From assembly GCA_012840925.1 (NCBI GenBank), contig DUVS01000045.1, positions 23,716 to 87,715 on the forward strand: a stretch of DNA of 64,000 nt. Direction: 5' to 3'. Source of the DNA: Bacillota bacterium. GTDB lineage: Bacteria; Bacillota; Limnochordia; Darwinibacteriales; DTU012. A program made the position numbers and the translations under genes. The notes below the pieces were generated by a model, which was not told where the DNA came from, made no database searches, and was given only the letters and a program-made list of their open reading frames with translations. Shown here in pieces: positions 1 to 64,000 of the stretch. How positions within the stretch are numbered: the first letter of the stretch is position 1; every line of letters begins with the position of its first letter.

Positions 1-732
1 TTGACAAGAGACGTTGATGGTGATGGCATCATCGATCGGTGGGGAATCCGGAGCGTCAATTTGATGCACGAGATCATTGTTATGCTGGTATCAAACAGTG
101 CTAGAGTATCCAAGACCACTGCAGACGGCAGGATCGAGTTTGATCTCCTCAATCCTCATGTAGTTGAAACTCTGGACTTCATGCAGCGCTTGTATGCTGA
201 TGGTGTTTGGGCAGCCCGGGGTGTAGCAGAGCTGGGAGAAGCAGCAATGTCGATCCAAGTCGGTACCGACATTTCCGGTAAGGGATACCAGGATCACTTC
301 AATACGATTGGTGATGAGTGGGGACTGATTTTGCCGCCGCAAGGCCCCAATGGCCAGAACGAATTTAACATGTTTGTAGATGCCAGAGGCGCTATTCCCG
401 TTTACGTGGAAGATCCGGCAGCTGTCATTGAGGTAGTCAGTGCTCTGTGGCAGCTAAAAGAGCCGTACATTGAGGATATGGAAACATGGGAGGAAACTTA
501 CTGGGAACGGCATGTGAGCGGCCTGTTTGATATGGAGTCCTATTATTTCTTGACTCAACCCGATGTAAAACCTGTTTTTTATCCGTCTCAAATCGAGCGG
601 GGAATTCTGTTCTCCAGCAGCGGGATAGAAATGTTTAGGCGGATTATTGTAGACGGAGAAAGCGTAACCGCCCTCTTGAGTGCCGAACAACCTGTGTTCC
701 AAGCTCAGCTTGATGAGATTCTCAAGCAATAG
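1..732 (+). CDS. sugar ABC transporter extracellular solute-binding protein, C-terminal fragment (5' end outside window)
   Basis: ORF open at the window edge. The DGDGIIDRWG motif and collinear similarity to the complete SBP at 36366..37676 (DKDGDGEIDQWG) support the call. A hairpin terminator follows. Confidence 0.75.
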   Translation: MTRDVDGDGIIDRWGIRSVNLMHEIIVMLVSNSARVSKTTADGRIEFDLLNPHVVETLDFMQRLYADGVWAARGVAELGEAAMSIQVGTDISGKGYQDHFNTIGDEWGLILPPQGPNGQNEFNMFVDARGAIPVYVEDPAAVIEVVSALWQLKEPYIEDMETWEETYWERHVSGLFDMESYYFLTQPDVKPVFYPSQIERGILFSSSGIEMFRRIIVDGESVTALLSAEQPVFQAQLDEILKQ

Positions 733-776
733 CAGTGACAAGCCTCAGTATTGGCTGAAAACTTGAACAAGGAATT

Positions 777-805
777 AAAGTCCGCTTTCAGTGCAAGCGG
801 ACTTT
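777..805 (+). terminator. stem-loop AAAGTCCGCTT-tcagtgc-AAGCGGACTTT downstream of the SBP fragment
   Basis: An 11-bp inverted repeat is seen directly. The 3' tail is TAATTATAG, so the U-tract is short. Confidence 0.5.
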
Positions 806-821
806 AATTATAGTGTTTGAA

Positions 822-850
822 TTGACAGTCTAAAGGGGCTGTTGTATAAT
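822..850 (+). promoter_or_regulatory. near-consensus sigma-A promoter: -35 TTGACA (822-827), 17-bp spacer, -10 TATAAT (845-850) preceded by TG
   Basis: Exact consensus hexamers and spacing about 120 bp upstream of the GH42 start. The palindrome TTTACGTAAA (873-882) lies just downstream of the predicted TSS. Confidence 0.6.
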
Positions 851-970
851 TCACTTAGCTGTTAACTAAATATTTACGTAAAACCTTTATGTCACCTGCA
901 GAAGTTCACAAATGCAGTCATAAGCTAGATTATAGCCTCATTGCAGCAGTAAGAACAGGGAGGAATTGGC

Positions 971-2983
971 ATGAAATATGGAGTTTCATATTATCCTGAA
1001 CACAAGAGCCAAGCTGAGATTGACCACGATATAGCTCTAATGAAGGAAGCTGGCATCGATTTTGTGCGGATGGGTGAGTTTGCCTGGTGTAAGTTTGAAC
1101 CGGTTGAAGGGAATTACGATTTTACCTGGCTTGATCCGGTAATTGAACAGTTGGGTACCAACGGGATTTTAACTATTCTCTGTACCCCGACAGCATGCCC
1201 TCCTGCCTGGCTGGTAGAGCAGCACCCTGAAATTCTCTATGTGGATAACCGGGGAGTGACCAGGCCTTTTGGCGGTAGGAGGCATTATTGTTATAACAAC
1301 CGAATCTATCAGGAGTATTCCCGGAAAATTGCTGATGCAATTGGGGCACATTACGGGAACAACCCCTATGTATTCGCCTTTCAGATTGACAACGAGCTGG
1401 CTCAAGAAGGAACAGGCCGATGCCACTGTCAAGTGTGCCGGGAAAAATTCCAAAACTGGTTGGAGCATAAATATGGCAGTATAGGCGAACTGAACCGGAG
1501 AATGGGCACCATTTTCTGGGGACAGACCTACGATCACTTTGGCCAAATTCATCCACCGGTGAACAGTATCGAAGTCAATACCATGCAGGCCATCCCCGCT
1601 TATTTTGAGAATCCTTCCCTGCGTTTGGATTTTGAACGCTTCTGCAGCGAGTCGAATATTGAATATCAAAATATCCAAAGAGCCGCTATCAAGGCGCATA
1701 CTGACAAGATCGTAACCACCAATGCCACTGGTGTTGCCACCAACAGTATCGATTATTACAAGGCTTTTCACGAACTGGACAACTATGCCTTTGACTACTA
1801 CCCCAGCCTGCGGGATGTGGAGATCAGCTCCTTCCCGTATGCCCATGCCAGAGGTGTATGTAACAAAGATTTTTGGCTGTTGGAATTTCAATCAGGCGGA
1901 GGGCACGGCCTTTGGGGTTCGGGAAGGCTGCAGCCATACCCCGGGGCGCTGCGGCAGGCGGCGATTCATGCTTTTGCAGCAGGAGCTGATTTAGTTGCCC
2001 ATTTTCAATTCAGGACATTTCCATTTGGAGCCGAACAGCTCAATTATGCCGTTGTCGATATAGATGGCATTCCAAGGAGAAGATTCTATGAAGTTCAAGC
2101 TGCTGCCCGTGATCTGAAAAAGCTTGGCGGTATCTTGAAGAATTCCCGCTTCGATAATGAAGTAGCCCTCTGTTTTGATTATGAAGCCCTCTGGGCTTTA
2201 AAGATCAAACCAATTGCCAAAGACTTCAATTACTTGAAATTCTGCAGTGAGATCTACCAGCAGCTAATTAAACTGGGCGCAGGAGTTGATGTGGTTTCGT
2301 TTAACCATGATCTGCATAAATACAAAGTTGTGATAGTTCCTGCTCCCATAATCATGAGTGATGAATTCAAGCGGCGGTTGAAACACTATGTCTATAACGG
2401 TGGAGTCCTGTTGTCAACATTTTTGGCCGGCATTAAGAATCCGGACAATCTCGGTATTGTCCAGTCGCTGCCTTGTGGGCTGACTGATGTGTTTGGAATT
2501 AGGGTTGGCGAAGTGGAGCCGGTGGTTGACCGGACAACAGCAACAGTTTCCTTGGCTACCGATGCCGGGAGAGTCCAGGGAGCGAACAAGTATTGGACTG
2601 AAACTCTCGAGCCAAATGGTGCTGAGATAATTGGAGTCTACGCTGACACCTTCCGGGAAGGCCTAGGGGTGATCAGCAGGAATGACTTTGGGAACGGAGC
2701 TGCCTATTACCTGGGCACCGGGTTGGAGCCGACTCTGCTGACTGGATTGGTGAAGCGGATCCTGAAGGATGGTGATGTGACTCCGTTACCGTTTGCGGTG
2801 CAAGAAGGCATGGAGGTATTTGTGAGGAAGTACAACCATCAAAACCTGTATTGTATTTTCAACTTCCGCAAAGAACCGGTAACTATTGAGCTAGGCCAGG
2901 ATTACAACGATGTATTGAACGGCGCCACTGTCAGTGAACAGGTGGTGCTGGATCCAAAAGGGTATCTGTTCTTGTTGGATTGA
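971..2983 (+). CDS. GH42 beta-galactosidase
   Basis: 670 aa. N-terminal MKYGVSYYPEH...DFVRMGEFAWCKFEP is typical of GH42. A four-Cys zinc cluster (C..CHCQVC) and an NEL catalytic region are present. RBS GGGAGG precedes the ATG. Confidence 0.9.
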   Translation: MKYGVSYYPEHKSQAEIDHDIALMKEAGIDFVRMGEFAWCKFEPVEGNYDFTWLDPVIEQLGTNGILTILCTPTACPPAWLVEQHPEILYVDNRGVTRPFGGRRHYCYNNRIYQEYSRKIADAIGAHYGNNPYVFAFQIDNELAQEGTGRCHCQVCREKFQNWLEHKYGSIGELNRRMGTIFWGQTYDHFGQIHPPVNSIEVNTMQAIPAYFENPSLRLDFERFCSESNIEYQNIQRAAIKAHTDKIVTTNATGVATNSIDYYKAFHELDNYAFDYYPSLRDVEISSFPYAHARGVCNKDFWLLEFQSGGGHGLWGSGRLQPYPGALRQAAIHAFAAGADLVAHFQFRTFPFGAEQLNYAVVDIDGIPRRRFYEVQAAARDLKKLGGILKNSRFDNEVALCFDYEALWALKIKPIAKDFNYLKFCSEIYQQLIKLGAGVDVVSFNHDLHKYKVVIVPAPIIMSDEFKRRLKHYVYNGGVLLSTFLAGIKNPDNLGIVQSLPCGLTDVFGIRVGEVEPVVDRTTATVSLATDAGRVQGANKYWTETLEPNGAEIIGVYADTFREGLGVISRNDFGNGAAYYLGTGLEPTLLTGLVKRILKDGDVTPLPFAVQEGMEVFVRKYNHQNLYCIFNFRKEPVTIELGQDYNDVLNGATVSEQVVLDPKGYLFLLD

Positions 2984-3011
2984 GCTAACTAGTCATCGAG
3001 GAGGTACAGTA

Positions 3012-5732
3012 ATGATGAAACAGGCGCTGATCTTGACCAGCGGGGGAATGAACAAACGGATCGAGTTTGGCATTTCGCTGCTTAAACGGGAGCTAGAGAA
3101 GGCTGGATATGTAATTAAACGGGCGGTTATGACCGAAGAATTCCACCGTTATCGCCAGTACGAAGGTGAGATATTATATGTTGGTTATAGGGGTGAAGAT
3201 CAGTTTATCAACTGGCTGGAAGAGCAGGAAGTGCTTCTATATCATGGCCCGGAATTGCGCAAAGAGGGCTTCTATCTTGAAAGCTGTCCGGGACGGCTGA
3301 CAGTGGTGGTTGGCGCTGATGATACCGGTGCCATCTATGGCTGTCAGGAATTGGCCAACCGGATTGGCAGTGCGGGGGAGCTGCCCAGGAATCTGGCGTT
3401 TTATGATGCGCCTGAGTTTAAACTGAGAGGCCCCTGTTTGGGACTGCAGAAAACCAAGATTGAGCCGCCCCGGCTGACATATGAATATCCTATCACTCCG
3501 GATCGGTTTCCCTGGTTTTATGACAAAGAGATGTGGCTCAAGTTTCTCGATCACCTGGTTGTTAACAGGTGCAACGTACTTTATCTGTGGAGCGGCCATC
3601 CCTTTTCCTCCTTGGTCAGGTTGGAACAGTACCCTGAAGCTCTGGAAGTTTCAGAAGCAGAGTATGAGCTCAACCGCACCATGTTTCGGTGGTTGACCGA
3701 GGAATGTGACCGGAGGGGCATCTGGGTTGTTCTCAAATTCTACAATATCCATATCCCTCATCCCTTTGCTGTAAAACACGGTTTGGAACAGCGGCAAACA
3801 CGGATTAATCCCTTGGTGGCAGATTATACAGCTAAGTCGATTATTGAATTCATCAAATCCTTTCCCAATATTGGCCTCATGGTCTGCCTGGGTGAAGCTC
3901 TCCGCGGCTATGACAACAAGACCGAATGGTTTGTGAAGACGATTATCCCTGCCGTCAAGGAAGGGATGAGGCAAGCAAATCTTACAGAGGAACCGCCTAT
4001 TATTCTCCGGGCTCATGATTGTGATCCGTTTGCCGCTATCGAAGGCGCCAAGGATCTGTATACCAACCTGTATACAATGTGGAAATACAATGGTGAAAGC
4101 TTGACCACTTATTATCCCAGAGGCAACTGGCAGAAACAGCACCTGGCTTTAAGCAGTATGAAGTCGACCCACATCATTAATGTGCATATCGTAGCTAATT
4201 TAGAGCCTTTCCGCTATAATGCTGTAGGTTATATTCACAAGTGTATGCAGGCAGCCAAGTACCGCTTGGGAGGCAATGGCTTGCATCTATATCCTCTCTT
4301 CTATTGGGACTGGCCTTATGCTCCGGACAAGGTAGAACCGCGGCTGCTGCAGATAGACCGGGATTGGATGTGGTATGAAGCCTGGTTCCGCTATGCGTGG
4401 AATACAAAGCGGGACGAAAAGGATGAAATCCTGTACTGGACAAAAAGATTCGGCGACCACTACTCAATCAGTGATCAAGCTGCCAGGCTGCTGGTGGAAG
4501 CTATGAACAGCGCGGGGCAGATCGCTCCAAAAATCCTAGGCAGAATCGGCATCACTGAAGGTAACCGGCAGACTTTCAGCCTGGGAATGACCTTAAGCCA
4601 GATTACCAATGTCAAGCGCTACGGCCCCAATCTGGAGCTTTGGCGTTCGGTGGCCAGAAGTGGCGAGCAGCCCGATGATTATGTCACCAAAGAACTTGCG
4701 TCCCAGCCTCATGTCGGTGAAACTCCTTATGATCTGATTGCTGAAGTCAGTTCCGATGCAAGGGAGGCCTTGGCCAAGTGCGAGCAGGCCTTAAAGGAGA
4801 TTTACAATCCCGATGATGAGCTTATGCGGATTAAGAGTGACATCGAAGCGCTGTATTATCTGACTCAGTTTTACTGCTATAAGCTGGAAGCAGGTATGGA
4901 GATTTTGAAATACAAATATACCATGGATGACAAGTTCTGTAGTGACTTCACCCTTCTGGACAAAGCAGGTGAATTGCTGGCGAAAAGCCTTGAAGCTTAC
5001 AGGCAAGTTACTGACATAACCGAGCAGACATACGTCTATGCCAACAGTCTCCAGACCAGGCATCGCAAAATTCCGTTTCCTGATGGCGAATTATATTATC
5101 ACTGGAGCCAGTGTCTGCCCGAATATGAACGGGAGTATGCCAATTATAAGCGCAATATAGCCCGGCTCAAAGCGGGAGAGTTGCCTCAGTTCGAGGTGGA
5201 TGCGTCGGCAACAACTATGCCGGAAGCCCCATTTAGGCTGCTAAATGAGGATTGTCAGCTTTATCGAGTGGCAAAGGGTGAGAAGCTGTTTTCTGACGGT
5301 GACCAGATCATCTACGATGTGATCAGGCCGCTGGATGGACTGACCGGCATTCGTATGGCCCATGCCACAGCCCGTACCAAAGGCTGCGGGATTAAGATTG
5401 AACTGTCAGAAGACAGCCAGGTTTTGATTGGATATGTCAAAGATAAAAATCCTAAATGGCTGCAAGCACCGGAGTTGGAAACAAACGCACATGCCGATGA
5501 CCGGGGCGGTGTGAAAGTACGGTTTAGAAATGCAATCAGGGCCAGTAATTGCCCACCTATAGACATCCACGCTCTCCAGTACGAAAAGGGAGTCCATGAG
5601 TTGTACTTTGGCACAGGTAGTTATTTAGTCGTGGGAGTGGTGCCAAAACATGTAAATCTTGACGCTTATGGCGGGAAGCACAAAAACGATGGACCGGAAA
5701 CTCTCGATTGGTTGTACTATTGTCTAGACTAA
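3012..5732 (+). CDS. large cytoplasmic glycosidase-like protein, family unassigned
   Basis: 906 aa from ATG 3012 with RBS GAGGAGG 7 nt upstream. The longer ORF from 2934 would overlap the GH42 gene. No signal peptide. Sits between GH42 and the URO-D-like gene. I could not assign a family from sequence alone. Confidence 0.6.
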   Translation: MMKQALILTSGGMNKRIEFGISLLKRELEKAGYVIKRAVMTEEFHRYRQYEGEILYVGYRGEDQFINWLEEQEVLLYHGPELRKEGFYLESCPGRLTVVVGADDTGAIYGCQELANRIGSAGELPRNLAFYDAPEFKLRGPCLGLQKTKIEPPRLTYEYPITPDRFPWFYDKEMWLKFLDHLVVNRCNVLYLWSGHPFSSLVRLEQYPEALEVSEAEYELNRTMFRWLTEECDRRGIWVVLKFYNIHIPHPFAVKHGLEQRQTRINPLVADYTAKSIIEFIKSFPNIGLMVCLGEALRGYDNKTEWFVKTIIPAVKEGMRQANLTEEPPIILRAHDCDPFAAIEGAKDLYTNLYTMWKYNGESLTTYYPRGNWQKQHLALSSMKSTHIINVHIVANLEPFRYNAVGYIHKCMQAAKYRLGGNGLHLYPLFYWDWPYAPDKVEPRLLQIDRDWMWYEAWFRYAWNTKRDEKDEILYWTKRFGDHYSISDQAARLLVEAMNSAGQIAPKILGRIGITEGNRQTFSLGMTLSQITNVKRYGPNLELWRSVARSGEQPDDYVTKELASQPHVGETPYDLIAEVSSDAREALAKCEQALKEIYNPDDELMRIKSDIEALYYLTQFYCYKLEAGMEILKYKYTMDDKFCSDFTLLDKAGELLAKSLEAYRQVTDITEQTYVYANSLQTRHRKIPFPDGELYYHWSQCLPEYEREYANYKRNIARLKAGELPQFEVDASATTMPEAPFRLLNEDCQLYRVAKGEKLFSDGDQIIYDVIRPLDGLTGIRMAHATARTKGCGIKIELSEDSQVLIGYVKDKNPKWLQAPELETNAHADDRGGVKVRFRNAIRASNCPPIDIHALQYEKGVHELYFGTGSYLVVGVVPKHVNLDAYGGKHKNDGPETLDWLYYCLD

Positions 5733-5751
5733 ATTTGGGAGGCAGCTTGAG

Positions 5752-6897
5752 ATGACATCAAAAGAAAGGGTACTCAGGACAATTGCTCATCAAGAGCCGG
5801 ATCGCGTCCCTGTGGGAGAATGGGGCATAGATCATGATCATGTCAGTAAAGTGATCGGTCGCCACACATATTACCGCAACCGGAAAGATGAAACCATTGC
5901 CCTGTGGGAAGGCAGACGGGACGAGGTTGTAGAGAGCTATAAGGAAGATTACTCCGAACTAGTGGAGAAATTGGACTATGACATCATCACTGTCGATTTG
6001 GTAGCTCCGAAAGGTTATGTCCATCCTGATCCACCCCGGAAGGTTGGCGACGGGGTGTGGGAGGATTCCCGGGGCCGAATCTACAAATACGCAGCCAGTA
6101 ACGATTCCATCATGTGTATCAACAATCAGCGCCCGGCAAAAGAGGAAATCACAGAGGCAGAGATCAAGCAGCGTCTTGATAAACTGGCTGGGCTGGATGA
6201 TTCCGTCTTTGAACTGGTGGACTACTTTGGTGCCAAATACGGGGAGGAAAAGGCAGTCCTGTTTCGGGGCATCGACATCTATGACAGCATGATGAATATC
6301 TTCGGCGGGAACCAGGAACATGAATTGATCCTGCCTTTAATCGCCCCGGATGAAATCAAGAAGATGTATCAGTATGCTTTGGCCTATAATGAAAAGCTGA
6401 TTGAACACTGTGCGAAAAACAATATAATGATCTGTATGCAGGGCAAAGATTTTGGCATGAATAACTCGACGATCATGTCTCCTGCTGTGATTCGTGATGT
6501 TTATCTGCCCCTGATTAAACAGGTCAATGAAATGATCGAACAGTACGGGATGATCCCGTTTTTCCACTGCTGCGGCAATATCTGGGGTATTCTCGATGAT
6601 TTCGTGGCTGCAGGTTATCAAGGCTATCAATCGATTCAGGAAACTGCCGGCATGGACACCAGGCGGGTGAAGGAAAAGTACGGTGATGTTCTCACGCTGT
6701 GGACAGGAGTTCAATGTGAGACATTGGTTGAGGGCACACTTGAAGATGTTGAGAGTGAAGTACGCCGGAATCTGGAGCTTTTGATGCCAGGCGGCGGGTT
6801 TATCTTCGGTTCCACGAACTCAGTTCAATACGGAGCAAAGACTGATAATTACCTCAAAGCTTTGGAAGTGGTGCGGAAATACGGAGTATACAGCTGA
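5752..6897 (+). CDS. uroporphyrinogen decarboxylase (URO-D) family protein (MtaA/CmuA-like fold)
   Basis: 381 aa. The N-terminus MTSKERVLRTIAHQEPDRVPV is typical of the URO-D-like proteins found in clostridial-type sugar loci. RBS GGGAGG. Confidence 0.7.
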   Translation: MTSKERVLRTIAHQEPDRVPVGEWGIDHDHVSKVIGRHTYYRNRKDETIALWEGRRDEVVESYKEDYSELVEKLDYDIITVDLVAPKGYVHPDPPRKVGDGVWEDSRGRIYKYAASNDSIMCINNQRPAKEEITEAEIKQRLDKLAGLDDSVFELVDYFGAKYGEEKAVLFRGIDIYDSMMNIFGGNQEHELILPLIAPDEIKKMYQYALAYNEKLIEHCAKNNIMICMQGKDFGMNNSTIMSPAVIRDVYLPLIKQVNEMIEQYGMIPFFHCCGNIWGILDDFVAAGYQGYQSIQETAGMDTRRVKEKYGDVLTLWTGVQCETLVEGTLEDVESEVRRNLELLMPGGGFIFGSTNSVQYGAKTDNYLKALEVVRKYGVYS

Positions 6898-6913
6898 GCA
6901 AGGGGTTGGGTTG

Positions 6914-7990
6914 ATGAAGGATAAGTTGACTTTGGGTGTCTTGGGCTTAGGAGAAGGCAGAAGCATTATTTCTGCTTGCCTGGAGAGCGAACTGTGGGAA
7001 CTGGGCAACATCTGTGATATTAACGAAGAGGTCTGTAAAGTTAGGGCAGAAGAGTTTGGATTGACCAAGTATACGACCTCTTATCAGGATCTTTTGGACG
7101 ATCCGGAGATCGATGTGATTGGTATTTACACGCCGGATCAGCTCCACGCTCTTCATATCAAGATGGCCCTGCAAGCCGGTAAGCATGTAATCTGCACTAA
7201 ACCTTTGATCGTTGATTTGGGTGAAACCAAAGAACTGCTGGAAGTGCAGCGACGCGCTGAAAAAACAGTGTTTGTGGGCCAAAGTTCCAGATATTTTGAA
7301 CCTATGATCAGGCAGCGCCGGGATTTTGAGGCCGGCAAACACGGCGGACTTGTCACCCTTGAGACCCATTACGTCAGCGACTCCCGCTGGTTTTTACAGA
7401 AGAGCTGGAGCCTCAAATCTGGATTTTCCTGGCTGTACAATTTCATGAACCACGCTGTTGATCTGGCAGCCTGGTACCTGCCGGATGTTCAAGAAGTGTA
7501 CGCTGTTGGGATTGTGAGTGAAAACACCAAAGAGTGGGATCTTACGGTGCCAGATACCATCAAAGCCATTCTAAAAAGCAGCAATGGTATCTGTGCCAGT
7601 GTTTCCGGTGTGTACGCTGCCCCTACTTTGGGCAGTGAAATAGAGCAGTCAATCAGCTGCACCTTGAGGGGCACCAGGGGCATCAGCCGGGCAGGATATC
7701 CCAAACTGAGGTATCTTACCAATTTTTCACCGGTCAAGAAAACTGCAGAGCTCCATACCTATGATCAGAGGCACGGGTATTATTTCAGATTTGAAGCTGA
7801 AACCCACCATGCAGGGGAATATCAGAACTACATAGAGGAGTTTGCAAGATGTCTGATGCAGGGTGAAACTCCCAAACCTGATCTGGAGGAAGGTATTCGC
7901 ACCATCGCCATTCTAGAAGCGATCGACGAATCGATCAAGACAGGCAAAGTCGTGAAAGTAGACGATGTTTTGGCTAGATACTTAGACTGA
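6914..7990 (+). CDS. Gfo/Idh/MocA family NAD(P)-dependent oxidoreductase
   Basis: N-terminal Rossmann LTLGVLGLGEGRS and the typical ...KHVICTKPL... motif. Start moved to ATG 6914, which has an RBS. Confidence 0.85.
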   Translation: MKDKLTLGVLGLGEGRSIISACLESELWELGNICDINEEVCKVRAEEFGLTKYTTSYQDLLDDPEIDVIGIYTPDQLHALHIKMALQAGKHVICTKPLIVDLGETKELLEVQRRAEKTVFVGQSSRYFEPMIRQRRDFEAGKHGGLVTLETHYVSDSRWFLQKSWSLKSGFSWLYNFMNHAVDLAAWYLPDVQEVYAVGIVSENTKEWDLTVPDTIKAILKSSNGICASVSGVYAAPTLGSEIEQSISCTLRGTRGISRAGYPKLRYLTNFSPVKKTAELHTYDQRHGYYFRFEAETHHAGEYQNYIEEFARCLMQGETPKPDLEEGIRTIAILEAIDESIKTGKVVKVDDVLARYLD

Positions 7991-8014
7991 CAGGGATGTG
8001 AAAGGGGGATGAGG

Positions 8015-9835
8015 ATGAACTACCGGCAGCAGATAGCAGCTGCTGATCCAATACGCTATATCGGTTCTGAGAAAGCAGATATCCGTTTTTACGACGGAGC
8101 ACTCAAACATGCAGTGGGGGCGAAACACTATCAGGTGGTGCGGGCTAATCGGGAATTTCCGGAAACCCAGGAGGATTACGGCTGGACATACAACCATGCT
8201 CCGATGCTCTGCTGGTGGAATGGTCATTTCTGGATCGAATACCTCAGCAATCCAGTCAGTGAACACGAACCACCATCCCATACCCTTTTGACCTGGTCTC
8301 GGGACGGCGAAGAATGGGTCAAGCCTGTCGTGATTTTTCCCCAGTTTGTACTGCCGGAGGGCGTTTACCAAGGGCCGAAGCAGGAACTGCTGCGTCCGGG
8401 CGATACAGCCATCATGCATCAGCGGATGGGATTTTATATTACCAAAGATGATCGTCTCTTTGTCTTAGGTTTCTACGGTGTTTCTCCCGAGGTACATACA
8501 AGCCCCAACAATGGTTACGGAATAGCCAGGGTTGTGCGGGAAGTGTATCATGACTTCACCTTTTCACCGGTTTATGTACTGAGGTACAATCGCTTTAGTG
8601 GATTTGAACCAGAGCATGTCCCCTTTCTGTTTTATCAGGAAAGTGACGACCCCGGCTTCATTACCGCCTGTGAAGAACTGCTCAGCAACAAGCTTGTCAT
8701 CTGGCAGTGGTGGGAAGAACAACGCTTTGACACCGAGCTTTTCCCCCAGCCAAGCCGGCAGGCTTTGTGTTATTATACGCTTCCTGATCGAAGGGTGGTA
8801 GGGTTTTACAAACATGCCTTAGTCAACTTTAGCGAGGATGGCGGGCAAACGTGGAGTGATTTTGTAAAATGCTATTCTATTGAAACGTCTACCGGTAAAA
8901 TCTGGGGAGAAAGAACCAGCGACGGCAGATACGCCCTGATCTACAATCCTTCCACTGACAGCATGCACCGTTGGCCTTTGGCGGTGGCGACCAGCGATGA
9001 TGGCATCAATTTTGATAATCTCCTGGCCTTGACCATCCATGTACCGCCAATGCGCTATGTCGGGTGGGCTAAGAATCTCGGCCCCCAGTATGTGCGGGGC
9101 ATCTGTGAAGGTTATCCAAAACCCGATGACGGACATCTGTGGATCACCTACAGCATGAACAAAGAAGACATCTGGGTGGCCAAAGTTCCAGTGCCTATTA
9201 CGGGAGCAGAGTCTGAGCCGATTGATGAGGATTTTTCTGATACCGAACTTCCTAGATGGAACATTTATGCGCCTAGATGGTGCCGGATATATGCTTGCCC
9301 AGCCAACAAGTGGCTGGTAATTACTGATAGCGATCCCTATGATCAGGCTATTGCGGAACGGGTCTTTATGGAGTCGACAGCCGTTACGGTAAAGACGCGC
9401 ATCATTGCCGACAGCTTTGGCTTGACCGGGTTGTACATTGATCTTACCGATGACAGCGGTTCGGTTCCTGTAAGGCTGGTGTTCAAGCATGATCAGCATT
9501 TGTACATCAAAAGCAACGGCGTTTATAACGATGTTGGCAAATTTGCCTTGAACAAGGCTTACGATCTGGCTATTCAAGCCGATTGTGTCTTAAATCAGTT
9601 CTCTGTAGCTGTTGAATGTGACGGAGAGCTGTTGGTGAACAAGGCTTACAAGTTCAATACATCTGTCCATTCACTGGAACGGCTGGTTTTCCATACTAAA
9701 CAGCGGGTAAATTACTACGATTTGGAGGCAAACGGCAAAGACGGCAGCATGCCAGACTTGCCTGGTGCTGGCAGTAGAAATCAGGAAACCAAATTCTATA
9801 TCGTCATGGTCAAGACTGATGAACACTGCCTCTAG
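8015..9835 (+). CDS. BNR/Asp-box repeat protein, sialidase-like beta-propeller glycosidase candidate
   Basis: Asp-box motifs TWSRDGEEW and FSEDGGQTWS (S-x-D-x-G-x-T-W) plus ATSDDGINF. No signal peptide. Start at the second ATG (8015), which has better RBS spacing. Confidence 0.6.
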   Translation: MNYRQQIAAADPIRYIGSEKADIRFYDGALKHAVGAKHYQVVRANREFPETQEDYGWTYNHAPMLCWWNGHFWIEYLSNPVSEHEPPSHTLLTWSRDGEEWVKPVVIFPQFVLPEGVYQGPKQELLRPGDTAIMHQRMGFYITKDDRLFVLGFYGVSPEVHTSPNNGYGIARVVREVYHDFTFSPVYVLRYNRFSGFEPEHVPFLFYQESDDPGFITACEELLSNKLVIWQWWEEQRFDTELFPQPSRQALCYYTLPDRRVVGFYKHALVNFSEDGGQTWSDFVKCYSIETSTGKIWGERTSDGRYALIYNPSTDSMHRWPLAVATSDDGINFDNLLALTIHVPPMRYVGWAKNLGPQYVRGICEGYPKPDDGHLWITYSMNKEDIWVAKVPVPITGAESEPIDEDFSDTELPRWNIYAPRWCRIYACPANKWLVITDSDPYDQAIAERVFMESTAVTVKTRIIADSFGLTGLYIDLTDDSGSVPVRLVFKHDQHLYIKSNGVYNDVGKFALNKAYDLAIQADCVLNQFSVAVECDGELLVNKAYKFNTSVHSLERLVFHTKQRVNYYDLEANGKDGSMPDLPGAGSRNQETKFYIVMVKTDEHCL

Positions 9836-9862
9836 AAGGACAATTCAAGGGAGGTTGGAAGC

Positions 9863-11953
9863 ATGATTAATCATCAACTGTCTTATCAAGGGCGCTGTCT
9901 GCGCATCCTGACCGGGAAGCTGCTCTTAGGCCCCACAGGCAAGAGATTGTTTGCGGATTACCTGGACAAAGAGCCGGGGTTCTCCGGGCGGATCAATTTC
10001 ATCCATACGATTAATCTGACCGGGCTGTTTCGCGTTAGATGCAGTGCGGTTACGGACTATGAAGAAGCCGAGACCACCTGGTATCCAAGTATGCTGACCA
10101 TGAAACTGGAAACGCCCAGGGTGTCGTTTGCGGAAACCAAATTCATCACCTGGGATGACTGTGCAGTCTCCTGTCAAAGCTGGACTAACAAGACAGCCAA
10201 ACCGATCGAACTGACTCTTGAAGCTGAAGCCGCATTGTGTGAGTCGGGAATCGACGAGAGGTCAGGCAGTCTCACCCTGGTATCTCCACAAACGGAACAT
10301 GGTTTTGCCGTTGGCGCCTCTGTCAGGAGTAACATGGGCCTGGAAAGAGGCTCCTATATCTTGATGCCAGGTGAGAGTGTGGAATTCGTGGTCGCGGCAG
10401 CCGTTGGCAACCTGGAGGTGGAAGATCTGGACAGCATTGTGCAAAGATCTATTGATTTCTTTGCCGATGGTGTTGATTATATTTCCCGGCACAATGATGA
10501 ATACGAGAGCTTCTTCAGGGATATTCCCCGCTTTGAGTCCAGTGATCAAGTGTTGAATAAGACCTGGTACTATCGCTGGTTTGTGCTCCGGCATAACCTT
10601 GCCCAACCTGATTACGGCTTTTTGCAGGGAATGGTGATGTATGAAGGGCGTTCCCACAAGAAATCGAAGCGGCCTTTATCCAGCGGCGGCTGGCATTTTT
10701 CCAAATTAATCAATTTGTCTACACCTCTGCAGCTTACGGATATGCGTTGGCACATAAACCGGAAGATTGTCTATGACATGATTAGAAACATGGTTGACAA
10801 TCTGGAAGAGAATGGGTTGTTTTGCTGCGCCTATGTGGATAGAAGACTCCATTCCTTTGCCAACTATGGTGTTTGGGCCATCTACCAGTTTTATCTGGTT
10901 GATAGAAACAAGGAGTTTATCAAGGAAATTCTGCCCCGGCTGAAGGATGTTGTAAAGAACGAAACAAGGGTCTATTCACGGGATGATCATCTCCAGATCG
11001 AGGTCAAACCCAGCCGCACCGGCAAGGAGTATCAACCCAGTTATTGGTATTGGCATGATTATCCGCCAAATCCAAAAGCTCCTGGAAACTACACTCCTCT
11101 CAAAAGGGTTGACCGTTCTGTCTATCACTATAAGAACGTTTTGGGTGTGGCCAGATTGTGTCAGGCACTAGCTGATCCCGATTATCTTGATTTTGAGCAA
11201 GAGGCGGAAAACATCAAACGGGATATTCTGTCCAAGATGTGGGATCCGGAGACGGAGTTCTTCTATGATCTCCATTTTGAAACAGATGCTAAGGCCATGG
11301 TCAAGAACATAGTTGGCATCTATCCCCACTGGGCAGCGATCACCGGGGAAGAGCATTTGGGGGCTTTGAAAAAGTTGTTTGACCCTGACTACTTCCACAC
11401 TGCCTGTCCTTTCCCGTCGGTAGCACGGGATTGTAAAGCCTATCGGCCCGAAGGCGGTTGGATGGGCCGGTTTATTAAAGGTAGAAATGGATGTGTCTGG
11501 TGCGGCCCTTCCTGGCCTTATACAACCAGTGTGGCCATTGATGCCATTGGTATTGAGAGTAAGCGGAGCAATCACAGTTTTGACAAAGAGTTTGCCCATT
11601 ACCTCAGGGAATACTCACTTCAGCACTATAGAGGCCGGGATTTGATGAAACCCTATCTGGTGGAGCATTACCACGGCGAAACAGGGGAACCGTTAAGTGA
11701 TGAACCGGATTACAACCACTCGTTTTATATTGATTTGATCATGTCTCATGTAGCCGGTATCACTTTTGCTGAAGATGGAGTCCGCTTTGATCCGATCGAC
11801 GTTGGCCTGGACTTTTTTGTCCTTGATCAAGTCCAAATTGGCGATGATGTTTACCGGATCACTTACAAAATCCCGGATTGCAGCGATCCAAGGGTGTCGG
11901 AACTTGAGGATGGGTACAATGTATACAAGAACGGAGTTAAGATAGCTCTATAA
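9863..11953 (+). CDS. (alpha/alpha)6-barrel glycoside-hydrolase-like protein, family unassigned
   Basis: 696 aa. Composition and motifs (GGWMGRF...GPSWPYTTS) suggest a six-hairpin glycosidase fold. RBS GGGAGG. Confidence 0.5.
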   Translation: MINHQLSYQGRCLRILTGKLLLGPTGKRLFADYLDKEPGFSGRINFIHTINLTGLFRVRCSAVTDYEEAETTWYPSMLTMKLETPRVSFAETKFITWDDCAVSCQSWTNKTAKPIELTLEAEAALCESGIDERSGSLTLVSPQTEHGFAVGASVRSNMGLERGSYILMPGESVEFVVAAAVGNLEVEDLDSIVQRSIDFFADGVDYISRHNDEYESFFRDIPRFESSDQVLNKTWYYRWFVLRHNLAQPDYGFLQGMVMYEGRSHKKSKRPLSSGGWHFSKLINLSTPLQLTDMRWHINRKIVYDMIRNMVDNLEENGLFCCAYVDRRLHSFANYGVWAIYQFYLVDRNKEFIKEILPRLKDVVKNETRVYSRDDHLQIEVKPSRTGKEYQPSYWYWHDYPPNPKAPGNYTPLKRVDRSVYHYKNVLGVARLCQALADPDYLDFEQEAENIKRDILSKMWDPETEFFYDLHFETDAKAMVKNIVGIYPHWAAITGEEHLGALKKLFDPDYFHTACPFPSVARDCKAYRPEGGWMGRFIKGRNGCVWCGPSWPYTTSVAIDAIGIESKRSNHSFDKEFAHYLREYSLQHYRGRDLMKPYLVEHYHGETGEPLSDEPDYNHSFYIDLIMSHVAGITFAEDGVRFDPIDVGLDFFVLDQVQIGDDVYRITYKIPDCSDPRVSELEDGYNVYKNGVKIAL

Positions 11954-11992
11954 ATTCAAAGAGAGGTACTTCCTTGTGGAGGGGAAATCGAA

Positions 11993-14900
11993 GTGTCCAA
12001 CCACGATTTGTTTGCTGAAATTGGCCTGACGGAGCATCCAGCCCAAAACGAACAGTTGGTTGAAATTACGCCAATTCCGCTGCCAAAGCGGTATTTTACA
12101 GGCACAGAGCTGAGTGCTGGTGTGGTCAAAGAACTGTCTTATACTGAGAAGCTGCAGCAGTTTCAAACAGATCTTGCTGTTTTGCGCAAGCAGTATGCTC
12201 CGTTTTTGCAGAACCATGTCCCAGCTGCACCGCTGCCAAGACGCAGACTCCAGCTTGATCAGTTTCAGTTTCGGTATCAGACGGAGCAAGATCATGACTT
12301 CACCTACGTTCTGGAGGGGCTGGGCGATTGGGAACAGGTAACGATTCCCGATTACCGGGGACCGGCAGGGGTAGACGGAAAATGGACAGGGTATTACCGC
12401 ACCGAATTTGATTTTGCCAAAACAGAAAACAAAAGGATTTACATAGTCTTTAAAGGCGTCGACTATATTGCAAACGTCTACCTGAACAACAAGTGGATCG
12501 GCTCTCATGAAGGCTTCTTTGCCCCCTTTGAATTTGATATCACCGATATTGTGCGGGCACACAACGTCTTGGTTGTGGAGGTTAAGAATGACTATCCGAC
12601 TCTGGGTGTTCAGGAATTGCCTCTATTGGACGGCGATAAGATTTATGCCGCCACCGGGCCTGGATGGGACGATCCTGAGGTGGGCTGGCATCACTGTCCT
12701 CCAGGGGCGGGGATTTACAATCAGGTGTATATCGAAGAAAGATCTGAGCTGTTTGTCCATGATGTTTTTATCCGGCCTGACATCGACGATCACAGCATTG
12801 AGGTCTGGATAGACTTGTGCAGCAGCGATAATCAAGTTGTGCAAGACTTTGTAATTGATCTGGAGGTTTATCCCAGAAATTTCAGTGAGCCGGTTAAACT
12901 CACCCAGACCGTTGCTGTACCCTATATCGGCCCGGGTATTAATTACTACCGCTATCGTTTTCCGTTTAGCGACTATCGCCTCTGGGACCCTGACAACCCG
13001 TGGTTGTATACGGCAAGAGTCAGGATCAGTAAAGATCATGAACTTCTTGATGTGTGGGATCGCAGTTTTGGCATGCGCAAATTCCATATGGATGAAACCA
13101 GCTTACCCAAGGGTACTCTCTACTTGAACAACCGCCCTGTTATTCTCAGGGGCGCAAATGAGATGGGTCATTTACAGCAGTGTGTGATGCGCCGTGATTT
13201 TAAGCAGCTGATCGATGATATTCTCATTGCCAAACTGGCTCATCTGAATTATTTCCGGATCACCCAGCGCCCGGTTCAGGAAGAAATCTACGACTATTTC
13301 GATATGCTGGGCATGATGCATCAGTGCGATCTACCTTTGTTTGGCACATTACGCCGTAATCAATTCTACGAAGCAATCAAGCAGGCAGGCGAAATGGAAC
13401 GTTTGATTCGCAGCCACCCTTCATCTATCATGGTAACCTTTATCAATGAACCGGTAGCCATTCGTAAGCATCCTAATCCCAAACACAAGTATAACCGCCG
13501 CTACCGGGAAAAGGCCCATCGACATTTGTTCCGGCAGGAATTGGAGTACTTTTTCCAGGCTGCCCGAAAAGCAATTGCCCTGGAAAATCCGGATCGGGTA
13601 GTGAAGAATGTGGAAGGAGACTATGATCCGCCAACCTTGGAGGGCTTGCCGGATTTTCACTGTTACTGCATGTGGTATACGAATCATGCCGTGCCCTTGG
13701 GTAAACTCCACAAAGGGTATCTGGCAGCTGTGAAGCGGGGCTGGAAGGTAACCTGCGGTGAATATGGGACCGAAGGACTGGATAATCATGAAGTGATGAT
13801 CAATCACTATCCCCGGGAGTGGCTGCCTAGTGACGAGAATCAGCGTTGGCATCCAGATCGGATCGTCCGAGCTCAGACTTACTTGATGCACGGTGACTGG
13901 TTCCCGGAGCAGTATCGGATTAAGGATTGGATCACTGCCAGTCAAAAGCATCAAGCACTGGCCGCCAAACTGATGACTGATGCATTCCGCCGGCGCAGTG
14001 ATCTGTTGACTGGTACCGCCATACATCTGTTGATCGATGCATGGCCGGCAGGCTGGATGAAGGCTTTGGTGGGTGTGGACCGCGTTCCGAAACCGGCTTA
14101 CTTTGCCTACCAGAAAAGTCTTGTCCCAGTGCGGGTCAACTTAAGGACTGACCGGCTGCGGGTCTATGGCGGGGAAACCTTTGAGGTGGAAAGCTGGATT
14201 CTAAATGATACCGTGACGAAAGATCAGGGAAAGATTGTTGTCACCATAAGAGATGACGCGAAGGATTATGAGTCATTTGCCCAAGAATGCGCCATTGAGC
14301 CTGTCACAGCGGTTTACACCGGTTCAATCAGGTTCAAGGTTCCCAACCTTCAGGATCGGAGCCGGCTGTATCTGGATGCAGTTTTGATAGACAGTTGCGG
14401 CAGGAAAGTCAACCAGGAAAGACTGACACTGACTGTGTTTGATTCGAACACTGGCCGTGCTGGGCTGGAAAATGAGAGAACTGCCTATCTAGGTGACGGT
14501 GCCAGTCGAATATTGCGCAGGCTCGGCCTTGAGGCAGAGGAGTATCAGAATGGCTCCTGTCCCGATGTGATTGTCGGTTCCTCAATTGAAGCAATAAACC
14601 TTCACCAGGAACAGCTGTCCAGCCAGATTAACCGGGGGGCTCACTTAATTCTGATCAGAGAAAATGATCAACCTTTGGAAGTAGAACTGCTGGGACACAA
14701 GTTTACATCGCGATCGATGACTCCGGTTTATTTCGCCGCTGTCAACTCTGAGGCCCAAGTGATGCAGCAGTTCACAGCCGATGATTTTGCCTACTGGTAT
14801 AATGCTGAGAAAGACATGATCGACTTTACAGCGGACAGTCACATCATAGGCAACGGGCTTGTTCCGTTAGTCTTCACCTATCGGAAAAAACACGAACCAG

Positions 14901-15049
14901 GAGCAGACGGAAAAGCCAAACTTCCTATCGTGGGGACGATGGGGATTGGGTCCGGCAGGCTTACATTATGCAGCTTGCCTCTCTCCGGCAAGGTAGGATT
15001 CAATCCTGCTCTTGATCGGCTGCTGTTAGCGTTGATTCAGCAGGAATGA
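11993..15049 (+). CDS. GH2 family glycoside hydrolase (beta-galactosidase/beta-mannosidase-like)
   Basis: 1018 aa. GH2 sugar-binding-domain signature IVFKGVDYIANVYLNNKWIGSHEGFFAPFEFDIT. GTG start with RBS GGAGGGG. Confidence 0.85.
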   Translation: MSNHDLFAEIGLTEHPAQNEQLVEITPIPLPKRYFTGTELSAGVVKELSYTEKLQQFQTDLAVLRKQYAPFLQNHVPAAPLPRRRLQLDQFQFRYQTEQDHDFTYVLEGLGDWEQVTIPDYRGPAGVDGKWTGYYRTEFDFAKTENKRIYIVFKGVDYIANVYLNNKWIGSHEGFFAPFEFDITDIVRAHNVLVVEVKNDYPTLGVQELPLLDGDKIYAATGPGWDDPEVGWHHCPPGAGIYNQVYIEERSELFVHDVFIRPDIDDHSIEVWIDLCSSDNQVVQDFVIDLEVYPRNFSEPVKLTQTVAVPYIGPGINYYRYRFPFSDYRLWDPDNPWLYTARVRISKDHELLDVWDRSFGMRKFHMDETSLPKGTLYLNNRPVILRGANEMGHLQQCVMRRDFKQLIDDILIAKLAHLNYFRITQRPVQEEIYDYFDMLGMMHQCDLPLFGTLRRNQFYEAIKQAGEMERLIRSHPSSIMVTFINEPVAIRKHPNPKHKYNRRYREKAHRHLFRQELEYFFQAARKAIALENPDRVVKNVEGDYDPPTLEGLPDFHCYCMWYTNHAVPLGKLHKGYLAAVKRGWKVTCGEYGTEGLDNHEVMINHYPREWLPSDENQRWHPDRIVRAQTYLMHGDWFPEQYRIKDWITASQKHQALAAKLMTDAFRRRSDLLTGTAIHLLIDAWPAGWMKALVGVDRVPKPAYFAYQKSLVPVRVNLRTDRLRVYGGETFEVESWILNDTVTKDQGKIVVTIRDDAKDYESFAQECAIEPVTAVYTGSIRFKVPNLQDRSRLYLDAVLIDSCGRKVNQERLTLTVFDSNTGRAGLENERTAYLGDGASRILRRLGLEAEEYQNGSCPDVIVGSSIEAINLHQEQLSSQINRGAHLILIRENDQPLEVELLGHKFTSRSMTPVYFAAVNSEAQVMQQFTADDFAYWYNAEKDMIDFTADSHIIGNGLVPLVFTYRKKHEPGADGKAKLPIVGTMGIGSGRLTLCSLPLSGKVGFNPALDRLLLALIQQE

Positions 15050-15107
15050 CATGAGTGCCACCTGTTTTCCCAGTTAAAGGCTGCTTAGTCATTTTACAGC
15101 CGGTGCT

Positions 15108-15149
15108 GTTTACTAAATATGTTGACGAAAATTTAGTAAATTGATAAAC
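15108..15149 (+). promoter_or_regulatory. 10-bp inverted repeat TTTACTAAAT / ATTTAGTAAA (15108-15117 and 15130-15139) bracketing a -35-like TTGACG (15121-15126); extended -10-like TGaTAAACT (15141-15149)
   Basis: Perfect inverted repeat and promoter-like hexamers 40-80 bp upstream of the LacI gene. Candidate autoregulatory operator. Confidence 0.45.
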
Positions 15150-15185
15150 TATATACAAAACCGTGTTTGAACTGAGGTCGATTTC

Positions 15186-16199
15186 ATGAAAAGAAAAGTA
15201 AGTGTTCAAGAAATAGCAAAATTAGCCAATGTATCACCGGCTACCGTTTCAAATGCTTTAAACAACAAACCTGGTGTCAGCGAAATTACTCGCAACAGAA
15301 TCAAAAGCATTGCCCAGGAATTGGGGTATAAGAAGAGCCGGGAGCGAAGCAAGCACTCGGCAATCCGGATCATCATCTATAAGCGGAGCGGGCTCGTAGT
15401 GGCAGATACTCCCTTCTTTGCTTACCTGATTGAAGGGCTGCATCAACAGTGCCGGGCGGCCAAGCTGGAGATGCTGATTACCCATATTACCAGGGACGAG
15501 GGTGATTTTCTCACCCAGGTTGCTGAGATCGAGCAGGATGGAGTTATGGGTTATGTCATTCTGGCCACAGAGATGCTGGAGGAGGATTTTGTCCTTTTTA
15601 AAGATCTCAAACAGCCAGTGGTCTTCCTCGATTCATGCTTCCCATACGAAAACCAGGATTTTGTCTTGATCAACAATATTCAAGGAGCTTACATAGCTGT
15701 GAAGCATTTGATCGATGAAGGGCACAAGAAAATTGGCTACCTGCAGAGTTCGGTCTACATCAACAATTTCTATGAACGGGAGCAGGGCTTTACCCAAGCT
15801 TTGAGAAATCATAACCTGGAAGTGGATCGTTCCTTATGGTTCAGGCTGGAACCAACTTTAGACGGTTCATATCGAGACATGCAGGCAATTCTGGCTAAAG
15901 GAGATTACAAGCTGCCTACCGCGTTTTTCGCCGACAATGATATTATCGCTTTCGGGGCAATGAGTGCCCTGAAGGAATTTGGCATTCGCATCCCTCAAGA
16001 TGTTTCCATTGTCGGATTCGATGATATGCCCTACTGTGAGATTTCTGATCCAAAACTGACCACCATTCATGTTAACAAGCAGCAACTCGGTGCCGTCGCA
16101 GTGAAACGTTTGGTAGAAAAGATCAATAACTGTAAGACCACCCAGAAAATTGCGGTCAACGTGGATTTGGTGAAGCGGCACAGTGTCATGAAAAAGTAA
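15186..16199 (+). CDS. LacI family transcriptional regulator
   Basis: HTH VSVQEIAKLANVSPATVSNALNNKPGVS followed by a periplasmic-binding-protein-like sugar-binding domain. Confidence 0.9.
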   Translation: MKRKVSVQEIAKLANVSPATVSNALNNKPGVSEITRNRIKSIAQELGYKKSRERSKHSAIRIIIYKRSGLVVADTPFFAYLIEGLHQQCRAAKLEMLITHITRDEGDFLTQVAEIEQDGVMGYVILATEMLEEDFVLFKDLKQPVVFLDSCFPYENQDFVLINNIQGAYIAVKHLIDEGHKKIGYLQSSVYINNFYEREQGFTQALRNHNLEVDRSLWFRLEPTLDGSYRDMQAILAKGDYKLPTAFFADNDIIAFGAMSALKEFGIRIPQDVSIVGFDDMPYCEISDPKLTTIHVNKQQLGAVAVKRLVEKINNCKTTQKIAVNVDLVKRHSVMKK

Positions 16200-16207
16200 A
16201 CGTTTAC
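16196..16207 (+). promoter_or_regulatory. perfect 12-bp palindrome GTAAACGTTTAC (LacI-family or cre-like operator candidate)
   Basis: Seen directly. Overlaps the LacI stop codon, 54 bp upstream of the FGGY kinase start. Matches 12/14 positions of the cre consensus TGWAANCGNTNWCA. Confidence 0.5.
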
Positions 16208-16260
16208 GACTGAGTTAAGGAGCAACAAGTGATCAGCACTACACAAGAGGCAGGAGTGAA

Positions 16261-17751
16261 GTGCCGGTGGAACGATTTATCCTTACTATTGATCAAAGTA
16301 CTTCCGGAACGAAAGGTTTGCTGGTCAATGATCAGGGCAGGATCGTGGCCAAACATTGGCAAGCCCACCAACAAATCTATCCCCAACCAGGATGGGTGGA
16401 ACATGATCCGGAAGAAATTTATGCCAGTGTACTGGCAGTAGCAAAACAGCTAATTCAAAACAGCGGTGTCAAGCCAGGCTCTATTGTGGGTTTGAGTATA
16501 ACTAATCAGCGGGAAACGGTAGTTGTCTGGAACAAGGTTACCGGGGCTCCCGTTTATAATGCCATTGTCTGGCAGTGTATGCGGGGAGACCAGATTTGTG
16601 CGGGATTACGGGATGCAGGCTATGAAGAGGAAGTTCGCAGGCGCACCGGTTTGGTTATTGACCCGTATTTTTCTGCCAGTAAAGTCCAATGGATCCTGGA
16701 ACATGTGGACAGTGCAAAAGCGAACCAGGAACAGCTGCTCTTTGGCACCATTGACAGTTGGCTGATCTGGAAAATGACTGACGGAGCGGTTCATGCCACA
16801 GATTATTCCAATGCTTCCCGGACCATGCTCTATAATATCCAGGAATTGAAGTGGGATCCATTCCTGTTTGACTTGTTCAAAATCCCTATTGCCATGGCAC
16901 CGGAAGTCCACTCTTCAAATGCAAGATTTGGCACTACCGATCTCGGGGGGCTATTGCCTGAACCGATCCCCGTCTGTGGTGTGATCGGCGATTCGCAAGC
17001 TGCCCTGTTTGGACAGGGATGTACCACCAGCGGTGCCGCCAAGGTGACATACGGCACCGGTTCTTCCATTGTCTTAAACATCGGGAGAGAGTACCAATTG
17101 CCCCCACCGGGGATTGTGACGTCGCTGGCATGGGGTATCGATAGTACAGTTGACTATATTTTCGAGGGCAACGTCCACTGTACCGGTAAGACAATAGACT
17201 GGATTGTAAATACGCTGGGGTTGATTCCGGATGCCGCAGGCTCTGATGCTGTGGCCCGTTCGGCTGCGGATAATGGAGGAGTCTACTTAGTCCCGGCTTT
17301 TGTTGGTCTAGGGGCGCCTTACTGGAACAACGATGTTCAGGCGGCGATTTTTGGTTTGACGTTTAATACCACGAAAGCTCATATTGTGAGAGCCGGGTTG
17401 GAAAGCATCGCCTACCAGATCTATGATGTTCTGTCTTGTATGCAGCAAACCAATTATCTTCAGTCCGTCAAGGCTGACGGGGGGGCCAGTCAAAACAGTT
17501 TCTTGATGCAGTTTCAAGCCGATATACTGCAGCTGCCTGTGGCTACATTGTCTTATGGGGAATTATCAGCATTAGGCGCGAGCTATTTGGGCGGATTAGG
17601 CCTTGGCTATTGGCAGTCCCTTAATGAAATTAGCGCACTGCAGTCCGCTCCCAAGTTCTATCGGCCTCAGATGCCCTTGGATGAACGGAATCGGATGCTT
17701 AAGGGATGGAAAGAAGCAGTTGGTATGTTAGTTGGAGGTAAGGAGGATTAA
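16261..17751 (+). CDS. FGGY family carbohydrate kinase (glycerol-kinase/xylulokinase-like)
   Basis: ILTIDQSTSGTKG N-terminal ATP motif and GDSQAALFGQGC. 496 aa. Confidence 0.85.
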   Translation: MPVERFILTIDQSTSGTKGLLVNDQGRIVAKHWQAHQQIYPQPGWVEHDPEEIYASVLAVAKQLIQNSGVKPGSIVGLSITNQRETVVVWNKVTGAPVYNAIVWQCMRGDQICAGLRDAGYEEEVRRRTGLVIDPYFSASKVQWILEHVDSAKANQEQLLFGTIDSWLIWKMTDGAVHATDYSNASRTMLYNIQELKWDPFLFDLFKIPIAMAPEVHSSNARFGTTDLGGLLPEPIPVCGVIGDSQAALFGQGCTTSGAAKVTYGTGSSIVLNIGREYQLPPPGIVTSLAWGIDSTVDYIFEGNVHCTGKTIDWIVNTLGLIPDAAGSDAVARSAADNGGVYLVPAFVGLGAPYWNNDVQAAIFGLTFNTTKAHIVRAGLESIAYQIYDVLSCMQQTNYLQSVKADGGASQNSFLMQFQADILQLPVATLSYGELSALGASYLGGLGLGYWQSLNEISALQSAPKFYRPQMPLDERNRMLKGWKEAVGMLVGGKED

Positions 17752-17752
17752 A

Positions 17753-20050
17753 TTGACTAGACTAGAAAACAGCAGCCATGATCTTGTTCTGTGGTATCGG
17801 AAGCCGGCACAGCAATGGGTGGAAGCGCTGCCGATTGGCAATGGCCGCCTTGGTGCCATGGTGTTTGGTGATCCCAAGGTAGAACATCTGCAGGTAAATG
17901 AAGAGACTATCTGGACCGGGAAGCCCCATGACTATGCCCGCAAAGGAGCCTATAAGCACTTGGATACGATTCGCAGTTTGATCGCTGAAGGCAGGCAAAA
18001 AGAAGCGGAAGAGCTTGCCATGGAAAGATTTATGAGCGATCCCCTGCGCCAGAAGGAATATCAACCGTTTTGCGACTTGTACCTGGATTTTACCGCCATT
18101 GATCCGGACCAGGTCAGTTCATACCGCCGGGCATTGGACTTGGATCAGGCACTCGTCTCGGTTGATTTTGTGCATCAGGATGTCAAGTACCATCGGGAGT
18201 ATCTGACGAGCTATCCCCATCAGGCTGTCGTCGTCAACTGCAGTGCCGATCAAAACGGCATGATCAGTTTCAGGGCATCTTTAGGCAGTGCCCATGAAGA
18301 TATAGAGATCACAGCCAGTTCTGAAGGATTGATCCTAAGCGGCCGGGTACAGCCAGATGGCATTCGTTTTCAAGCCCGCCTCATTGTTAATGCTGACGGC
18401 GGAGCGGTTACGGTTAAAACCGATTCAGGTTCGGCAAGTATTGCAGTTAACAACGCCGATTCTGCCACGATAATGCTGGTTGGGGCCAGCAGCTTCGTCA
18501 GTTACAGCGATATCAGCGGCAATCCCGCAGGTCGCTGTACCCGTTATTTGGAAGGGCTGCAGGGCGTTGGTTATGATCAGATCAAGGCAGCACATATACA
18601 GGATTATCAGCAGCTGTTTCGCACTGTATCATTTGATCTTGGCGCTAAACCACTGGACCAGCCAACTGACTGGCGCATCGCCAATTTTGATCCCAGTTCG
18701 GATCTGCAGTTTGTGGCCTTGTATTTCCAGTATGGCCGTTATTTGATGATCTCAGGCTCACGCCCCGGTTGCCTGCCTTTGAATCTGCAGGGAATTTGGA
18801 ATGATCAGCTGAGGCCGCCATGGGGCAGCAAATACACATGTAATATCAATCTGGAGATGAATTATTGGCCGACGGAAGCAGCTAATTTGGCTTCGTGCCA
18901 CCAGCCGTTGTTTAATCTGCTGCGGGTATTACAGCAGACAGGATCAGTGGTGGCCAAAGAGCATTACAACTGCCGCGGTTGGGTGCTGCATCACAATACC
19001 GACATCTGGGGCGGAGCCGCGCCGATAAACGATTCCAACCATGGCATTTGGCCAACGGGAGGAGCTTGGCTCTGCAGCCATATCTGGCAGCATTACTTAT
19101 ATCATCAGGATCTAGATTTTCTTTCGGAATTCTATCCCATCATGCGTGATGCGGCACTGTTTTTTGTCGACTACCTGGTGGAAGATGAAAAGACTGGGTG
19201 GTTAATCAGCACGCCGTCCAATTCACCGGAGCAGGGCGGATTGGTGGCCGGGCCAACTATGGACCATCAGATTATCCGGGAACTGATGCGGAATTGTATT
19301 GCTGCAAGCGAGGTTTTGGACTGCGATCACGAACTGCGCAGCCAGTGGCAGGCAATTCTGGAGCGGATTGCCCCCAATCTGATTGGCAAACACGGCCAGC
19401 TGCAAGAATGGCTGGAGGATCTTGACGATCCCAACAACAAGCACCGTCATGTATCCCATCTTTATGCGCTGTTCCCCGGCAATGAAATCAGCCCTGACAT
19501 TGATTCCCGGTTTAGCGAGGCTGCTAAAAAATCACTTGAGTTCCGGGGCGATAAGGGCACTGGTTGGAGTATGGCTTGGAAAATCAATCTGTGGGCCCGT
19601 CTGCTTGATGGTGATCACGCTTATAAGCTGTTGACCACCCTGATTCGGGAAGGTACCTATCCAAATATGTTTGACGCCCATCCACCTTTTCAGATCGATG
19701 GCAATTTCGGGGCTATCTCAGGGATCATGGAAATGCTGGTGCAGAGCCATTTGGACGGAATTTCGTTCTTGCCGGCGTTGCCCTCCGCCTGGCCCGAAGG
19801 AAGGATCAAAGGAATTTGTGTTCCGGGGGGATTTACCCTTGATTTGACTTGGACTCAGGGCAGATTCGAGGAGGCTTATATATATTCAAAGCTTGACAAT
19901 GAGTGCAGGATTCGCTCCCAGGAGCCGGTTCAGATTTACGACAGCAGCAATCAATTAGTTCCAATGCGGAATTTAGGGAAGCAACTTTATGCTTTTGCTA
20001 CTGTCAAAAACGAGACTTATCGGATCGCAGCTTGTGGAGGAAGGAGTTGA
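17753..20050 (+). CDS. GH95 alpha-L-fucosidase family protein
   Basis: LWYRKPAQQWVEALPIGNGRLGAMVFG...LQVNEETIWTG is the GH95 N-terminal signature. TTG start 5 nt after AGGAGGA and 2 nt after the kinase stop. Confidence 0.85.
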   Translation: MTRLENSSHDLVLWYRKPAQQWVEALPIGNGRLGAMVFGDPKVEHLQVNEETIWTGKPHDYARKGAYKHLDTIRSLIAEGRQKEAEELAMERFMSDPLRQKEYQPFCDLYLDFTAIDPDQVSSYRRALDLDQALVSVDFVHQDVKYHREYLTSYPHQAVVVNCSADQNGMISFRASLGSAHEDIEITASSEGLILSGRVQPDGIRFQARLIVNADGGAVTVKTDSGSASIAVNNADSATIMLVGASSFVSYSDISGNPAGRCTRYLEGLQGVGYDQIKAAHIQDYQQLFRTVSFDLGAKPLDQPTDWRIANFDPSSDLQFVALYFQYGRYLMISGSRPGCLPLNLQGIWNDQLRPPWGSKYTCNINLEMNYWPTEAANLASCHQPLFNLLRVLQQTGSVVAKEHYNCRGWVLHHNTDIWGGAAPINDSNHGIWPTGGAWLCSHIWQHYLYHQDLDFLSEFYPIMRDAALFFVDYLVEDEKTGWLISTPSNSPEQGGLVAGPTMDHQIIRELMRNCIAASEVLDCDHELRSQWQAILERIAPNLIGKHGQLQEWLEDLDDPNNKHRHVSHLYALFPGNEISPDIDSRFSEAAKKSLEFRGDKGTGWSMAWKINLWARLLDGDHAYKLLTTLIREGTYPNMFDAHPPFQIDGNFGAISGIMEMLVQSHLDGISFLPALPSAWPEGRIKGICVPGGFTLDLTWTQGRFEEAYIYSKLDNECRIRSQEPVQIYDSSNQLVPMRNLGKQLYAFATVKNETYRIAACGGRS

Positions 20051-20055
20051 CGGTC

Positions 20056-20610
20056 ATGAAAATTGGGGTAATCAGTGATACTCATGGGAGTTTAACTATA
20101 TGGAACAGAGCCTTGCAGGGGCCGCTGCGCGATGTGGATCTATTGATCCACGCTGGAGATGTGCTTTATCATGGGCCGCGCAACCCGTTGCCCGAAGGAT
20201 ATGAACCTGCCAGTCTGGCAGATGCAATCAACAACTGCCCGATTCCAACGCTGATTGCCAAGGGTAACTGTGACAGTGAAGTCGATCAGATGATGCTGGA
20301 CATACCTTTGCAGGCCCCTTTTTTGATTACCGATCAACCCCTGGGCCGCATTCTGGTGACCCACGGCCATCATTATAGTCTCGATCAGGCTGTTGAATTA
20401 GGCAAACGCTTCCAAGTCGATATCTGGATCAGTGGACATACTCATATTCCGATGCTGGAACGGCAAGGTAAGCAGGTCTTCCTCAATCCCGGCAGCTGTG
20501 CTCTGTCGAAAGGGGATCAACCCATTAGCGGAGTGGCGGTAATCTCAGCGGAAAGCATTGACTTGATCGATCTTGGTACAGGTAAACCGTATTCAAGTTT
20601 GTCGAGATAA
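20056..20610 (+). CDS. YfcE-like metallophosphoesterase
   Basis: MKIGVISDTHGS...GDVLYHG...VTHGHH calcineurin-like motifs. RBS GGAAGGAG. The longer ORF from 19903 overlaps GH95 and was rejected. Confidence 0.8.
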   Translation: MKIGVISDTHGSLTIWNRALQGPLRDVDLLIHAGDVLYHGPRNPLPEGYEPASLADAINNCPIPTLIAKGNCDSEVDQMMLDIPLQAPFLITDQPLGRILVTHGHHYSLDQAVELGKRFQVDIWISGHTHIPMLERQGKQVFLNPGSCALSKGDQPISGVAVISAESIDLIDLGTGKPYSSLSR

Positions 20611-20614
20611 AAAA

Positions 20615-20688
20615 TGGAGCCCCTGGTAGGAATCAAACCTACGCTTGTTGCTTACGAGGCAACTGTTCTATCACTGAACTACAGGGGC
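20615..20688 (-). tRNA. tRNA-Thr (anticodon CGT), 74 nt including CCA
   Basis: Manual fold of the reverse complement: acceptor GCCCCTG/CAGGGGC, D-stem GTTC/GAAC, anticodon stem GTTGC/GCAAC with loop CTCGTAA, T-stem GTAGG/CCTAC, 3' CCA. D-loop AGTGATA and T-loop TTTGATT are non-canonical (A19 and U56). Confidence 0.7.
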
Positions 20689-20922
20689 TTTGCTTAAGTC
20701 ATTTGCTGAACATATTTTACAACAGCACAGTTTGCCCTGTCAAGCAAGGACTTTTTGGATTAGGAAGGTGGTCAGGTCTTTGACCACCTTCAGATATTGA
20801 TCAGAGAATCAGTCATAATGTCGAGCCGGGGAGGGGGAGGAATATCAATCGATTAGTCAAAAGATCTGAAGTGGGTGCATATAACTCTAAAAAAGATCGA
20901 AATCATGTTGAGGAGGGGCAAT

Positions 20923-21660
20923 ATGAGTACTTTGGATTGGATCGGTGTAGGCATGTTTTTTTTATACTTCATAACCGGTGCCGGTTCGATTGCCCTGATC
21001 AGCTTGTTGATGAAGGTACCGAAAGAGATCATGCGCAAGGCTTATCATTTGATGGCCTGTGGTTCGGTTTTTGTCTTGTTAGCCTATTTTGATCATTGGT
21101 ATGGCGCCCTTGCGGCCATCGGCCTGTTTTTTCTGGCGGTTTTTGTGGTAGTTCCCCTGGGTATGCGCCTGCCTCTGCGGAAAATTTCGATCCAAAGAGG
21201 GGGTACTATTGGTGAAATCCTGTATCAGGCAGGGTTGTTTGGCTTGGGGTTAGCTGTGCTGATTAGCCTGATTTGGGGCCTTATGGGTGAAGAATACAAA
21301 ATTCATATTGCGGTGGGAATTACGGCACTAGGCCTTGGTGATGCCTCCGCTGCTTTAATTGGCAAGTACTTTGGCAAGACCAAGCTGCGGCTGAAGCTGT
21401 TCGACCGCAGAAAAACCATTGAAGGCAGCCTGGCCATGGTAGGATTTGCTTTTATCGGGATTTTTCTGCTCCTATTGTTGTTTACCGATATTCCTGTTGG
21501 GCTGACCTTTGTTTCCGCCGTTGTGTTGGCTCTCTTAAGCGCGTTTTTGGAAGCCGTTGCCGTGCATGGGCTTGATACTATTATCATTCCTTTGGTAATT
21601 GCTTTTTCGTCACTGGGGTTGTTCGTGGTTAACCTGAATGTGGTGCAGTTCTATTTATGA
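20923..21660 (+). CDS. integral membrane CTP-dependent polyprenol/dolichol-kinase-like protein (CdsA/DGK superfamily)
   Basis: Multi-TM protein with GDASAALIGKYFGKTKL...RKTIEGSLAM, the kinase/cytidylyltransferase C-terminal signature. ATG 20923 has RBS GAGGAGGGG. Confidence 0.55.
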   Translation: MSTLDWIGVGMFFLYFITGAGSIALISLLMKVPKEIMRKAYHLMACGSVFVLLAYFDHWYGALAAIGLFFLAVFVVVPLGMRLPLRKISIQRGGTIGEILYQAGLFGLGLAVLISLIWGLMGEEYKIHIAVGITALGLGDASAALIGKYFGKTKLRLKLFDRRKTIEGSLAMVGFAFIGIFLLLLLFTDIPVGLTFVSAVVLALLSAFLEAVAVHGLDTIIIPLVIAFSSLGLFVVNLNVVQFYL

Positions 21661-21776
21661 TGGCAGGCAAATGCTCAAATAGCCTTTCATGAAGGTGCCT
21701 GATTAACATATGTAGAAGTAGATTCAAGTTTAGGTAGTGGGCTGGTCAATATGGAAATGAGATGGAGGAATAGCTA

Positions 21777-23099
21777 ATGAAACCATGGGATTTTGGACAG
21801 CTTCAAGTTTCGGAGAATAAGCGATATCTGATGAATGGAGCAAAACCCTTTTTCTGGTTGGGGGACACAGCCTGGCTATTATTTGAAAAGCTGTCGGAAA
21901 CTGACATTCGGGCTTATCTGCAAAACCGCAAACATAAGCATTTCAATGTGATTCAAGCTACATTGGTCCACAGTTCTCCAGCAGCTTCCGGCTGTGATAT
22001 ATTAGTTGATGGTGATTTTGCCAAGCCTAATGTAAACGGAAAATACTGGGCTACCGTCGATCAGGCTGTGGCAACAGCTGAGGAACTAGGTATCTATATG
22101 GCCTTGCTGCCGTCGTGGGGTTCATGGGCAAAACGTGGATTGCTTAATCTGGATAATGTGGAAGCCTACGGCTTGTTTTTAGCTGAGCGGTATGGGAAGT
22201 GCAAGAATGTGATTTGGCTGTTAGGCGGCGATATTCGCGGTGATGCGGCTTATGATGTATACATGAAATTAGGCGAGCTGTTCAAGGATAAATGCCCGAA
22301 CCAATTGGTTGGTTTTCATCCTTTTGGCCGAACTTCTTCATCCCTCTGGTTCAGTGATGCCCCATGGCTTGATTTTCATATGTTTCAGTCGGGTCATCGC
22401 CGGTATGACCAAAGCTCTCTGGGAGCCTGGGATGACAATAAGGCAGCTGAAGGGTTTTATGGGGAAGATAACTGGCGTTACGTTTTGCGGGATCATGCAG
22501 CATCCCCATTAAGGCCAACACTGGACGGTGAACCTTCATATGAGCAGATCCCTCAAGGATTGCATGATCCGTCTCAGCCATACTGGCAGGATCATGATGT
22601 GAGACGCTATGCCTATTGGTCAGTTTTTGCCGGAGCCTGCGGCCATACTTACGGCCACAATGCAGTAATGCAGTTTCACCGAGAAGGAGATTCAGGCGGG
22701 GCTTATGGAGTAAAATCATTCTGGCACCAAGCAGTTCACGATCCAGGCAGTGGCCAGATGGGCCATCTGTACCAGCTGATGACAGCAGTGGATTTTACCA
22801 GCGGCCGTCCTGATGATGATCTGTTAGCCGATGGGCAGCAGTCTCAGTACAAGCGGATCGCTGCCTTTGCCGGTAGTGGATTTGCTTACCTCTACACCTA
22901 CCAGGGCACACCTTTTCGTGTAAACTTGGATCTGCTGGGCGATAGTATCGGTACCACTGTCAGTGCCTTTTGGTTTGATCCAGCAAGCGGTGTTTACAGC
23001 TATCTGAATGATTTTCACTGCCAAGGAATCCAGGAATTCCAGCCACCTGCGAAGCCAGTTGGGCACAATGATTGGGTTTTGGTTTTGCGGAAGCCTTAA
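21777..23099 (+). CDS. DUF4038/GH140-like putative glycoside hydrolase
   Basis: GAKPFFWLGDTAWLLF N-terminal block is characteristic of the DUF4038 (GH140/GH5-like) family. 440 aa, no signal peptide. Confidence 0.55.
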   Translation: MKPWDFGQLQVSENKRYLMNGAKPFFWLGDTAWLLFEKLSETDIRAYLQNRKHKHFNVIQATLVHSSPAASGCDILVDGDFAKPNVNGKYWATVDQAVATAEELGIYMALLPSWGSWAKRGLLNLDNVEAYGLFLAERYGKCKNVIWLLGGDIRGDAAYDVYMKLGELFKDKCPNQLVGFHPFGRTSSSLWFSDAPWLDFHMFQSGHRRYDQSSLGAWDDNKAAEGFYGEDNWRYVLRDHAASPLRPTLDGEPSYEQIPQGLHDPSQPYWQDHDVRRYAYWSVFAGACGHTYGHNAVMQFHREGDSGGAYGVKSFWHQAVHDPGSGQMGHLYQLMTAVDFTSGRPDDDLLADGQQSQYKRIAAFAGSGFAYLYTYQGTPFRVNLDLLGDSIGTTVSAFWFDPASGVYSYLNDFHCQGIQEFQPPAKPVGHNDWVLVLRKP

Positions 23100-23112
23100 T
23101 TAGGGAGGATAA

Positions 23113-24408
23113 GTGGTGAGCAGCCTGGCGAAGTACAGCGCACTACTGCGTTCATTTTTTGAGAATAACGCAAAAACAATCCTGAAACAGCCTAATTCAT
23201 GCCTAAAATACCCCTTTGTTGATCCTGGTTCGATTTACGATGGCAATCTCTGGGACTGGGATTCGTTTTGGGCTGTTTATGCTTTGTTTTCACTTGTGAA
23301 TACCAATGGTGATCAGCAGCTTAAGGGTCAGATAATCGAGCATGCCAAGGGCAATATCCATAACTTCTTTGATCATCAGTTAGCAGACGGCTATATTCCA
23401 ATGATGATCGAGGAATCGGATCTGCCGGAGCCTTACTTGATCATGAAGCATAAAGAAGGGGCCATTCTCAATATGATGAAACCTTTTTTATGCCATCAGA
23501 TTGCCTTGATTAGTGGTTTCTGTAATGATTTTGATTGGTACCGCGGTTATGTAGGCAACATGGAACGCTATTTTTCCTGTTATGACCACTACTACTATCC
23601 TGACAACTGTGGGTTGTATGTGTGGGCTGACGATGTGATGATTGGCATGGACAACGATCCGGCCACATTTGGACGTCCGCGGTTTTCCACAGCCAACATG
23701 TTTTTAAACAGCTTTTTGGTCAGTGAGTTCCAGGCCATGGCCTATCTGATGCACAGAATTGGACTCGACGCCCGGGCGAGTTTCTATCTGGCTAAGGCCC
23801 GAAAGCTGACCTATAGTATTCAGACCGAGTGCTGGGATGCCCGGGACAAGTTCTTCTATTCAGTCGATGTTGACGTCAAGACCAGGCCGTACGATTGGTT
23901 CCACGTAGGCCTGGGTGTGTTCTGGAAGTCACTGCCGATCAAAATCCGGACATGGACAGGATTCATTCCCTTGTGGGCTCGTTTTGCCACCGAAGAACAG
24001 GCAAGGTCCATTGTGGAGCATATCAGGGATGAACAAACCTTCAACAGCCCTTATGGGATTCGCTCTTTATCAAAGGATGAAAAAATGTATAATCTCTCGG
24101 CTACCAACAATCCATCAAATTGGCTGGGTCCAATCTGGATCATAGTCAACTATGTGGTTTTCCGCGGGCTGTTAAACTACGGCTATGTTGAAGATGCCCG
24201 CCAGCTTTACGAGAAGACCGTTATGTTGTTAGGTTCTGATTTGGAACAAAGCAGCACTCTGCATGAGTATTATGTTCCTGAAACCGGCAGCCCGGTAATG
24301 AACAGCGGATTCATCAACTGGAACATGTTGGTATTGAATATGGAAGATGAGCTGGCCGGCAGAAAATCCATGGACGATTACATCCACATTACAAAGCCAG
24401 GATCCTAA
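23113..24408 (+). CDS. (alpha/alpha)6-barrel glycosidase-like protein (GH63/GH37/MGH1-like)
   Basis: YDGNLWDWDSFW, GPIWIIVNY and EYYVPETGSPVMNSGFINWN blocks resemble six-hairpin glucosidase/trehalase-type enzymes. Confidence 0.5.
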   Translation: MVSSLAKYSALLRSFFENNAKTILKQPNSCLKYPFVDPGSIYDGNLWDWDSFWAVYALFSLVNTNGDQQLKGQIIEHAKGNIHNFFDHQLADGYIPMMIEESDLPEPYLIMKHKEGAILNMMKPFLCHQIALISGFCNDFDWYRGYVGNMERYFSCYDHYYYPDNCGLYVWADDVMIGMDNDPATFGRPRFSTANMFLNSFLVSEFQAMAYLMHRIGLDARASFYLAKARKLTYSIQTECWDARDKFFYSVDVDVKTRPYDWFHVGLGVFWKSLPIKIRTWTGFIPLWARFATEEQARSIVEHIRDEQTFNSPYGIRSLSKDEKMYNLSATNNPSNWLGPIWIIVNYVVFRGLLNYGYVEDARQLYEKTVMLLGSDLEQSSTLHEYYVPETGSPVMNSGFINWNMLVLNMEDELAGRKSMDDYIHITKPGS

Positions 24409-24430
24409 TTCCCGCCTGGCAGCTGCCAGT

Positions 24431-25600
24431 TTATGGCATCTGCCAGGAACCTTTGAGTACAGCCCGGGAGTGGTATCCGGCATTATCTTCTTGGTGTCGG
24501 TCGTTGACTACATAACCGAGTTCCAAATCAAATGATAAGTGTAGTTTTGTAAAAGGTTTGTCGAAACCTAGCTTGATACCGTAGGTTTTTTCCGGTGTGA
24601 CCGGGGGAACTTGTCCAATCCAAGGGGCAACATCCGTGTTGCCCAGTTTTTGATAAAACACTCCGATTCTCGCTTCCGCATCAAATTTTGGCAGATGCTT
24701 GGAGAACCGGACATCACCTGCGGTTAAATCATCGCCAAGGACATGCCCCAGGGATTGATTGCCATAGGCAAAGATGTTCTGCGGCAGTCCGTTAGAGTAG
24801 GCCTGATCGCTGACATGGCACAACTCCACGAGCAAGTCCCATCCTGCGATCAATGTTTCCGATTCAAGCCCGAGGGTAATGGCATAAAGCTTAGGATTTG
24901 TCTCGGTAGGCGCCATGGGAAACTCATTGACCAGAAGCTCTCCATAAAGCTTTAAACGGGGCAGCTGTAATGTGCCGTCGCCGTAAAAGATGGCATTGTC
25001 TATGGAAGTGGCGATTCCAGGGAAATATTTGGCCAAATAGTATGGCAGAACCGGCAGTGAGTAATAGTACAAATCACCGGGAAAAGGCTGGGAGGCTACA
25101 ATCGCTTCTCCAAAGCCCAGGGTCAAATAAGGGACGGGCTGCCAGCGGATATGGTGAACTCCCAATCTCTTGTATCCGGCTTTACGGCTGAGATCTGCGT
25201 AAAGCTTGGTATAGGTCACAGAATCATAGTCAAAGGTATAACCAAGGTGGGGTAAGGCCGGGCTTGTATCCGGCATGAAGATATGATGGATCTGGGTGTC
25301 GCTAGCGCGGTCAAACTGCGGTGCCATGGCACCACCAAACACGCGGATGAAATGATTGTGATAGCTCAAGCCCAACTGCCTGACGGCAAAGGTCTGGTCG
25401 GCATTGCTTCCCATCTGCCCGGTTGTGCTGACACCCAGTTTTAAAGAGAAATTTTGGCTTAAGTCTGTCTTGACCCCAGCAATAAACTCATTAACTCCGT
25501 TTTGCATATCCCATGTCATATCGACCTTGGTTCCAGCCATTGCGGGCAGGGACAGACACAGGACTATTGTTAAGACTGAGAGAATTGTTCTGCGTAGCAT
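24431..25600 (-). CDS. secreted beta-strand-rich protein of unknown function (possible outer-membrane beta-barrel/porin-like)
   Basis: 389 aa. Signal peptide MLRRTILSVLTIVLCLSLPAMA. RBS AGGAGG before the ATG at 25600. Alternating hydrophobic patterns such as LHLSFDLELGYVVN. Only minus-strand gene in this stretch. Confidence 0.7.
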   Translation of the reverse strand: MLRRTILSVLTIVLCLSLPAMAGTKVDMTWDMQNGVNEFIAGVKTDLSQNFSLKLGVSTTGQMGSNADQTFAVRQLGLSYHNHFIRVFGGAMAPQFDRASDTQIHHIFMPDTSPALPHLGYTFDYDSVTYTKLYADLSRKAGYKRLGVHHIRWQPVPYLTLGFGEAIVASQPFPGDLYYYSLPVLPYYLAKYFPGIATSIDNAIFYGDGTLQLPRLKLYGELLVNEFPMAPTETNPKLYAITLGLESETLIAGWDLLVELCHVSDQAYSNGLPQNIFAYGNQSLGHVLGDDLTAGDVRFSKHLPKFDAEARIGVFYQKLGNTDVAPWIGQVPPVTPEKTYGIKLGFDKPFTKLHLSFDLELGYVVNDRHQEDNAGYHSRAVLKGSWQMP

Positions 25601-25987
25601 CGTTGAAGCCTCCTAGTGCGCTATTGCTGTCGTATTGCGCTCATGGTATAAGCACCTACGTGAAGGTTTTCTACATCGTCTTTGCGGTTTCCTTGATAAA
25701 TGGTAAAGCAATTCGAGGAAAAGTACTGGTGTTCAGAGGAAAGCCGAGGTGCCGCAATTTGATCGGGTAATAGGGGAATCAAGCCAGTTTGTGGCACCGG
25801 TTGCAGGCCTGGGGTGAGATTGCCTAAACCTCTTGCAAAATGGAGCCAGGCACAATACAATTAAAAAGGCAGTAATTTATGACTGAAATTGAATTATAGC
25901 TATTTCCGAGTGAATGGTTTAACAGCGGCTCAATTGCAGCAACTCAATATGGAAGCGAATACTATATGAGAAGATGGAGCGATTGCA

Positions 25988-27670
25988 ATGAGTGATTACT
26001 TACAAAAGTACAATCAGTGGCTTAGTGCGCCCTATATTGACAGTCAAACCAAAGCCGAACTGGCTGTTGCCAATGAACTTGCCGATATAGAAGACCGGTT
26101 TTACAAGGATCTGGAGTTTGGCACCGGCGGTCTAAGGGGCATCATGGGAGCTGGCACCAACCGGGTTAACAAATATACTATCCGTAAAGCCTCTTATGGT
26201 TTGGCCAAATACATATTGGCCAACTTTGGTGATGAAGGCAAAGTTAAAGGCATTGTCATTGCCTATGATTCAAGGAATCACTCGCCTTTGTTTGCCAAAG
26301 AAGCAGCTCAGGTGTTCTGTGCAGCAGGCATCAAGACGTTTTTATTTGACGAGATTCAGCCCACTCCGATGTTGTCCTTTGCGGTACGCTACCTTAGGTG
26401 CATCGCTGGAGTAGTGGTCACGGCCAGCCACAATCCTAAGGAATACAACGGCTATAAAGTTTATAATCAGCATGGATGCCAGCTTGTTCCCAGAGAAGCA
26501 GATCAGGTAATCGAATTTGTCAAACAAGTCAAAGACATAGCTGCCATTCCGGTTTTGGATGAAGATGCCGCCAGGGAAAAGGGCTTGTTGGCCAGTGTCG
26601 GGGAAGAAGTCCTCAAAGCATACCTGGAGGCTGTTTATGCCCAATCGCTGTGCCCTGACGCTGAAGCTAAGGCTGAACTGAGAATCGTATTTACACCACT
26701 GCACGGGACCGGCTTTGTGCCGGTAAGCTCAATTTTGGCCCGGGATGGATTTACAAACGTACTTGTTGTTAAAGAACAACAAGAGCCTGACGGTGATTTT
26801 CCCACAGTGCATTCACCCAATCCGGAAGAAAAAGCAGCTTTGGCGTTGGGTATTGCCAAAGCTGAAACCGTTGGGGCAGATGTCGTTCTGGGCACTGATC
26901 CCGATTGTGACCGAGTTGGTGTGGCTGTAAAGCATGAACAGAAGTACATCCACTTGACAGGCAATCAAGTAGGGGCGCTGTTGGTAAAGTATGTCCTGGA
27001 ACAGAGCCGGCAGAAACTTTCACCGAAGTCCACACTGATCAAGACCATCGTTACCAATGATCTGGGTGCCCAAATTGCTCTCGATTACGGATTACATGTA
27101 GTGGATACCTTGACTGGTTTCAAATATATAGGGGATAAAATAACCGAATTTGAGCAGACCGGAGCTAATGAGTTTGTGATCGGCTATGAGGAGAGCTATG
27201 GATATTTGGTTGGCACGCATGTGCGGGATAAAGATGCAGTTGTGTCATCGATGTTAATCTGTGAAATGGCCGCTTTTCACCGCAAGCGGGGAAAGACACT
27301 GGTCGATGCTCTTAATGAGTTGTATCAGGAATATGGATTCTACTTAGATCATTTGGATTCGTTCGTGCTGAAAGGGATCAACGGCAGCACCCAGATTGCC
27401 AAGATCATGGCAACCTTGCGTGCAGAGGGTAAAAGACTATTGCCGGACGTTGCACAGGTAATTGATTACAGCAAAGGAGTTCACGATCTTCCCAAGTCAG
27501 ATGTATTGAAATTCATCCAGCAGGATGGTTCCTGGATAGCTATCAGACCGTCAGGGACTGAGCCGAAGCTCAAAGTCTATTACTCGATCAGGCAACCGCA
27601 GGAGAATTTGGCGAAGGAAAAGTTGACTTATATCCGCGGTATCATGGATGATACGATTACGGAATCCTAA
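25988..27670 (+). CDS. phosphoglucomutase/phosphomannomutase family protein (alpha-D-phosphohexomutase)
   Basis: Active-site TASHNPKEYNGYK, metal-binding DPDCDRVGV and GTGGLRG motifs. 560 aa. Confidence 0.9.
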   Translation: MSDYLQKYNQWLSAPYIDSQTKAELAVANELADIEDRFYKDLEFGTGGLRGIMGAGTNRVNKYTIRKASYGLAKYILANFGDEGKVKGIVIAYDSRNHSPLFAKEAAQVFCAAGIKTFLFDEIQPTPMLSFAVRYLRCIAGVVVTASHNPKEYNGYKVYNQHGCQLVPREADQVIEFVKQVKDIAAIPVLDEDAAREKGLLASVGEEVLKAYLEAVYAQSLCPDAEAKAELRIVFTPLHGTGFVPVSSILARDGFTNVLVVKEQQEPDGDFPTVHSPNPEEKAALALGIAKAETVGADVVLGTDPDCDRVGVAVKHEQKYIHLTGNQVGALLVKYVLEQSRQKLSPKSTLIKTIVTNDLGAQIALDYGLHVVDTLTGFKYIGDKITEFEQTGANEFVIGYEESYGYLVGTHVRDKDAVVSSMLICEMAAFHRKRGKTLVDALNELYQEYGFYLDHLDSFVLKGINGSTQIAKIMATLRAEGKRLLPDVAQVIDYSKGVHDLPKSDVLKFIQQDGSWIAIRPSGTEPKLKVYYSIRQPQENLAKEKLTYIRGIMDDTITES

Positions 27671-27716
27671 GCTGATTTTTGAGTAAATTGAAATAAAATT
27701 GTCATAGAACTTGCAG

Positions 27717-27757
27717 ACCAAGTTTGTACGCGTAATGCGTCAAGCTTGGTTTTTTTA
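27717..27757 (+). terminator. rho-independent terminator (imperfect hairpin CCAAGTTTGTACGCG...GCGTCAAGCTTGG followed by T7)
   Basis: Seen directly downstream of the phosphohexomutase gene. Confidence 0.6.
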
Positions 27758-27810
27758 TGTTTGGGAGGATTATAGAAGCGGAATACATGCAAACAGTTAA
27801 TGCAAATTCA

Positions 27811-27860
27811 CTGAAAACCCATTGCATGGATCTGAAAACGGACTGCAACAGATAGAAAAC
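27811..27860 (+). promoter_or_regulatory. three GAAAAC hexamers phased at exactly 21 bp (27813, 27834, 27855), embedded among TGCAA-type motifs, upstream of a TATAAA -10-like element (27885-27890)
   Basis: Direct repeats seen in sequence at -25 to -75 relative to the putative -10 of the locus B operon. Confidence 0.4.
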
Positions 27861-27947
27861 ATTTCATAGATTTGCAGGAATTTCTATAAACACAACGAAT
27901 ACTAGATCACAAGATACTTACACAGGTCAAGAAGTGGAGGCTGAAAA

Positions 27948-29288
27948 ATGAGCGGCAGCAATATTAGATTCGAAAGTTTGGAAGCAGACGTTATTGTGGT
28001 GGGAGCAGGGCCGTCTGGAGTTCCGGCAGCGCTGGCTGCTGCCCGCAATGGTGCGAAGGTGATCTTGTTGGAAGAGGATGCTGTGCCCGGGGGAGCCCCT
28101 GTGGACATGTATGTAGCCATGATTTGCGGAGGCCCGCGCCGGGGGATTTACAGCGAAATCATCAACTATCTTAATGAAAATCATACTCTCGATCGTCAGC
28201 CGATCATTCCATTCAATAACGGCGAAGATGGCTGCAACCATTGGTATCTGCCCTATGCGTATGCTGATGCGATCATGCATTTCATCAACCAGGAGCCTAA
28301 CATTACGTTGATTACAAATGCCAAGGTAGTTGGGCTGATCACCGCAAACGACGAAATCACCGGCGCTGAGAACAGCCTCACCACGGTTGCCGGCGTTTTG
28401 GTTGAGAATTCGCCGGGAACTCAGCCTTTAGAAATCCGGGCTAAGGTCACAATTGACGCAACTGGAACAGGCATCTTGGGTGAAATGGCAGGGTGCGATG
28501 TCCGTTATGGGGCAGACACAAAGGCAGACTTCGGCGAGGAGTTCGCCCCTGAAGAGAAAGACAACGTTGTAATGCCGTGCACATTGATGTACATCACCCA
28601 AAGGCTGCAGGCGGGGCCAATGCCTGATAAAGACGAACTAAAGCGCGGAGGGTTTGTCGAAGACAAACTGAATCGATGGGCTTCAGCTGCCTATGACCAG
28701 GCTTTGCAGAACAACAGAGGTATCTACCTGCATTGGGGAGCGACCGTTGCGTGTGAAGATACGCGGGATTCAATCGCATTGGGGAAAGCTTACTTGCAGG
28801 CATTGGAAATGATCAAGCATAATGCGCGAGTTTGGTACAACCACGGTTTTACAGTACATATAGCCCCCAAGATTGGTGTCCGGGAATGCCGCCGTGTGAT
28901 CGGTGATTACGTCCTGACCATCTACGATATGCTGGATGGCACGTATCACCACGATACTATTGCCCTGAGTTCATATGGTTTGGATACATGGGGTTCAACC
29001 AAAGTTGGTGATAAAGAGTTGAATAAACTGGTCAAGCCCTATGGCATACCTTACCGGGCCCTTATCCCTAAGAACACGGAAGGCCTGCTTATTGCTGGTA
29101 AATCCATTAGTGGGAGCAGATTTGTATGCAGTTCATACCGGGTTCAACCGATCGTGGCCCAAATCGGAGAGGCAGCTGGAGCCGCTGCGGCTTTGGCAGT
29201 CAAAGCCGGCCAGGGGCTTCGCAGTGTGAATATCACCAAGCTGCAGAGTATCTTGAACATAGACGAATCCCAGTTACCGAGGAAGTGA
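27948..29288 (+). CDS. FAD-dependent oxidoreductase (FAD_oxidored/pfam12831-like)
   Basis: DVIVVGAGPSGVPAALAAARNGAKVILLEE dinucleotide-binding motif. 446 aa. Paralogous to the C-terminal half of 45215..48709. Confidence 0.8.
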   Translation: MSGSNIRFESLEADVIVVGAGPSGVPAALAAARNGAKVILLEEDAVPGGAPVDMYVAMICGGPRRGIYSEIINYLNENHTLDRQPIIPFNNGEDGCNHWYLPYAYADAIMHFINQEPNITLITNAKVVGLITANDEITGAENSLTTVAGVLVENSPGTQPLEIRAKVTIDATGTGILGEMAGCDVRYGADTKADFGEEFAPEEKDNVVMPCTLMYITQRLQAGPMPDKDELKRGGFVEDKLNRWASAAYDQALQNNRGIYLHWGATVACEDTRDSIALGKAYLQALEMIKHNARVWYNHGFTVHIAPKIGVRECRRVIGDYVLTIYDMLDGTYHHDTIALSSYGLDTWGSTKVGDKELNKLVKPYGIPYRALIPKNTEGLLIAGKSISGSRFVCSSYRVQPIVAQIGEAAGAAAALAVKAGQGLRSVNITKLQSILNIDESQLPRK

Positions 29289-29335
29289 CCACGCAGCAAT
29301 TCTGTTTGTTGGTTGATTAGGAAGGACGAGCGTCT

Positions 29336-31423
29336 GTGAGATTGATGAAAAATACTGCAGCAGCCACCATTATCTGCTTGGGATTGCTGGCCTGCATAGG
29401 TGGTATCGCTGCAGCTCCTTATCAAGGGTATATTTACAACTCCAGGAATGAGGCTGTTCATGCTCCCCAGGCATACCTTCCGGTGGAAGTGGTTGACGGT
29501 GAAGCCTTGGGCGTTGGCCCGTTCAAGGAACCGCGTGATCTTGCGGTTGGTAGCGACAGCAGGATCTATGTAGCGGATACAGGCAACAATCGCATTGTCT
29601 GCCTTGATGACAATGGGAACGCACCCAAGATCATTGCTCAATTTGAGGCTGACGGCAAACCTGATCAGCTGCGGGCCCCCACCGGTGTGTTTGTGACTGC
29701 GACAGGGGAATTGTACGTTGCAGATCGAGATAATGGCCGTATTATCCAGTTTGATGCTGATGGGAAGTTTATGCGGGAGATTGGTGCTCCCGATCTGATG
29801 TCCAATGCTTCAACTACCAACGATACGAGCTTCAGGTACAAACCTGCAAAAGTGGCGGTCGATCCCCTGGGCAGAATTTATGTGATTGCTGATGGTGTCT
29901 ATGACGGAATAATGGAGTTTGACAAAGATGGTACATTTAAGGGGTATGTAGGAGCTCCAAGGGTAAGGCCTACTTTATCGGAGATTTTCTGGCGCAGATT
30001 TGCCACTGAGGAGCAGAGACAGGCGATGGCGCTGTTTCTACCTGTGGAGTACCTCAGCATAGATGCGGATCAATATGGGTACGTGTTTGCGGTTGAAGCG
30101 GGAGATGCTCACGAAACTTCTATTAAAAAGCTGGTTCCAGGCGGCAGGGACGTTTTGACTAGGAATGGCTACGCACCGCCCAAGGGTGATTTGCTTGGAG
30201 AACGGTCCAAATTTGTGGATATCAAGGCGAGGGAAAATGGTATCTACAGTGTATTGGATCGAACTCGGGGGCGGGTATTTACATACGATAGCAACGGCTA
30301 TTTGTTATATATCTTTGGTACTTTGGGTGAAGCGTTTGGAGCTTTCAAACTGCCTGTGGCCCTGGAAGTGGTGAACGATGACATCCTGGTGCTTGATCTT
30401 GGTACCAACTCAATCACTCGGTTTCAACCAACGGCTTATGCTCAACTGATCCATACCGCCATTGACTGTTATGAACGCGGTGACTTGGCGGAATCAGTCC
30501 GGATTTGGGAACAAGTATTGCGCCTCAACGCTAATCTAGACTTCGCTTATCTATCCGTGGGGCGCTCCTACCTGACTCAAGGAAAATACCAGGAAGCAAT
30601 GGCTTACTCTAGGTTGGGCGACAATCGCGACTTGTTTTCAAAAGCCTTTAGTTATTACCGCAAAAGCGTAGTAGAGCAGTTTTTCAGTGTCTTTGCATTG
30701 GCGATCGCCGTAATTGTATTCCTGGCCAACAGGATTATGGCCCGGTCTGCACGAGCGGGTAAGCAAAGACACCTGGAGGAAGCGAGGCCTGAAGGTCTAG
30801 AACGGATTATCAGCCCGCTCAAATATGCCTTCCATGTTATCTTTCATCCGTTTGACGGATTTTGGGATTTAAAGCATGAACAACGGGGCACTGCTGGCGC
30901 TGCCACAGTAATCCTGGCATTGGTGATTGCCACCTATGTATTTATGAGACAGTATACTGGTTATCTATTTAACGCACGAGATGTTTCCAAAATGAACATC
31001 TACATGGATATCAGCAGCGTAGTGGTGCCATTTTTGTTGTGGTGCCTCGTCAATTGGGCATTGACCACGCTGATGGATGGCAAAGGGACCCTCAAAGAAA
31101 TCTACATTGCATCTGCATATGCCCTGGCACCGGTGGTCCTGATCAATGTGCCCATGACAGTGATCAGCAACTATTTGACGTTAAACGAAGGCTCATTCCT
31201 TTATTTGATGATCTCAATAAGTGTGATCTGGTCCGCTTTTCTGCTGTTTTCCGGAACAATGGTGCTGCACGAGTACGATGTGGCCAAGACAGTGCTGACT
31301 TCCATCCTGATTGTGATCGGGATCGGCAGCATCTTGTTTCTTGGACTGATTTTCCTGGATGTGATCAACTTGTTGTTAGGTTTTGTCACGACCATATACG
31401 CCGAGCTTGTCTTTAGGGTTTAG
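29336..31423 (+). CDS. NHL-repeat / TPR / Yip1-domain membrane protein
   Basis: Signal peptide, then NHL-type blades (RIYVADTGNNRIVCLD, ELYVADRDNGRIIQFD), a TPR-like segment, then a C-terminal 5-6 TM Yip1-like domain. The start (GTG 29336 or ATG 29345) is uncertain. Confidence 0.7.
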   Translation: MRLMKNTAAATIICLGLLACIGGIAAAPYQGYIYNSRNEAVHAPQAYLPVEVVDGEALGVGPFKEPRDLAVGSDSRIYVADTGNNRIVCLDDNGNAPKIIAQFEADGKPDQLRAPTGVFVTATGELYVADRDNGRIIQFDADGKFMREIGAPDLMSNASTTNDTSFRYKPAKVAVDPLGRIYVIADGVYDGIMEFDKDGTFKGYVGAPRVRPTLSEIFWRRFATEEQRQAMALFLPVEYLSIDADQYGYVFAVEAGDAHETSIKKLVPGGRDVLTRNGYAPPKGDLLGERSKFVDIKARENGIYSVLDRTRGRVFTYDSNGYLLYIFGTLGEAFGAFKLPVALEVVNDDILVLDLGTNSITRFQPTAYAQLIHTAIDCYERGDLAESVRIWEQVLRLNANLDFAYLSVGRSYLTQGKYQEAMAYSRLGDNRDLFSKAFSYYRKSVVEQFFSVFALAIAVIVFLANRIMARSARAGKQRHLEEARPEGLERIISPLKYAFHVIFHPFDGFWDLKHEQRGTAGAATVILALVIATYVFMRQYTGYLFNARDVSKMNIYMDISSVVVPFLLWCLVNWALTTLMDGKGTLKEIYIASAYALAPVVLINVPMTVISNYLTLNEGSFLYLMISISVIWSAFLLFSGTMVLHEYDVAKTVLTSILIVIGIGSILFLGLIFLDVINLLLGFVTTIYAELVFRV

Positions 31424-31440
31424 GAAAGAGGTTGGTTATT

Positions 31441-34437
31441 TTGCGAGAACACAGACTCATCAGCCTATTGGCTTTGGCAATCCTCATTGCGATCAGCTGC
31501 AGTTATTCAGCATTGGCTGCTGAGATCAGTTCTGACTTCTTACTGGCAGCTGAAAATGAGTATTTAGGTTTATATATCAACCACAATACCACCGAAATAG
31601 CGGTTCATGTCAAATCCGGGGATACGGTGTGGTATTCCAATCCCAAAGATAGAGAAACGCTGGAGAATGTCGGCGGATCTACGATAAAACAAGAGTTGAG
31701 CTCGCAGTTTTCATTTGCATATAGTGACGGGCGTTACACACTTAACAACTATGTAGATTCAGTACAGCATGAACAGTACGAAATCATTCCAATTGCCGAT
31801 GGTGTGCGGATCGAATACACCGTGGGCAAAAGGTATAATACGGAACACATCGTACCTCCAATGATCAGGCAAGAGCGGTTTGAAAGGATCATCCTGGACA
31901 GTATTGCAGATGCCAAGGACCGGCAGAGAGTTCAGGATGCCTATATCCTGGTGTCACTGGAAAAAACCGAAGGCTCTGAGCGGATTGCTCTGCCTGGCCT
32001 GGATATGGATCGGCTGTTTGGCGACTACCGCCTGGTATTTCATGATCCTGCTTTTCAAAACCTTGAGGAGGAGATTCGAGAACTAAACGCCCGAATTGCC
32101 GCTTTGACAGCTTCGGTCGTCACAGATCAAACTGAACTCAACAATTTAGTTCGACAGCGGGACAATGCCCAAAACAGGCTGGTGCGGGATACACAGACCA
32201 TGGCCAATCATTTTCTGGAGTTAATCCGCGATTACCGGGCAGATGTGGAGAGAGTGGCTGATCTCTCTTTCACTGATCTGAGCCAGCTTGTGGAAACGCC
32301 CACGTATGTCATCAGGCGGATTGCCGGTTTTCTCCAGCGTGAGCTGCAGCGAATCATTGACGCATCGGATTATACCTTTGAAGCTGCCCGTGATGATTGC
32401 TGGGCTAACAACCTTGACCGGCCGGCATACAATACACATGTCTTCTTCGTTCCGATGGAATACTTGTTGGACGGGCCCAATCTGGTGGTTCGGGTCCCAG
32501 TCAGTGAGATCGTGTACCCACAGCCCTTGTCAGCACAGCAGCGCCAGCAGTTGATCGAGGAGAAATCAAAACTGGTGGATCAGCTGCTGGATTTGAACAA
32601 TCAACTCAACCGGCATATCAAAGACACCAAGGATGGCCTGACAACGCTTGTTGATCGGAAATATCAGGCGCTAGCTGCGCAAATTGCCGAAATTACACGG
32701 GAAATAACTGAATTTGAGGAAGCCCATCAGCAAGTGCGGCCAAACCTTCCCATCCTGACATTCACCTTACTGCCTTACTTTGGAGCAGCATATCTGGATC
32801 AGGAAGGTTACATTTTCGTACCTGATGGATCTGGTGCGTTGATCTACCTTAACAACGGTAAAACTACCTCGTCGATTTACAGCCAGACGATTTACGGTGA
32901 TGACTTGTCATTCGGCCCGAGAGAGATGCCGCTGATCCGTACCTTGAACCACCTTCCTGTCTTTGGATTGAAGCAGGGCGATCAGGCATTCCTGGCAATC
33001 ATCGAAGAGGGCGAGGCACTGGCGCGCATTCAAGCAGATGTTGCAGGCAAGCTTCATTCATATAACGTTGTCTATCCCCAATTCACCCTCCGCCCTTCTG
33101 TAATGTCGATAGTGCGCCGTTATCAGTCACGGCTTTACCAGGGAGATATCCGGGTCCGCTATTCATTTCTTGATGGACAAGCCGCTAACTACGTGGGCAT
33201 GGCTCATGCCTATCAGGATTACCTTAAAGAGCAATTTGAGCTGAAACCATTGTCTAGGCAAGAGGACATTCCGTTTTTCCTGGATCTGATTGGAGCAACT
33301 ATTGTAAACAGACCAATTCTAGGTATTTCCCGGAAAGTGACTGTCCCTCTTACCACTTATCAGCAGGCAGAACAGATTCTGACAGCCCTGGAGTCCCTTG
33401 GCATCGAGGCTGTGTTGCTGCGGTACTTAGGATGCCTGCAAGATGGGCTCAAGCATGTGTACCCTAAAGACATTCGTTTGGAAAAGGTGTTGGGAACGCA
33501 GGCTGAGCTGGAAGCTCTCGCTGAAAGACTGGGAACTGCCGGGGGACGGTTGTATTTGGGAGTCGATTTCGTCAATGTATACCCTAAGACTCTCTATCAA
33601 GGTTTTCGCCCAGCCAGAGACGCTGCCCGATTGTTAGACGGGCTGCTGGCCAAGAACTACAGGTATAACGCTGCCACAGGCCAACCCGATCCGGACGATT
33701 ACCGCTTTATCCTGTCACCAAGGGCGCTTGGGCCGTTGGTTGACAGCTTCTTTACCAGTCTGCATGCTCGCCAGATATATGGTATTGCACCATTGGAAAT
33801 GGGCCTGCAGGTGAACTCAGATTTCCGGAGTTCTCCAGAACAGACAGTTGATCGCCAACAAGCTGTCCATATCTTGACGGAACAGCTGCGGAAAATGACA
33901 GCAGACTATGATACCGACTTGATCATTGAAGGAGCCAATGCTTATGCGCTGCCATATACGAATGCCATCGTCCAGATGCCCATGGACAGTACAAACTACA
34001 ATATCGTCGACCAAACTGTCCCGTTTTACCAAATCGTTCTGCATGGATTTGTAGATTATACCGGTAAACCCATCAACTTGGCAGGGGACGATCCACTTTA
34101 CAGGCTGAAATTGCTGGAAACCGGCGCACTGCCGTACTACCAGTGGTCTTATGCCAATTCAATGGAAATCAAAGGTACCGATTCTGAATACCTCTATTCT
34201 CTGCACTATGGAGATTGGTTGGCAGACGCTGCAGACTTCCATGCAGTGGCCAACGAAGTGTTGAGTTTGGTGCGCGTTGAACGGATTGTTGATCATCAGC
34301 AAGTGGCGGGCAATGTCTACAAGACAGTTTATGAGAACGGAGCCGCGATTATTGTCAACTACAATCAAGTACCGGTTGAGGTTGATGGTTTGCCGGTTGC
34401 AGCACTGGGTTTCCGGTTAGTATGGGGGAATTATTAA
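31441..34437 (+). CDS. large secreted DUF5696-like protein with central coiled coil
   Basis: About 1000 aa. SPI-type signal peptide (SALA/AE). Long heptad-rich region (LEEEIRELNARIAALTA...). TTG start chosen for RBS spacing. The partner of Yip1 proteins in ABC-transporter cassettes is recalled from memory and was not searched. Confidence 0.6.
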   Translation: MREHRLISLLALAILIAISCSYSALAAEISSDFLLAAENEYLGLYINHNTTEIAVHVKSGDTVWYSNPKDRETLENVGGSTIKQELSSQFSFAYSDGRYTLNNYVDSVQHEQYEIIPIADGVRIEYTVGKRYNTEHIVPPMIRQERFERIILDSIADAKDRQRVQDAYILVSLEKTEGSERIALPGLDMDRLFGDYRLVFHDPAFQNLEEEIRELNARIAALTASVVTDQTELNNLVRQRDNAQNRLVRDTQTMANHFLELIRDYRADVERVADLSFTDLSQLVETPTYVIRRIAGFLQRELQRIIDASDYTFEAARDDCWANNLDRPAYNTHVFFVPMEYLLDGPNLVVRVPVSEIVYPQPLSAQQRQQLIEEKSKLVDQLLDLNNQLNRHIKDTKDGLTTLVDRKYQALAAQIAEITREITEFEEAHQQVRPNLPILTFTLLPYFGAAYLDQEGYIFVPDGSGALIYLNNGKTTSSIYSQTIYGDDLSFGPREMPLIRTLNHLPVFGLKQGDQAFLAIIEEGEALARIQADVAGKLHSYNVVYPQFTLRPSVMSIVRRYQSRLYQGDIRVRYSFLDGQAANYVGMAHAYQDYLKEQFELKPLSRQEDIPFFLDLIGATIVNRPILGISRKVTVPLTTYQQAEQILTALESLGIEAVLLRYLGCLQDGLKHVYPKDIRLEKVLGTQAELEALAERLGTAGGRLYLGVDFVNVYPKTLYQGFRPARDAARLLDGLLAKNYRYNAATGQPDPDDYRFILSPRALGPLVDSFFTSLHARQIYGIAPLEMGLQVNSDFRSSPEQTVDRQQAVHILTEQLRKMTADYDTDLIIEGANAYALPYTNAIVQMPMDSTNYNIVDQTVPFYQIVLHGFVDYTGKPINLAGDDPLYRLKLLETGALPYYQWSYANSMEIKGTDSEYLYSLHYGDWLADAADFHAVANEVLSLVRVERIVDHQQVAGNVYKTVYENGAAIIVNYNQVPVEVDGLPVAALGFRLVWGNY

Positions 34438-35342
34438 TGAAACACAAACGACGTTTTCTGACAATGAAAGGGCGCAAGTATCTGACCGGATTCATGTTCG
34501 TGTCGCCTTTTGTGATTGGTTTTATCTGTTTCTTTCTATATCCGTTTATCCAGTCGATTGTGTTCAGTTTCAATCAACTCGAGATCACATCCACCGGCTA
34601 TGTCCTGCATTATGTCGGCTTTGCCAACTACCATAATCTATTGTTTGTGCATCCCAACTTTCGTATTGCCTATGTTGATACGCTGATCCAGATGCTTTCG
34701 AGAGTTCCTGCCATACTCATTTTCAGTTTCTTCGCAGCTAACATGCTCAACCAAAAGTTTAGGGGGCGCACTCTTGCCCGAGTGGTATTCTTCCTGCCGG
34801 TAATCATGGGGGCACAGGCTGTATTGGCGCTGCAGAGCACCGACCATATGCAAAAAGCTATGAGTTATTCCAAGATTGGAGCAGAGCTCGGCATGTTTTC
34901 CGGCAGTGAGCTCAGGAACTACCTGCTTGAGCTGCAGCTGCCGGAGGGCCTGCTTAACTATGTTTTCAACGCAGCGGATAGTGTGCCGCAGATTATCAAC
35001 AGTTCTGGCATACCAATTCTAATCATCTTGGCGGCCCTGCAGTCTATTCCGAGCTCAATCTTTGAAGCAGCGAGCATTGAGGGTGCCACGAGGTGGGAGT
35101 GTTTCTGGAAAATCACTTTTCCCATGATCTTGCCCATGATTATGGCTAGTGTGGTTTACACGATTGTTGAATCATTCACTTCTCCCTACAACCAACTGGT
35201 AAACCTGATTAAGACAACTACTTGGCAAGGGTCGGGGTTTGGTGTTAGTGCCGCAATGAGCTGGTTTTACTTTATGACTATCGCAGTAGTTCTGGCTGTT
35301 GTAATGTGCATCATGTCCAAATCGTCGCAAAGCCAGTCGTAG
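34437..35342 (+). CDS. carbohydrate ABC transporter permease (MalF/UgpA-like, CUT1)
   Basis: Six-TM binding-protein-dependent permease with an EAA-like loop (SIEGATRWECFWKITFP). ATG overlaps the upstream stop (TAATG). Confidence 0.85.
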   Translation: MKHKRRFLTMKGRKYLTGFMFVSPFVIGFICFFLYPFIQSIVFSFNQLEITSTGYVLHYVGFANYHNLLFVHPNFRIAYVDTLIQMLSRVPAILIFSFFAANMLNQKFRGRTLARVVFFLPVIMGAQAVLALQSTDHMQKAMSYSKIGAELGMFSGSELRNYLLELQLPEGLLNYVFNAADSVPQIINSSGIPILIILAALQSIPSSIFEAASIEGATRWECFWKITFPMILPMIMASVVYTIVESFTSPYNQLVNLIKTTTWQGSGFGVSAAMSWFYFMTIAVVLAVVMCIMSKSSQSQS

Positions 35343-35359
35343 GAGGAGGTAAAAACCAG

Positions 35360-36268
35360 GTGCGAAAACATGTGCGCTTATCAAAGGTACTAGCCGGCTG
35401 CGGAAGCCTTTTCCGAACTGTAATGATTGTCGGCATTGGATTCGTGATCTTGTACCCACTGCTGGTGCAGATTTCCTCTGCATTTATGGCACCGGGAGAT
35501 TTGAACGATCCTACCGTGCATTGGATTCCAAAGCACACAACCCTGGACAACTTCGGCAAGGCTGTTGAAGTTTTGAAATATGACCGCGCTGTTAGGAATA
35601 CGCTGCTGTTATCGTTGACAGTAAGCTTGGTGCAGTTGATTTCATGTACGTTTATCGGATATGGATTTGCCAGGTATAAGTTTCCCGGCAGTCGTCTTCT
35701 GTTTGGGTTGGTCCTTCTAACATTGATTGTGCCGCCGCAAATGATCATGGTTCCGTTGTTCCTGAATTTCCGCTTTTTCAACCTGTTTGGCTTGTTGGGA
35801 AACGGGATTAATCTACTGGGTTCTTTCTGGCCATATCTTATGATGGGAATCACGGGCACCGGGATCAAAAACGCTCTGTTTATCTACATAACACGGCAGT
35901 ATTTTGCAGGGATGTCAGAGAGCCTGGAAGAAGCTGCCTACATTGATGGCGCTGGTTCGATTCGCACCTTTTTCAAGGTCATGCTGCCGAACGCAGTGCC
36001 AGTGTTGGTTGTTGTCTTTTTGTTTTCGTTTGTGTGGGTTTGGAATGACATGTTTTATGCACAGATGTTTCTAACGGGAACTGACAATCTGGCGCTGGCT
36101 ATTGCGGATCTGCCGCTCTTGACGAGGTATCTGTATGGCGATCATGAGCGCAATACACTGATCCATAATGCAGCGACTTTGCTTTATATAGCACCAATGC
36201 TTTTGTTATATACCGTCTTGCAGAGATTCTTTATTGAAAGTGTTGAAAAAACGGGTCTGGTTGGCTGA
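35360..36268 (+). CDS. carbohydrate ABC transporter permease (MalG/UgpE-like, CUT1)
   Basis: Permease with EAAYIDGAGSIRTFFKVMLP signature. GTG start 10 nt after GGAGGAGG. Confidence 0.85.
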   Translation: MRKHVRLSKVLAGCGSLFRTVMIVGIGFVILYPLLVQISSAFMAPGDLNDPTVHWIPKHTTLDNFGKAVEVLKYDRAVRNTLLLSLTVSLVQLISCTFIGYGFARYKFPGSRLLFGLVLLTLIVPPQMIMVPLFLNFRFFNLFGLLGNGINLLGSFWPYLMMGITGTGIKNALFIYITRQYFAGMSESLEEAAYIDGAGSIRTFFKVMLPNAVPVLVVVFLFSFVWVWNDMFYAQMFLTGTDNLALAIADLPLLTRYLYGDHERNTLIHNAATLLYIAPMLLLYTVLQRFFIESVEKTGLVG

Positions 36269-36365
36269 TCAACCAGGCATGAAGGGGGGTGGCCGATCGG
36301 GAGTGACGAGTCGTCAAAAAGGATGGATATGCAGATCAGATCAAGTCGACAAAGGAGGAAAAGAC

Positions 36366-37676
36366 ATGAAGAGAAGATTTGTTGTTATGCTTACAGTTGC
36401 TTTACTGCTGATTATTTTATCGGCAAACGTCTACGGCAGTTGGCGTGAGGTTCCGGATCTGGGTGGCCGGACTGTGACAATCGCCACATACAACGTACAC
36501 CTCATCGATAACTACTTTAATGATGGCCTGGGCCGTGGACGGTTAGAGATGGTTGAAGAGATGTTCAACTGCAACATTGAATTCTATGAACTGACCTGGG
36601 AAGGTGCCATTGATACAATCATGGCCAGCCACATGGCAGGAGATCCAGTTGGTGATATTTATTCATTCCCAAATCACTGGATGGTGGAGCTTGCCTCACA
36701 GGGAGCCTTGCTGCCGCTAGACGGCATTTTGGATGATGAGTACTATGCCAGCCTGCCTGGAATGCATTCCCGGATGCGGGAGCTTTACTCTACATTTCAA
36801 GGTAAAGCTTATGGCTTCTCCACAAACGATGAACTAGAGCGCGACAACGATGTCCGTTCAGGCCATGTGATGTATTGGAACAAGGACATGTTCGCCGCTG
36901 AAGGCCAGCCTGACTTGTACGAACTGATGCAAAACGGTGAGTGGACATGGGATAAGATGCTGGAGATCGCCAAAGCTCTGACCAAGGACAAAGATGGTGA
37001 TGGTGAGATCGACCAATGGGGCCTAGATATCCGCTGGGGAGCTGCTGATTTTGTCCAGATTTTGGTATTAACCAACAGCGGCAGTTACATTGCCGATATC
37101 GACGGTAAAATGACGTTTACCGGCAACGATGACAAAGTACTGGAAGCAATTCAGTTCTTGCACGATTTGATTTATGTTCACAAAGTTGTGGGTCCAACTA
37201 ATTCATTTGGAAAAGGCCAGGCAGCTATGGGCCGCTTTGCCTTCGCCAACATGAACGCCAAACTATCTTTTGAACGCGGTGTAGCCTACTGGCCAATGGG
37301 ACCGCAGGCAGATAGCCATGTCTTGCCACTTTGGGGACCGCGTCTGGCTGCTTTGCCTGCTGGGGTCGAGAATCCAGCAGCAATGATTGCCATTGTCAAC
37401 GCACTGTTTGAAGTGACCAGTGATTACCGTGATCTTGCCGCATATGAAGAAGAGATTCTGGAAAGGTACCTGCCTTACTTCCATGATTTTGAGTCGTATG
37501 AAGTGATGGCCGAGATGATCAACAACGGTGTGATGACAATGGTGCTGCCGGGAACCGAAGAAATAGGCTGGGCAGATGCACTCAACAGCGCCATCGAGGG
37601 GAATACGAGCCCCAAGGCTGCAATGGATGCCATCGCTCCTGCGATGCAGCGCTTGATAGACGAAATTTATAACTAA
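36366..37676 (+). CDS. extracellular solute-binding protein (family 1), no lipobox cysteine
   Basis: 436 aa. Signal peptide LLLIILSANVYG without Cys. Paralog of the fragment at 1..732. RBS AAAGGAGG. Confidence 0.85.
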   Translation: MKRRFVVMLTVALLLIILSANVYGSWREVPDLGGRTVTIATYNVHLIDNYFNDGLGRGRLEMVEEMFNCNIEFYELTWEGAIDTIMASHMAGDPVGDIYSFPNHWMVELASQGALLPLDGILDDEYYASLPGMHSRMRELYSTFQGKAYGFSTNDELERDNDVRSGHVMYWNKDMFAAEGQPDLYELMQNGEWTWDKMLEIAKALTKDKDGDGEIDQWGLDIRWGAADFVQILVLTNSGSYIADIDGKMTFTGNDDKVLEAIQFLHDLIYVHKVVGPTNSFGKGQAAMGRFAFANMNAKLSFERGVAYWPMGPQADSHVLPLWGPRLAALPAGVENPAAMIAIVNALFEVTSDYRDLAAYEEEILERYLPYFHDFESYEVMAEMINNGVMTMVLPGTEEIGWADALNSAIEGNTSPKAAMDAIAPAMQRLIDEIYN

Positions 37677-37682
37677 GCGAAT

Positions 37683-37715
37683 GTGAAACCCCCTAATGGG
37701 GATAGGGGGTTTCAC
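37683..37715 (+). other. perfect 12-bp stem-loop GTGAAACCCCCT-aatggggat-AGGGGGTTTCAC in the SBP to downstream-gene spacer (no U-tract)
   Basis: Seen directly. Typical position of intra-operon mRNA stabiliser or attenuator hairpins after SBP genes. Confidence 0.6.
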
Positions 37716-37729
37716 CAAAAGAGGTAGCC

Positions 37730-39376
37730 ATGGAAAACTTGATTCACAGAGTACAAATCATGCCGCGCATTCCAAGCCCATTTACAATGCGCAACTGGAA
37801 AGAAGTTGCCCGAGGGTACGATGCTCTGGTTTTCAATTCTGAACTGCAGGGCAAATATCTGCCGCTGATCTCGTGGGAGCGCAAGCAGCCAAACTTCCTG
37901 ATTAGCACTTTCCGTTTACCGTCGTATGTCGGGCAGGCGGCAAAAGGTGAGGCGATCAATCAGTTAGCGGCAGTTGCCGGCAGTTCCCTTGTAGGGATTG
38001 ACAAATCTGATCAAGACGGCCACAACTGGGTGCTGATGGCCAGCCAGTACTACAATCATCAGACGCAGTTGATCAGCAACAATATGGCCGGCGGGAGAAA
38101 AAGCGGAGGTTCATTCTGGTATCAGATACTTCCCAGCATCCTGTTTTACCAGCTTGTGTCCCTGTATCCTCAGACAGCTCAAGAACAGATCCCGCTCAGT
38201 GACGGGTCCAGGTCTATGTGTATGGATGAAATGATGTACCTTAACGCGGAACGCTTCTGTCAGGCAGCTGAGGTGATGGGTTCAGGGCCAGATGCCTATT
38301 TGTGGACAAGCTTTGATTTCGAAAGTATGGAACCTGCTTTTAATGGCATATGGAGAGAACCGGACGCTGCAGCAGGCATAGCTTGGTTAGAGTACATGGC
38401 TTATGTGAAGTTCGGCTGTGCAAAATTCTTACACGCTGCCGAGCTGGCATTGAGATCATTGGAAAGCATGACCTGCAATCCTTTGTACGAGTTGTTGTTG
38501 ATTTACGGGACTTATCTTGCTGCTCGGATCAACGCTGAGTTAGGGCGCAGCTACGATCTAAACAAGTTAATCAACTGGTGTTTTGATCCATCGGATGCCC
38601 GTGTTGGCTGGGGTCGGCCCGATTGGGGCATCATTGCCGAGAATTGGGCAGGCCTTGATGCCTACGGATTGCAGGGGAGTGTCACTGACAGTGGAGGCTA
38701 TGCCTTTGCGATGAACACGTATCAATGGGCGGGAATCCTGATTCCATTAGCCCGGTATGATCAGAGCTACGGGCGCCAAATCGGCAAATGGATTCTCAAT
38801 CTGGCCAATAATGCACGCCTGTTTTACAGCATCCATCACTTGCCGCAGCACCAGTCAAACAGCGTTTGGGATGCGGATCCCAACAGCTATATCGCTTACG
38901 AAGGGCTCCGCAAACAAGGCCCGGTTACAGCTCCGGTAGAGAAGCAAGTCAGCCCGTATGCCACAGGCGATGCTATGCGCAACAATTGGGCCCCCACCAA
39001 TTACTGCCTGTACGGTTCATCGCATGTAGGATATTTGGCAGCGCCGATCGGATTTACCGATGATCCAAGAATCCTGCAGCTGGATCTCTGTGTAACTGAT
39101 TTCTTTGGTGATCAGGCTTATCCAACATATCTTTACTACAACCCATATGATGTGGCTAAAAGGGTGATTGTCGATGTTGGTACAGATCCAGTTGGCCTGT
39201 ATGATACAGTCAGTCACTCCTTCCTGGCCAGGCGGGCATCGGGCGAGACGATGGTGACAATTCCTCCGGATCAGGCAGTGATCCTGGTACTGGTGCCTTC
39301 AGGCGCAAAAATGGATGTGCAAAATAACAAGCTAGTATACGATGGCGTGGTTGTAGACTATCATTGGGCTGAGTGA
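37730..39376 (+). CDS. conserved protein of unknown function, cytoplasmic paralog (candidate new CAZyme family)
   Basis: 548 aa, no signal peptide. Strongly collinear with the N-terminal about 540 aa of 42764..45166 (blocks MPRIPSPFTMRNWKEVARGYDAL, SLVGIDKSDQDGHNWVLM, GGSFWY, NPLYELLLIYGTYLAARINAELG, YPTYLYYNPYD). Confidence 0.7.
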   Translation: MENLIHRVQIMPRIPSPFTMRNWKEVARGYDALVFNSELQGKYLPLISWERKQPNFLISTFRLPSYVGQAAKGEAINQLAAVAGSSLVGIDKSDQDGHNWVLMASQYYNHQTQLISNNMAGGRKSGGSFWYQILPSILFYQLVSLYPQTAQEQIPLSDGSRSMCMDEMMYLNAERFCQAAEVMGSGPDAYLWTSFDFESMEPAFNGIWREPDAAAGIAWLEYMAYVKFGCAKFLHAAELALRSLESMTCNPLYELLLIYGTYLAARINAELGRSYDLNKLINWCFDPSDARVGWGRPDWGIIAENWAGLDAYGLQGSVTDSGGYAFAMNTYQWAGILIPLARYDQSYGRQIGKWILNLANNARLFYSIHHLPQHQSNSVWDADPNSYIAYEGLRKQGPVTAPVEKQVSPYATGDAMRNNWAPTNYCLYGSSHVGYLAAPIGFTDDPRILQLDLCVTDFFGDQAYPTYLYYNPYDVAKRVIVDVGTDPVGLYDTVSHSFLARRASGETMVTIPPDQAVILVLVPSGAKMDVQNNKLVYDGVVVDYHWAE

Positions 39377-39403
39377 TTCACAGATATTGATAGGAGGCGA
39401 CAG

Positions 39404-40375
39404 ATGTTAACAGCAAATGTCCAGCCAGTAAGTGCAAAGGATTTATATCATCAGTTCAAATCAAATCAGCAGGTGAAGTGTGCAGAGTTTCTTCAGGTTA
39501 AAGGTTTGGAAGGGTTCGACGTATACAATCCTTCGGTTCCCTTCATGTCCCATGGGGAATGGGTGATCGCAGGGCGTGTCGAGCGGCGTGATTCGGAGGA
39601 CTCGACTGTAGTCTTTTTCCGTGAGGAAGGCGGCGCACTGTCCCCGATTGCCGATGCGCCCCGGTTTTCTCTGCAGGATCCTTTTGTGACAATGATCGAT
39701 GGTCAGATTGTCTTCGGCGGGGTAAGGGTGATTTGGGAAAACGATCGTATCGTGAGTTGGGTGACAGATTTTTACCGTGGGAGCTCTATCTATGATCTCA
39801 AGTACTTTGCCACGGGCCCAGATCATATGAAAGACATCCGCCTGCTTGGCCTGGCAGATGGCAGGATAGCAGTCCTGACGCGGCCTTTAGGTGAGGCAGT
39901 GTTTGAGGCATATGGGTGCATTGCCATGATCGGTTTTGTCGTGATCGAAAGTCTGGATCAGCTTTCACCTGAGGTGATCGCCAATGCTCCTGTGCTGCAT
40001 GGTCATTTTCTTCCCCGCGAGTGGGGAGGTGCCAATCAACTGCATCTGCTGAAGAACGGATTGATTGGAGTTATAGGTCACATCGCCTATTGGGAACATC
40101 TTGAGAACGATGATCATGTGAGACATTATTACAGCTCTGCATTTGCCCTTGATCCTGAGACTAGACATATGACTGCTACCAAAGTAATCTGTTCTCGCGA
40201 TTGCTTCCCTCCGGGCGATGCCAAACGTCCCGATTTGAGAGATGTTACTTTTACTGCAGGTATCGTACGCCAGAACGGTGGTACGGCTGAGATTTACACA
40301 GGGTTGAACGACTGTCAGATCGGGCGAGCAGTGATCCCTGATCCGTTCACAGAGTATGAACAGTTAGTGCGGTAG
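39404..40375 (+). CDS. DUF1861-like beta-propeller protein (GH130/GH43-like fold)
   Basis: 323 aa, no signal peptide. My recollection of the DUF1861 family pattern. Adjacent to GH130. Confidence 0.5.
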   Translation: MLTANVQPVSAKDLYHQFKSNQQVKCAEFLQVKGLEGFDVYNPSVPFMSHGEWVIAGRVERRDSEDSTVVFFREEGGALSPIADAPRFSLQDPFVTMIDGQIVFGGVRVIWENDRIVSWVTDFYRGSSIYDLKYFATGPDHMKDIRLLGLADGRIAVLTRPLGEAVFEAYGCIAMIGFVVIESLDQLSPEVIANAPVLHGHFLPREWGGANQLHLLKNGLIGVIGHIAYWEHLENDDHVRHYYSSAFALDPETRHMTATKVICSRDCFPPGDAKRPDLRDVTFTAGIVRQNGGTAEIYTGLNDCQIGRAVIPDPFTEYEQLVR

Positions 40376-40519
40376 GGGGCAGGGTGGTGCATAGGGCTTG
40401 TATTGTCACTAATAACCACTTTACTTCCAAATAGGAGTAACCATGAGAGATGTGATTGGAGAACGAGCCAAGGTTAGGTTTCTGCCAAGTAATGTTCCAG
40501 GTGTGAAGGAGGGTGGTTA

Positions 40520-41434
40520 ATGTTTAGACTGGAGCGCATATCGAATTCGCCTGTTTTGGAGCCGCGCCGGGAGAATCAGTGGGAACAGGGTGCGGTGTTT
40601 AATACTGCCGTTGTCTATAAGGATGGGTACTTCCATTTGTTGTACCGGGCGAGTGATCGGGATTTCGAAGCTTTGAGAGATGAATGTCCAAAGGCTGAGA
40701 AAAAATTCTGTTCTGTGATCGGCTTGGCCAAAAGCCGGGATGGAATCAATTTTGAGAGGAACTCCAAGCCTCTATTTGTAGGCCAGGGAGTTCAGGAAGC
40801 GTGGGGCGTGGAGGATCCGAGAGTAACAAAGATCGGTGACACCTACTATATGGTTTATACAAGCTTCGGAGGGAGGAGTTGGAATGATCACCGGATCAGC
40901 CTGGCCAGTTCAAAAAACCTTGTCGATTGGCGGCGTCATGGCGTGCTGTTGGATGAGGTAAACAAAGACGGCGGCCTCCTCGCTGACAAAATCAACGGGA
41001 AGTATGTCTTGTTTCACCGGCGCGAACCAAATATCTGGGTTGCCTTTTCCGATGACCTGAAGATCTGGTATGACCATCAGATCGTCATGACAACTCTGCC
41101 TAACGGCTGGGAAACTAAGAAAATTGGTATTGCCGGTGAGCCAATTTTGATCGAACAGGGATATCTGATGATCTACCATGCGGTTGATGATCGGCATGTG
41201 TACCGTTTAGGTGCTGCACTACTGGATCGCAGTGATCCAACTAAGGTCCTTGCCAGGCTGCCTGAACCGATTCTAGAGCCGGAACTTGCCTGGGAGCGGA
41301 CAGGCAATGTGCCAAACGTGGTGTTCAGCTGTGGACAGGCTGTCTATGATGGCTACCTGTATGTGTACTACGGTGCGGCTGATACCGTAATCGGAGCCGC
41401 CAGAGTGGCTTTGGATCAGATTACCTTTAAGTAA
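40520..41434 (+). CDS. GH130 family protein (beta-mannoside phosphorylase/hydrolase, DUF377)
   Basis: NTAVVYKDGYFHLLYRA...VIGLAKSRDGINFER...GVEDPRVTKIGDTYYMVYT blocks are typical of GH130. Short (304 aa) form. Confidence 0.8.
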   Translation: MFRLERISNSPVLEPRRENQWEQGAVFNTAVVYKDGYFHLLYRASDRDFEALRDECPKAEKKFCSVIGLAKSRDGINFERNSKPLFVGQGVQEAWGVEDPRVTKIGDTYYMVYTSFGGRSWNDHRISLASSKNLVDWRRHGVLLDEVNKDGGLLADKINGKYVLFHRREPNIWVAFSDDLKIWYDHQIVMTTLPNGWETKKIGIAGEPILIEQGYLMIYHAVDDRHVYRLGAALLDRSDPTKVLARLPEPILEPELAWERTGNVPNVVFSCGQAVYDGYLYVYYGAADTVIGAARVALDQITFK

Positions 41435-41463
41435 GAACAAATCTACGAAGGAGGAACAACCTA

Positions 41464-42045
41464 ATGAGAACATTATGCTTGAGAAAAGTGTCTTTGACCA
41501 GTTTGATGCTGTTAGTGCTGGTTGGGGCTCTCCTGGCCGGTTGTGAGAGCAATGGGATAGCGGAGGAATCAAATCCGGCTGCAGCAGCAGTGGATCCTCC
41601 CCAGGTTGAATGGATTACCGGGCAAGTTGCTTCCGACGCAATTATCGGAATTGAACAGACAGGAGCAGAAGTTACCCTCACCATGGATGCATCCTATGGA
41701 TATGCGAAAATTGAAAACGTCGTTATTCCGCAAGAGGCAGTTCAGGCAAAAGTCACTATTGTTGCAGTAAGCGCAGGGCAAGCAACTGGAGAACGCAACC
41801 TGTGGCGGTTGAGAATGACTACACCTGAGCAAGTGGTTATCAATGTAGGCGGCGGCGGTGCTGCAATACCGGGATATGTGGAGTACATCGAATTGCGGGA
41901 CCAGTTCCTGGCCTTGGTTCAAGCCGGCATGCCAATACCCGCCCTTGAACTTGGAGGCACCTGGGCACTTGGAGAATCGGTCACTTTTAGGTTGGAATTC
42001 CTGGATAGTGACGGCAACTTGCTGCACTATTTTTCAAAAAAGTAG
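41464..42045 (+). CDS. lipoprotein with uncharacterised about 120-aa C-terminal domain
   Basis: Lipobox LLAGC. RBS AAGGAGG. C-terminal domain shared with 48752..49717 (NLWRLRMTTPE / FRLEFLDSDGN versus FWRLRLTNPE / FKLEFLDAEDN). Confidence 0.7.
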   Translation: MRTLCLRKVSLTSLMLLVLVGALLAGCESNGIAEESNPAAAAVDPPQVEWITGQVASDAIIGIEQTGAEVTLTMDASYGYAKIENVVIPQEAVQAKVTIVAVSAGQATGERNLWRLRMTTPEQVVINVGGGGAAIPGYVEYIELRDQFLALVQAGMPIPALELGGTWALGESVTFRLEFLDSDGNLLHYFSKK

Positions 42046-42047
42046 AA

Positions 42048-42719
42048 ATGGGCAGTGCGAGCATGGTGCGAACAGATGGTGTTCGATTGAAAGTGGTGGT
42101 CTTTGGCGACAGCATTACATTCAATAACGGCCGCTTGAAGTGGAAGCATTGGACTGAGCTGCTAATGGAAAGGTTTGGCGTAGAGATCATCAATGCAGGC
42201 GTCGGTGGTGATACCACGGTCAAAGGATTGAAGAGAATCCAGACAGATGTCTTGGACCACCACCCTGACATTGTGTTGATCAATTTCGGTATGAATGATC
42301 ATGTCAAAGCAGGGATGAACGCTGAAATCGTGACCCTTGCGGAATATGAGCAAAACCTGAAGACGATGGTTGAACTGGTGCGTGCGGCCGGCGCGGTTCC
42401 ACTACTCGTCACTGTCAGCTATATCTATGAGGGAGATCCCAATAACACCAACGAGAATTACTATTACAACCGCCACGATCCGGCCTACTATACCGATGAC
42501 GGTGGAGCGTTGGCCAGACTGGACAAGTATATTGATGTAATGCGGAGAGTTGCCCTGGAGTATGATGTGCCCCTTGCTGACGTTCGTGCTGCCTGTGATC
42601 AGTATGATCCCCGGGAATTTACCCGCGACGGCGTCCATATATCGGCGTTAGGAAATGAAGTCTGGGCTGAGGTAATCGGGGCTTGCCTGGCTAATCAGGT
42701 TTTTCCAGGCCTGCTCTAG
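42048..42719 (+). CDS. SGNH/GDSL hydrolase (esterase/deacetylase)
   Basis: VVVFGDSIT block I, GVGGDT, DGVHIS block V. The true start may be downstream (ATG 42063 or TTG 42087). Confidence 0.8.
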   Translation: MGSASMVRTDGVRLKVVVFGDSITFNNGRLKWKHWTELLMERFGVEIINAGVGGDTTVKGLKRIQTDVLDHHPDIVLINFGMNDHVKAGMNAEIVTLAEYEQNLKTMVELVRAAGAVPLLVTVSYIYEGDPNNTNENYYYNRHDPAYYTDDGGALARLDKYIDVMRRVALEYDVPLADVRAACDQYDPREFTRDGVHISALGNEVWAEVIGACLANQVFPGLL

Positions 42720-42763
42720 ACTGTTTTGCCGTTCGATTTGAGAAACTGCAGAGGTGATAGTAC

Positions 42764-45166
42764 ATGAAAACCCGTGTGTTGATGATTTTGTTATTGCTAT
42801 TGACCATCCTTGTGCAACCAGTATTGGCTCAGCCAGGGCAGCAGGCCATTGCAGCAATCGAAATTATGCCTAATATTCCGCAGCCGTTTGAAATGCGGGA
42901 CTGGAAAGAAGTGGCTCGACGTTATGATGCCCTGCTCTTCGATTTTCACAGCTCAGGTGAGCATCTGCCGCTGATTAGATGGGATAACAGAAATGTCAAT
43001 TTCAAGCTGCAGAGCTTCATGATTCCTTCATATATCGGTGCATCAGGGGGCAATGAAGCGCTTACCCAGATCTCTGCGGTCCTCGGCGCGTCTTTGGTTG
43101 GCATAGACAAGAGCAATCAAAATGGACACAACTGGGTTTTGATGACTAAGCAATACTTCAATGCCAAGAATGGGCTGGGCATTATCAACAACAACGTAAA
43201 CTCGACCGGTGGAAGCTTCTGGTACAATGTTTGGCCGGGCATGCTCTTCTTCATGCTGGCCGATCAGTACCCTGAAGTTGCCCAGATTCAGACTCCATTG
43301 AATTTTACAAACAAGTCGATGAGCATGTCCGACATAATGTATACCAATGCTCAGCAGTGGGCTTCTGCAGTTGCAGATCTTCGGAACAGGCCGGATATAA
43401 ACCGGGTCAACCTGTTACGTTATGATCTCATTAATCGCCAGCCAGTTTACCGATATGAGGACGACAAATACCGTTTTGCCCATGGCAACCAACTGCCGGA
43501 AGGTTTGGTGGGGATTGCCTGGATGAACTACATGGCCTATGTAACCTGGGGTGAGCCTCAGTTTTTGGAGACAGTGGAGTGGTGCATGGATTTCCTTGAC
43601 AATCTTGACTACAATCCGCTCTATGAGGTGATTATTCCCTACGGTGCATACATGGCTGCCCGATTGAATGCTGAGCTTGGTACGAATTACGATGTGAAAC
43701 GGTATATTGAGTGGACTTTCGGGCCGGCGGACGCTCGCCCGGGCTGGGGGATCGTTCACGGCACATGGGCGGGCAAAGATGTGAATGGTTTGATGGGCAG
43801 TATCAGTACCGATTATGTCTTTGCCATGAATACATTCGCCACTGCAGCGGCGTTTGTGCCTACTGTCCGCTATGACCCCTCTTTTGCGAGGGCAATTGGC
43901 AAATTCGTTTTAAACCTTGCCAACAATGCGCGGCTGTTCTACGGCAAGTATCATGATGCCGAACACAAAACCCGCCCTGATTGGCAAGGGGATCCTGATT
44001 CTGTGATCGCTTACGAAGCCTTGCGCCGGGAATGGAACGGCAAGACTCTCTATGCCATGGGCGACGGAGTGAAAAACGGCTGGGCAGCCACTGATTTTGG
44101 ATTGTACGGTTCATCGCATGTAGGGTTGTTGGCGGCTTGTATTGCACCGACCAATGATGAGAAAATCCTGCAGCTGGATCTTTTGGCGACTGATTTCTTC
44201 CATGCTCCGGCGTACCCAAGTTATCTCTACTACAATCCTTACAGCGAGGCACGGAAAGTGGTAGTTGACGTAGGAGATTCCGAAAGCCGGCTTTATGATG
44301 CAGCGACCAAACAGTTTATCACCGGACCGGTTGTTGGCGAAGTGGAATTCGAGCTGGATGCAGATTCAGCAGCAGTCATAGTAGTAGCACCAGCCGGTGG
44401 AGAGGTAAGTGTTGACGGGAAGCGGTTGTTGGTTGATGGTGTCGTAGTGGATTATCAGTATGCCTCGCTTAGGCTTGGCAACTTACAGGATGGATCCATT
44501 GTTTACGGGCTCTATCCTGTTGAGCTGAGTTCAGTTCAAATCAATGACCCGATCACCCATACTGCTGCCTACCTTAATCAGCAGGAGGTTTTCAGGGCCG
44601 ATGGTTTTGTTGATCAGTTCACCCTCGATGCATCCGGTATGGCCAACGGCAGTGTTTGGGAGTTGAGAGTCGAGGCCGAGACCAGTACTGGGTTTAAGTA
44701 CACAGATAAGGCCCTGGTTACCATTGATAATCGGGTTTTAGGCAGAGCTGGTGCCTTGAATCCACTCAACTGGAATCCCCATGAGCTCTACCCTGCGGCA
44801 ATCCAGGTCGAGAATCAGGCTACAATGATTCAGAAGCGCAATCCGAATGATCAGTGGGGCGGGGTTGTCAGTCCCGTTTTAGAACTGGACCTTCAGCGCA
44901 AACCAATCCTAAAGCTTTCCGGGGTCTATGCGCCCGGGCAATATGTGATCAAACTCCGCTGGGCGGATGGCACCGAAACTGCCCTGGTTGAGCAGACAAC
45001 CAGCGCCCAGCTCGAAATTGATATTGCTGAAACCCTGCATCAGGCCCAGGAGCAGATTGGAGCAGGTGTCCACCAAGTTCAACTGATCATCGGCAGCTAT
45101 TCGGCAACCAGGCGGGTAAGCATCTGGAATTTTGCCACTAGTGTAGAGCTGTTTTATCTAGAGTGA
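42764..45166 (+). CDS. secreted paralog of the unknown family with about 260-aa C-terminal extension
   Basis: 800 aa. SPI signal peptide (PVLA/QP). N-terminal 540 aa collinear with 37730..39376. Beta-rich C-terminal extension. Confidence 0.7.
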   Translation: MKTRVLMILLLLLTILVQPVLAQPGQQAIAAIEIMPNIPQPFEMRDWKEVARRYDALLFDFHSSGEHLPLIRWDNRNVNFKLQSFMIPSYIGASGGNEALTQISAVLGASLVGIDKSNQNGHNWVLMTKQYFNAKNGLGIINNNVNSTGGSFWYNVWPGMLFFMLADQYPEVAQIQTPLNFTNKSMSMSDIMYTNAQQWASAVADLRNRPDINRVNLLRYDLINRQPVYRYEDDKYRFAHGNQLPEGLVGIAWMNYMAYVTWGEPQFLETVEWCMDFLDNLDYNPLYEVIIPYGAYMAARLNAELGTNYDVKRYIEWTFGPADARPGWGIVHGTWAGKDVNGLMGSISTDYVFAMNTFATAAAFVPTVRYDPSFARAIGKFVLNLANNARLFYGKYHDAEHKTRPDWQGDPDSVIAYEALRREWNGKTLYAMGDGVKNGWAATDFGLYGSSHVGLLAACIAPTNDEKILQLDLLATDFFHAPAYPSYLYYNPYSEARKVVVDVGDSESRLYDAATKQFITGPVVGEVEFELDADSAAVIVVAPAGGEVSVDGKRLLVDGVVVDYQYASLRLGNLQDGSIVYGLYPVELSSVQINDPITHTAAYLNQQEVFRADGFVDQFTLDASGMANGSVWELRVEAETSTGFKYTDKALVTIDNRVLGRAGALNPLNWNPHELYPAAIQVENQATMIQKRNPNDQWGGVVSPVLELDLQRKPILKLSGVYAPGQYVIKLRWADGTETALVEQTTSAQLEIDIAETLHQAQEQIGAGVHQVQLIIGSYSATRRVSIWNFATSVELFYLE

Positions 45167-45214
45167 CTAGACAACTCAAGCTGGCGCAGAGCATAGACCA
45201 TGGAGGTAATACAA

Positions 45215-48200
45215 GTGTGTAAATCCTGGAACAAGATGAACTGGTTTTTTAAAGCATGTTTGATCTTCTGTACAATTATTGCTGCTGCCTGCCCCAGTGC
45301 AGCCAAGAAAGTGGTGATGGAGTCGCAGCGGGAAATCCCCATTGTTCAAACAGTTGATGTGATTGTAGTCGGAGGTACTTCTGCCGGGGTGGCAGCAGCA
45401 GTGGAAGCTGCCGCACATGGTGCCAGTGTCATCTTGATCGCTGAGCGCCCCTATCTCGGTGAGGACATTGCGGGCACATACCGCTTATGGCTGGAGAATG
45501 GTGAGGTGCCAGATTCGCCATTGGCTGAAGCTGTGTTCAAAGAATCTTTTGCATTACCACAGGGAATGAGTTTTACCTATTCAGCCAATCGCCAGCCTTC
45601 CGGAGGCCATCTGGACAACCTGCAAAGGCCAAAACTGACAGACGGGTTGGCTACTAACGCGTCAGGCAACAGCGTCCAGTTTAATACCGATGTTTCCATT
45701 ACCCTGGACTTAGGGGAGGTTAAGGAGTTCAACTGCGTCGATTTGTTTGCCTTCCAGCGGCCCCGTGATTTTGAAGTTGCTGCTGTGACCGTATATACAA
45801 GTAATGACCTGCGGTCGTGGCAGCAGATCGGCCGGGTTGTAAACAGTTTGGCTGGAACAGAACGCTTTGAGACAAACGGAGGCGTTCGCTTGTCACTGCA
45901 ACAAGCAGCCAAGGCCAGATATCTTAAGCTGGAAATCAACAAAAGCAGCAATTCCAAACGGATGTTACTAGCCGAAATTGTTGTCCGGAAACTGGAATCG
46001 GGTTTTGCCGAATACCGGGTGCCGCCAACCATGATGCAGGTTAAGAAGTCGTTGGAAACAGCGCTGCTTGAGAGCGGTGTCAAATTTCTTTACAGCTCCT
46101 ATGCGACTGAAGTGTTGGTCGACAGTGAGGGCAAGCTGGGCGGGATTGTGATCAGCAATCGCGCCGGACGCCAGGGAATTGTCGGTAAAGTGATTATTGA
46201 TGCCAGTACTCATGCGGCGGTAGCCAAAGCCGCCGGGGTCAACTTCACTCCGTTTCCCAGCGGTGATCATCTCTTCACCCGGGTTGTTGTAGGTAATGAG
46301 ATATCGGTGAAAGCGGATCCAAGCATTGTTACCGCCCGAGTGCTGCCAACACGGCTGCCGGCTGTCGGGGGGAACAACCAGGCTATCGAGTATACGCTTC
46401 GCATTCCTATGGCGGACGGTTCCTACGCAGCGTACGCTGAAGCCGAGCAGATTGCCCGAAGCATCACCTGGGATCCATATCAGGCGGATGCTTCCGAGAT
46501 GCTCTTTCATATCCCGCCTATCCACATTTCCGGCCAGATGCCGGATCAAGGCCCATGGCTCGGAGCAGACAAAATGAACTCGAATGCTTTTAAGCCTGCC
46601 GGGGTTGACCGCCTGTATGTCCTCAGCGGATACGCTGACATCTCACGGGAGGCGGCTGCCCAACTGCTGCGCCCTCTGGAGTATATGAAGGCAGGGGCAC
46701 GAATCGGTATCGAAGCTGCGGCAGCGGCTGCAGAATCACCATTTCCGGAAAAAGTGACGGTTATAGGAAACGACAAGGACATCCAAGCTGCTTCCGATTC
46801 AGCGGTCGCTGCCGGAGATGTTTCCGAGCTGCTAACCGGGATTCGGCCGACCCAAACCGGACTGCCTGCACTACTTTCCCCCTTGCGTCCCCTGCCGGTG
46901 TTAGGCGAGTATGATGTGGTCGTTGTTGGTGGCGGTACTGCCGGAGCTCCGGCAGCGATCGCAGCCGCAAGGCAGGGAGCGCGGACTCTGGTGGTGGAGT
47001 ACCTGTATGGGCTCGGCGGTATGGGAACTATCGGTCAAGTAAGCTCCTATTTTGCAGGATATACCAAAGGGTTTACTGCCGAAATTGACAAAGGCGTGGA
47101 AGCGCTTGGCGGCATTGATCCCTGGAATGAAAAGGCCTGGAATGTAGAGGCGAAAATGGAATGGTACCGGAGAGAGATGCTGGATGCAGGCGCCGACATT
47201 TGGTTCCATACAATGGGCATTGGCGCAGTGGTTGAAAACAACCGTGTTCAGGGCGTTGTCGTGGCCACTCCCCATGGCCGCGGAGTGGTGCTGGCAGATG
47301 TAGTCATTGACGCAACAGGAAATGCAGATATTGCCATTGCTTCGAATGCAGTTTACCGGTTTACAGATGCGGAGCATGCAGCAATGCAGGGAGCTGCGGT
47401 TGTCTACCGCGATCTGCCTCCAGATAACAAGTACTGGTTTGTCAATCTCGATTGGATGTTTATCGACGAGATGGATCTGATCAATGTGTGGCATGCTCTC
47501 GTTATTGGCAAAGAACGATTTGCAGACAAATTCGACCTTGGCCAACTGATTCAGACTCGGGAAAGGCGCAACATTGTGGGGGATTATGTAGTCTCCCCGG
47601 TGGATGTGGTAACTGGCAAACAATTCTACGATACTGTTGCCTTTGCCAAATCCAGTATCGATTCACACGGGTTCTATGTCCACCCCTTGTTTATCATCAG
47701 CCCGCCTGAACACCGTCAGTATCAGTCCAATATACCCTACCGTGCCCTTCTGCCAAAAGGGCTGGATGGGATCCTGGTTGTAGGGCTTGGGATCAGTGCT
47801 CACCGTGATGCTATTCCGGCTTTGCGGATGCAGGCCGACGTGCAAAACCTTGGCTACGCAGCGGGTGTGGCGGCTGCCATGGCGGCAAGGGAGAAGAGTT
47901 CCACCAGAGGTATTGATATCCGGAAACTTCAGGAACACCTGATAGCCATGGAAATTATCACGAGGGGAGCTGTTGTGGAAAAGGATACCCCACCCAGCAA
48001 CCACGACGTTGTCAAGTATGCCTTGAGCACATTCAAACTCAATCTGCGCAATGTACCGCTGGTCCTGGCGGCAGAACCTGATGTGGCTTTAGAACTGCTG
48101 CGCGAGGGATACGAATCAGGAACACTTGATCAAAAAATCAGAACATACTACGCCAAGATCATGGGTGTCCTTGGCGACCCTACCGGGATAGATGATCTTA

Positions 48201-48709
48201 TTGAAGCTGTCAACAGCTACAACCAGTGGGATCAAGGCTGGGATTACCGAGTCTATGGAGTTTATGGGGATTGCCGCAGCGAACTGGACAGCCTGGTGAT
48301 GGCCTTAGGCCTTTCTGGAAGCCCGAAAGGGCTGGAGGCTGTCCTGAACAAAGCCGCGCTGTTGGATGCCAACAGTGAATTTTCGCATCATCGGGCTGTA
48401 GCCGTTGCCCTGGAAGCTATAAATCATCCTGAAGGTGCCAAGGCTTTGGCTGAACTCCTGTCAAAGCCGGGCATGCGAGGGTATGCGGTTAAGACTTTAG
48501 ATGATGCGAAGAGGTTGTACTTCATTGGAGACATTACCCATACTCTCCGCGATTACTCCCTGCGTGAGCTGATTTTAGCCAAAGCATTGTATGCCACTGG
48601 GGATCATCAAGGAATTGGCAAAGCCATTTTGGAGGAATATGCACAGGATCTGAGGGCGCTTTACTCAAGTCATGCCGCTGCCGTTTTAAAAGCGTATGGG
48701 AGCAAGTAA
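45215..48709 (+). CDS. multidomain lipoprotein: two FAD-binding Rossmann modules, discoidin-like insert, C-terminal HEAT-like repeats
   Basis: DVIVVGGTSAGVAAAVEAAAHGASVILIAE and YDVVVVGGGTAGAPAAIAAARQGARTLVVE motifs. F5/8-type-C-like segment (SITLDLGEVKEFNCVDLF...RYLKLEIN). PBS-lyase/HEAT-like C-terminal repeats. Lipobox-like IIAAAC. GTG 45215 is 7 nt after GGAGG. ATG 45200 is an alternative. Confidence 0.7.
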   Translation: MCKSWNKMNWFFKACLIFCTIIAAACPSAAKKVVMESQREIPIVQTVDVIVVGGTSAGVAAAVEAAAHGASVILIAERPYLGEDIAGTYRLWLENGEVPDSPLAEAVFKESFALPQGMSFTYSANRQPSGGHLDNLQRPKLTDGLATNASGNSVQFNTDVSITLDLGEVKEFNCVDLFAFQRPRDFEVAAVTVYTSNDLRSWQQIGRVVNSLAGTERFETNGGVRLSLQQAAKARYLKLEINKSSNSKRMLLAEIVVRKLESGFAEYRVPPTMMQVKKSLETALLESGVKFLYSSYATEVLVDSEGKLGGIVISNRAGRQGIVGKVIIDASTHAAVAKAAGVNFTPFPSGDHLFTRVVVGNEISVKADPSIVTARVLPTRLPAVGGNNQAIEYTLRIPMADGSYAAYAEAEQIARSITWDPYQADASEMLFHIPPIHISGQMPDQGPWLGADKMNSNAFKPAGVDRLYVLSGYADISREAAAQLLRPLEYMKAGARIGIEAAAAAAESPFPEKVTVIGNDKDIQAASDSAVAAGDVSELLTGIRPTQTGLPALLSPLRPLPVLGEYDVVVVGGGTAGAPAAIAAARQGARTLVVEYLYGLGGMGTIGQVSSYFAGYTKGFTAEIDKGVEALGGIDPWNEKAWNVEAKMEWYRREMLDAGADIWFHTMGIGAVVENNRVQGVVVATPHGRGVVLADVVIDATGNADIAIASNAVYRFTDAEHAAMQGAAVVYRDLPPDNKYWFVNLDWMFIDEMDLINVWHALVIGKERFADKFDLGQLIQTRERRNIVGDYVVSPVDVVTGKQFYDTVAFAKSSIDSHGFYVHPLFIISPPEHRQYQSNIPYRALLPKGLDGILVVGLGISAHRDAIPALRMQADVQNLGYAAGVAAAMAAREKSSTRGIDIRKLQEHLIAMEIITRGAVVEKDTPPSNHDVVKYALSTFKLNLRNVPLVLAAEPDVALELLREGYESGTLDQKIRTYYAKIMGVLGDPTGIDDLIEAVNSYNQWDQGWDYRVYGVYGDCRSELDSLVMALGLSGSPKGLEAVLNKAALLDANSEFSHHRAVAVALEAINHPEGAKALAELLSKPGMRGYAVKTLDDAKRLYFIGDITHTLRDYSLRELILAKALYATGDHQGIGKAILEEYAQDLRALYSSHAAAVLKAYGSK

Positions 48710-48751
48710 GAAACAACTAACATAGCAAATATCAAATGAGGTGAAGTTACT

Positions 48752-49717
48752 GTGAAAAGATCAAATTTGTTGAGTGCTATTTGTTTAATCGCATTATTGT
48801 TCAGCGGATGCTTTTCCTTTGGTGGTTCATACAATGTTTCCGGGACTGTCGTTGATTTGGACGGCAATCCGATTGCTGGCGTTGAGGTAGTCGCTGAGGG
48901 AGAGAAGCCGGTGATCGAGAGCACAGATGCTGAAGGCAAGTTTACTTTTACCGGCCTTGAAGGTTCAGTCACGATATCTGCGCAAAAAGACGGCTATCTC
49001 TTTTCTGGGCCGTATACTGTGAAAAAGCAGGAGAAAGCCCTGGAAATTTTAGGTGTTGTTGGTAGTGTCGATGTATCTGGCGAAGGTACTGTCCAAGTTG
49101 CTCTGAATGAGAACGGCACAGCGACCTTGAAAGCAATTCCTGATGGAGACTGGGTATTTATCCGGTGGGAAGGAAGCCTGGACGGAAACACCAACCCGGC
49201 CTCGGTGACTTTTGATCAACCAAAGAACATTACTGCGGTGTTCCGCAACTTCTACACTGATGAAGGAAACCTGGAGTGGGCGCCTGAATTGTTAGGCCTG
49301 CCGGAATTCTGGGCTGGGCGCTACTCTAGGGAGGAATTCGTGATTGAAAGTTCAGGGGGATTCTTGAAACTGACAATGTCTCCGACATACGAATATGCAG
49401 CGCTGTCTAACGTGATCATCCCCAACAGTGCCGTCAAGGCCAGGGTCACTGTGGTTGATGTCAGCGGAAACATAAACAGCGGATTTTGGCGTCTGCGCTT
49501 GACCAATCCGGAAACAGAATCAACACAGAATGTTGCTGGAGGTAGTACTCCGGCGAAAGACGCTGTTGAAACAAAAAACATTCCAACAGCATCCCTCAAT
49601 TTGATACAAGAGGGCAAGCCAGTGAACATTGAGATTGGAGGCAATTGGACTGCCGGTGAGTGGGCAGTGTTCAAGCTGGAGTTCCTTGATGCAGAGGATA
49701 ATGCAGTGGCTTTTTAA
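48752..49717 (+). CDS. lipoprotein: CarboxypepD_reg-like domain + InlB-B/Listeria-Bacteroides-type repeat + shared C-terminal unknown domain
   Basis: Lipobox LFSGC. GTVVDLDGNPIAGVEV (CarbopepD_reg). ATLKAIPDGDWVFIRWEG...NPASVTFDQPKNITAVF (bacterial repeat domain). C-terminal domain homologous to 41464..42045. Confidence 0.7.
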   Translation: MKRSNLLSAICLIALLFSGCFSFGGSYNVSGTVVDLDGNPIAGVEVVAEGEKPVIESTDAEGKFTFTGLEGSVTISAQKDGYLFSGPYTVKKQEKALEILGVVGSVDVSGEGTVQVALNENGTATLKAIPDGDWVFIRWEGSLDGNTNPASVTFDQPKNITAVFRNFYTDEGNLEWAPELLGLPEFWAGRYSREEFVIESSGGFLKLTMSPTYEYAALSNVIIPNSAVKARVTVVDVSGNINSGFWRLRLTNPETESTQNVAGGSTPAKDAVETKNIPTASLNLIQEGKPVNIEIGGNWTAGEWAVFKLEFLDAEDNAVAF

Positions 49718-49778
49718 GCAGGCTAAGTGCGGACTTACAGTGAATCCAAGGTAAGTTACTTCCTTTTGCAAAACGAGA

Positions 49779-49810
49779 GGTGCGGCTAGCTTTTCCTGGT
49801 TAGCCGCACC
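49779..49810 (+). other. perfect 10-bp stem-loop GGTGCGGCTA-(12 nt)-TAGCCGCACC, putative locus B terminator without a clear U-tract
   Basis: Seen directly, 60 bp downstream of the lipoprotein gene. Confidence 0.4.
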
Positions 49811-49935
49811 GACTCCTATATAGTGTTTGGAACTTGGAATCGTGCCTATAGTCAGTAAATTGCATTAATACAAAGGAAATTTCCACATTGGTATGGTAAT
49901 AGTTTACTGGAAGATGTACTCGGGAAAGGGTGACA

Positions 49936-51018
49936 ATGGTGAAAGTTACGGTAAAGGATGTGGCCAGAGCGGCTAACGTTTCACCAGCAACGGTATCGAG
50001 GGTTTTTAACAACAACCCGAATATTTCCGCAGAGACTAGAGAATTGGTGGTGACGACAGCCGCCAAACTTGGATATAAACCGCGTGCACCCAAGAGTGAG
50101 CGGCAGGAAGCGATTAGTAAAAATATCGCCATCGTATTCAATAATCGGTTGACAAGCCTTGCTGATGACCCTTTTTATGGCCAGGTAATTGGGGGCATTG
50201 AGCAGATTGTCAGTCAAAAAAACTATAATCTCTTTTTTAGAACTGTGACAGGACACCTGGACAGTGATTTGGAAAGAGTAGAATCACTGTTCAACGACGA
50301 AAAACTGGCAGGTATCATTCTGGCTGGCTATGAGATTAATGAGCGATTGGTCAAACGGATTAAAGAAAACAACCTTCCCCTGGTACTGGTAGACAGCAAC
50401 TTGTATGATGAGAATGTGAACATGATCTTAAATGACAACACAGCGGGGGCGCGGGCTGCAGTCGATTATTTGATTAGTCTTGGTCACAGGCGGATTGGAT
50501 TTATCGGGGGGCCTTTAACCCATACATCATTGGATGAGCGCTACATAGGTTACAAGCAGGCACTGCGCCGTGCGGGAGTCAGGAAAAGCGAGGAGTACAT
50601 TGCGTTCTGCAAACCGAAATTTGATGCCGATGATGGGTACCGGGCAGCGTTAACTATGCTGAGAAATTGTCATCTTTTACCAACAGCGATTTTTGCAGCC
50701 AATGATATGCTAGCTATTGGTGTCATGCGTGCTGTTTTTGATCTCGATCTGAACATACCCAACGATATTTCAGTCGTGGGTTTTGATGATATTAGTATGG
50801 CTCAACATACAATTCCCCAACTGACAACGGTAAGAATTCAGAAACGTGAAATGGGAATTATGGCTGGTAAAAGGCTTCTGGAGTTAATCGAGGAGCCTGA
50901 CGTAAAACCGATAAAGGTTATTGTAGGTGTGGAGCTAGTAGTCAGGGATTCTGTTGCGGAAATAAACGAAGTGCATTCAGAGTCTGGCATAATATCCAAA
51001 AAAGAAGCCTACTCCTGA
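49936..51018 (+). CDS. LacI family transcriptional regulator
   Basis: HTH VTVKDVARAANVSPATVSRVFNN and a PBP-type sugar-binding domain. GTG 49930 is an alternative start. Confidence 0.9.
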   Translation: MVKVTVKDVARAANVSPATVSRVFNNNPNISAETRELVVTTAAKLGYKPRAPKSERQEAISKNIAIVFNNRLTSLADDPFYGQVIGGIEQIVSQKNYNLFFRTVTGHLDSDLERVESLFNDEKLAGIILAGYEINERLVKRIKENNLPLVLVDSNLYDENVNMILNDNTAGARAAVDYLISLGHRRIGFIGGPLTHTSLDERYIGYKQALRRAGVRKSEEYIAFCKPKFDADDGYRAALTMLRNCHLLPTAIFAANDMLAIGVMRAVFDLDLNIPNDISVVGFDDISMAQHTIPQLTTVRIQKREMGIMAGKRLLELIEEPDVKPIKVIVGVELVVRDSVAEINEVHSESGIISKKEAYS

Positions 51019-51042
51019 TCATAAACAACAATCATCAAGCAG

Positions 51043-51747
51043 TCAGTCCTCCAGAAGGCATTTTACAATGCCCGGCAAATGAGCCGCTCCAACCACTCCC
51101 ACCACCTTCTTGCCCGGTGCTGTTTTAATGTTTTGAGCCAGAACATAGTCCCGTTCATCGATGAGCATTCTTTTTAACTCGGGAAATTCTTCCGTGAATT
51201 TGTTCAAGAACATCATCAGGTTGTCCGGGGATTTCATAGTTTCGATCTCCGTTTCTGACAAGGTGGTTTTTGCAAGCAAGAGATTAAGAGTCTGAGCCAG
51301 CAGTTTGCTTTTCTCCATTGAGCTTAAGCTGGCCCATATTTGTCTGAAGGTTGTCTGAATATTGCAATCTGCCAAAACAAGCCGTGCTCCGCTTGCTCTA
51401 GCTGAATTGATAGCCTGAATCAGTTCTTGGCCGGGCAAGAGGTTGAGATTCCGGGCAATGCGTTTTTGCATGATGGCGATGAGTGTATTGAGTAAAAGGA
51501 ATGAACTCTTACAGGCAATATCAGCCTGGAGGTCGAAATCGTCATCAGCGAAGAAGGCACTTTCTTTGCAATCCATCTCGATAAGGGCAAGATAGCGCAG
51601 ATGGTCCAGTTCGACACATACTGTATCCGGACATTCGGTTTCGATAATAGCCTTGACCTGCTCCACACTGCGTTTCGACATATGAATCGTACCAATCAAG
51701 ATCAACTGTTTGTCATTGAGATTAAGTCTAGCAATACACTCCTCCAT
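51043..51747 (-). CDS. TraB/GumN family protein
   Basis: LILIGTIHMSKRSVEQVKAIIETECPDTVCVELD N-terminal signature. RBS AGAGGCGG before the ATG at 51747. Confidence 0.7.
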   Translation of the reverse strand: MEECIARLNLNDKQLILIGTIHMSKRSVEQVKAIIETECPDTVCVELDHLRYLALIEMDCKESAFFADDDFDLQADIACKSSFLLLNTLIAIMQKRIARNLNLLPGQELIQAINSARASGARLVLADCNIQTTFRQIWASLSSMEKSKLLAQTLNLLLAKTTLSETEIETMKSPDNLMMFLNKFTEEFPELKRMLIDERDYVLAQNIKTAPGKKVVGVVGAAHLPGIVKCLLED

Positions 51748-51851
51748 AACCTACCGCCTCTGTATTTAGAGTAATCTCTATTGATATATGCCGTAACAAA
51801 GCTGTTTGCCCGCAGTTTTGGGCTAATCTCATCGGGAAAAGGAGGTTGAGG

Positions 51852-52763
51852 ATGACAGTTATTGAAATTGACAACTTGACAAAGCGGTTTGGCAGTTTGA
51901 CCGCCCTTGATGGAGTCAATCTGGAGGTTAACCAAGGCGAAATCTACGGCTTCATCGGGCCTAATGGCGCCGGCAAGACTACCACAATCAGGATATTGCT
52001 TGGTATCTTGAAAGCTACACAAGGTACTGCCAGAATTTTTGGCAGAGATGCCTGGCACGATGCTGTGGAAATTCACAGACGAATCGCTTATGTCCCAGGT
52101 GAAGTCAATCTTTGGTCAAACCTTACCGGTGGCGAAGTAATTGATCTGTTTGTCAAACTACGGGGAACGGACAACCAAGCTGATCGCATTTACCGTGAAA
52201 AATTGATCCGGCGGTTTGATCTTGACCCGTCGAAAAAATGCGGCACATATTCAAAGGGAAACCGGCAAAAGGTAGCGTTGATTGCTGCTTTTGCAGCGGA
52301 TGCTGATCTTTATATCCTCGATGAACCGACTTCCGGATTGGATCCGCTCATGGAAAGAGTATTTCAGGAATGCATTCACGAAATCAAAGAGGCTAAGAAA
52401 ACCGTGTTTTTGTCCAGTCATATTTTATCCGAGGTGGAAAAGCTCTGTGATCGGGTGAGCATTATCCGTCAAGGCAGAATTATTGAAACCGGTACGCTGC
52501 AGGAACTGAGGCATTTAACCAGGACAGTTGTACAAGTGGAAACCAGGCAGCCCATCCAGGGTTTTGCTGGGCTTACCGGGGTTCATAGTATCGAGGAATC
52601 AGAAGCAGGCCTACTGTTTGTGTACAGCTTACAAGTGGATACTGGCCAAATCGGTGAGGTGCTTAAGCTTATCAGTCAGTATGATGTTGTGTCTTTGGAA
52701 AGCAAAGCGCCTACTCTTGAGGATCTGTTTATGCATCATTATCAGGTGGCAGGTGAAGACTGA
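51852..52763 (+). CDS. ABC transporter ATP-binding protein (ABC-2 type)
   Basis: Walker A GPNGAGKTT, signature LSGGxxQ-like (YSKGNRQKV), Walker B LYILDEPTSGLD. RBS AAAGGAGG. Confidence 0.9.
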   Translation: MTVIEIDNLTKRFGSLTALDGVNLEVNQGEIYGFIGPNGAGKTTTIRILLGILKATQGTARIFGRDAWHDAVEIHRRIAYVPGEVNLWSNLTGGEVIDLFVKLRGTDNQADRIYREKLIRRFDLDPSKKCGTYSKGNRQKVALIAAFAADADLYILDEPTSGLDPLMERVFQECIHEIKEAKKTVFLSSHILSEVEKLCDRVSIIRQGRIIETGTLQELRHLTRTVVQVETRQPIQGFAGLTGVHSIEESEAGLLFVYSLQVDTGQIGEVLKLISQYDVVSLESKAPTLEDLFMHHYQVAGED

Positions 52764-54385
52764 TGCTTAAGTCGATGCCGCTGAAGAAACAGTTGTGGCA
52801 AGGCACCTCAGTTTTGGCAGGCCTGATTTGGCGCAGGGATCGGATTCGCATTCCACTATGGATTATGGGAATTGCAGTGGTAACCCTGTTGGTGGCCTAT
52901 GCCTATCCTGGGTTGTTTCCTACCGAACTTGAGCGGATGATTATGAGTGAAACCATGAGGAACCCCGCTCTGATCGCCATGGCTGGCCCGGGCTACGGCT
53001 TGGATGATTACCAGATCGGAGCCATGTTTGCCCATCACATGTTGTTGTTTACTGCGATCGCAGTGGCAATCATGAACATCATGACAGCTGTCCGGCATAC
53101 ACGGTGCGACGAAGAGAGTGGGCGTATTGAAGTGATTCGTTCCTTACCAGTGGGGAGACTGGCGAATGCCGGATCGGTGCTTCTGGTCTTAACCATTGGT
53201 AATGTAGTAATCGGTTTGGTTGTGGGTTCCGGCTTGGCTGCATTAGGTATTGAGTCGATGGGTTTGGCTGGTTCGCTCCTGTATGGTGCAGTCTTAACAG
53301 TAACCGGCTGGTTCTTTGCCGGCATTACCGTCCTGTTTGCTCAAGTGACTGAAACAAGCCGGGGAGCATTGGGGCTTGCTTTTGGTTTCATGGGGCTTGC
53401 TTATCTGCTGCGGGCAATTGGGGATGTGAGTAATGAAGTTCTTTCCCTGGTATCACCTTTAGGATTGGTCCTCCGGTGCCAAGTTTATGTCACCAACTAC
53501 TGGTGGCCAGTCTTGGTGATGGTAGCCTTATCCGCGCTCACTGGCTTTTTAGGGTGTTATCTAAACATAATTCGGGATCTGGGTGCTGGTTTGATTGCAG
53601 CCAAACCTGGGCCTACCAAAGCGGGGCGTTTGCTGCAAACCACATGGGGCTTGGCCATCCGCCTGCAGAAACCAATGCTGACCGGTTGGGCTGTTGGGAT
53701 GCTGGTTCTGGGATTGTCTTACGGCTCTGTGTTTGCTGATTTGGACCGCTTTTTTGAATCTAGTGAGATGATTAAGGGAATGCTGCCAGCCATACCAGGT
53801 TTTACGTTAACGGAGCAGTTTACAGCACTGATTCTGCTGATCATGGCGATGTTTGCAGCCATTCCCGCACTGTTAATGGTTTTGAAGCTGCGGACCGAAG
53901 AAAAGGCAGCCCGCCTTGAGCATTTGCTGGCCAGAGCAGTTTCCAAAACGAGATTACTCTACAGCTTTGTGGTTACCAGTCTGCTTGCGGCTGTGGTAAT
54001 GCAGGTACTGGCAGCGCTGGGACTGTGGGCAGCAGCTTCTTATGTAATGGAAATTCCCTTCAGTTTTTGGCCTGTGTTAAAGGGTGCACTATCCTTTCTA
54101 CCTGCCATTTGGATTTATGTTGGCATGGCGACTTTCCTAATCGGATTCCTGCCACGTTTCACGGGCTTAGTCTGGTTGTATCTGGGTTATACATTCACAG
54201 TGCTCTATCTGGGGAGGTTGGTCAAGGCGCCGGAATGGCTGGCTAAGCTGACACCCTTTGGCCACGTCCCTAATGTGCCGATAGAGACCATGGGAGTAGG
54301 ACAAGTGGCAATCATGCTGCTGATAGCCGCAGCTTTTATCGGATTAGGGCATTACCAGTTTAGTAAAAGGGATTATCAGCAGTGA
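52763..54385 (+). CDS. ABC-2 family transporter permease (12-TM exporter-type)
   Basis: 540-aa polytopic membrane protein. ATG overlaps the ATPase stop (TGATG). Confidence 0.75.
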   Translation: MLKSMPLKKQLWQGTSVLAGLIWRRDRIRIPLWIMGIAVVTLLVAYAYPGLFPTELERMIMSETMRNPALIAMAGPGYGLDDYQIGAMFAHHMLLFTAIAVAIMNIMTAVRHTRCDEESGRIEVIRSLPVGRLANAGSVLLVLTIGNVVIGLVVGSGLAALGIESMGLAGSLLYGAVLTVTGWFFAGITVLFAQVTETSRGALGLAFGFMGLAYLLRAIGDVSNEVLSLVSPLGLVLRCQVYVTNYWWPVLVMVALSALTGFLGCYLNIIRDLGAGLIAAKPGPTKAGRLLQTTWGLAIRLQKPMLTGWAVGMLVLGLSYGSVFADLDRFFESSEMIKGMLPAIPGFTLTEQFTALILLIMAMFAAIPALLMVLKLRTEEKAARLEHLLARAVSKTRLLYSFVVTSLLAAVVMQVLAALGLWAAASYVMEIPFSFWPVLKGALSFLPAIWIYVGMATFLIGFLPRFTGLVWLYLGYTFTVLYLGRLVKAPEWLAKLTPFGHVPNVPIETMGVGQVAIMLLIAAAFIGLGHYQFSKRDYQQ

Positions 54386-54479
54386 TTTATTTGTCAGAAT
54401 CTAGTAGGGATTTTGATTAGATATGCAGAAACAAAGAACAGACTGTATTTATGCAGCAGAAATGAGGAGGGAATAGCTG

Positions 54480-55196
54480 GTGCGTAGAAGTCTGTTGTTA
54501 GTCAGTTTGCTGGTATTACTGGTTACTTTTGCATCGGGTTGCACTCCAACTGAAGAAGGATGGGTTGCTCACTTTGCTTTTGAAGGAAATCTGGAGGATT
54601 CAACTGGAAGGTTTGCTGGTGGAGAATTGATTGGTACCAGGATTGGGACTAATGTGGGCGAGATAACTCAGACAAGAGGAGAAGAGCATTACTCAGTCAG
54701 TTATGGTGAAGGGGTCAAAGGCCAGGCCATAAAATTCGACGGCAACCAAGGGGTGCTGCTGCCGTCTGGTTTGATTGAAGGATATACATATACCATCTCA
54801 CTGTGGATTAAACCTGAAGTATTAACCATGCATACTACCACCTTCTTTGGAGGAGCCAGTGACACCAGCTGGATTAGTGTTGTACCATCCGGATGGTCTT
54901 CAGGCCATACCATGATCTGGTCCGGTAATCTACAATGGTATGATGCTATATGTGGAGAGACCATTCCGCTTAACGAATGGACTCATGTTGTTGTTACCGT
55001 TGACAACGGGGATGTCACAGTATATCTTAATGGCGTGGAGAAGTTTGCCGGAACCGGATTCCCGGATGTATTCAGCCAGCTTGAAGCAGATGGAGTGTTT
55101 GTATTGGCTGTCAACTGGTGGGATCCACCGTTCATCGGGATGCTGGATGAATTGAAGATCTATGACCGGGTACTGACCCCAGATGAGATAGAATAA
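54480..55196 (+). CDS. LamG-like (concanavalin A-type lectin) lipoprotein
   Basis: Lipobox FASGC. LamG_3-type C-terminal motif DELKIYDRVLTPDEI. GTG start 8 nt after GAGGAGGG. Confidence 0.8.
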   Translation: MRRSLLLVSLLVLLVTFASGCTPTEEGWVAHFAFEGNLEDSTGRFAGGELIGTRIGTNVGEITQTRGEEHYSVSYGEGVKGQAIKFDGNQGVLLPSGLIEGYTYTISLWIKPEVLTMHTTTFFGGASDTSWISVVPSGWSSGHTMIWSGNLQWYDAICGETIPLNEWTHVVVTVDNGDVTVYLNGVEKFAGTGFPDVFSQLEADGVFVLAVNWWDPPFIGMLDELKIYDRVLTPDEIE

Positions 55197-55243
55197 TCGC
55201 GGCAAAATAAAGCTATTAGGTCAATCAATCTGGAAATTCTCGC

Positions 55244-55275
55244 AAAAAGGGCTGCAGTGCGCTGCAGTCCTTTTT
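55244..55275 (+). terminator. bidirectional rho-independent terminator AAAAAGGGCTGCAG-tgcg-CTGCAGTCCTTTTT
   Basis: 9-bp stem (one G-U) flanked by an A5 run upstream and a T5 run downstream. Confidence 0.75.
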
Positions 55276-55300
55276 CACAGTGGATGAAGGAGCTGATTTT

Positions 55301-55858
55301 ATGGAACTGGTTGTTAAAGGTAGAAGAATAGGGATCAGAAACATAGAGCTGGCAGATGTACCGACGTTCGTAAAATGGTGGAATGATGGGAAGCTGATGG
55401 CCTCAGTCGGATTTCGCAAAGGGTTGGGAGTAACTGAAACAGAACTGGAACACCGCTTTGCTGTGGAAATCAATGATCCAGATCCTGAACGAACCAGTCG
55501 GAGGTATGTGATTGTCGATCTGGAAGACAAGTACAAGCCAATAGGCGAGCTTGCCTATGGACAACTTGATCTTGAACAGGGCAAGTGCCTGGTAGGCATT
55601 AAGATCTGTGAGTTGGATTACCAGGGTAAAGGATACGGCTCTGAGGCTATGACTGTTTTTATCAATTTCCTGTTCGACTGCTTTAGATTGAGGAAGATTG
55701 AGATAGATACTTTGGCAGATAATATGCGGGCATATAATCTGTACAGGAAATTGGGTTTTAAGGAAACACGGATTGAAAAAAACTTCTGGACAGATCCTGA
55801 CGGCAAGTCCCATGATGTGATTTTTATGGAACTGGACAATCCTGCCCTTGGTGAATGA
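55301..55858 (+). CDS. GNAT family N-acetyltransferase
   Basis: Acetyl-CoA motif region ...QGKGYGSEAMTVFINF... RBS GAAGGAG. 185 aa. Confidence 0.8.
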   Translation: MELVVKGRRIGIRNIELADVPTFVKWWNDGKLMASVGFRKGLGVTETELEHRFAVEINDPDPERTSRRYVIVDLEDKYKPIGELAYGQLDLEQGKCLVGIKICELDYQGKGYGSEAMTVFINFLFDCFRLRKIEIDTLADNMRAYNLYRKLGFKETRIEKNFWTDPDGKSHDVIFMELDNPALGE

Positions 55859-55991
55859 CAAAAGCACCCTTTACGTCAAAGTGGTCTCCTTTTCCGATGG
55901 TGTGCTTTAAGTGAGACAAGGGGCCTCGGAGGAAAAACCTATTGCACAGTTGAAATACCAATAAACAGTGTTTCATGGGAGGTTGAGATGT

Positions 55992-56285
55992 GTGAAGCGG
56001 GTAAGGATATCTAAAGCTCATGTTTTGATACTAGGAGTTATCTTCGTTTGTCTATTTTTGAGCGGCTGTATTCCGGGCGATGGCAAGCACACAGAAGAGA
56101 ATCCAGCAGGATTTTTCTGGGGAATCTGGCACGGATGGATCGCTCCAATCTCACTGATCATTGGTATATTCCGTGATGGCATTCGTGTTTATGAAACTGC
56201 AAATACCGGATTGTGGTATGATTTTGGTTTTTACATGGCCATCATCAGCGGTTTTGGCGGACTCTCACTGGCTAGGAAAAAATAA
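55992..56285 (+). CDS. small hypothetical lipoprotein/membrane protein
   Basis: GTG start 13 nt after GGGAGG gives KRVRISKAHVLILGVIFVCLFLSGC (lipobox LSGC) plus one further hydrophobic segment. Start choice is uncertain. Confidence 0.5.
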   Translation: MKRVRISKAHVLILGVIFVCLFLSGCIPGDGKHTEENPAGFFWGIWHGWIAPISLIIGIFRDGIRVYETANTGLWYDFGFYMAIISGFGGLSLARKK

Positions 56286-56318
56286 GGTTATTCTAATAAA
56301 AAGTAATTGGAGAACATT

Positions 56319-57257
56319 ATGTATAAGATTGTAGTGACCAGAAGAATACCAGGTATTGAACAAGCTGCGGAGCACCTGCCGCCCGACTGGGACTTGTGGA
56401 TCAATCCCAGCGAGTATCCTTTAACCAGAGAGGAACTGATTTCCCACGCAAAGGACGGAGATGGGATGCTGGTCTGCAATGACCGCATCGATGATGAGCT
56501 GATGGCAGCTTTGCCACGGTTGAAAGCGCTCAGCAACTACGGAGTTGGTGTCGATAATATTGATCTTGAAGCTGCCAAAAAGCGCGGGATTATCGTAACG
56601 AATTTGCCTGATGAAGTAACTTACAGTACAGCCGAACTGGCATTTGCACTGATGCTTGCCTGCATGCGTAGGTTGAACGAAGCAGATCAACTGGTCCGCA
56701 GTGCCAATCCTTTTTCGTGGACCCCGACAATTGTTATTGGCAGAAATCTGCGGGGAAAGACCCTGGGAATCATCGGCTTTGGCCGGATCGGTCAAAAGGT
56801 TGCCGAAATGGCGAAGGCATTTGAAATGAAAATAATCTATTATAGCCGCAGCCGTAAACCAGAAGTGGAGCAGCGCCTCTCGGCTGAGTATCGCTCACTC
56901 CAGGATTTACTCCAAGCCGCGGATGTTGTCTCATTGCATGTGCCGGGCGGTGAACAAACCAGGCATCTGATTGGCGCTGGCCAACTGAAGCTGATGAAAC
57001 GAGAAGCGATTTTGATCAATGTCGCACGCGGCACTGTTGTGGACGAAACAGCGCTGGCGGGGGCACTAATCAACAAACAAATAGCAGCGGCAGGGCTTGA
57101 TGTCTACGAACAGGAGCCATTTGTAACCGAGCAGCTTCTCAAACTGCCGAATGCTGTCCTTACGCCTCATATTGGCTGCTCCACATGGGAAACCCGTTTT
57201 GCCATGACCGCCAAAGCAATCCAAAATGTCTATGATGTATTGGCCAGCCGATACTGA
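56319..57257 (+). CDS. D-isomer-specific 2-hydroxyacid dehydrogenase (glyoxylate/hydroxypyruvate reductase-like)
   Basis: NAD-binding GIIGFGRIGQKVA, catalytic R/E/H context (...NVARGTVVDE...TPHIG). 312 aa. Confidence 0.85.
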   Translation: MYKIVVTRRIPGIEQAAEHLPPDWDLWINPSEYPLTREELISHAKDGDGMLVCNDRIDDELMAALPRLKALSNYGVGVDNIDLEAAKKRGIIVTNLPDEVTYSTAELAFALMLACMRRLNEADQLVRSANPFSWTPTIVIGRNLRGKTLGIIGFGRIGQKVAEMAKAFEMKIIYYSRSRKPEVEQRLSAEYRSLQDLLQAADVVSLHVPGGEQTRHLIGAGQLKLMKREAILINVARGTVVDETALAGALINKQIAAAGLDVYEQEPFVTEQLLKLPNAVLTPHIGCSTWETRFAMTAKAIQNVYDVLASRY

Positions 57258-57280
57258 TTAACGGAACCCACCGTGTTCTA

Positions 57281-58057
57281 TCAGCAGGAGAGAAAGGGCA
57301 TATCCGGATCCAAAACCGGGAGTGCGTTGCCTAGAGAAATCTGTTTTTTAGTAATCTGGCAGCTGCGCCTGTAAAATTGAACACCTGCTCTACGGGCGGC
57401 GGTGAAGGCTTTGGCAAATCCGGGATCGATGTGGGAAGCCGCAGTGACACATTGGGCGTCACTCCGCTGAGCAACGAAGAGCACCGCTCCCTGATACTGT
57501 CCGGACTGAGTGAGTGCGGCTAATGTATCCAGATGCTGCCGTCCTCTGCTGGTGACTGCATCAGGGAACAGGCCTACACCATTGTCTACCAAAGTAACGC
57601 TTTTGATTTCTAACAGCATCTGTTTTTGGCCCCGTTGGAGAAGGAAGTCGAAGCGGTGCCTGCCGAGAGGATATTCACTGCGGACAAGCGACCAGGAGCT
57701 TAATTCCGGCATAGCTTTTTGGACAAGGGCAGTCTTAACCAATGTATTGGGTAGAGCCGAAACCAAGGAAACCAAGCTTCCATTTTCCGTTTCGGACAGG
57801 ATCGCTGACCAACGGGTTTTCCGGTTTGGATTGCTGGTAGACTGCAGCCAAATGCGTCTGTTGGGAGTTAACAGCTCACGCAACCTGCCTGGATCAGCAA
57901 GGTGGGCCTCTACTATTTGGCCTTTACATGACTTTCCACCAGTCCTATCGGTACTTCGATCGGGATCCGCTCCAGCCAGCTGACAGCGAACTATAAATCG
58001 ATTGATTCTCTGCTGAAAGTATGCTTCCACTAAGTCCCCCAAAGGCAGACTAACCAT
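57281..58057 (-). CDS. sfsA: sugar fermentation stimulation protein SfsA
   Basis: RINRFIV..., ADPGRLRELL, RFDFLL...LLEIKSVTL blocks. Start at the internal ATG (58057), which has RBS AGGAG, rather than the longer ORF. Confidence 0.75.
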   Translation of the reverse strand: MVSLPLGDLVEAYFQQRINRFIVRCQLAGADPDRSTDRTGGKSCKGQIVEAHLADPGRLRELLTPNRRIWLQSTSNPNRKTRWSAILSETENGSLVSLVSALPNTLVKTALVQKAMPELSSWSLVRSEYPLGRHRFDFLLQRGQKQMLLEIKSVTLVDNGVGLFPDAVTSRGRQHLDTLAALTQSGQYQGAVLFVAQRSDAQCVTAASHIDPGFAKAFTAARRAGVQFYRRSCQITKKQISLGNALPVLDPDMPFLSC

Positions 58058-58200
58058 GCGATATCCGCTCCTATTTATCCAACTTGCGATCAAGGAATAA
58101 CCTTTCTTGCATAGAAGTGATGTAATGATAGACTTATGTTCAACCACAAGCAGGCAAAACTATGTATTACCTGCACAATACAGAAAGGGAGGAATTGGCT

Positions 58201-59559
58201 ATGGCACTTGTTGGTGGTTTTGTCGTTCCGCATCCCCCGTTGATCATACCACAAATCGGCAAAGGCCAGGAACAGAAAATCCAAGCCACCATCGATGCAT
58301 ACCATGCAGTCAGTAAATCGATTGCCGACATCAAGCCTGACACAATTGTGATCGTAACTCCCCACTCGGTAGCATACGCAGATTACATCCACATCTCTCC
58401 TGGCAGCAGTGCCAGAGGAGATTTTAGTATGTTTGGCAGTCCCCATGTGCAGATTGATGTTGAGTACGATCAAGAGTGTGTTGGCCATCTGGAAAGCCTC
58501 AGCGAACAACAAGGCATCCCGGCAGGTACTGACGGGGAGAGGGATCCAAGGCTTGACCATGGCAGCATGATTCCCCTTTACTTTATCAATTTATATTACC
58601 ATAATTACAAAGCTGTCAGGGTTTCCATATCCGGATTGCCTCTTTTGACCCACTATCGTTTCGGGAAACTAGTGGCTCAAGCAGCAGAGGCTGCCGGTAA
58701 ACGGGTCGTGATTGTTGCCAGCGGTGATCTGTCCCATAGACTTACTGAAGATGGGCCCTATGGATTTGCCAAAGAAGGGCCGGTTTTTGATCAGAAAGTG
58801 ACTGAGGCATTGAAGGCGGGAGATTGGCAGCAGCTTTTGGGCTTCAATGAAACCTTCTGTCACTCAGCCGCAGAGTGTGGGTTAAGATCCTTTATCATAC
58901 TTGGAGGAGCGCTAGACGGCAAGGTGATCCAACCACAACTGCTCTCGTATGAGGGCCCTTTTGGAGTTGGCTACGCTGTTGCTGCTTTTCAAGTAACAGA
59001 AAATGGTAAAGGGCAGGAGCACGAGCAGGATGCAAGTGAAAGCAGTGGAGAAGATGAGTATGTGAAGCTGGCGAGAATGTCTCTGGAGCATTACGTCAGA
59101 AACCGGCGCCATCTCCCGCGGCCGGACGGGCTCAGTGAAGGACTGCTCAGGAATCGAGCTGGTGTCTTTGTGTCGCTGCATATTGGCGATCAGCTGCGGG
59201 GGTGTATGGGTACCATCGGCCCCACTACCAAGTGTGTGGCTGATGAGATCATCCGAAACGCAGTCTGCGCCGGCATGGAAGATCCCCGTTTTACTCCCGT
59301 CAGGGAGGAAGAACTGCCTCATTTGATCTACAGCGTTGAAGTCCTTGGAGAAGCTGAACCGGTACAATCAAAGGATCAGTTGGATCCAAAACGATATGGA
59401 GTGATTGTCACCGCTGGAGGAAGGCGAGGATTGCTGCTTCCGAATCTGGACGGTATCGATACTGTTGAAGAACAACTGCGGATCGCGTGTTTGAAGGCAG
59501 GTATTTCACCCCATGAGCGGTATCAGATTGACCGTTTTGAGGTGGTGCGCCATACGTGA
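58201..59559 (+). CDS. fusion protein: LigB/MEMO1-superfamily (class III extradiol-dioxygenase-like) domain + AMMECR1 domain (AmmeMemoRadiSam system A/B-like)
   Basis: N-terminal GGFVVPHPPLII...VIVASGDLSHR (LigB/MEMO-like). C-terminal AMMECR1 signature AGVFVSLHIGDQLRGCMGT. RBS AAAGGGAGG. Confidence 0.75.
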   Translation: MALVGGFVVPHPPLIIPQIGKGQEQKIQATIDAYHAVSKSIADIKPDTIVIVTPHSVAYADYIHISPGSSARGDFSMFGSPHVQIDVEYDQECVGHLESLSEQQGIPAGTDGERDPRLDHGSMIPLYFINLYYHNYKAVRVSISGLPLLTHYRFGKLVAQAAEAAGKRVVIVASGDLSHRLTEDGPYGFAKEGPVFDQKVTEALKAGDWQQLLGFNETFCHSAAECGLRSFIILGGALDGKVIQPQLLSYEGPFGVGYAVAAFQVTENGKGQEHEQDASESSGEDEYVKLARMSLEHYVRNRRHLPRPDGLSEGLLRNRAGVFVSLHIGDQLRGCMGTIGPTTKCVADEIIRNAVCAGMEDPRFTPVREEELPHLIYSVEVLGEAEPVQSKDQLDPKRYGVIVTAGGRRGLLLPNLDGIDTVEEQLRIACLKAGISPHERYQIDRFEVVRHT

Positions 59560-60386
59560 ACAAACTGGTCTGTGAGATTTGCCCTCATCACTGCCACCTG
59601 GGGCCAGATCAGGCTGGCCTGTGCCGGGCCAGGGGCAATGTGGATGGTCAAATCAAAGCTATCAACTATGGTTTGATTACATCCTTAGCCTTAGATCCAA
59701 TTGAGAAAAAACCTTTGTACCGTTTTTACCCGGGAAGCCTGATTCTGTCGATCGGCAGTTTCGGCTGCAATTTCCGCTGCCCCTTCTGCCAAAACTGGGA
59801 GATTTCAACGGCTGCCAAAGACGATCTGGGTTGGCGCCAACTGTCGCCGCAGCAAGTGGTGGAGCTGGCATTAGAACTGCGAAGCAGGGGCAATATTGGG
59901 ATTGCTTTCACCTATAACGAACCTTTGGTGGGATATGAATTTGTTTATGACTGTGCCGAGCTTGCCCATGAACACGGTTTGCAGAATGTGTTGGTAAGCA
60001 ATGGCTATTGCTGCCAAGAGCCGCTGCAGCAACTGCTGCCGCTGATCGACGCCATCAACTTTGACTTGAAAGCATTTAACGATCAGTTTTATCGCAAAAT
60101 CGGCGGTGATCTGGAGACGGTAAAGAACTCTATTACATCAGCGGTAGAATCTGCTCATGTCGAGGTCACGACTCTGATCATCCCGGGGGAAAATGACAGC
60201 GAATTGGAAATAGAGGCTCTAGCTAGCTGGCTGGCCAGTGTCAAGCGGGATCTACCTCTGCACCTTACGCGGTTCTTTCCGAGGTACAAGTGCAGTGATC
60301 GGGCTCCGACAGATATTGACGTACTGCGCAAACTTGCGGAAGTTGCCCGGACAAAGCTTGATTACGTCTATCTGGGCAACTGTTAG
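59556..60386 (+). CDS. AmmeMemoRadiSam system radical SAM enzyme
   Basis: CEICPHHCHL...GLCRAR N-terminal Cys cluster, DPIEKKPLYRFYPGS, radical-SAM CNFRCPFCQNWEIS. GTG overlaps the upstream stop (GTGA). Confidence 0.85.
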   Translation: MNKLVCEICPHHCHLGPDQAGLCRARGNVDGQIKAINYGLITSLALDPIEKKPLYRFYPGSLILSIGSFGCNFRCPFCQNWEISTAAKDDLGWRQLSPQQVVELALELRSRGNIGIAFTYNEPLVGYEFVYDCAELAHEHGLQNVLVSNGYCCQEPLQQLLPLIDAINFDLKAFNDQFYRKIGGDLETVKNSITSAVESAHVEVTTLIIPGENDSELEIEALASWLASVKRDLPLHLTRFFPRYKCSDRAPTDIDVLRKLAEVARTKLDYVYLGNC

Positions 60387-60399
60387 GGAGGTGGCTCAC

Positions 60400-61674
60400 A
60401 TGGATTCAAAACTGGTGCAGACGGCCAGGGGATTACTCACAAGACTGAGGGGCACAGCTTATGTTTTCGGAACGGATGTGCTGGGCGAAGTTGGGCCCAC
60501 CGCTGCTGAACTAGGCAAGAATGCATTGGTTGTGGGGAATACCACCCATACAAAAAGTATTCTGCATCGAGTAATTCAAAGCCTATATACCAACGGGCTG
60601 CTGGTCAATTCAACCTTGGGAGCCAGGCCAAACACACCCATCGAGGATGTTTACCGGATAGCCAGTAAAATTCAGAATAGCAGACCTGATCTGATTGTGG
60701 CAGTAGGTGGAGGCAGTACCATTGACGCAGTCAAAGCCGCAGTGGCTGTTGCTTGCCTTGGGGGAGAAGTTGAACGCTTTTTTGGCACCGGATTGGTTGG
60801 TGAGGCGCTTAAGGGGGCAGGCAGCAGCTTGATCCCGATTGTCGCAGTACCGACGATCGCTGGTTCAGGCGCTCATCTGACGAAATACGCCAATGTAACG
60901 GATCTGGCCCGAGCCCAGAAGAAGCTGATTGTGGATGAGGTATTGGTACCGGCGAGATCTGTATTTGATTACGATGTGACCTTGACCGCTGCACTGGATA
61001 TTACCGTTGATGGAATCCTGGATGGGATGAGCCATCTTGTGGAAGTGTTCTTCGGGACTGGCGCAGCAAATTCAGATCAATATTCGATGGTTGAACAGCT
61101 GGTTAAAACAGGTGTACCGCTGATAGTCAAGGCCGCAGGGAGAGTGCTGGCCAACCCTGATGACCGGGTAGGCCGGGCCGCGATCGGGCTGGCAACCGAC
61201 CTTGGAGCTTGTGCAATCATGATTGGCGGTACTAACGGCCCCCATTTGAACAGTTTTTCGCTAGTGGATGTCGCCAGTCACGGCCGGGCCTGTGGTATAC
61301 TCAATCCCTACTACGCAGTCCTATTTGCGTCAGCGATTGAACCTCAGCTGCAGGTGCTTGGCAGGATTTACGCTGAATATGGGCTTATTCTGGAAGATCT
61401 TGGGACACTGGCCGGGCGGGATTTGGCATTGGCAGTGGCCAGAGGTATGCAGCGCTTTATGCAAAGTCTTGGCGTACCGGTTTCCTTAAAGGAGCTGCCA
61501 GGCTTCGGTGAAAATCATCTGGAGCGGATCCTGACCGCGGCTAAAGATTCACAGCTGCGGATGAAATTGAAGAATATGCCAGTCCCAATTACGCCTCGTC
61601 TAGTTGATGACACCATTGGATCTGTATTGAAAGCGGCCTATGCAGGTGATCTCAGACTGGTTCACAGTCTTTAG
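60400..61674 (+). CDS. iron-containing alcohol dehydrogenase family protein
   Basis: GGGSTIDAVKA dinucleotide motif and Fe-ADH fold-like length (424 aa). ATG 60400 is 7 nt after GGGAGGTGG. The longer ORF from 60238 overlaps the radical-SAM gene. Confidence 0.8.
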   Translation: MDSKLVQTARGLLTRLRGTAYVFGTDVLGEVGPTAAELGKNALVVGNTTHTKSILHRVIQSLYTNGLLVNSTLGARPNTPIEDVYRIASKIQNSRPDLIVAVGGGSTIDAVKAAVAVACLGGEVERFFGTGLVGEALKGAGSSLIPIVAVPTIAGSGAHLTKYANVTDLARAQKKLIVDEVLVPARSVFDYDVTLTAALDITVDGILDGMSHLVEVFFGTGAANSDQYSMVEQLVKTGVPLIVKAAGRVLANPDDRVGRAAIGLATDLGACAIMIGGTNGPHLNSFSLVDVASHGRACGILNPYYAVLFASAIEPQLQVLGRIYAEYGLILEDLGTLAGRDLALAVARGMQRFMQSLGVPVSLKELPGFGENHLERILTAAKDSQLRMKLKNMPVPITPRLVDDTIGSVLKAAYAGDLRLVHSL

Positions 61675-61766
61675 GGCTTGCCGATATGCCTGCACCGGAG
61701 CGTTAGGCAGGCCCCAGGCTAAAGCAGTATCGAGAATTGCTGATTATGGACTTTGGTCTGGTCAGG

Positions 61767-61775
61767 TGTTATAAT
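61767..61775 (+). promoter_or_regulatory. extended -10 promoter TGtTATAAT upstream of the MATE gene
   Basis: Perfect TATAAT with TG at -15/-14. No good -35. Confidence 0.45.
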
Positions 61776-61826
61776 ATATTATAAAAGAAGTTATCTTAGA
61801 ATATTATTTTGAAGGACATGGATAGA

Positions 61827-63386
61827 ATGGAACTTAATCAGAAGGAGCTTGATCCTCTAGGAGTTGAAAGTCTCAGTAAGGATCAACAGGATACTGTCAT
61901 TGAAAACGAAGTTGGGCCTCAGGTAGGCGAAAGTGAGCAAGCGACGCCGGGCAAGCAGATCAAGCTGGCTTTGGATTTGGTTGCTCGAGGCGATGATACA
62001 AACGACTATGGCAAGTACAGCAGGGTAAGCAAGCAGCTGCCCCAGGGCGTTACTTCCAGAATGCTGTATAAAGACGTGGTCCGGATTGCCTGGCCGTCTT
62101 TTATTGAGTTTACCCTGACGCAGCTGACATCGATGGTAGATATGATGATGGTTGGACAGCTTGGGCCGTGGGCGATCGCCTCAGTAGGCTTGACAGTTCA
62201 GCCGAAGTTCTTAATGGCAACCATGTTTATGGCCATGAATGTGGGGGCGACAGCTTTGATTGCCCGGGCGAAAGGTGCAGGTGATCAAGAGAGGGCAAAC
62301 CGGGTACTGCGCCAGGCAATTCTGCTTACAGCAATCTTTTCGGCGATAGCAGCAGTTTTTGGCTATTTAAATTCAGAAACAATGATTAAATTTATGGGTG
62401 CTGCTGACGAGCAAACTTTAGCGGGCGGCACTATTTATTTGAAAATCCAGATGGCTGGTTTGGTGTTTTTTGCACTGACCAGTACTTTTACAGCCGCACT
62501 CCGGGGCGTTGGCAATTCTCGGATTGCCATGACCTATAACTTGATTTCAAATGTGGTCAATGTCGTGTTTAACTATTGTCTGATATACGGCAAGTTTGGT
62601 TTTCCAAGGTGGGAGGTAGCAGGAGCTTCGTTGGCAACAGCGATTGGACAAACGGCAGCATTTGTAATGGCCTTAATCGTTGTCCTTCGCGGCAGGCATT
62701 ATGTCCATCTGCAGCTTCGGGCGGGCTTCAAACCTGATTTCAAGCTGATTAAAAGTATCGTCAACATTGGATTTCCGGCTATGATTGAGCAGTTGCTGAT
62801 GCGGGCCGGTGCCATAATGTACGTCAAGACGGTAGCATCCTTGGGAACTGTGGCTTATGCCACCCACCAGATTGGGATGAACATCCAGGCGTTATCATTC
62901 ATGAACGGTCAGGCATTTGCTGTATCGGCCACCTCGCTGGTGGGGCAGAGCCTAGGCAAAAAAAGGCCTGATATGGCTCAGGCATACGCCAGGCGGACCA
63001 GGCTGTTGGGAATGATGGTCTCGATCTTCTTGGGAATAACCTTTTTCTTCTTTGGCAGGCGGATTGTCTCCTGGTACACCAAAGACACTGAAGTTATTGC
63101 TATGGGAGCCCAGATTTTGAAGCTGGTGGCGTTGATACAGCCGTTCCAGTCTTCTCAGTTTATTCTGGCTGGTGCTTTGCGCGGTGCCGGTGATACGCGA
63201 GCAATTGCTGTGATCATATTCATTACAGTGCTTCTGGTAAGGCCAAGTTTGGCAGTGATCAATATCAATGTGTTCCACTGGGGCCTGATGGGTGCCTGGC
63301 TCGCTTTGGTAACTGATCAGATTTTACGTTCAACCTTAGTGCTGCTTAGGTACAACTCCGGTAAATGGAAGAGTATCCGAGTTTAG
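61827..63386 (+). CDS. MATE family efflux transporter with about 80-aa acidic N-terminal extension
   Basis: 12-TM MATE core (IAWPSFIEFTLTQLTSMVDMMMVGQLG...). The start is ambiguous: TTG 61809, ATG 61818, ATG 61827 or internal ATG 62061. Confidence 0.75.
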   Translation: MELNQKELDPLGVESLSKDQQDTVIENEVGPQVGESEQATPGKQIKLALDLVARGDDTNDYGKYSRVSKQLPQGVTSRMLYKDVVRIAWPSFIEFTLTQLTSMVDMMMVGQLGPWAIASVGLTVQPKFLMATMFMAMNVGATALIARAKGAGDQERANRVLRQAILLTAIFSAIAAVFGYLNSETMIKFMGAADEQTLAGGTIYLKIQMAGLVFFALTSTFTAALRGVGNSRIAMTYNLISNVVNVVFNYCLIYGKFGFPRWEVAGASLATAIGQTAAFVMALIVVLRGRHYVHLQLRAGFKPDFKLIKSIVNIGFPAMIEQLLMRAGAIMYVKTVASLGTVAYATHQIGMNIQALSFMNGQAFAVSATSLVGQSLGKKRPDMAQAYARRTRLLGMMVSIFLGITFFFFGRRIVSWYTKDTEVIAMGAQILKLVALIQPFQSSQFILAGALRGAGDTRAIAVIIFITVLLVRPSLAVININVFHWGLMGAWLALVTDQILRSTLVLLRYNSGKWKSIRV

Positions 63387-63414
63387 AGGTTGGATTTGCA
63401 GAGGGTGATTGTTG

Positions 63415-64000
63415 ATGCTTTCAACTGCAAATGATGCCCGTTACCACCAACTGCTAAGCCAAATCGATCGGTTGATCACCGAGAAACTGCTGGTTATTAT
63501 AGCTATTGATGGCAGCAGTGGCTCCGGCAAAACAGAACTGGCGAGGCAGCTCCGGCAGAGATACGATGCCAATGTGTTTCACATGGATGATTTTTTCCTG
63601 CAGCCTCATCAGAGGACCAAAGTAAGGCTTGAGGAAATTGGTGGCAACGTGGACTATGAACGGTTCAAAGCTGAGGTTTTGGAGCAGATTAGCAAATCCA
63701 ATCATTTTTCCTATCAGAAATACGATTGTCAATTGGGCAGACTGACGGATTTTGTACAGGTCACGTCTAAACCAGTGAATATAGTTGAAGGCGTTTACAG
63801 CATGCACCCCACTTTGATTGGGTACTACCACTTCAAAGTTTTCCTGACGGTTTCAAGGGACCTTCAGCTGGAGCGGATCGGTAAGCGCAGCGGGGAAGTG
63901 CTCCTTGAACGGTTCATCAAGGAGTGGATTCCAAAGGAGGATGAATACTTCCGCTACTTTGGGGTGCAGGAGCAGGCGGATTTGGTGATTGATACTTCGA
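63415..64000 (+). CDS. uridine-kinase/PRK-family P-loop NTPase, N-terminal part (3' end outside window)
   Basis: Not in the ORF track because no stop falls within the window. ATG 63415 follows GAGGGTG. Walker A IIAIDGSSGSGKTELA. Open to the window end. Confidence 0.65.
   Translation, partial: MLSTANDARYHQLLSQIDRLITEKLLVIIAIDGSSGSGKTELARQLRQRYDANVFHMDDFFLQPHQRTKVRLEEIGGNVDYERFKAEVLEQISKSNHFSYQKYDCQLGRLTDFVQVTSKPVNIVEGVYSMHPTLIGYYHFKVFLTVSRDLQLERIGKRSGEVLLERFIKEWIPKEDEYFRYFGVQEQADLVIDTS

Follow-up and report, generated by a model that had tools for sequence, protein, structure and literature searches.

A two-gene AmmeMemoRadiSam-type locus and its downstream iron-type alcohol dehydrogenase in a Bacillota bacterium

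Organization of the locus

The window, that is the whole stretch of 64,000 nucleotides analysed here, contains a fused gene (fusAB) encoding a LigB-type and an AMMECR1 domain, followed by genes for a radical SAM enzyme (rSAM) and an Fe-type alcohol dehydrogenase (ADH). The features of the locus are collected in Table 1, with coordinates given as positions within the window. The longest open reading frame (ORF) of fusAB begins upstream of the listed ATG, at position 58162; the alignments of its relatives begin at residue 1 of the ATG start. The proteins are already annotated at NCBI as AmmeMemoRadiSam system protein A (fusAB, HHX02567.1), a radical SAM enzyme and an Fe-ADH. AmmeMemoRadiSam naming is used by both NCBI and JGI for fusAB and its relatives.

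Table 1. Features of the fusAB-rSAM-ADH locus
Feature	Position	Strand	Basis or remark
Shine-Dalgarno-like GGGAGG	58187-58192	+	8 nt 5′ of the fusAB ATG; read from sequence
fusAB, 452 aa, LigB-type domain + AMMECR1 domain	58201-59559	+	ATG at 58201 and ORF end at 59559 from ORF list and sequence; profiles, alignments
LigB/class III extradiol-dioxygenase-like domain, residues 7-260	58219-58980	+	PF02900, 142 bits
Interdomain linker, residues 268-282	59002-59046	+	Predicted disordered, pLDDT < 50
AMMECR1 domain, residues 288-449	59062-59547	+	PF01871, 146 bits
GAGGTGG ahead of rSAM start	59539-59545	+	
GTGA, rSAM start over fusAB stop	59556-59559	+	GTG 59556-59558, TGA 59557-59559
AmmeMemoRadiSam radical SAM enzyme, short form, 276 aa	59556-60386	+	TIGR04337
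rSAM N-terminal four-Cys motif (C6, C9, C13, C23)	59571-59624	+	
rSAM CX3CX2C motif (C71, C75, C78)	59766-59789	+	
rSAM-ADH spacer, 13 nt, Shine-Dalgarno-like GGGAGGTGG	60387-60399	+	After TAG 60384-60386; ADH ATG 60400
Fe-type ADH, 424 aa	60400-61674	+	PF00465
Promoter-like TGGACT-17-TATAAT, upstream TG	61747-61775	+	Ahead of MATE gene; consensus scan only
MATE gene	61809-63386		

A preliminary description of this DNA had placed the stop codon of fusAB over the GTG start of rSAM, and this overlap is present as the tetranucleotide GTGA. Given this overlap, the two proteins are likely to be produced together and to function as a complex. The spacing of -4 nt is the modal value among relatives (23 of 56 loci), and rSAM adjoins fusAB in approximately 70 of 80 related loci. 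The ADH gene lies directly behind rSAM, as had also been described, and the short spacer between them holds no terminator-like site. The ADH is probably co-transcribed with fusAB and rSAM. The promoter-like site found by the consensus scan suggests that this unit stops before the MATE gene. The genes flanking the locus are SfsA, a 2-hydroxyacid dehydrogenase and the MATE transporter.

The fused protein and its radical SAM partner

Both domains proposed for the single fused ORF, an N-terminal LigB/MEMO1-superfamily domain and a C-terminal AMMECR1 domain with the LRGCMGT motif, were recovered by Pfam. The N-terminal match to PF02900 (142.1 bits against a gathering score of 26.3) covers profile positions 3-268 of 269. 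In an alignment of 67 sequences, H11, H55, H120, H179, E225 and C226 are invariant. The predicted metal-ligand set of two His and one Glu, together with two catalytic His, appears to be retained in full (H11, H55, H120, H179, E225), and E225 aligns with a Glu of the dioxygenase DHPAO (8iq8). These His and Glu residues are presumably equivalent to those of LigB and MhpB, an equivalence based on motif position and not on structure superposition.

The C-terminal domain scores 124.5 bits on the protein A model TIGR04335 (cutoff 99) over residues 286-448, and its matches in the PDB are 1zq7 and 1vaj. It carries the motifs LRGCMG (333-337 region) and DPRF (361-364), with R333, G334, C335, G337, D361, R363 and F364 invariant in the 67 sequences. 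The active-site motifs of AMMECR1, RGChG and DxRa, were defined by Balaji and Aravind in 2007 (PMC2034487). The AF2 model of fusAB has a mean pLDDT of 89.2 and a pTM of 0.70, so that the predicted packing of the two domains is of moderate confidence, as judged by AF2 itself. The linker joining them shows up as a gap in the alignment, since most relatives have 12-25 residues more at this place.

The rSAM protein reaches 265.6 bits on TIGR04337 (cutoff 220). As both the A and the rSAM models exceed their curated cutoffs, the earlier assignment to an AmmeMemoRadiSam-type system holds, and the hallmark motifs named with it, DPIEKKPL and CNFRCPFCQNWEIS, are present in the rSAM sequence. The cysteines of the N-terminal four-Cys motif are conserved in 57 of 57 relatives and those of the CX3CX2C motif in 60 of 60. 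The window protein is close to the median length of its relatives (277 aa).

The preliminary description saw in the fused A-B architecture, together with the linked dehydrogenase, a possible handle on the chemistry and proposed a survey for it. Such a survey showed that the fusion of a LigB-type and an AMMECR1 domain is no special architecture and is the dominant form of the family. All of the best 120 clusters at 90% identity are full-length fusions, as are all of the best 80 GTDB species loci (80/80). At 50% identity there are 1,074 representatives with E<=1e-30, and the best 150 of these are almost all full-length fusions. The fusion and its rSAM neighbourhood were reported in 2007 by Balaji and Aravind (PMC2034487).

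ORF clustering of the loci showed that fusAB and rSAM are the only conserved neighbours. The flanks in other species held 101 proteins and 127 Pfam families, with at most four members in any one family, and no Fe-ADH was found among the 25 listed commonest of these families.

Distribution of the alcohol dehydrogenase linkage

The ADH matches PF00465 with 113.2 bits (cutoff 31.3). Its GGGS motif (G103-S106) and the residues D208, H212, H282 and H294 are intact and invariant; the Asp, the three His and GGGS align with their counterparts in methanol dehydrogenase 8zrl. None of the ADH equivalog models (FucO, ErcA, PsrA, daptide dehydrogenase and others) was reached; ErcA came nearest, with 96.3 bits where 550 are required.

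Within a Limnochordia-like clade, seven of nine lineages have the ADH downstream of rSAM, at a distance of 0-3 kb. The arrangement of fusAB, rSAM and ADH is not due to chance, because the three-gene set recurs on independent metagenome contigs. Outside the clade, an ADH was found near fusAB in 0 of 80 fusAB-seeded loci of other species, and fusAB or rSAM near 0 of 79 ADH orthologues. When ADH-seeded metagenome loci were examined, fusAB or rSAM was present in 1 of 80, a locus from the clade itself. The neighbours of the non-clade ADHs are instead a split transketolase (20/79 loci) and a LarA-like gene (20/79), with UxaE-like and transaldolase-like genes also present. The ADH is thus not a conserved component of the AmmeMemoRadiSam system. 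The preliminary description had offered its tight linkage as a handle on the chemistry and had named absence of the linkage in related genomes as evidence to the contrary. The linkage stands for the clade and fails beyond it; confined to one narrow clade, it provides little new handle on the system.

The clade ADHs share a deletion of three to four residues, which indicates a single origin of the linkage. The ADH was probably captured once beside rSAM in the ancestor of the clade and is probably co-transcribed there. The other members of its dehydrogenase subfamily lie in gene clusters for the breakdown of sugars and sugar acids.

It could be argued that the ADH was recruited in this clade as a true component, performing redox chemistry on an alcohol or aldehyde group of the compound that the AmmeMemoRadiSam enzymes consume or make. 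This would explain the retention of the gene in one transcription unit. It would also fit the ribosome-binding sites and the spacers of 13-18 nt that follow rSAM in the window and in six sister lineages (17-18 nt with GGGAGG or AGGAGG in the latter), the persistence of the linkage where identity has fallen to 54% for ADH and 60% for fusAB, and the survival of the ADH within 3 kb of rSAM in lineage L099 despite the loss of all other flanking synteny. The clade ADHs stand apart as a group by the shared deletion and by changed motifs, with GPHLNSFSL where non-clade ADHs have GAHLTSFSL, which might mean a new specificity. However, a linkage of single origin is indistinguishable from inherited synteny, and the 2-Hacid_dh, SfsA, MATE and PRK-like genes keep their order in the clade equally well. 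In L096 and L099, rSAM and ADH are separated by genes on the opposite strand, two lineages of the clade have fusAB and rSAM with the ADH absent, and the counts outside the clade and the sugar-catabolic setting of the subfamily also speak against recruitment, which is considered improbable. If it were true, an alcohol or aldehyde group would be expected on the system's substrate or product, and the clade would offer a tractable three-protein set for reconstitution.

As a counter-point to a purely incidental view of the gene order, the short spacers with their ribosome-binding sites and the retention in L099 make the linkage within the clade a non-trivial one.

Interpretation and comparison with known systems

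The locus is best read, with a probability of about three in four, as an ordinary two-gene AmmeMemoRadiSam module of the Bacillota type, with the predicted mechanism set out below and with an incidental ADH. Each biochemical step of this mechanism is proposed from sequence. The CX3CX2C motif of rSAM would bind a [4Fe-4S] cluster and, with SAM, generate a 5′-deoxyadenosyl radical; the N-terminal four-Cys site could hold a second metal centre. The hydrogen atom taken by the radical may belong to a substrate bound in the cleft of AMMECR1 or to the domain's own invariant LRGCxG loop, with the invariant Cys335 as a candidate nucleophile or radical relay. The LigB-type domain, through its His/His/Glu set and two further His, would perform a metal-dependent step on the same substrate. 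Because the neighbouring genes vary and are of housekeeping type, the module would carry out a self-contained housekeeping modification; its target could be, for instance, a nucleotide or a base in RNA, which is what Aravind and colleagues proposed.

The residue set of the LigB-type domain looks O2-dependent, which is odd beside an O2-labile radical SAM enzyme in anaerobes.

A different use of the same radical has to be weighed, in which rSAM is a PflA-like activase and the LRGCxG loop its target, receiving a stable radical (glycyl or thiyl) or some other post-translational modification, so that fusAB itself is the radical enzyme and not the carrier of a substrate. The closest non-family models of rSAM are the activases of glycyl radical enzymes (PflA, YjjW and NrdG), and its only relative in the PDB is PflA. 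G334, C335 and G337 of the loop are invariant, and the strict 1:1 pairing and translational overlap are as expected of an enzyme and its activase. Against this, the AMMECR1 fold, built of two RAGNYA domains, bears no relation to the ten-stranded barrel seen in glycyl radical enzymes (PMC2034487), and PflA lacks the four-Cys motif that is conserved at the N terminus of rSAM. An activase role is rather unlikely, if the least unlikely of the alternatives. Far less probable is that the N-terminal domain is an ordinary extradiol dioxygenase that cleaves aromatic rings in catabolism, its fusion to AMMECR1 being incidental. The strong Pfam match to LigB, the DHPAO and aminophenol dioxygenases as closest PDB relatives, and the complete His/His/Glu and His/His set would all be expected of such an enzyme. 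Yet no dioxygenase equivalog model was reached; the highest score was that of HpaD (63.6 bits, cutoff 316), with the others lower. The aromatic-catabolic setting that the preliminary description had named as damaging to its assignment was absent as well: neither the flanks of the locus within the window nor the 101 proteins flanking it in other species included aromatic-catabolic or meta-cleavage genes. Hundreds of clusters, mostly from anaerobes, also keep the fusion and its pairing with rSAM, and this dioxygenase reading is hardly tenable beside that of an ordinary two-gene module.

The chemistry of the AMMECR1, Memo and radical SAM trio matters and has ties to the human disease genes AMMECR1 and MEMO1, and no biochemical characterisation of the system was found in the literature searched. 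The present locus adds little to that chemistry: most bacteria with the system have it in the fused form, described in 2007, and the ADH linkage goes back to one event at the level of a clade. The negative outcome is nonetheless useful, in that the ADH is not to be taken as a general clue to the pathway.

Among known systems, the AmmeMemoRadiSam set (TIGR04335 for A, TIGR04336 for B and TIGR04337 for rSAM) is the reference. As in that set, the AMMECR1 domain and rSAM of the window score above cutoffs, and their genes are adjacent and co-oriented. Where the system has three genes, the window has two, and its rSAM is a short form covering positions 11-285 of the 349 in the model. The role of B would fall to the LigB-type domain, whose match to TIGR04336 is only borderline (27.0 bits against a cutoff of 26); no separate B-like gene, or paralogue of either fusAB domain, was found in the flanks of the locus.

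By sequence and fold, the N-terminal domain resembles class III extradiol dioxygenases more than it does MEMO1, the eukaryotic counterpart of component B. Its best matches are TK2203 and the class III enzymes DHPAO (8iq8), aminophenol dioxygenase (8ihg/3vsg), DesB and LigAB (1bou), with the metal-ligand and acid-base positions of the class also kept in fusAB. The top fold match is TK2203 of Thermococcus kodakarensis (5hee; TM 0.84, ~20% identity). Unlike these enzymes, the fusAB domain is joined to AMMECR1, paired with rSAM, free of a catabolic context and found mostly in anaerobes. MEMO1 (3bcz, 7kq8) has the superfamily fold in common (Foldseek E ~5e-9), but is a much weaker match (TM 0.53-0.58), and the Pfam Memo profile (PF01875) stays below its cutoff at 19.7 bits against 27. 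The window domain has E225 followed by the invariant C226; Memo presumably uses a Cys at the site of E225.

PflA (3c8f), the sole solved relative of rSAM, has the CX3CX2C core in common with it, but the similarity is low (33 bits), the N-terminal four-Cys motif is additional in the window protein, and the locus contains no glycyl radical enzyme partner. The ~425-aa Fe-ADH subfamily of Spirochaetota, Bacillota and Atribacterota is 46-54% identical to the window ADH over the full length, and its GGGS, Asp and three His are likewise invariant. Members of this subfamily adjoin split transketolase, LarA-like and UxaE-like genes, which are absent from the window. The clade ADHs beside rSAM differ from the rest of the subfamily by their deletion and altered motifs. 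Close counterparts of the module are also the ~461-aa LigB-AMMECR1 fusions of Clostridia and other anaerobes (e.g., the Caproiciproducens faecalis AmmeMemoRadiSam system protein A, P0056). These have the full-length architecture at 50-60% identity, the same invariant residues and an rSAM gene directly downstream; the window differs from them in its shorter linker and in the ADH that follows, a gene missing downstream in those genomes.

The fused protein and its radical SAM partner

The 452-aa protein fusAB, which joins an N-terminal LigB-type domain to a C-terminal AMMECR1 domain, and the AmmeMemoRadiSam radical SAM enzyme (rSAM) form a self-contained two-gene module amid varied, mostly housekeeping, genes, as neighbour surveys show only rSAM conserved beside fusAB. 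In the best 80 of at least 600 pattern matches from GTDB species genomes, a set from which the window's own Limnochordia-like clade is absent, rSAM adjoins fusAB in about 70 loci (tblastn). The modal spacing of the pair is a -4 overlap (23 of 56 loci). ORF clustering of the 80 loci added no further conserved gene to the pair; the family ranked next reaches at most 13 loci and is in part an antisense artefact. This census takes antisense ORFs in some high-GC loci, which explains why it recovers fusAB from 71 loci and tblastn from all 80. The 101 genes directly flanking the pair match 127 Pfam families with at most four members each, and no Fe-type alcohol dehydrogenase is found among the families listed.

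The rSAM of the window matches positions 11-285 only of the 349-position TIGR04337 model. This short form is normal, since the median length among relatives is 277 aa, and as fused proteins are invariably paired with it, the C-terminal stretch of the model pertains to a different branch of the family. Cysteines C6, C9, C13 and C23 are kept in 57 of 57 sequences, and C71, C75 and C78 in 60 of 60.

The preliminary description had suggested that the fused architecture, together with the linked dehydrogenase, may offer a handle on the chemistry. Surveys reveal the fusion as a common form, known since 2007, and no distinguishing feature. In a collection of 5.8 billion proteins, 7,999 of 8,000 scored candidates match fusAB at E<=1e-10; the best 120 clusters all combine LigB and AMMECR1 (435-489 aa, 99-100% coverage), many under the name "AmmeMemoRadiSam system protein A" or "A/B". 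A 50%-identity library holds 1,074 representatives at E<=1e-30, and the best 150 are nearly all single full-length matches. Relatives are encoded in 594 of the first 600 GTDB pattern matches, and each of the best 80 listed is a full-length fusion, from Lachnospiraceae, Oscillospiraceae, Christensenellales, Peptococcaceae, Tissierellia, Coriobacteriia, Treponema and others. As early as 2007, Balaji and Aravind described AMMECR1 genes next to those for a radical SAM enzyme and a ring-opening dioxygenase, as well as fusions between AMMECR1 and the dioxygenase (PMC2034487).

Assemblies that bear the label of phyla other than Bacillota also encode full-length fusions, at 50-58% identity: a contig of Parasutterella muris DSM 111000 (locus L071), Coriobacteriia (L003, L008, L018), Treponema (L079, L080) and Deferribacteraceae (L055). 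These reflect either horizontal movement of the cassette or contaminated bins or assemblies.

Gene layout in the window

Inspection of the sequence bore out the three-gene layout that had been proposed, including its coordinates. The final four bases of fusAB, GTGA, contain the rSAM start, and a 13-nt spacer carrying GGGAGGTGG separates rSAM from the Fe-type alcohol dehydrogenase gene (ADH). The motifs quoted with it (LRGCMGT, DPIEKKPL and CNFRCPFCQNWEIS) are all found in the translations. The three proteins stand at NCBI under consecutive accessions and the same names (HHX02567-HHX02569, from a Bacillota MAG); the cassette is an ordinary one, annotated beforehand. No separate Memo-type or AMMECR1 paralogue was detected in the window by tblastn, and domain HMMs run on the flanks of related loci revealed neither of the two fusAB domains as a separate copy.

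Positions of features in the window and in related loci
Feature	Sequence	Position	Strand	Remarks
GGGAGG upstream of fusAB	window	58187-58192		
fusAB	window	58201-59559	+	ATG at 58201; 452-aa ORF
rSAM	window	59556-60386	+	GTG at 59556; 276-aa ORF
ADH	window	60400-61674	+	ATG at 60400; 424-aa ORF
Promoter-like site	window	61747-61775	+	TGGACT-17-TATAAT with upstream TG
MATE transporter gene	window	61809		
SfsA gene	window	57281-58147	-	upstream of fusAB, divergent
SfsA gene	L081	9082-9857		called as two pieces, 164 and 62 aa
Small ORF	window	55968-56285	+	hydrophobic stretches
Membrane protein gene	window	52763-54385	+	540 aa, polytopic
tRNA	window	20618-20688		
rSAM-MATE slot	L086	10273-11845		
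rSAM-MATE slot	L087	10187-11243		
rSAM-MATE slot	L096	6265-6810		
rSAM-MATE slot	L181	1674-2588		

The promoter-like site, the best in its region, stands just before the MATE gene. No terminator-like site was found 3' of ADH, and a search with Rfam for riboswitches and other RNA elements matched a single tRNA.

Several other genes deserve mention. Compared with its relatives of 241-258 aa, the window's SfsA has about 15 additional residues (AGADPDRSTDRTGGKSCKGQ) inserted into the N-terminal OB domain. In L081, a sister metagenome contig whose fusAB, rSAM and ADH proteins are identical to those of the window, there is a 1-nt indel near window position 57890 and SfsA is called in two parts; the gene may be decaying, or the two assemblies may differ. 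The small ORF lies directly upstream of a 2-hydroxyacid dehydrogenase gene and is conserved clade-wide (90-98 aa as called in relatives), with no Pfam match on record. The polytopic membrane protein, likewise with no Pfam match on record, is probably an unannotated ABC-2-type permease; in sister contigs its gene comes after that of an ABC ATPase.

The alcohol dehydrogenase within and outside the clade

The ADH matches PF00465 at 113 bits and reaches no curated equivalog, the best being ErcA (96 bits against a cutoff of 550). Its GGGS motif and residues D208, H212, H282 and H294 are invariant and correspond in alignment to residues that bind metal and cofactor in Fe-ADHs of known structure; it is probably an active dehydrogenase. 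Its proposed linkage to the system fails outside one clade. By tblastn, a window-type ADH lies within 6 kb of fusAB in none of the best 80 GTDB loci. Conversely, among 80 metagenome loci with ADH relatives (46-59% identity), fusAB or rSAM is nearby in one, L100, itself a member of the window's clade, and in none of the 79 non-clade loci (L101-L179). There, a split transketolase and a LarA-like Lar_N protein are each found near the ADH relative in 20 loci, a UxaE-like epimerase in 8 and a transaldolase-like protein in 7; SDR, GntR and TctC genes also recur. With proteins of about 425 aa, this subfamily keeps company that points to the breakdown of carbohydrates or sugar acids; the loci resemble a pathway for sugars or sugar acids that is as yet uncharacterised.

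Relatives within the clade, named Limnochordia and Candidatus Wallacebacter, differ in gene order across the rSAM-MATE interval. This slot holds varying sets of an opposite-strand peroxiredoxin, a DUF2752 protein, a double-zinc-ribbon (DZR) protein and ADH.

Gene order after rSAM in clade loci, with identity to the window's proteins
Loci	fusAB	ADH	Arrangement
L085, L090-L095, L180	75-78%	69-70%	rSAM, ADH directly
L181		54%	contig begins within rSAM; ADH directly, DUF2752(-), DZR(-)
L096-L098, L100	70-71%	59%	rSAM, opposite-strand peroxiredoxin, ADH
L099	60%	54%	rSAM, about 3 kb of other genes, ADH; no MATE
L086, L087	64-67%		no ADH; peroxiredoxin(-), DUF2752(-) in L086 only, DZR(-)

Wherever ADH adjoins rSAM, 13-18 nt with a ribosome-binding site separate the two genes, and the clade ADHs have in common a 3-4-residue deletion that other orthologues do not carry. 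The simplest reading is a single capture of ADH in the clade ancestor, after which the gene passed down vertically, with insertions and losses on the way. It was considered that the adjacency arose recently through loss of the peroxiredoxin gene; this was dropped, as in L181 the genes are adjacent at only 54% ADH identity, which makes adjacency probably ancestral to the clade. The 2-hydroxyacid dehydrogenase, SfsA, MATE and PRK-like genes keep their order equally well, so that the linkage is not separable from plain synteny; L099 offers the sole hint beyond it. L086 and L087, for their part, hint at an independent loss of ADH. It is quite unlikely, though possible, that the clade-specific ADH is a real partner of the system.

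Domain structure and putative function

The two halves of fusAB are recognised by Pfam as LigB (residues 7-260, 142 bits) and AMMECR1 (residues 288-449, 146 bits), with Memo at 19.7 bits, under its cutoff. The NCBIfam profiles give 124.5 bits for protein A (TIGR04335, cutoff 99), 27.0 for protein B (TIGR04336, cutoff 26) and 265.6 for the rSAM enzyme (TIGR04337, cutoff 220). Across the family, H11, H55, H120, H179, E225 and C226 are invariant in the N-terminal domain, as are, in the AMMECR1 domain, R333, G334, C335, G337, D361, R363 and F364, which make up the RGChG and DxRa motifs defined by Balaji and Aravind (PMC2034487).

In the likeliest reading, the rSAM would generate a 5'-deoxyadenosyl radical, the substrate would sit in, or be relayed by, the AMMECR1 cleft and its invariant Cys, and the LigB-type metal site would carry out a linked step, the module as a whole serving a housekeeping modification. 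Alternatively, the PflA-like rSAM may modify the LRGCxG loop of fusAB itself. Burroughs et al. are said to have classified the PCAD-Memo superfamily in J Biol Chem in 2019, AMMECR1/rSAM contexts included, and their abstract reportedly suggests that nucleotide bases or isoprenoids are modified. A nucleotide or RNA base has been put forward as the target of modification (PMC2034487). Makarova and colleagues (2019) still counted AMMECR1 as one of the foremost archaeal families lacking characterisation (PMC6393860). In the literature searched for a biochemical characterisation of the system, passing mentions and human genetics were all that appeared, with no characterisation after 2019.

An AlphaFold2 model of fusAB built from 67 sequences (mean pLDDT 89.2, pTM 0.70) has a disordered linker at residues 268-282, and at this pTM the packing of the two domains is uncertain. 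The description of the protein as "A and B fused" is correct as far as superfamily and role go; the N-terminal domain is probably not a canonical Memo-type B, and sequence and modelled fold both place it nearer the dioxygenases. Its solved sequence relatives are DHPAO (8iq8), TK2203 (5hee) and aminophenol dioxygenases, with no MEMO1 chain at E<=0.01. The best fold match of the model is TK2203 (TM 0.84), followed by class III extradiol dioxygenases, whereas MEMO1 scores far lower (TM 0.53-0.58, E about 5e-9); the C-terminal domain is matched by the archaeal AMMECR1 structures 1zq7 and 1vaj.
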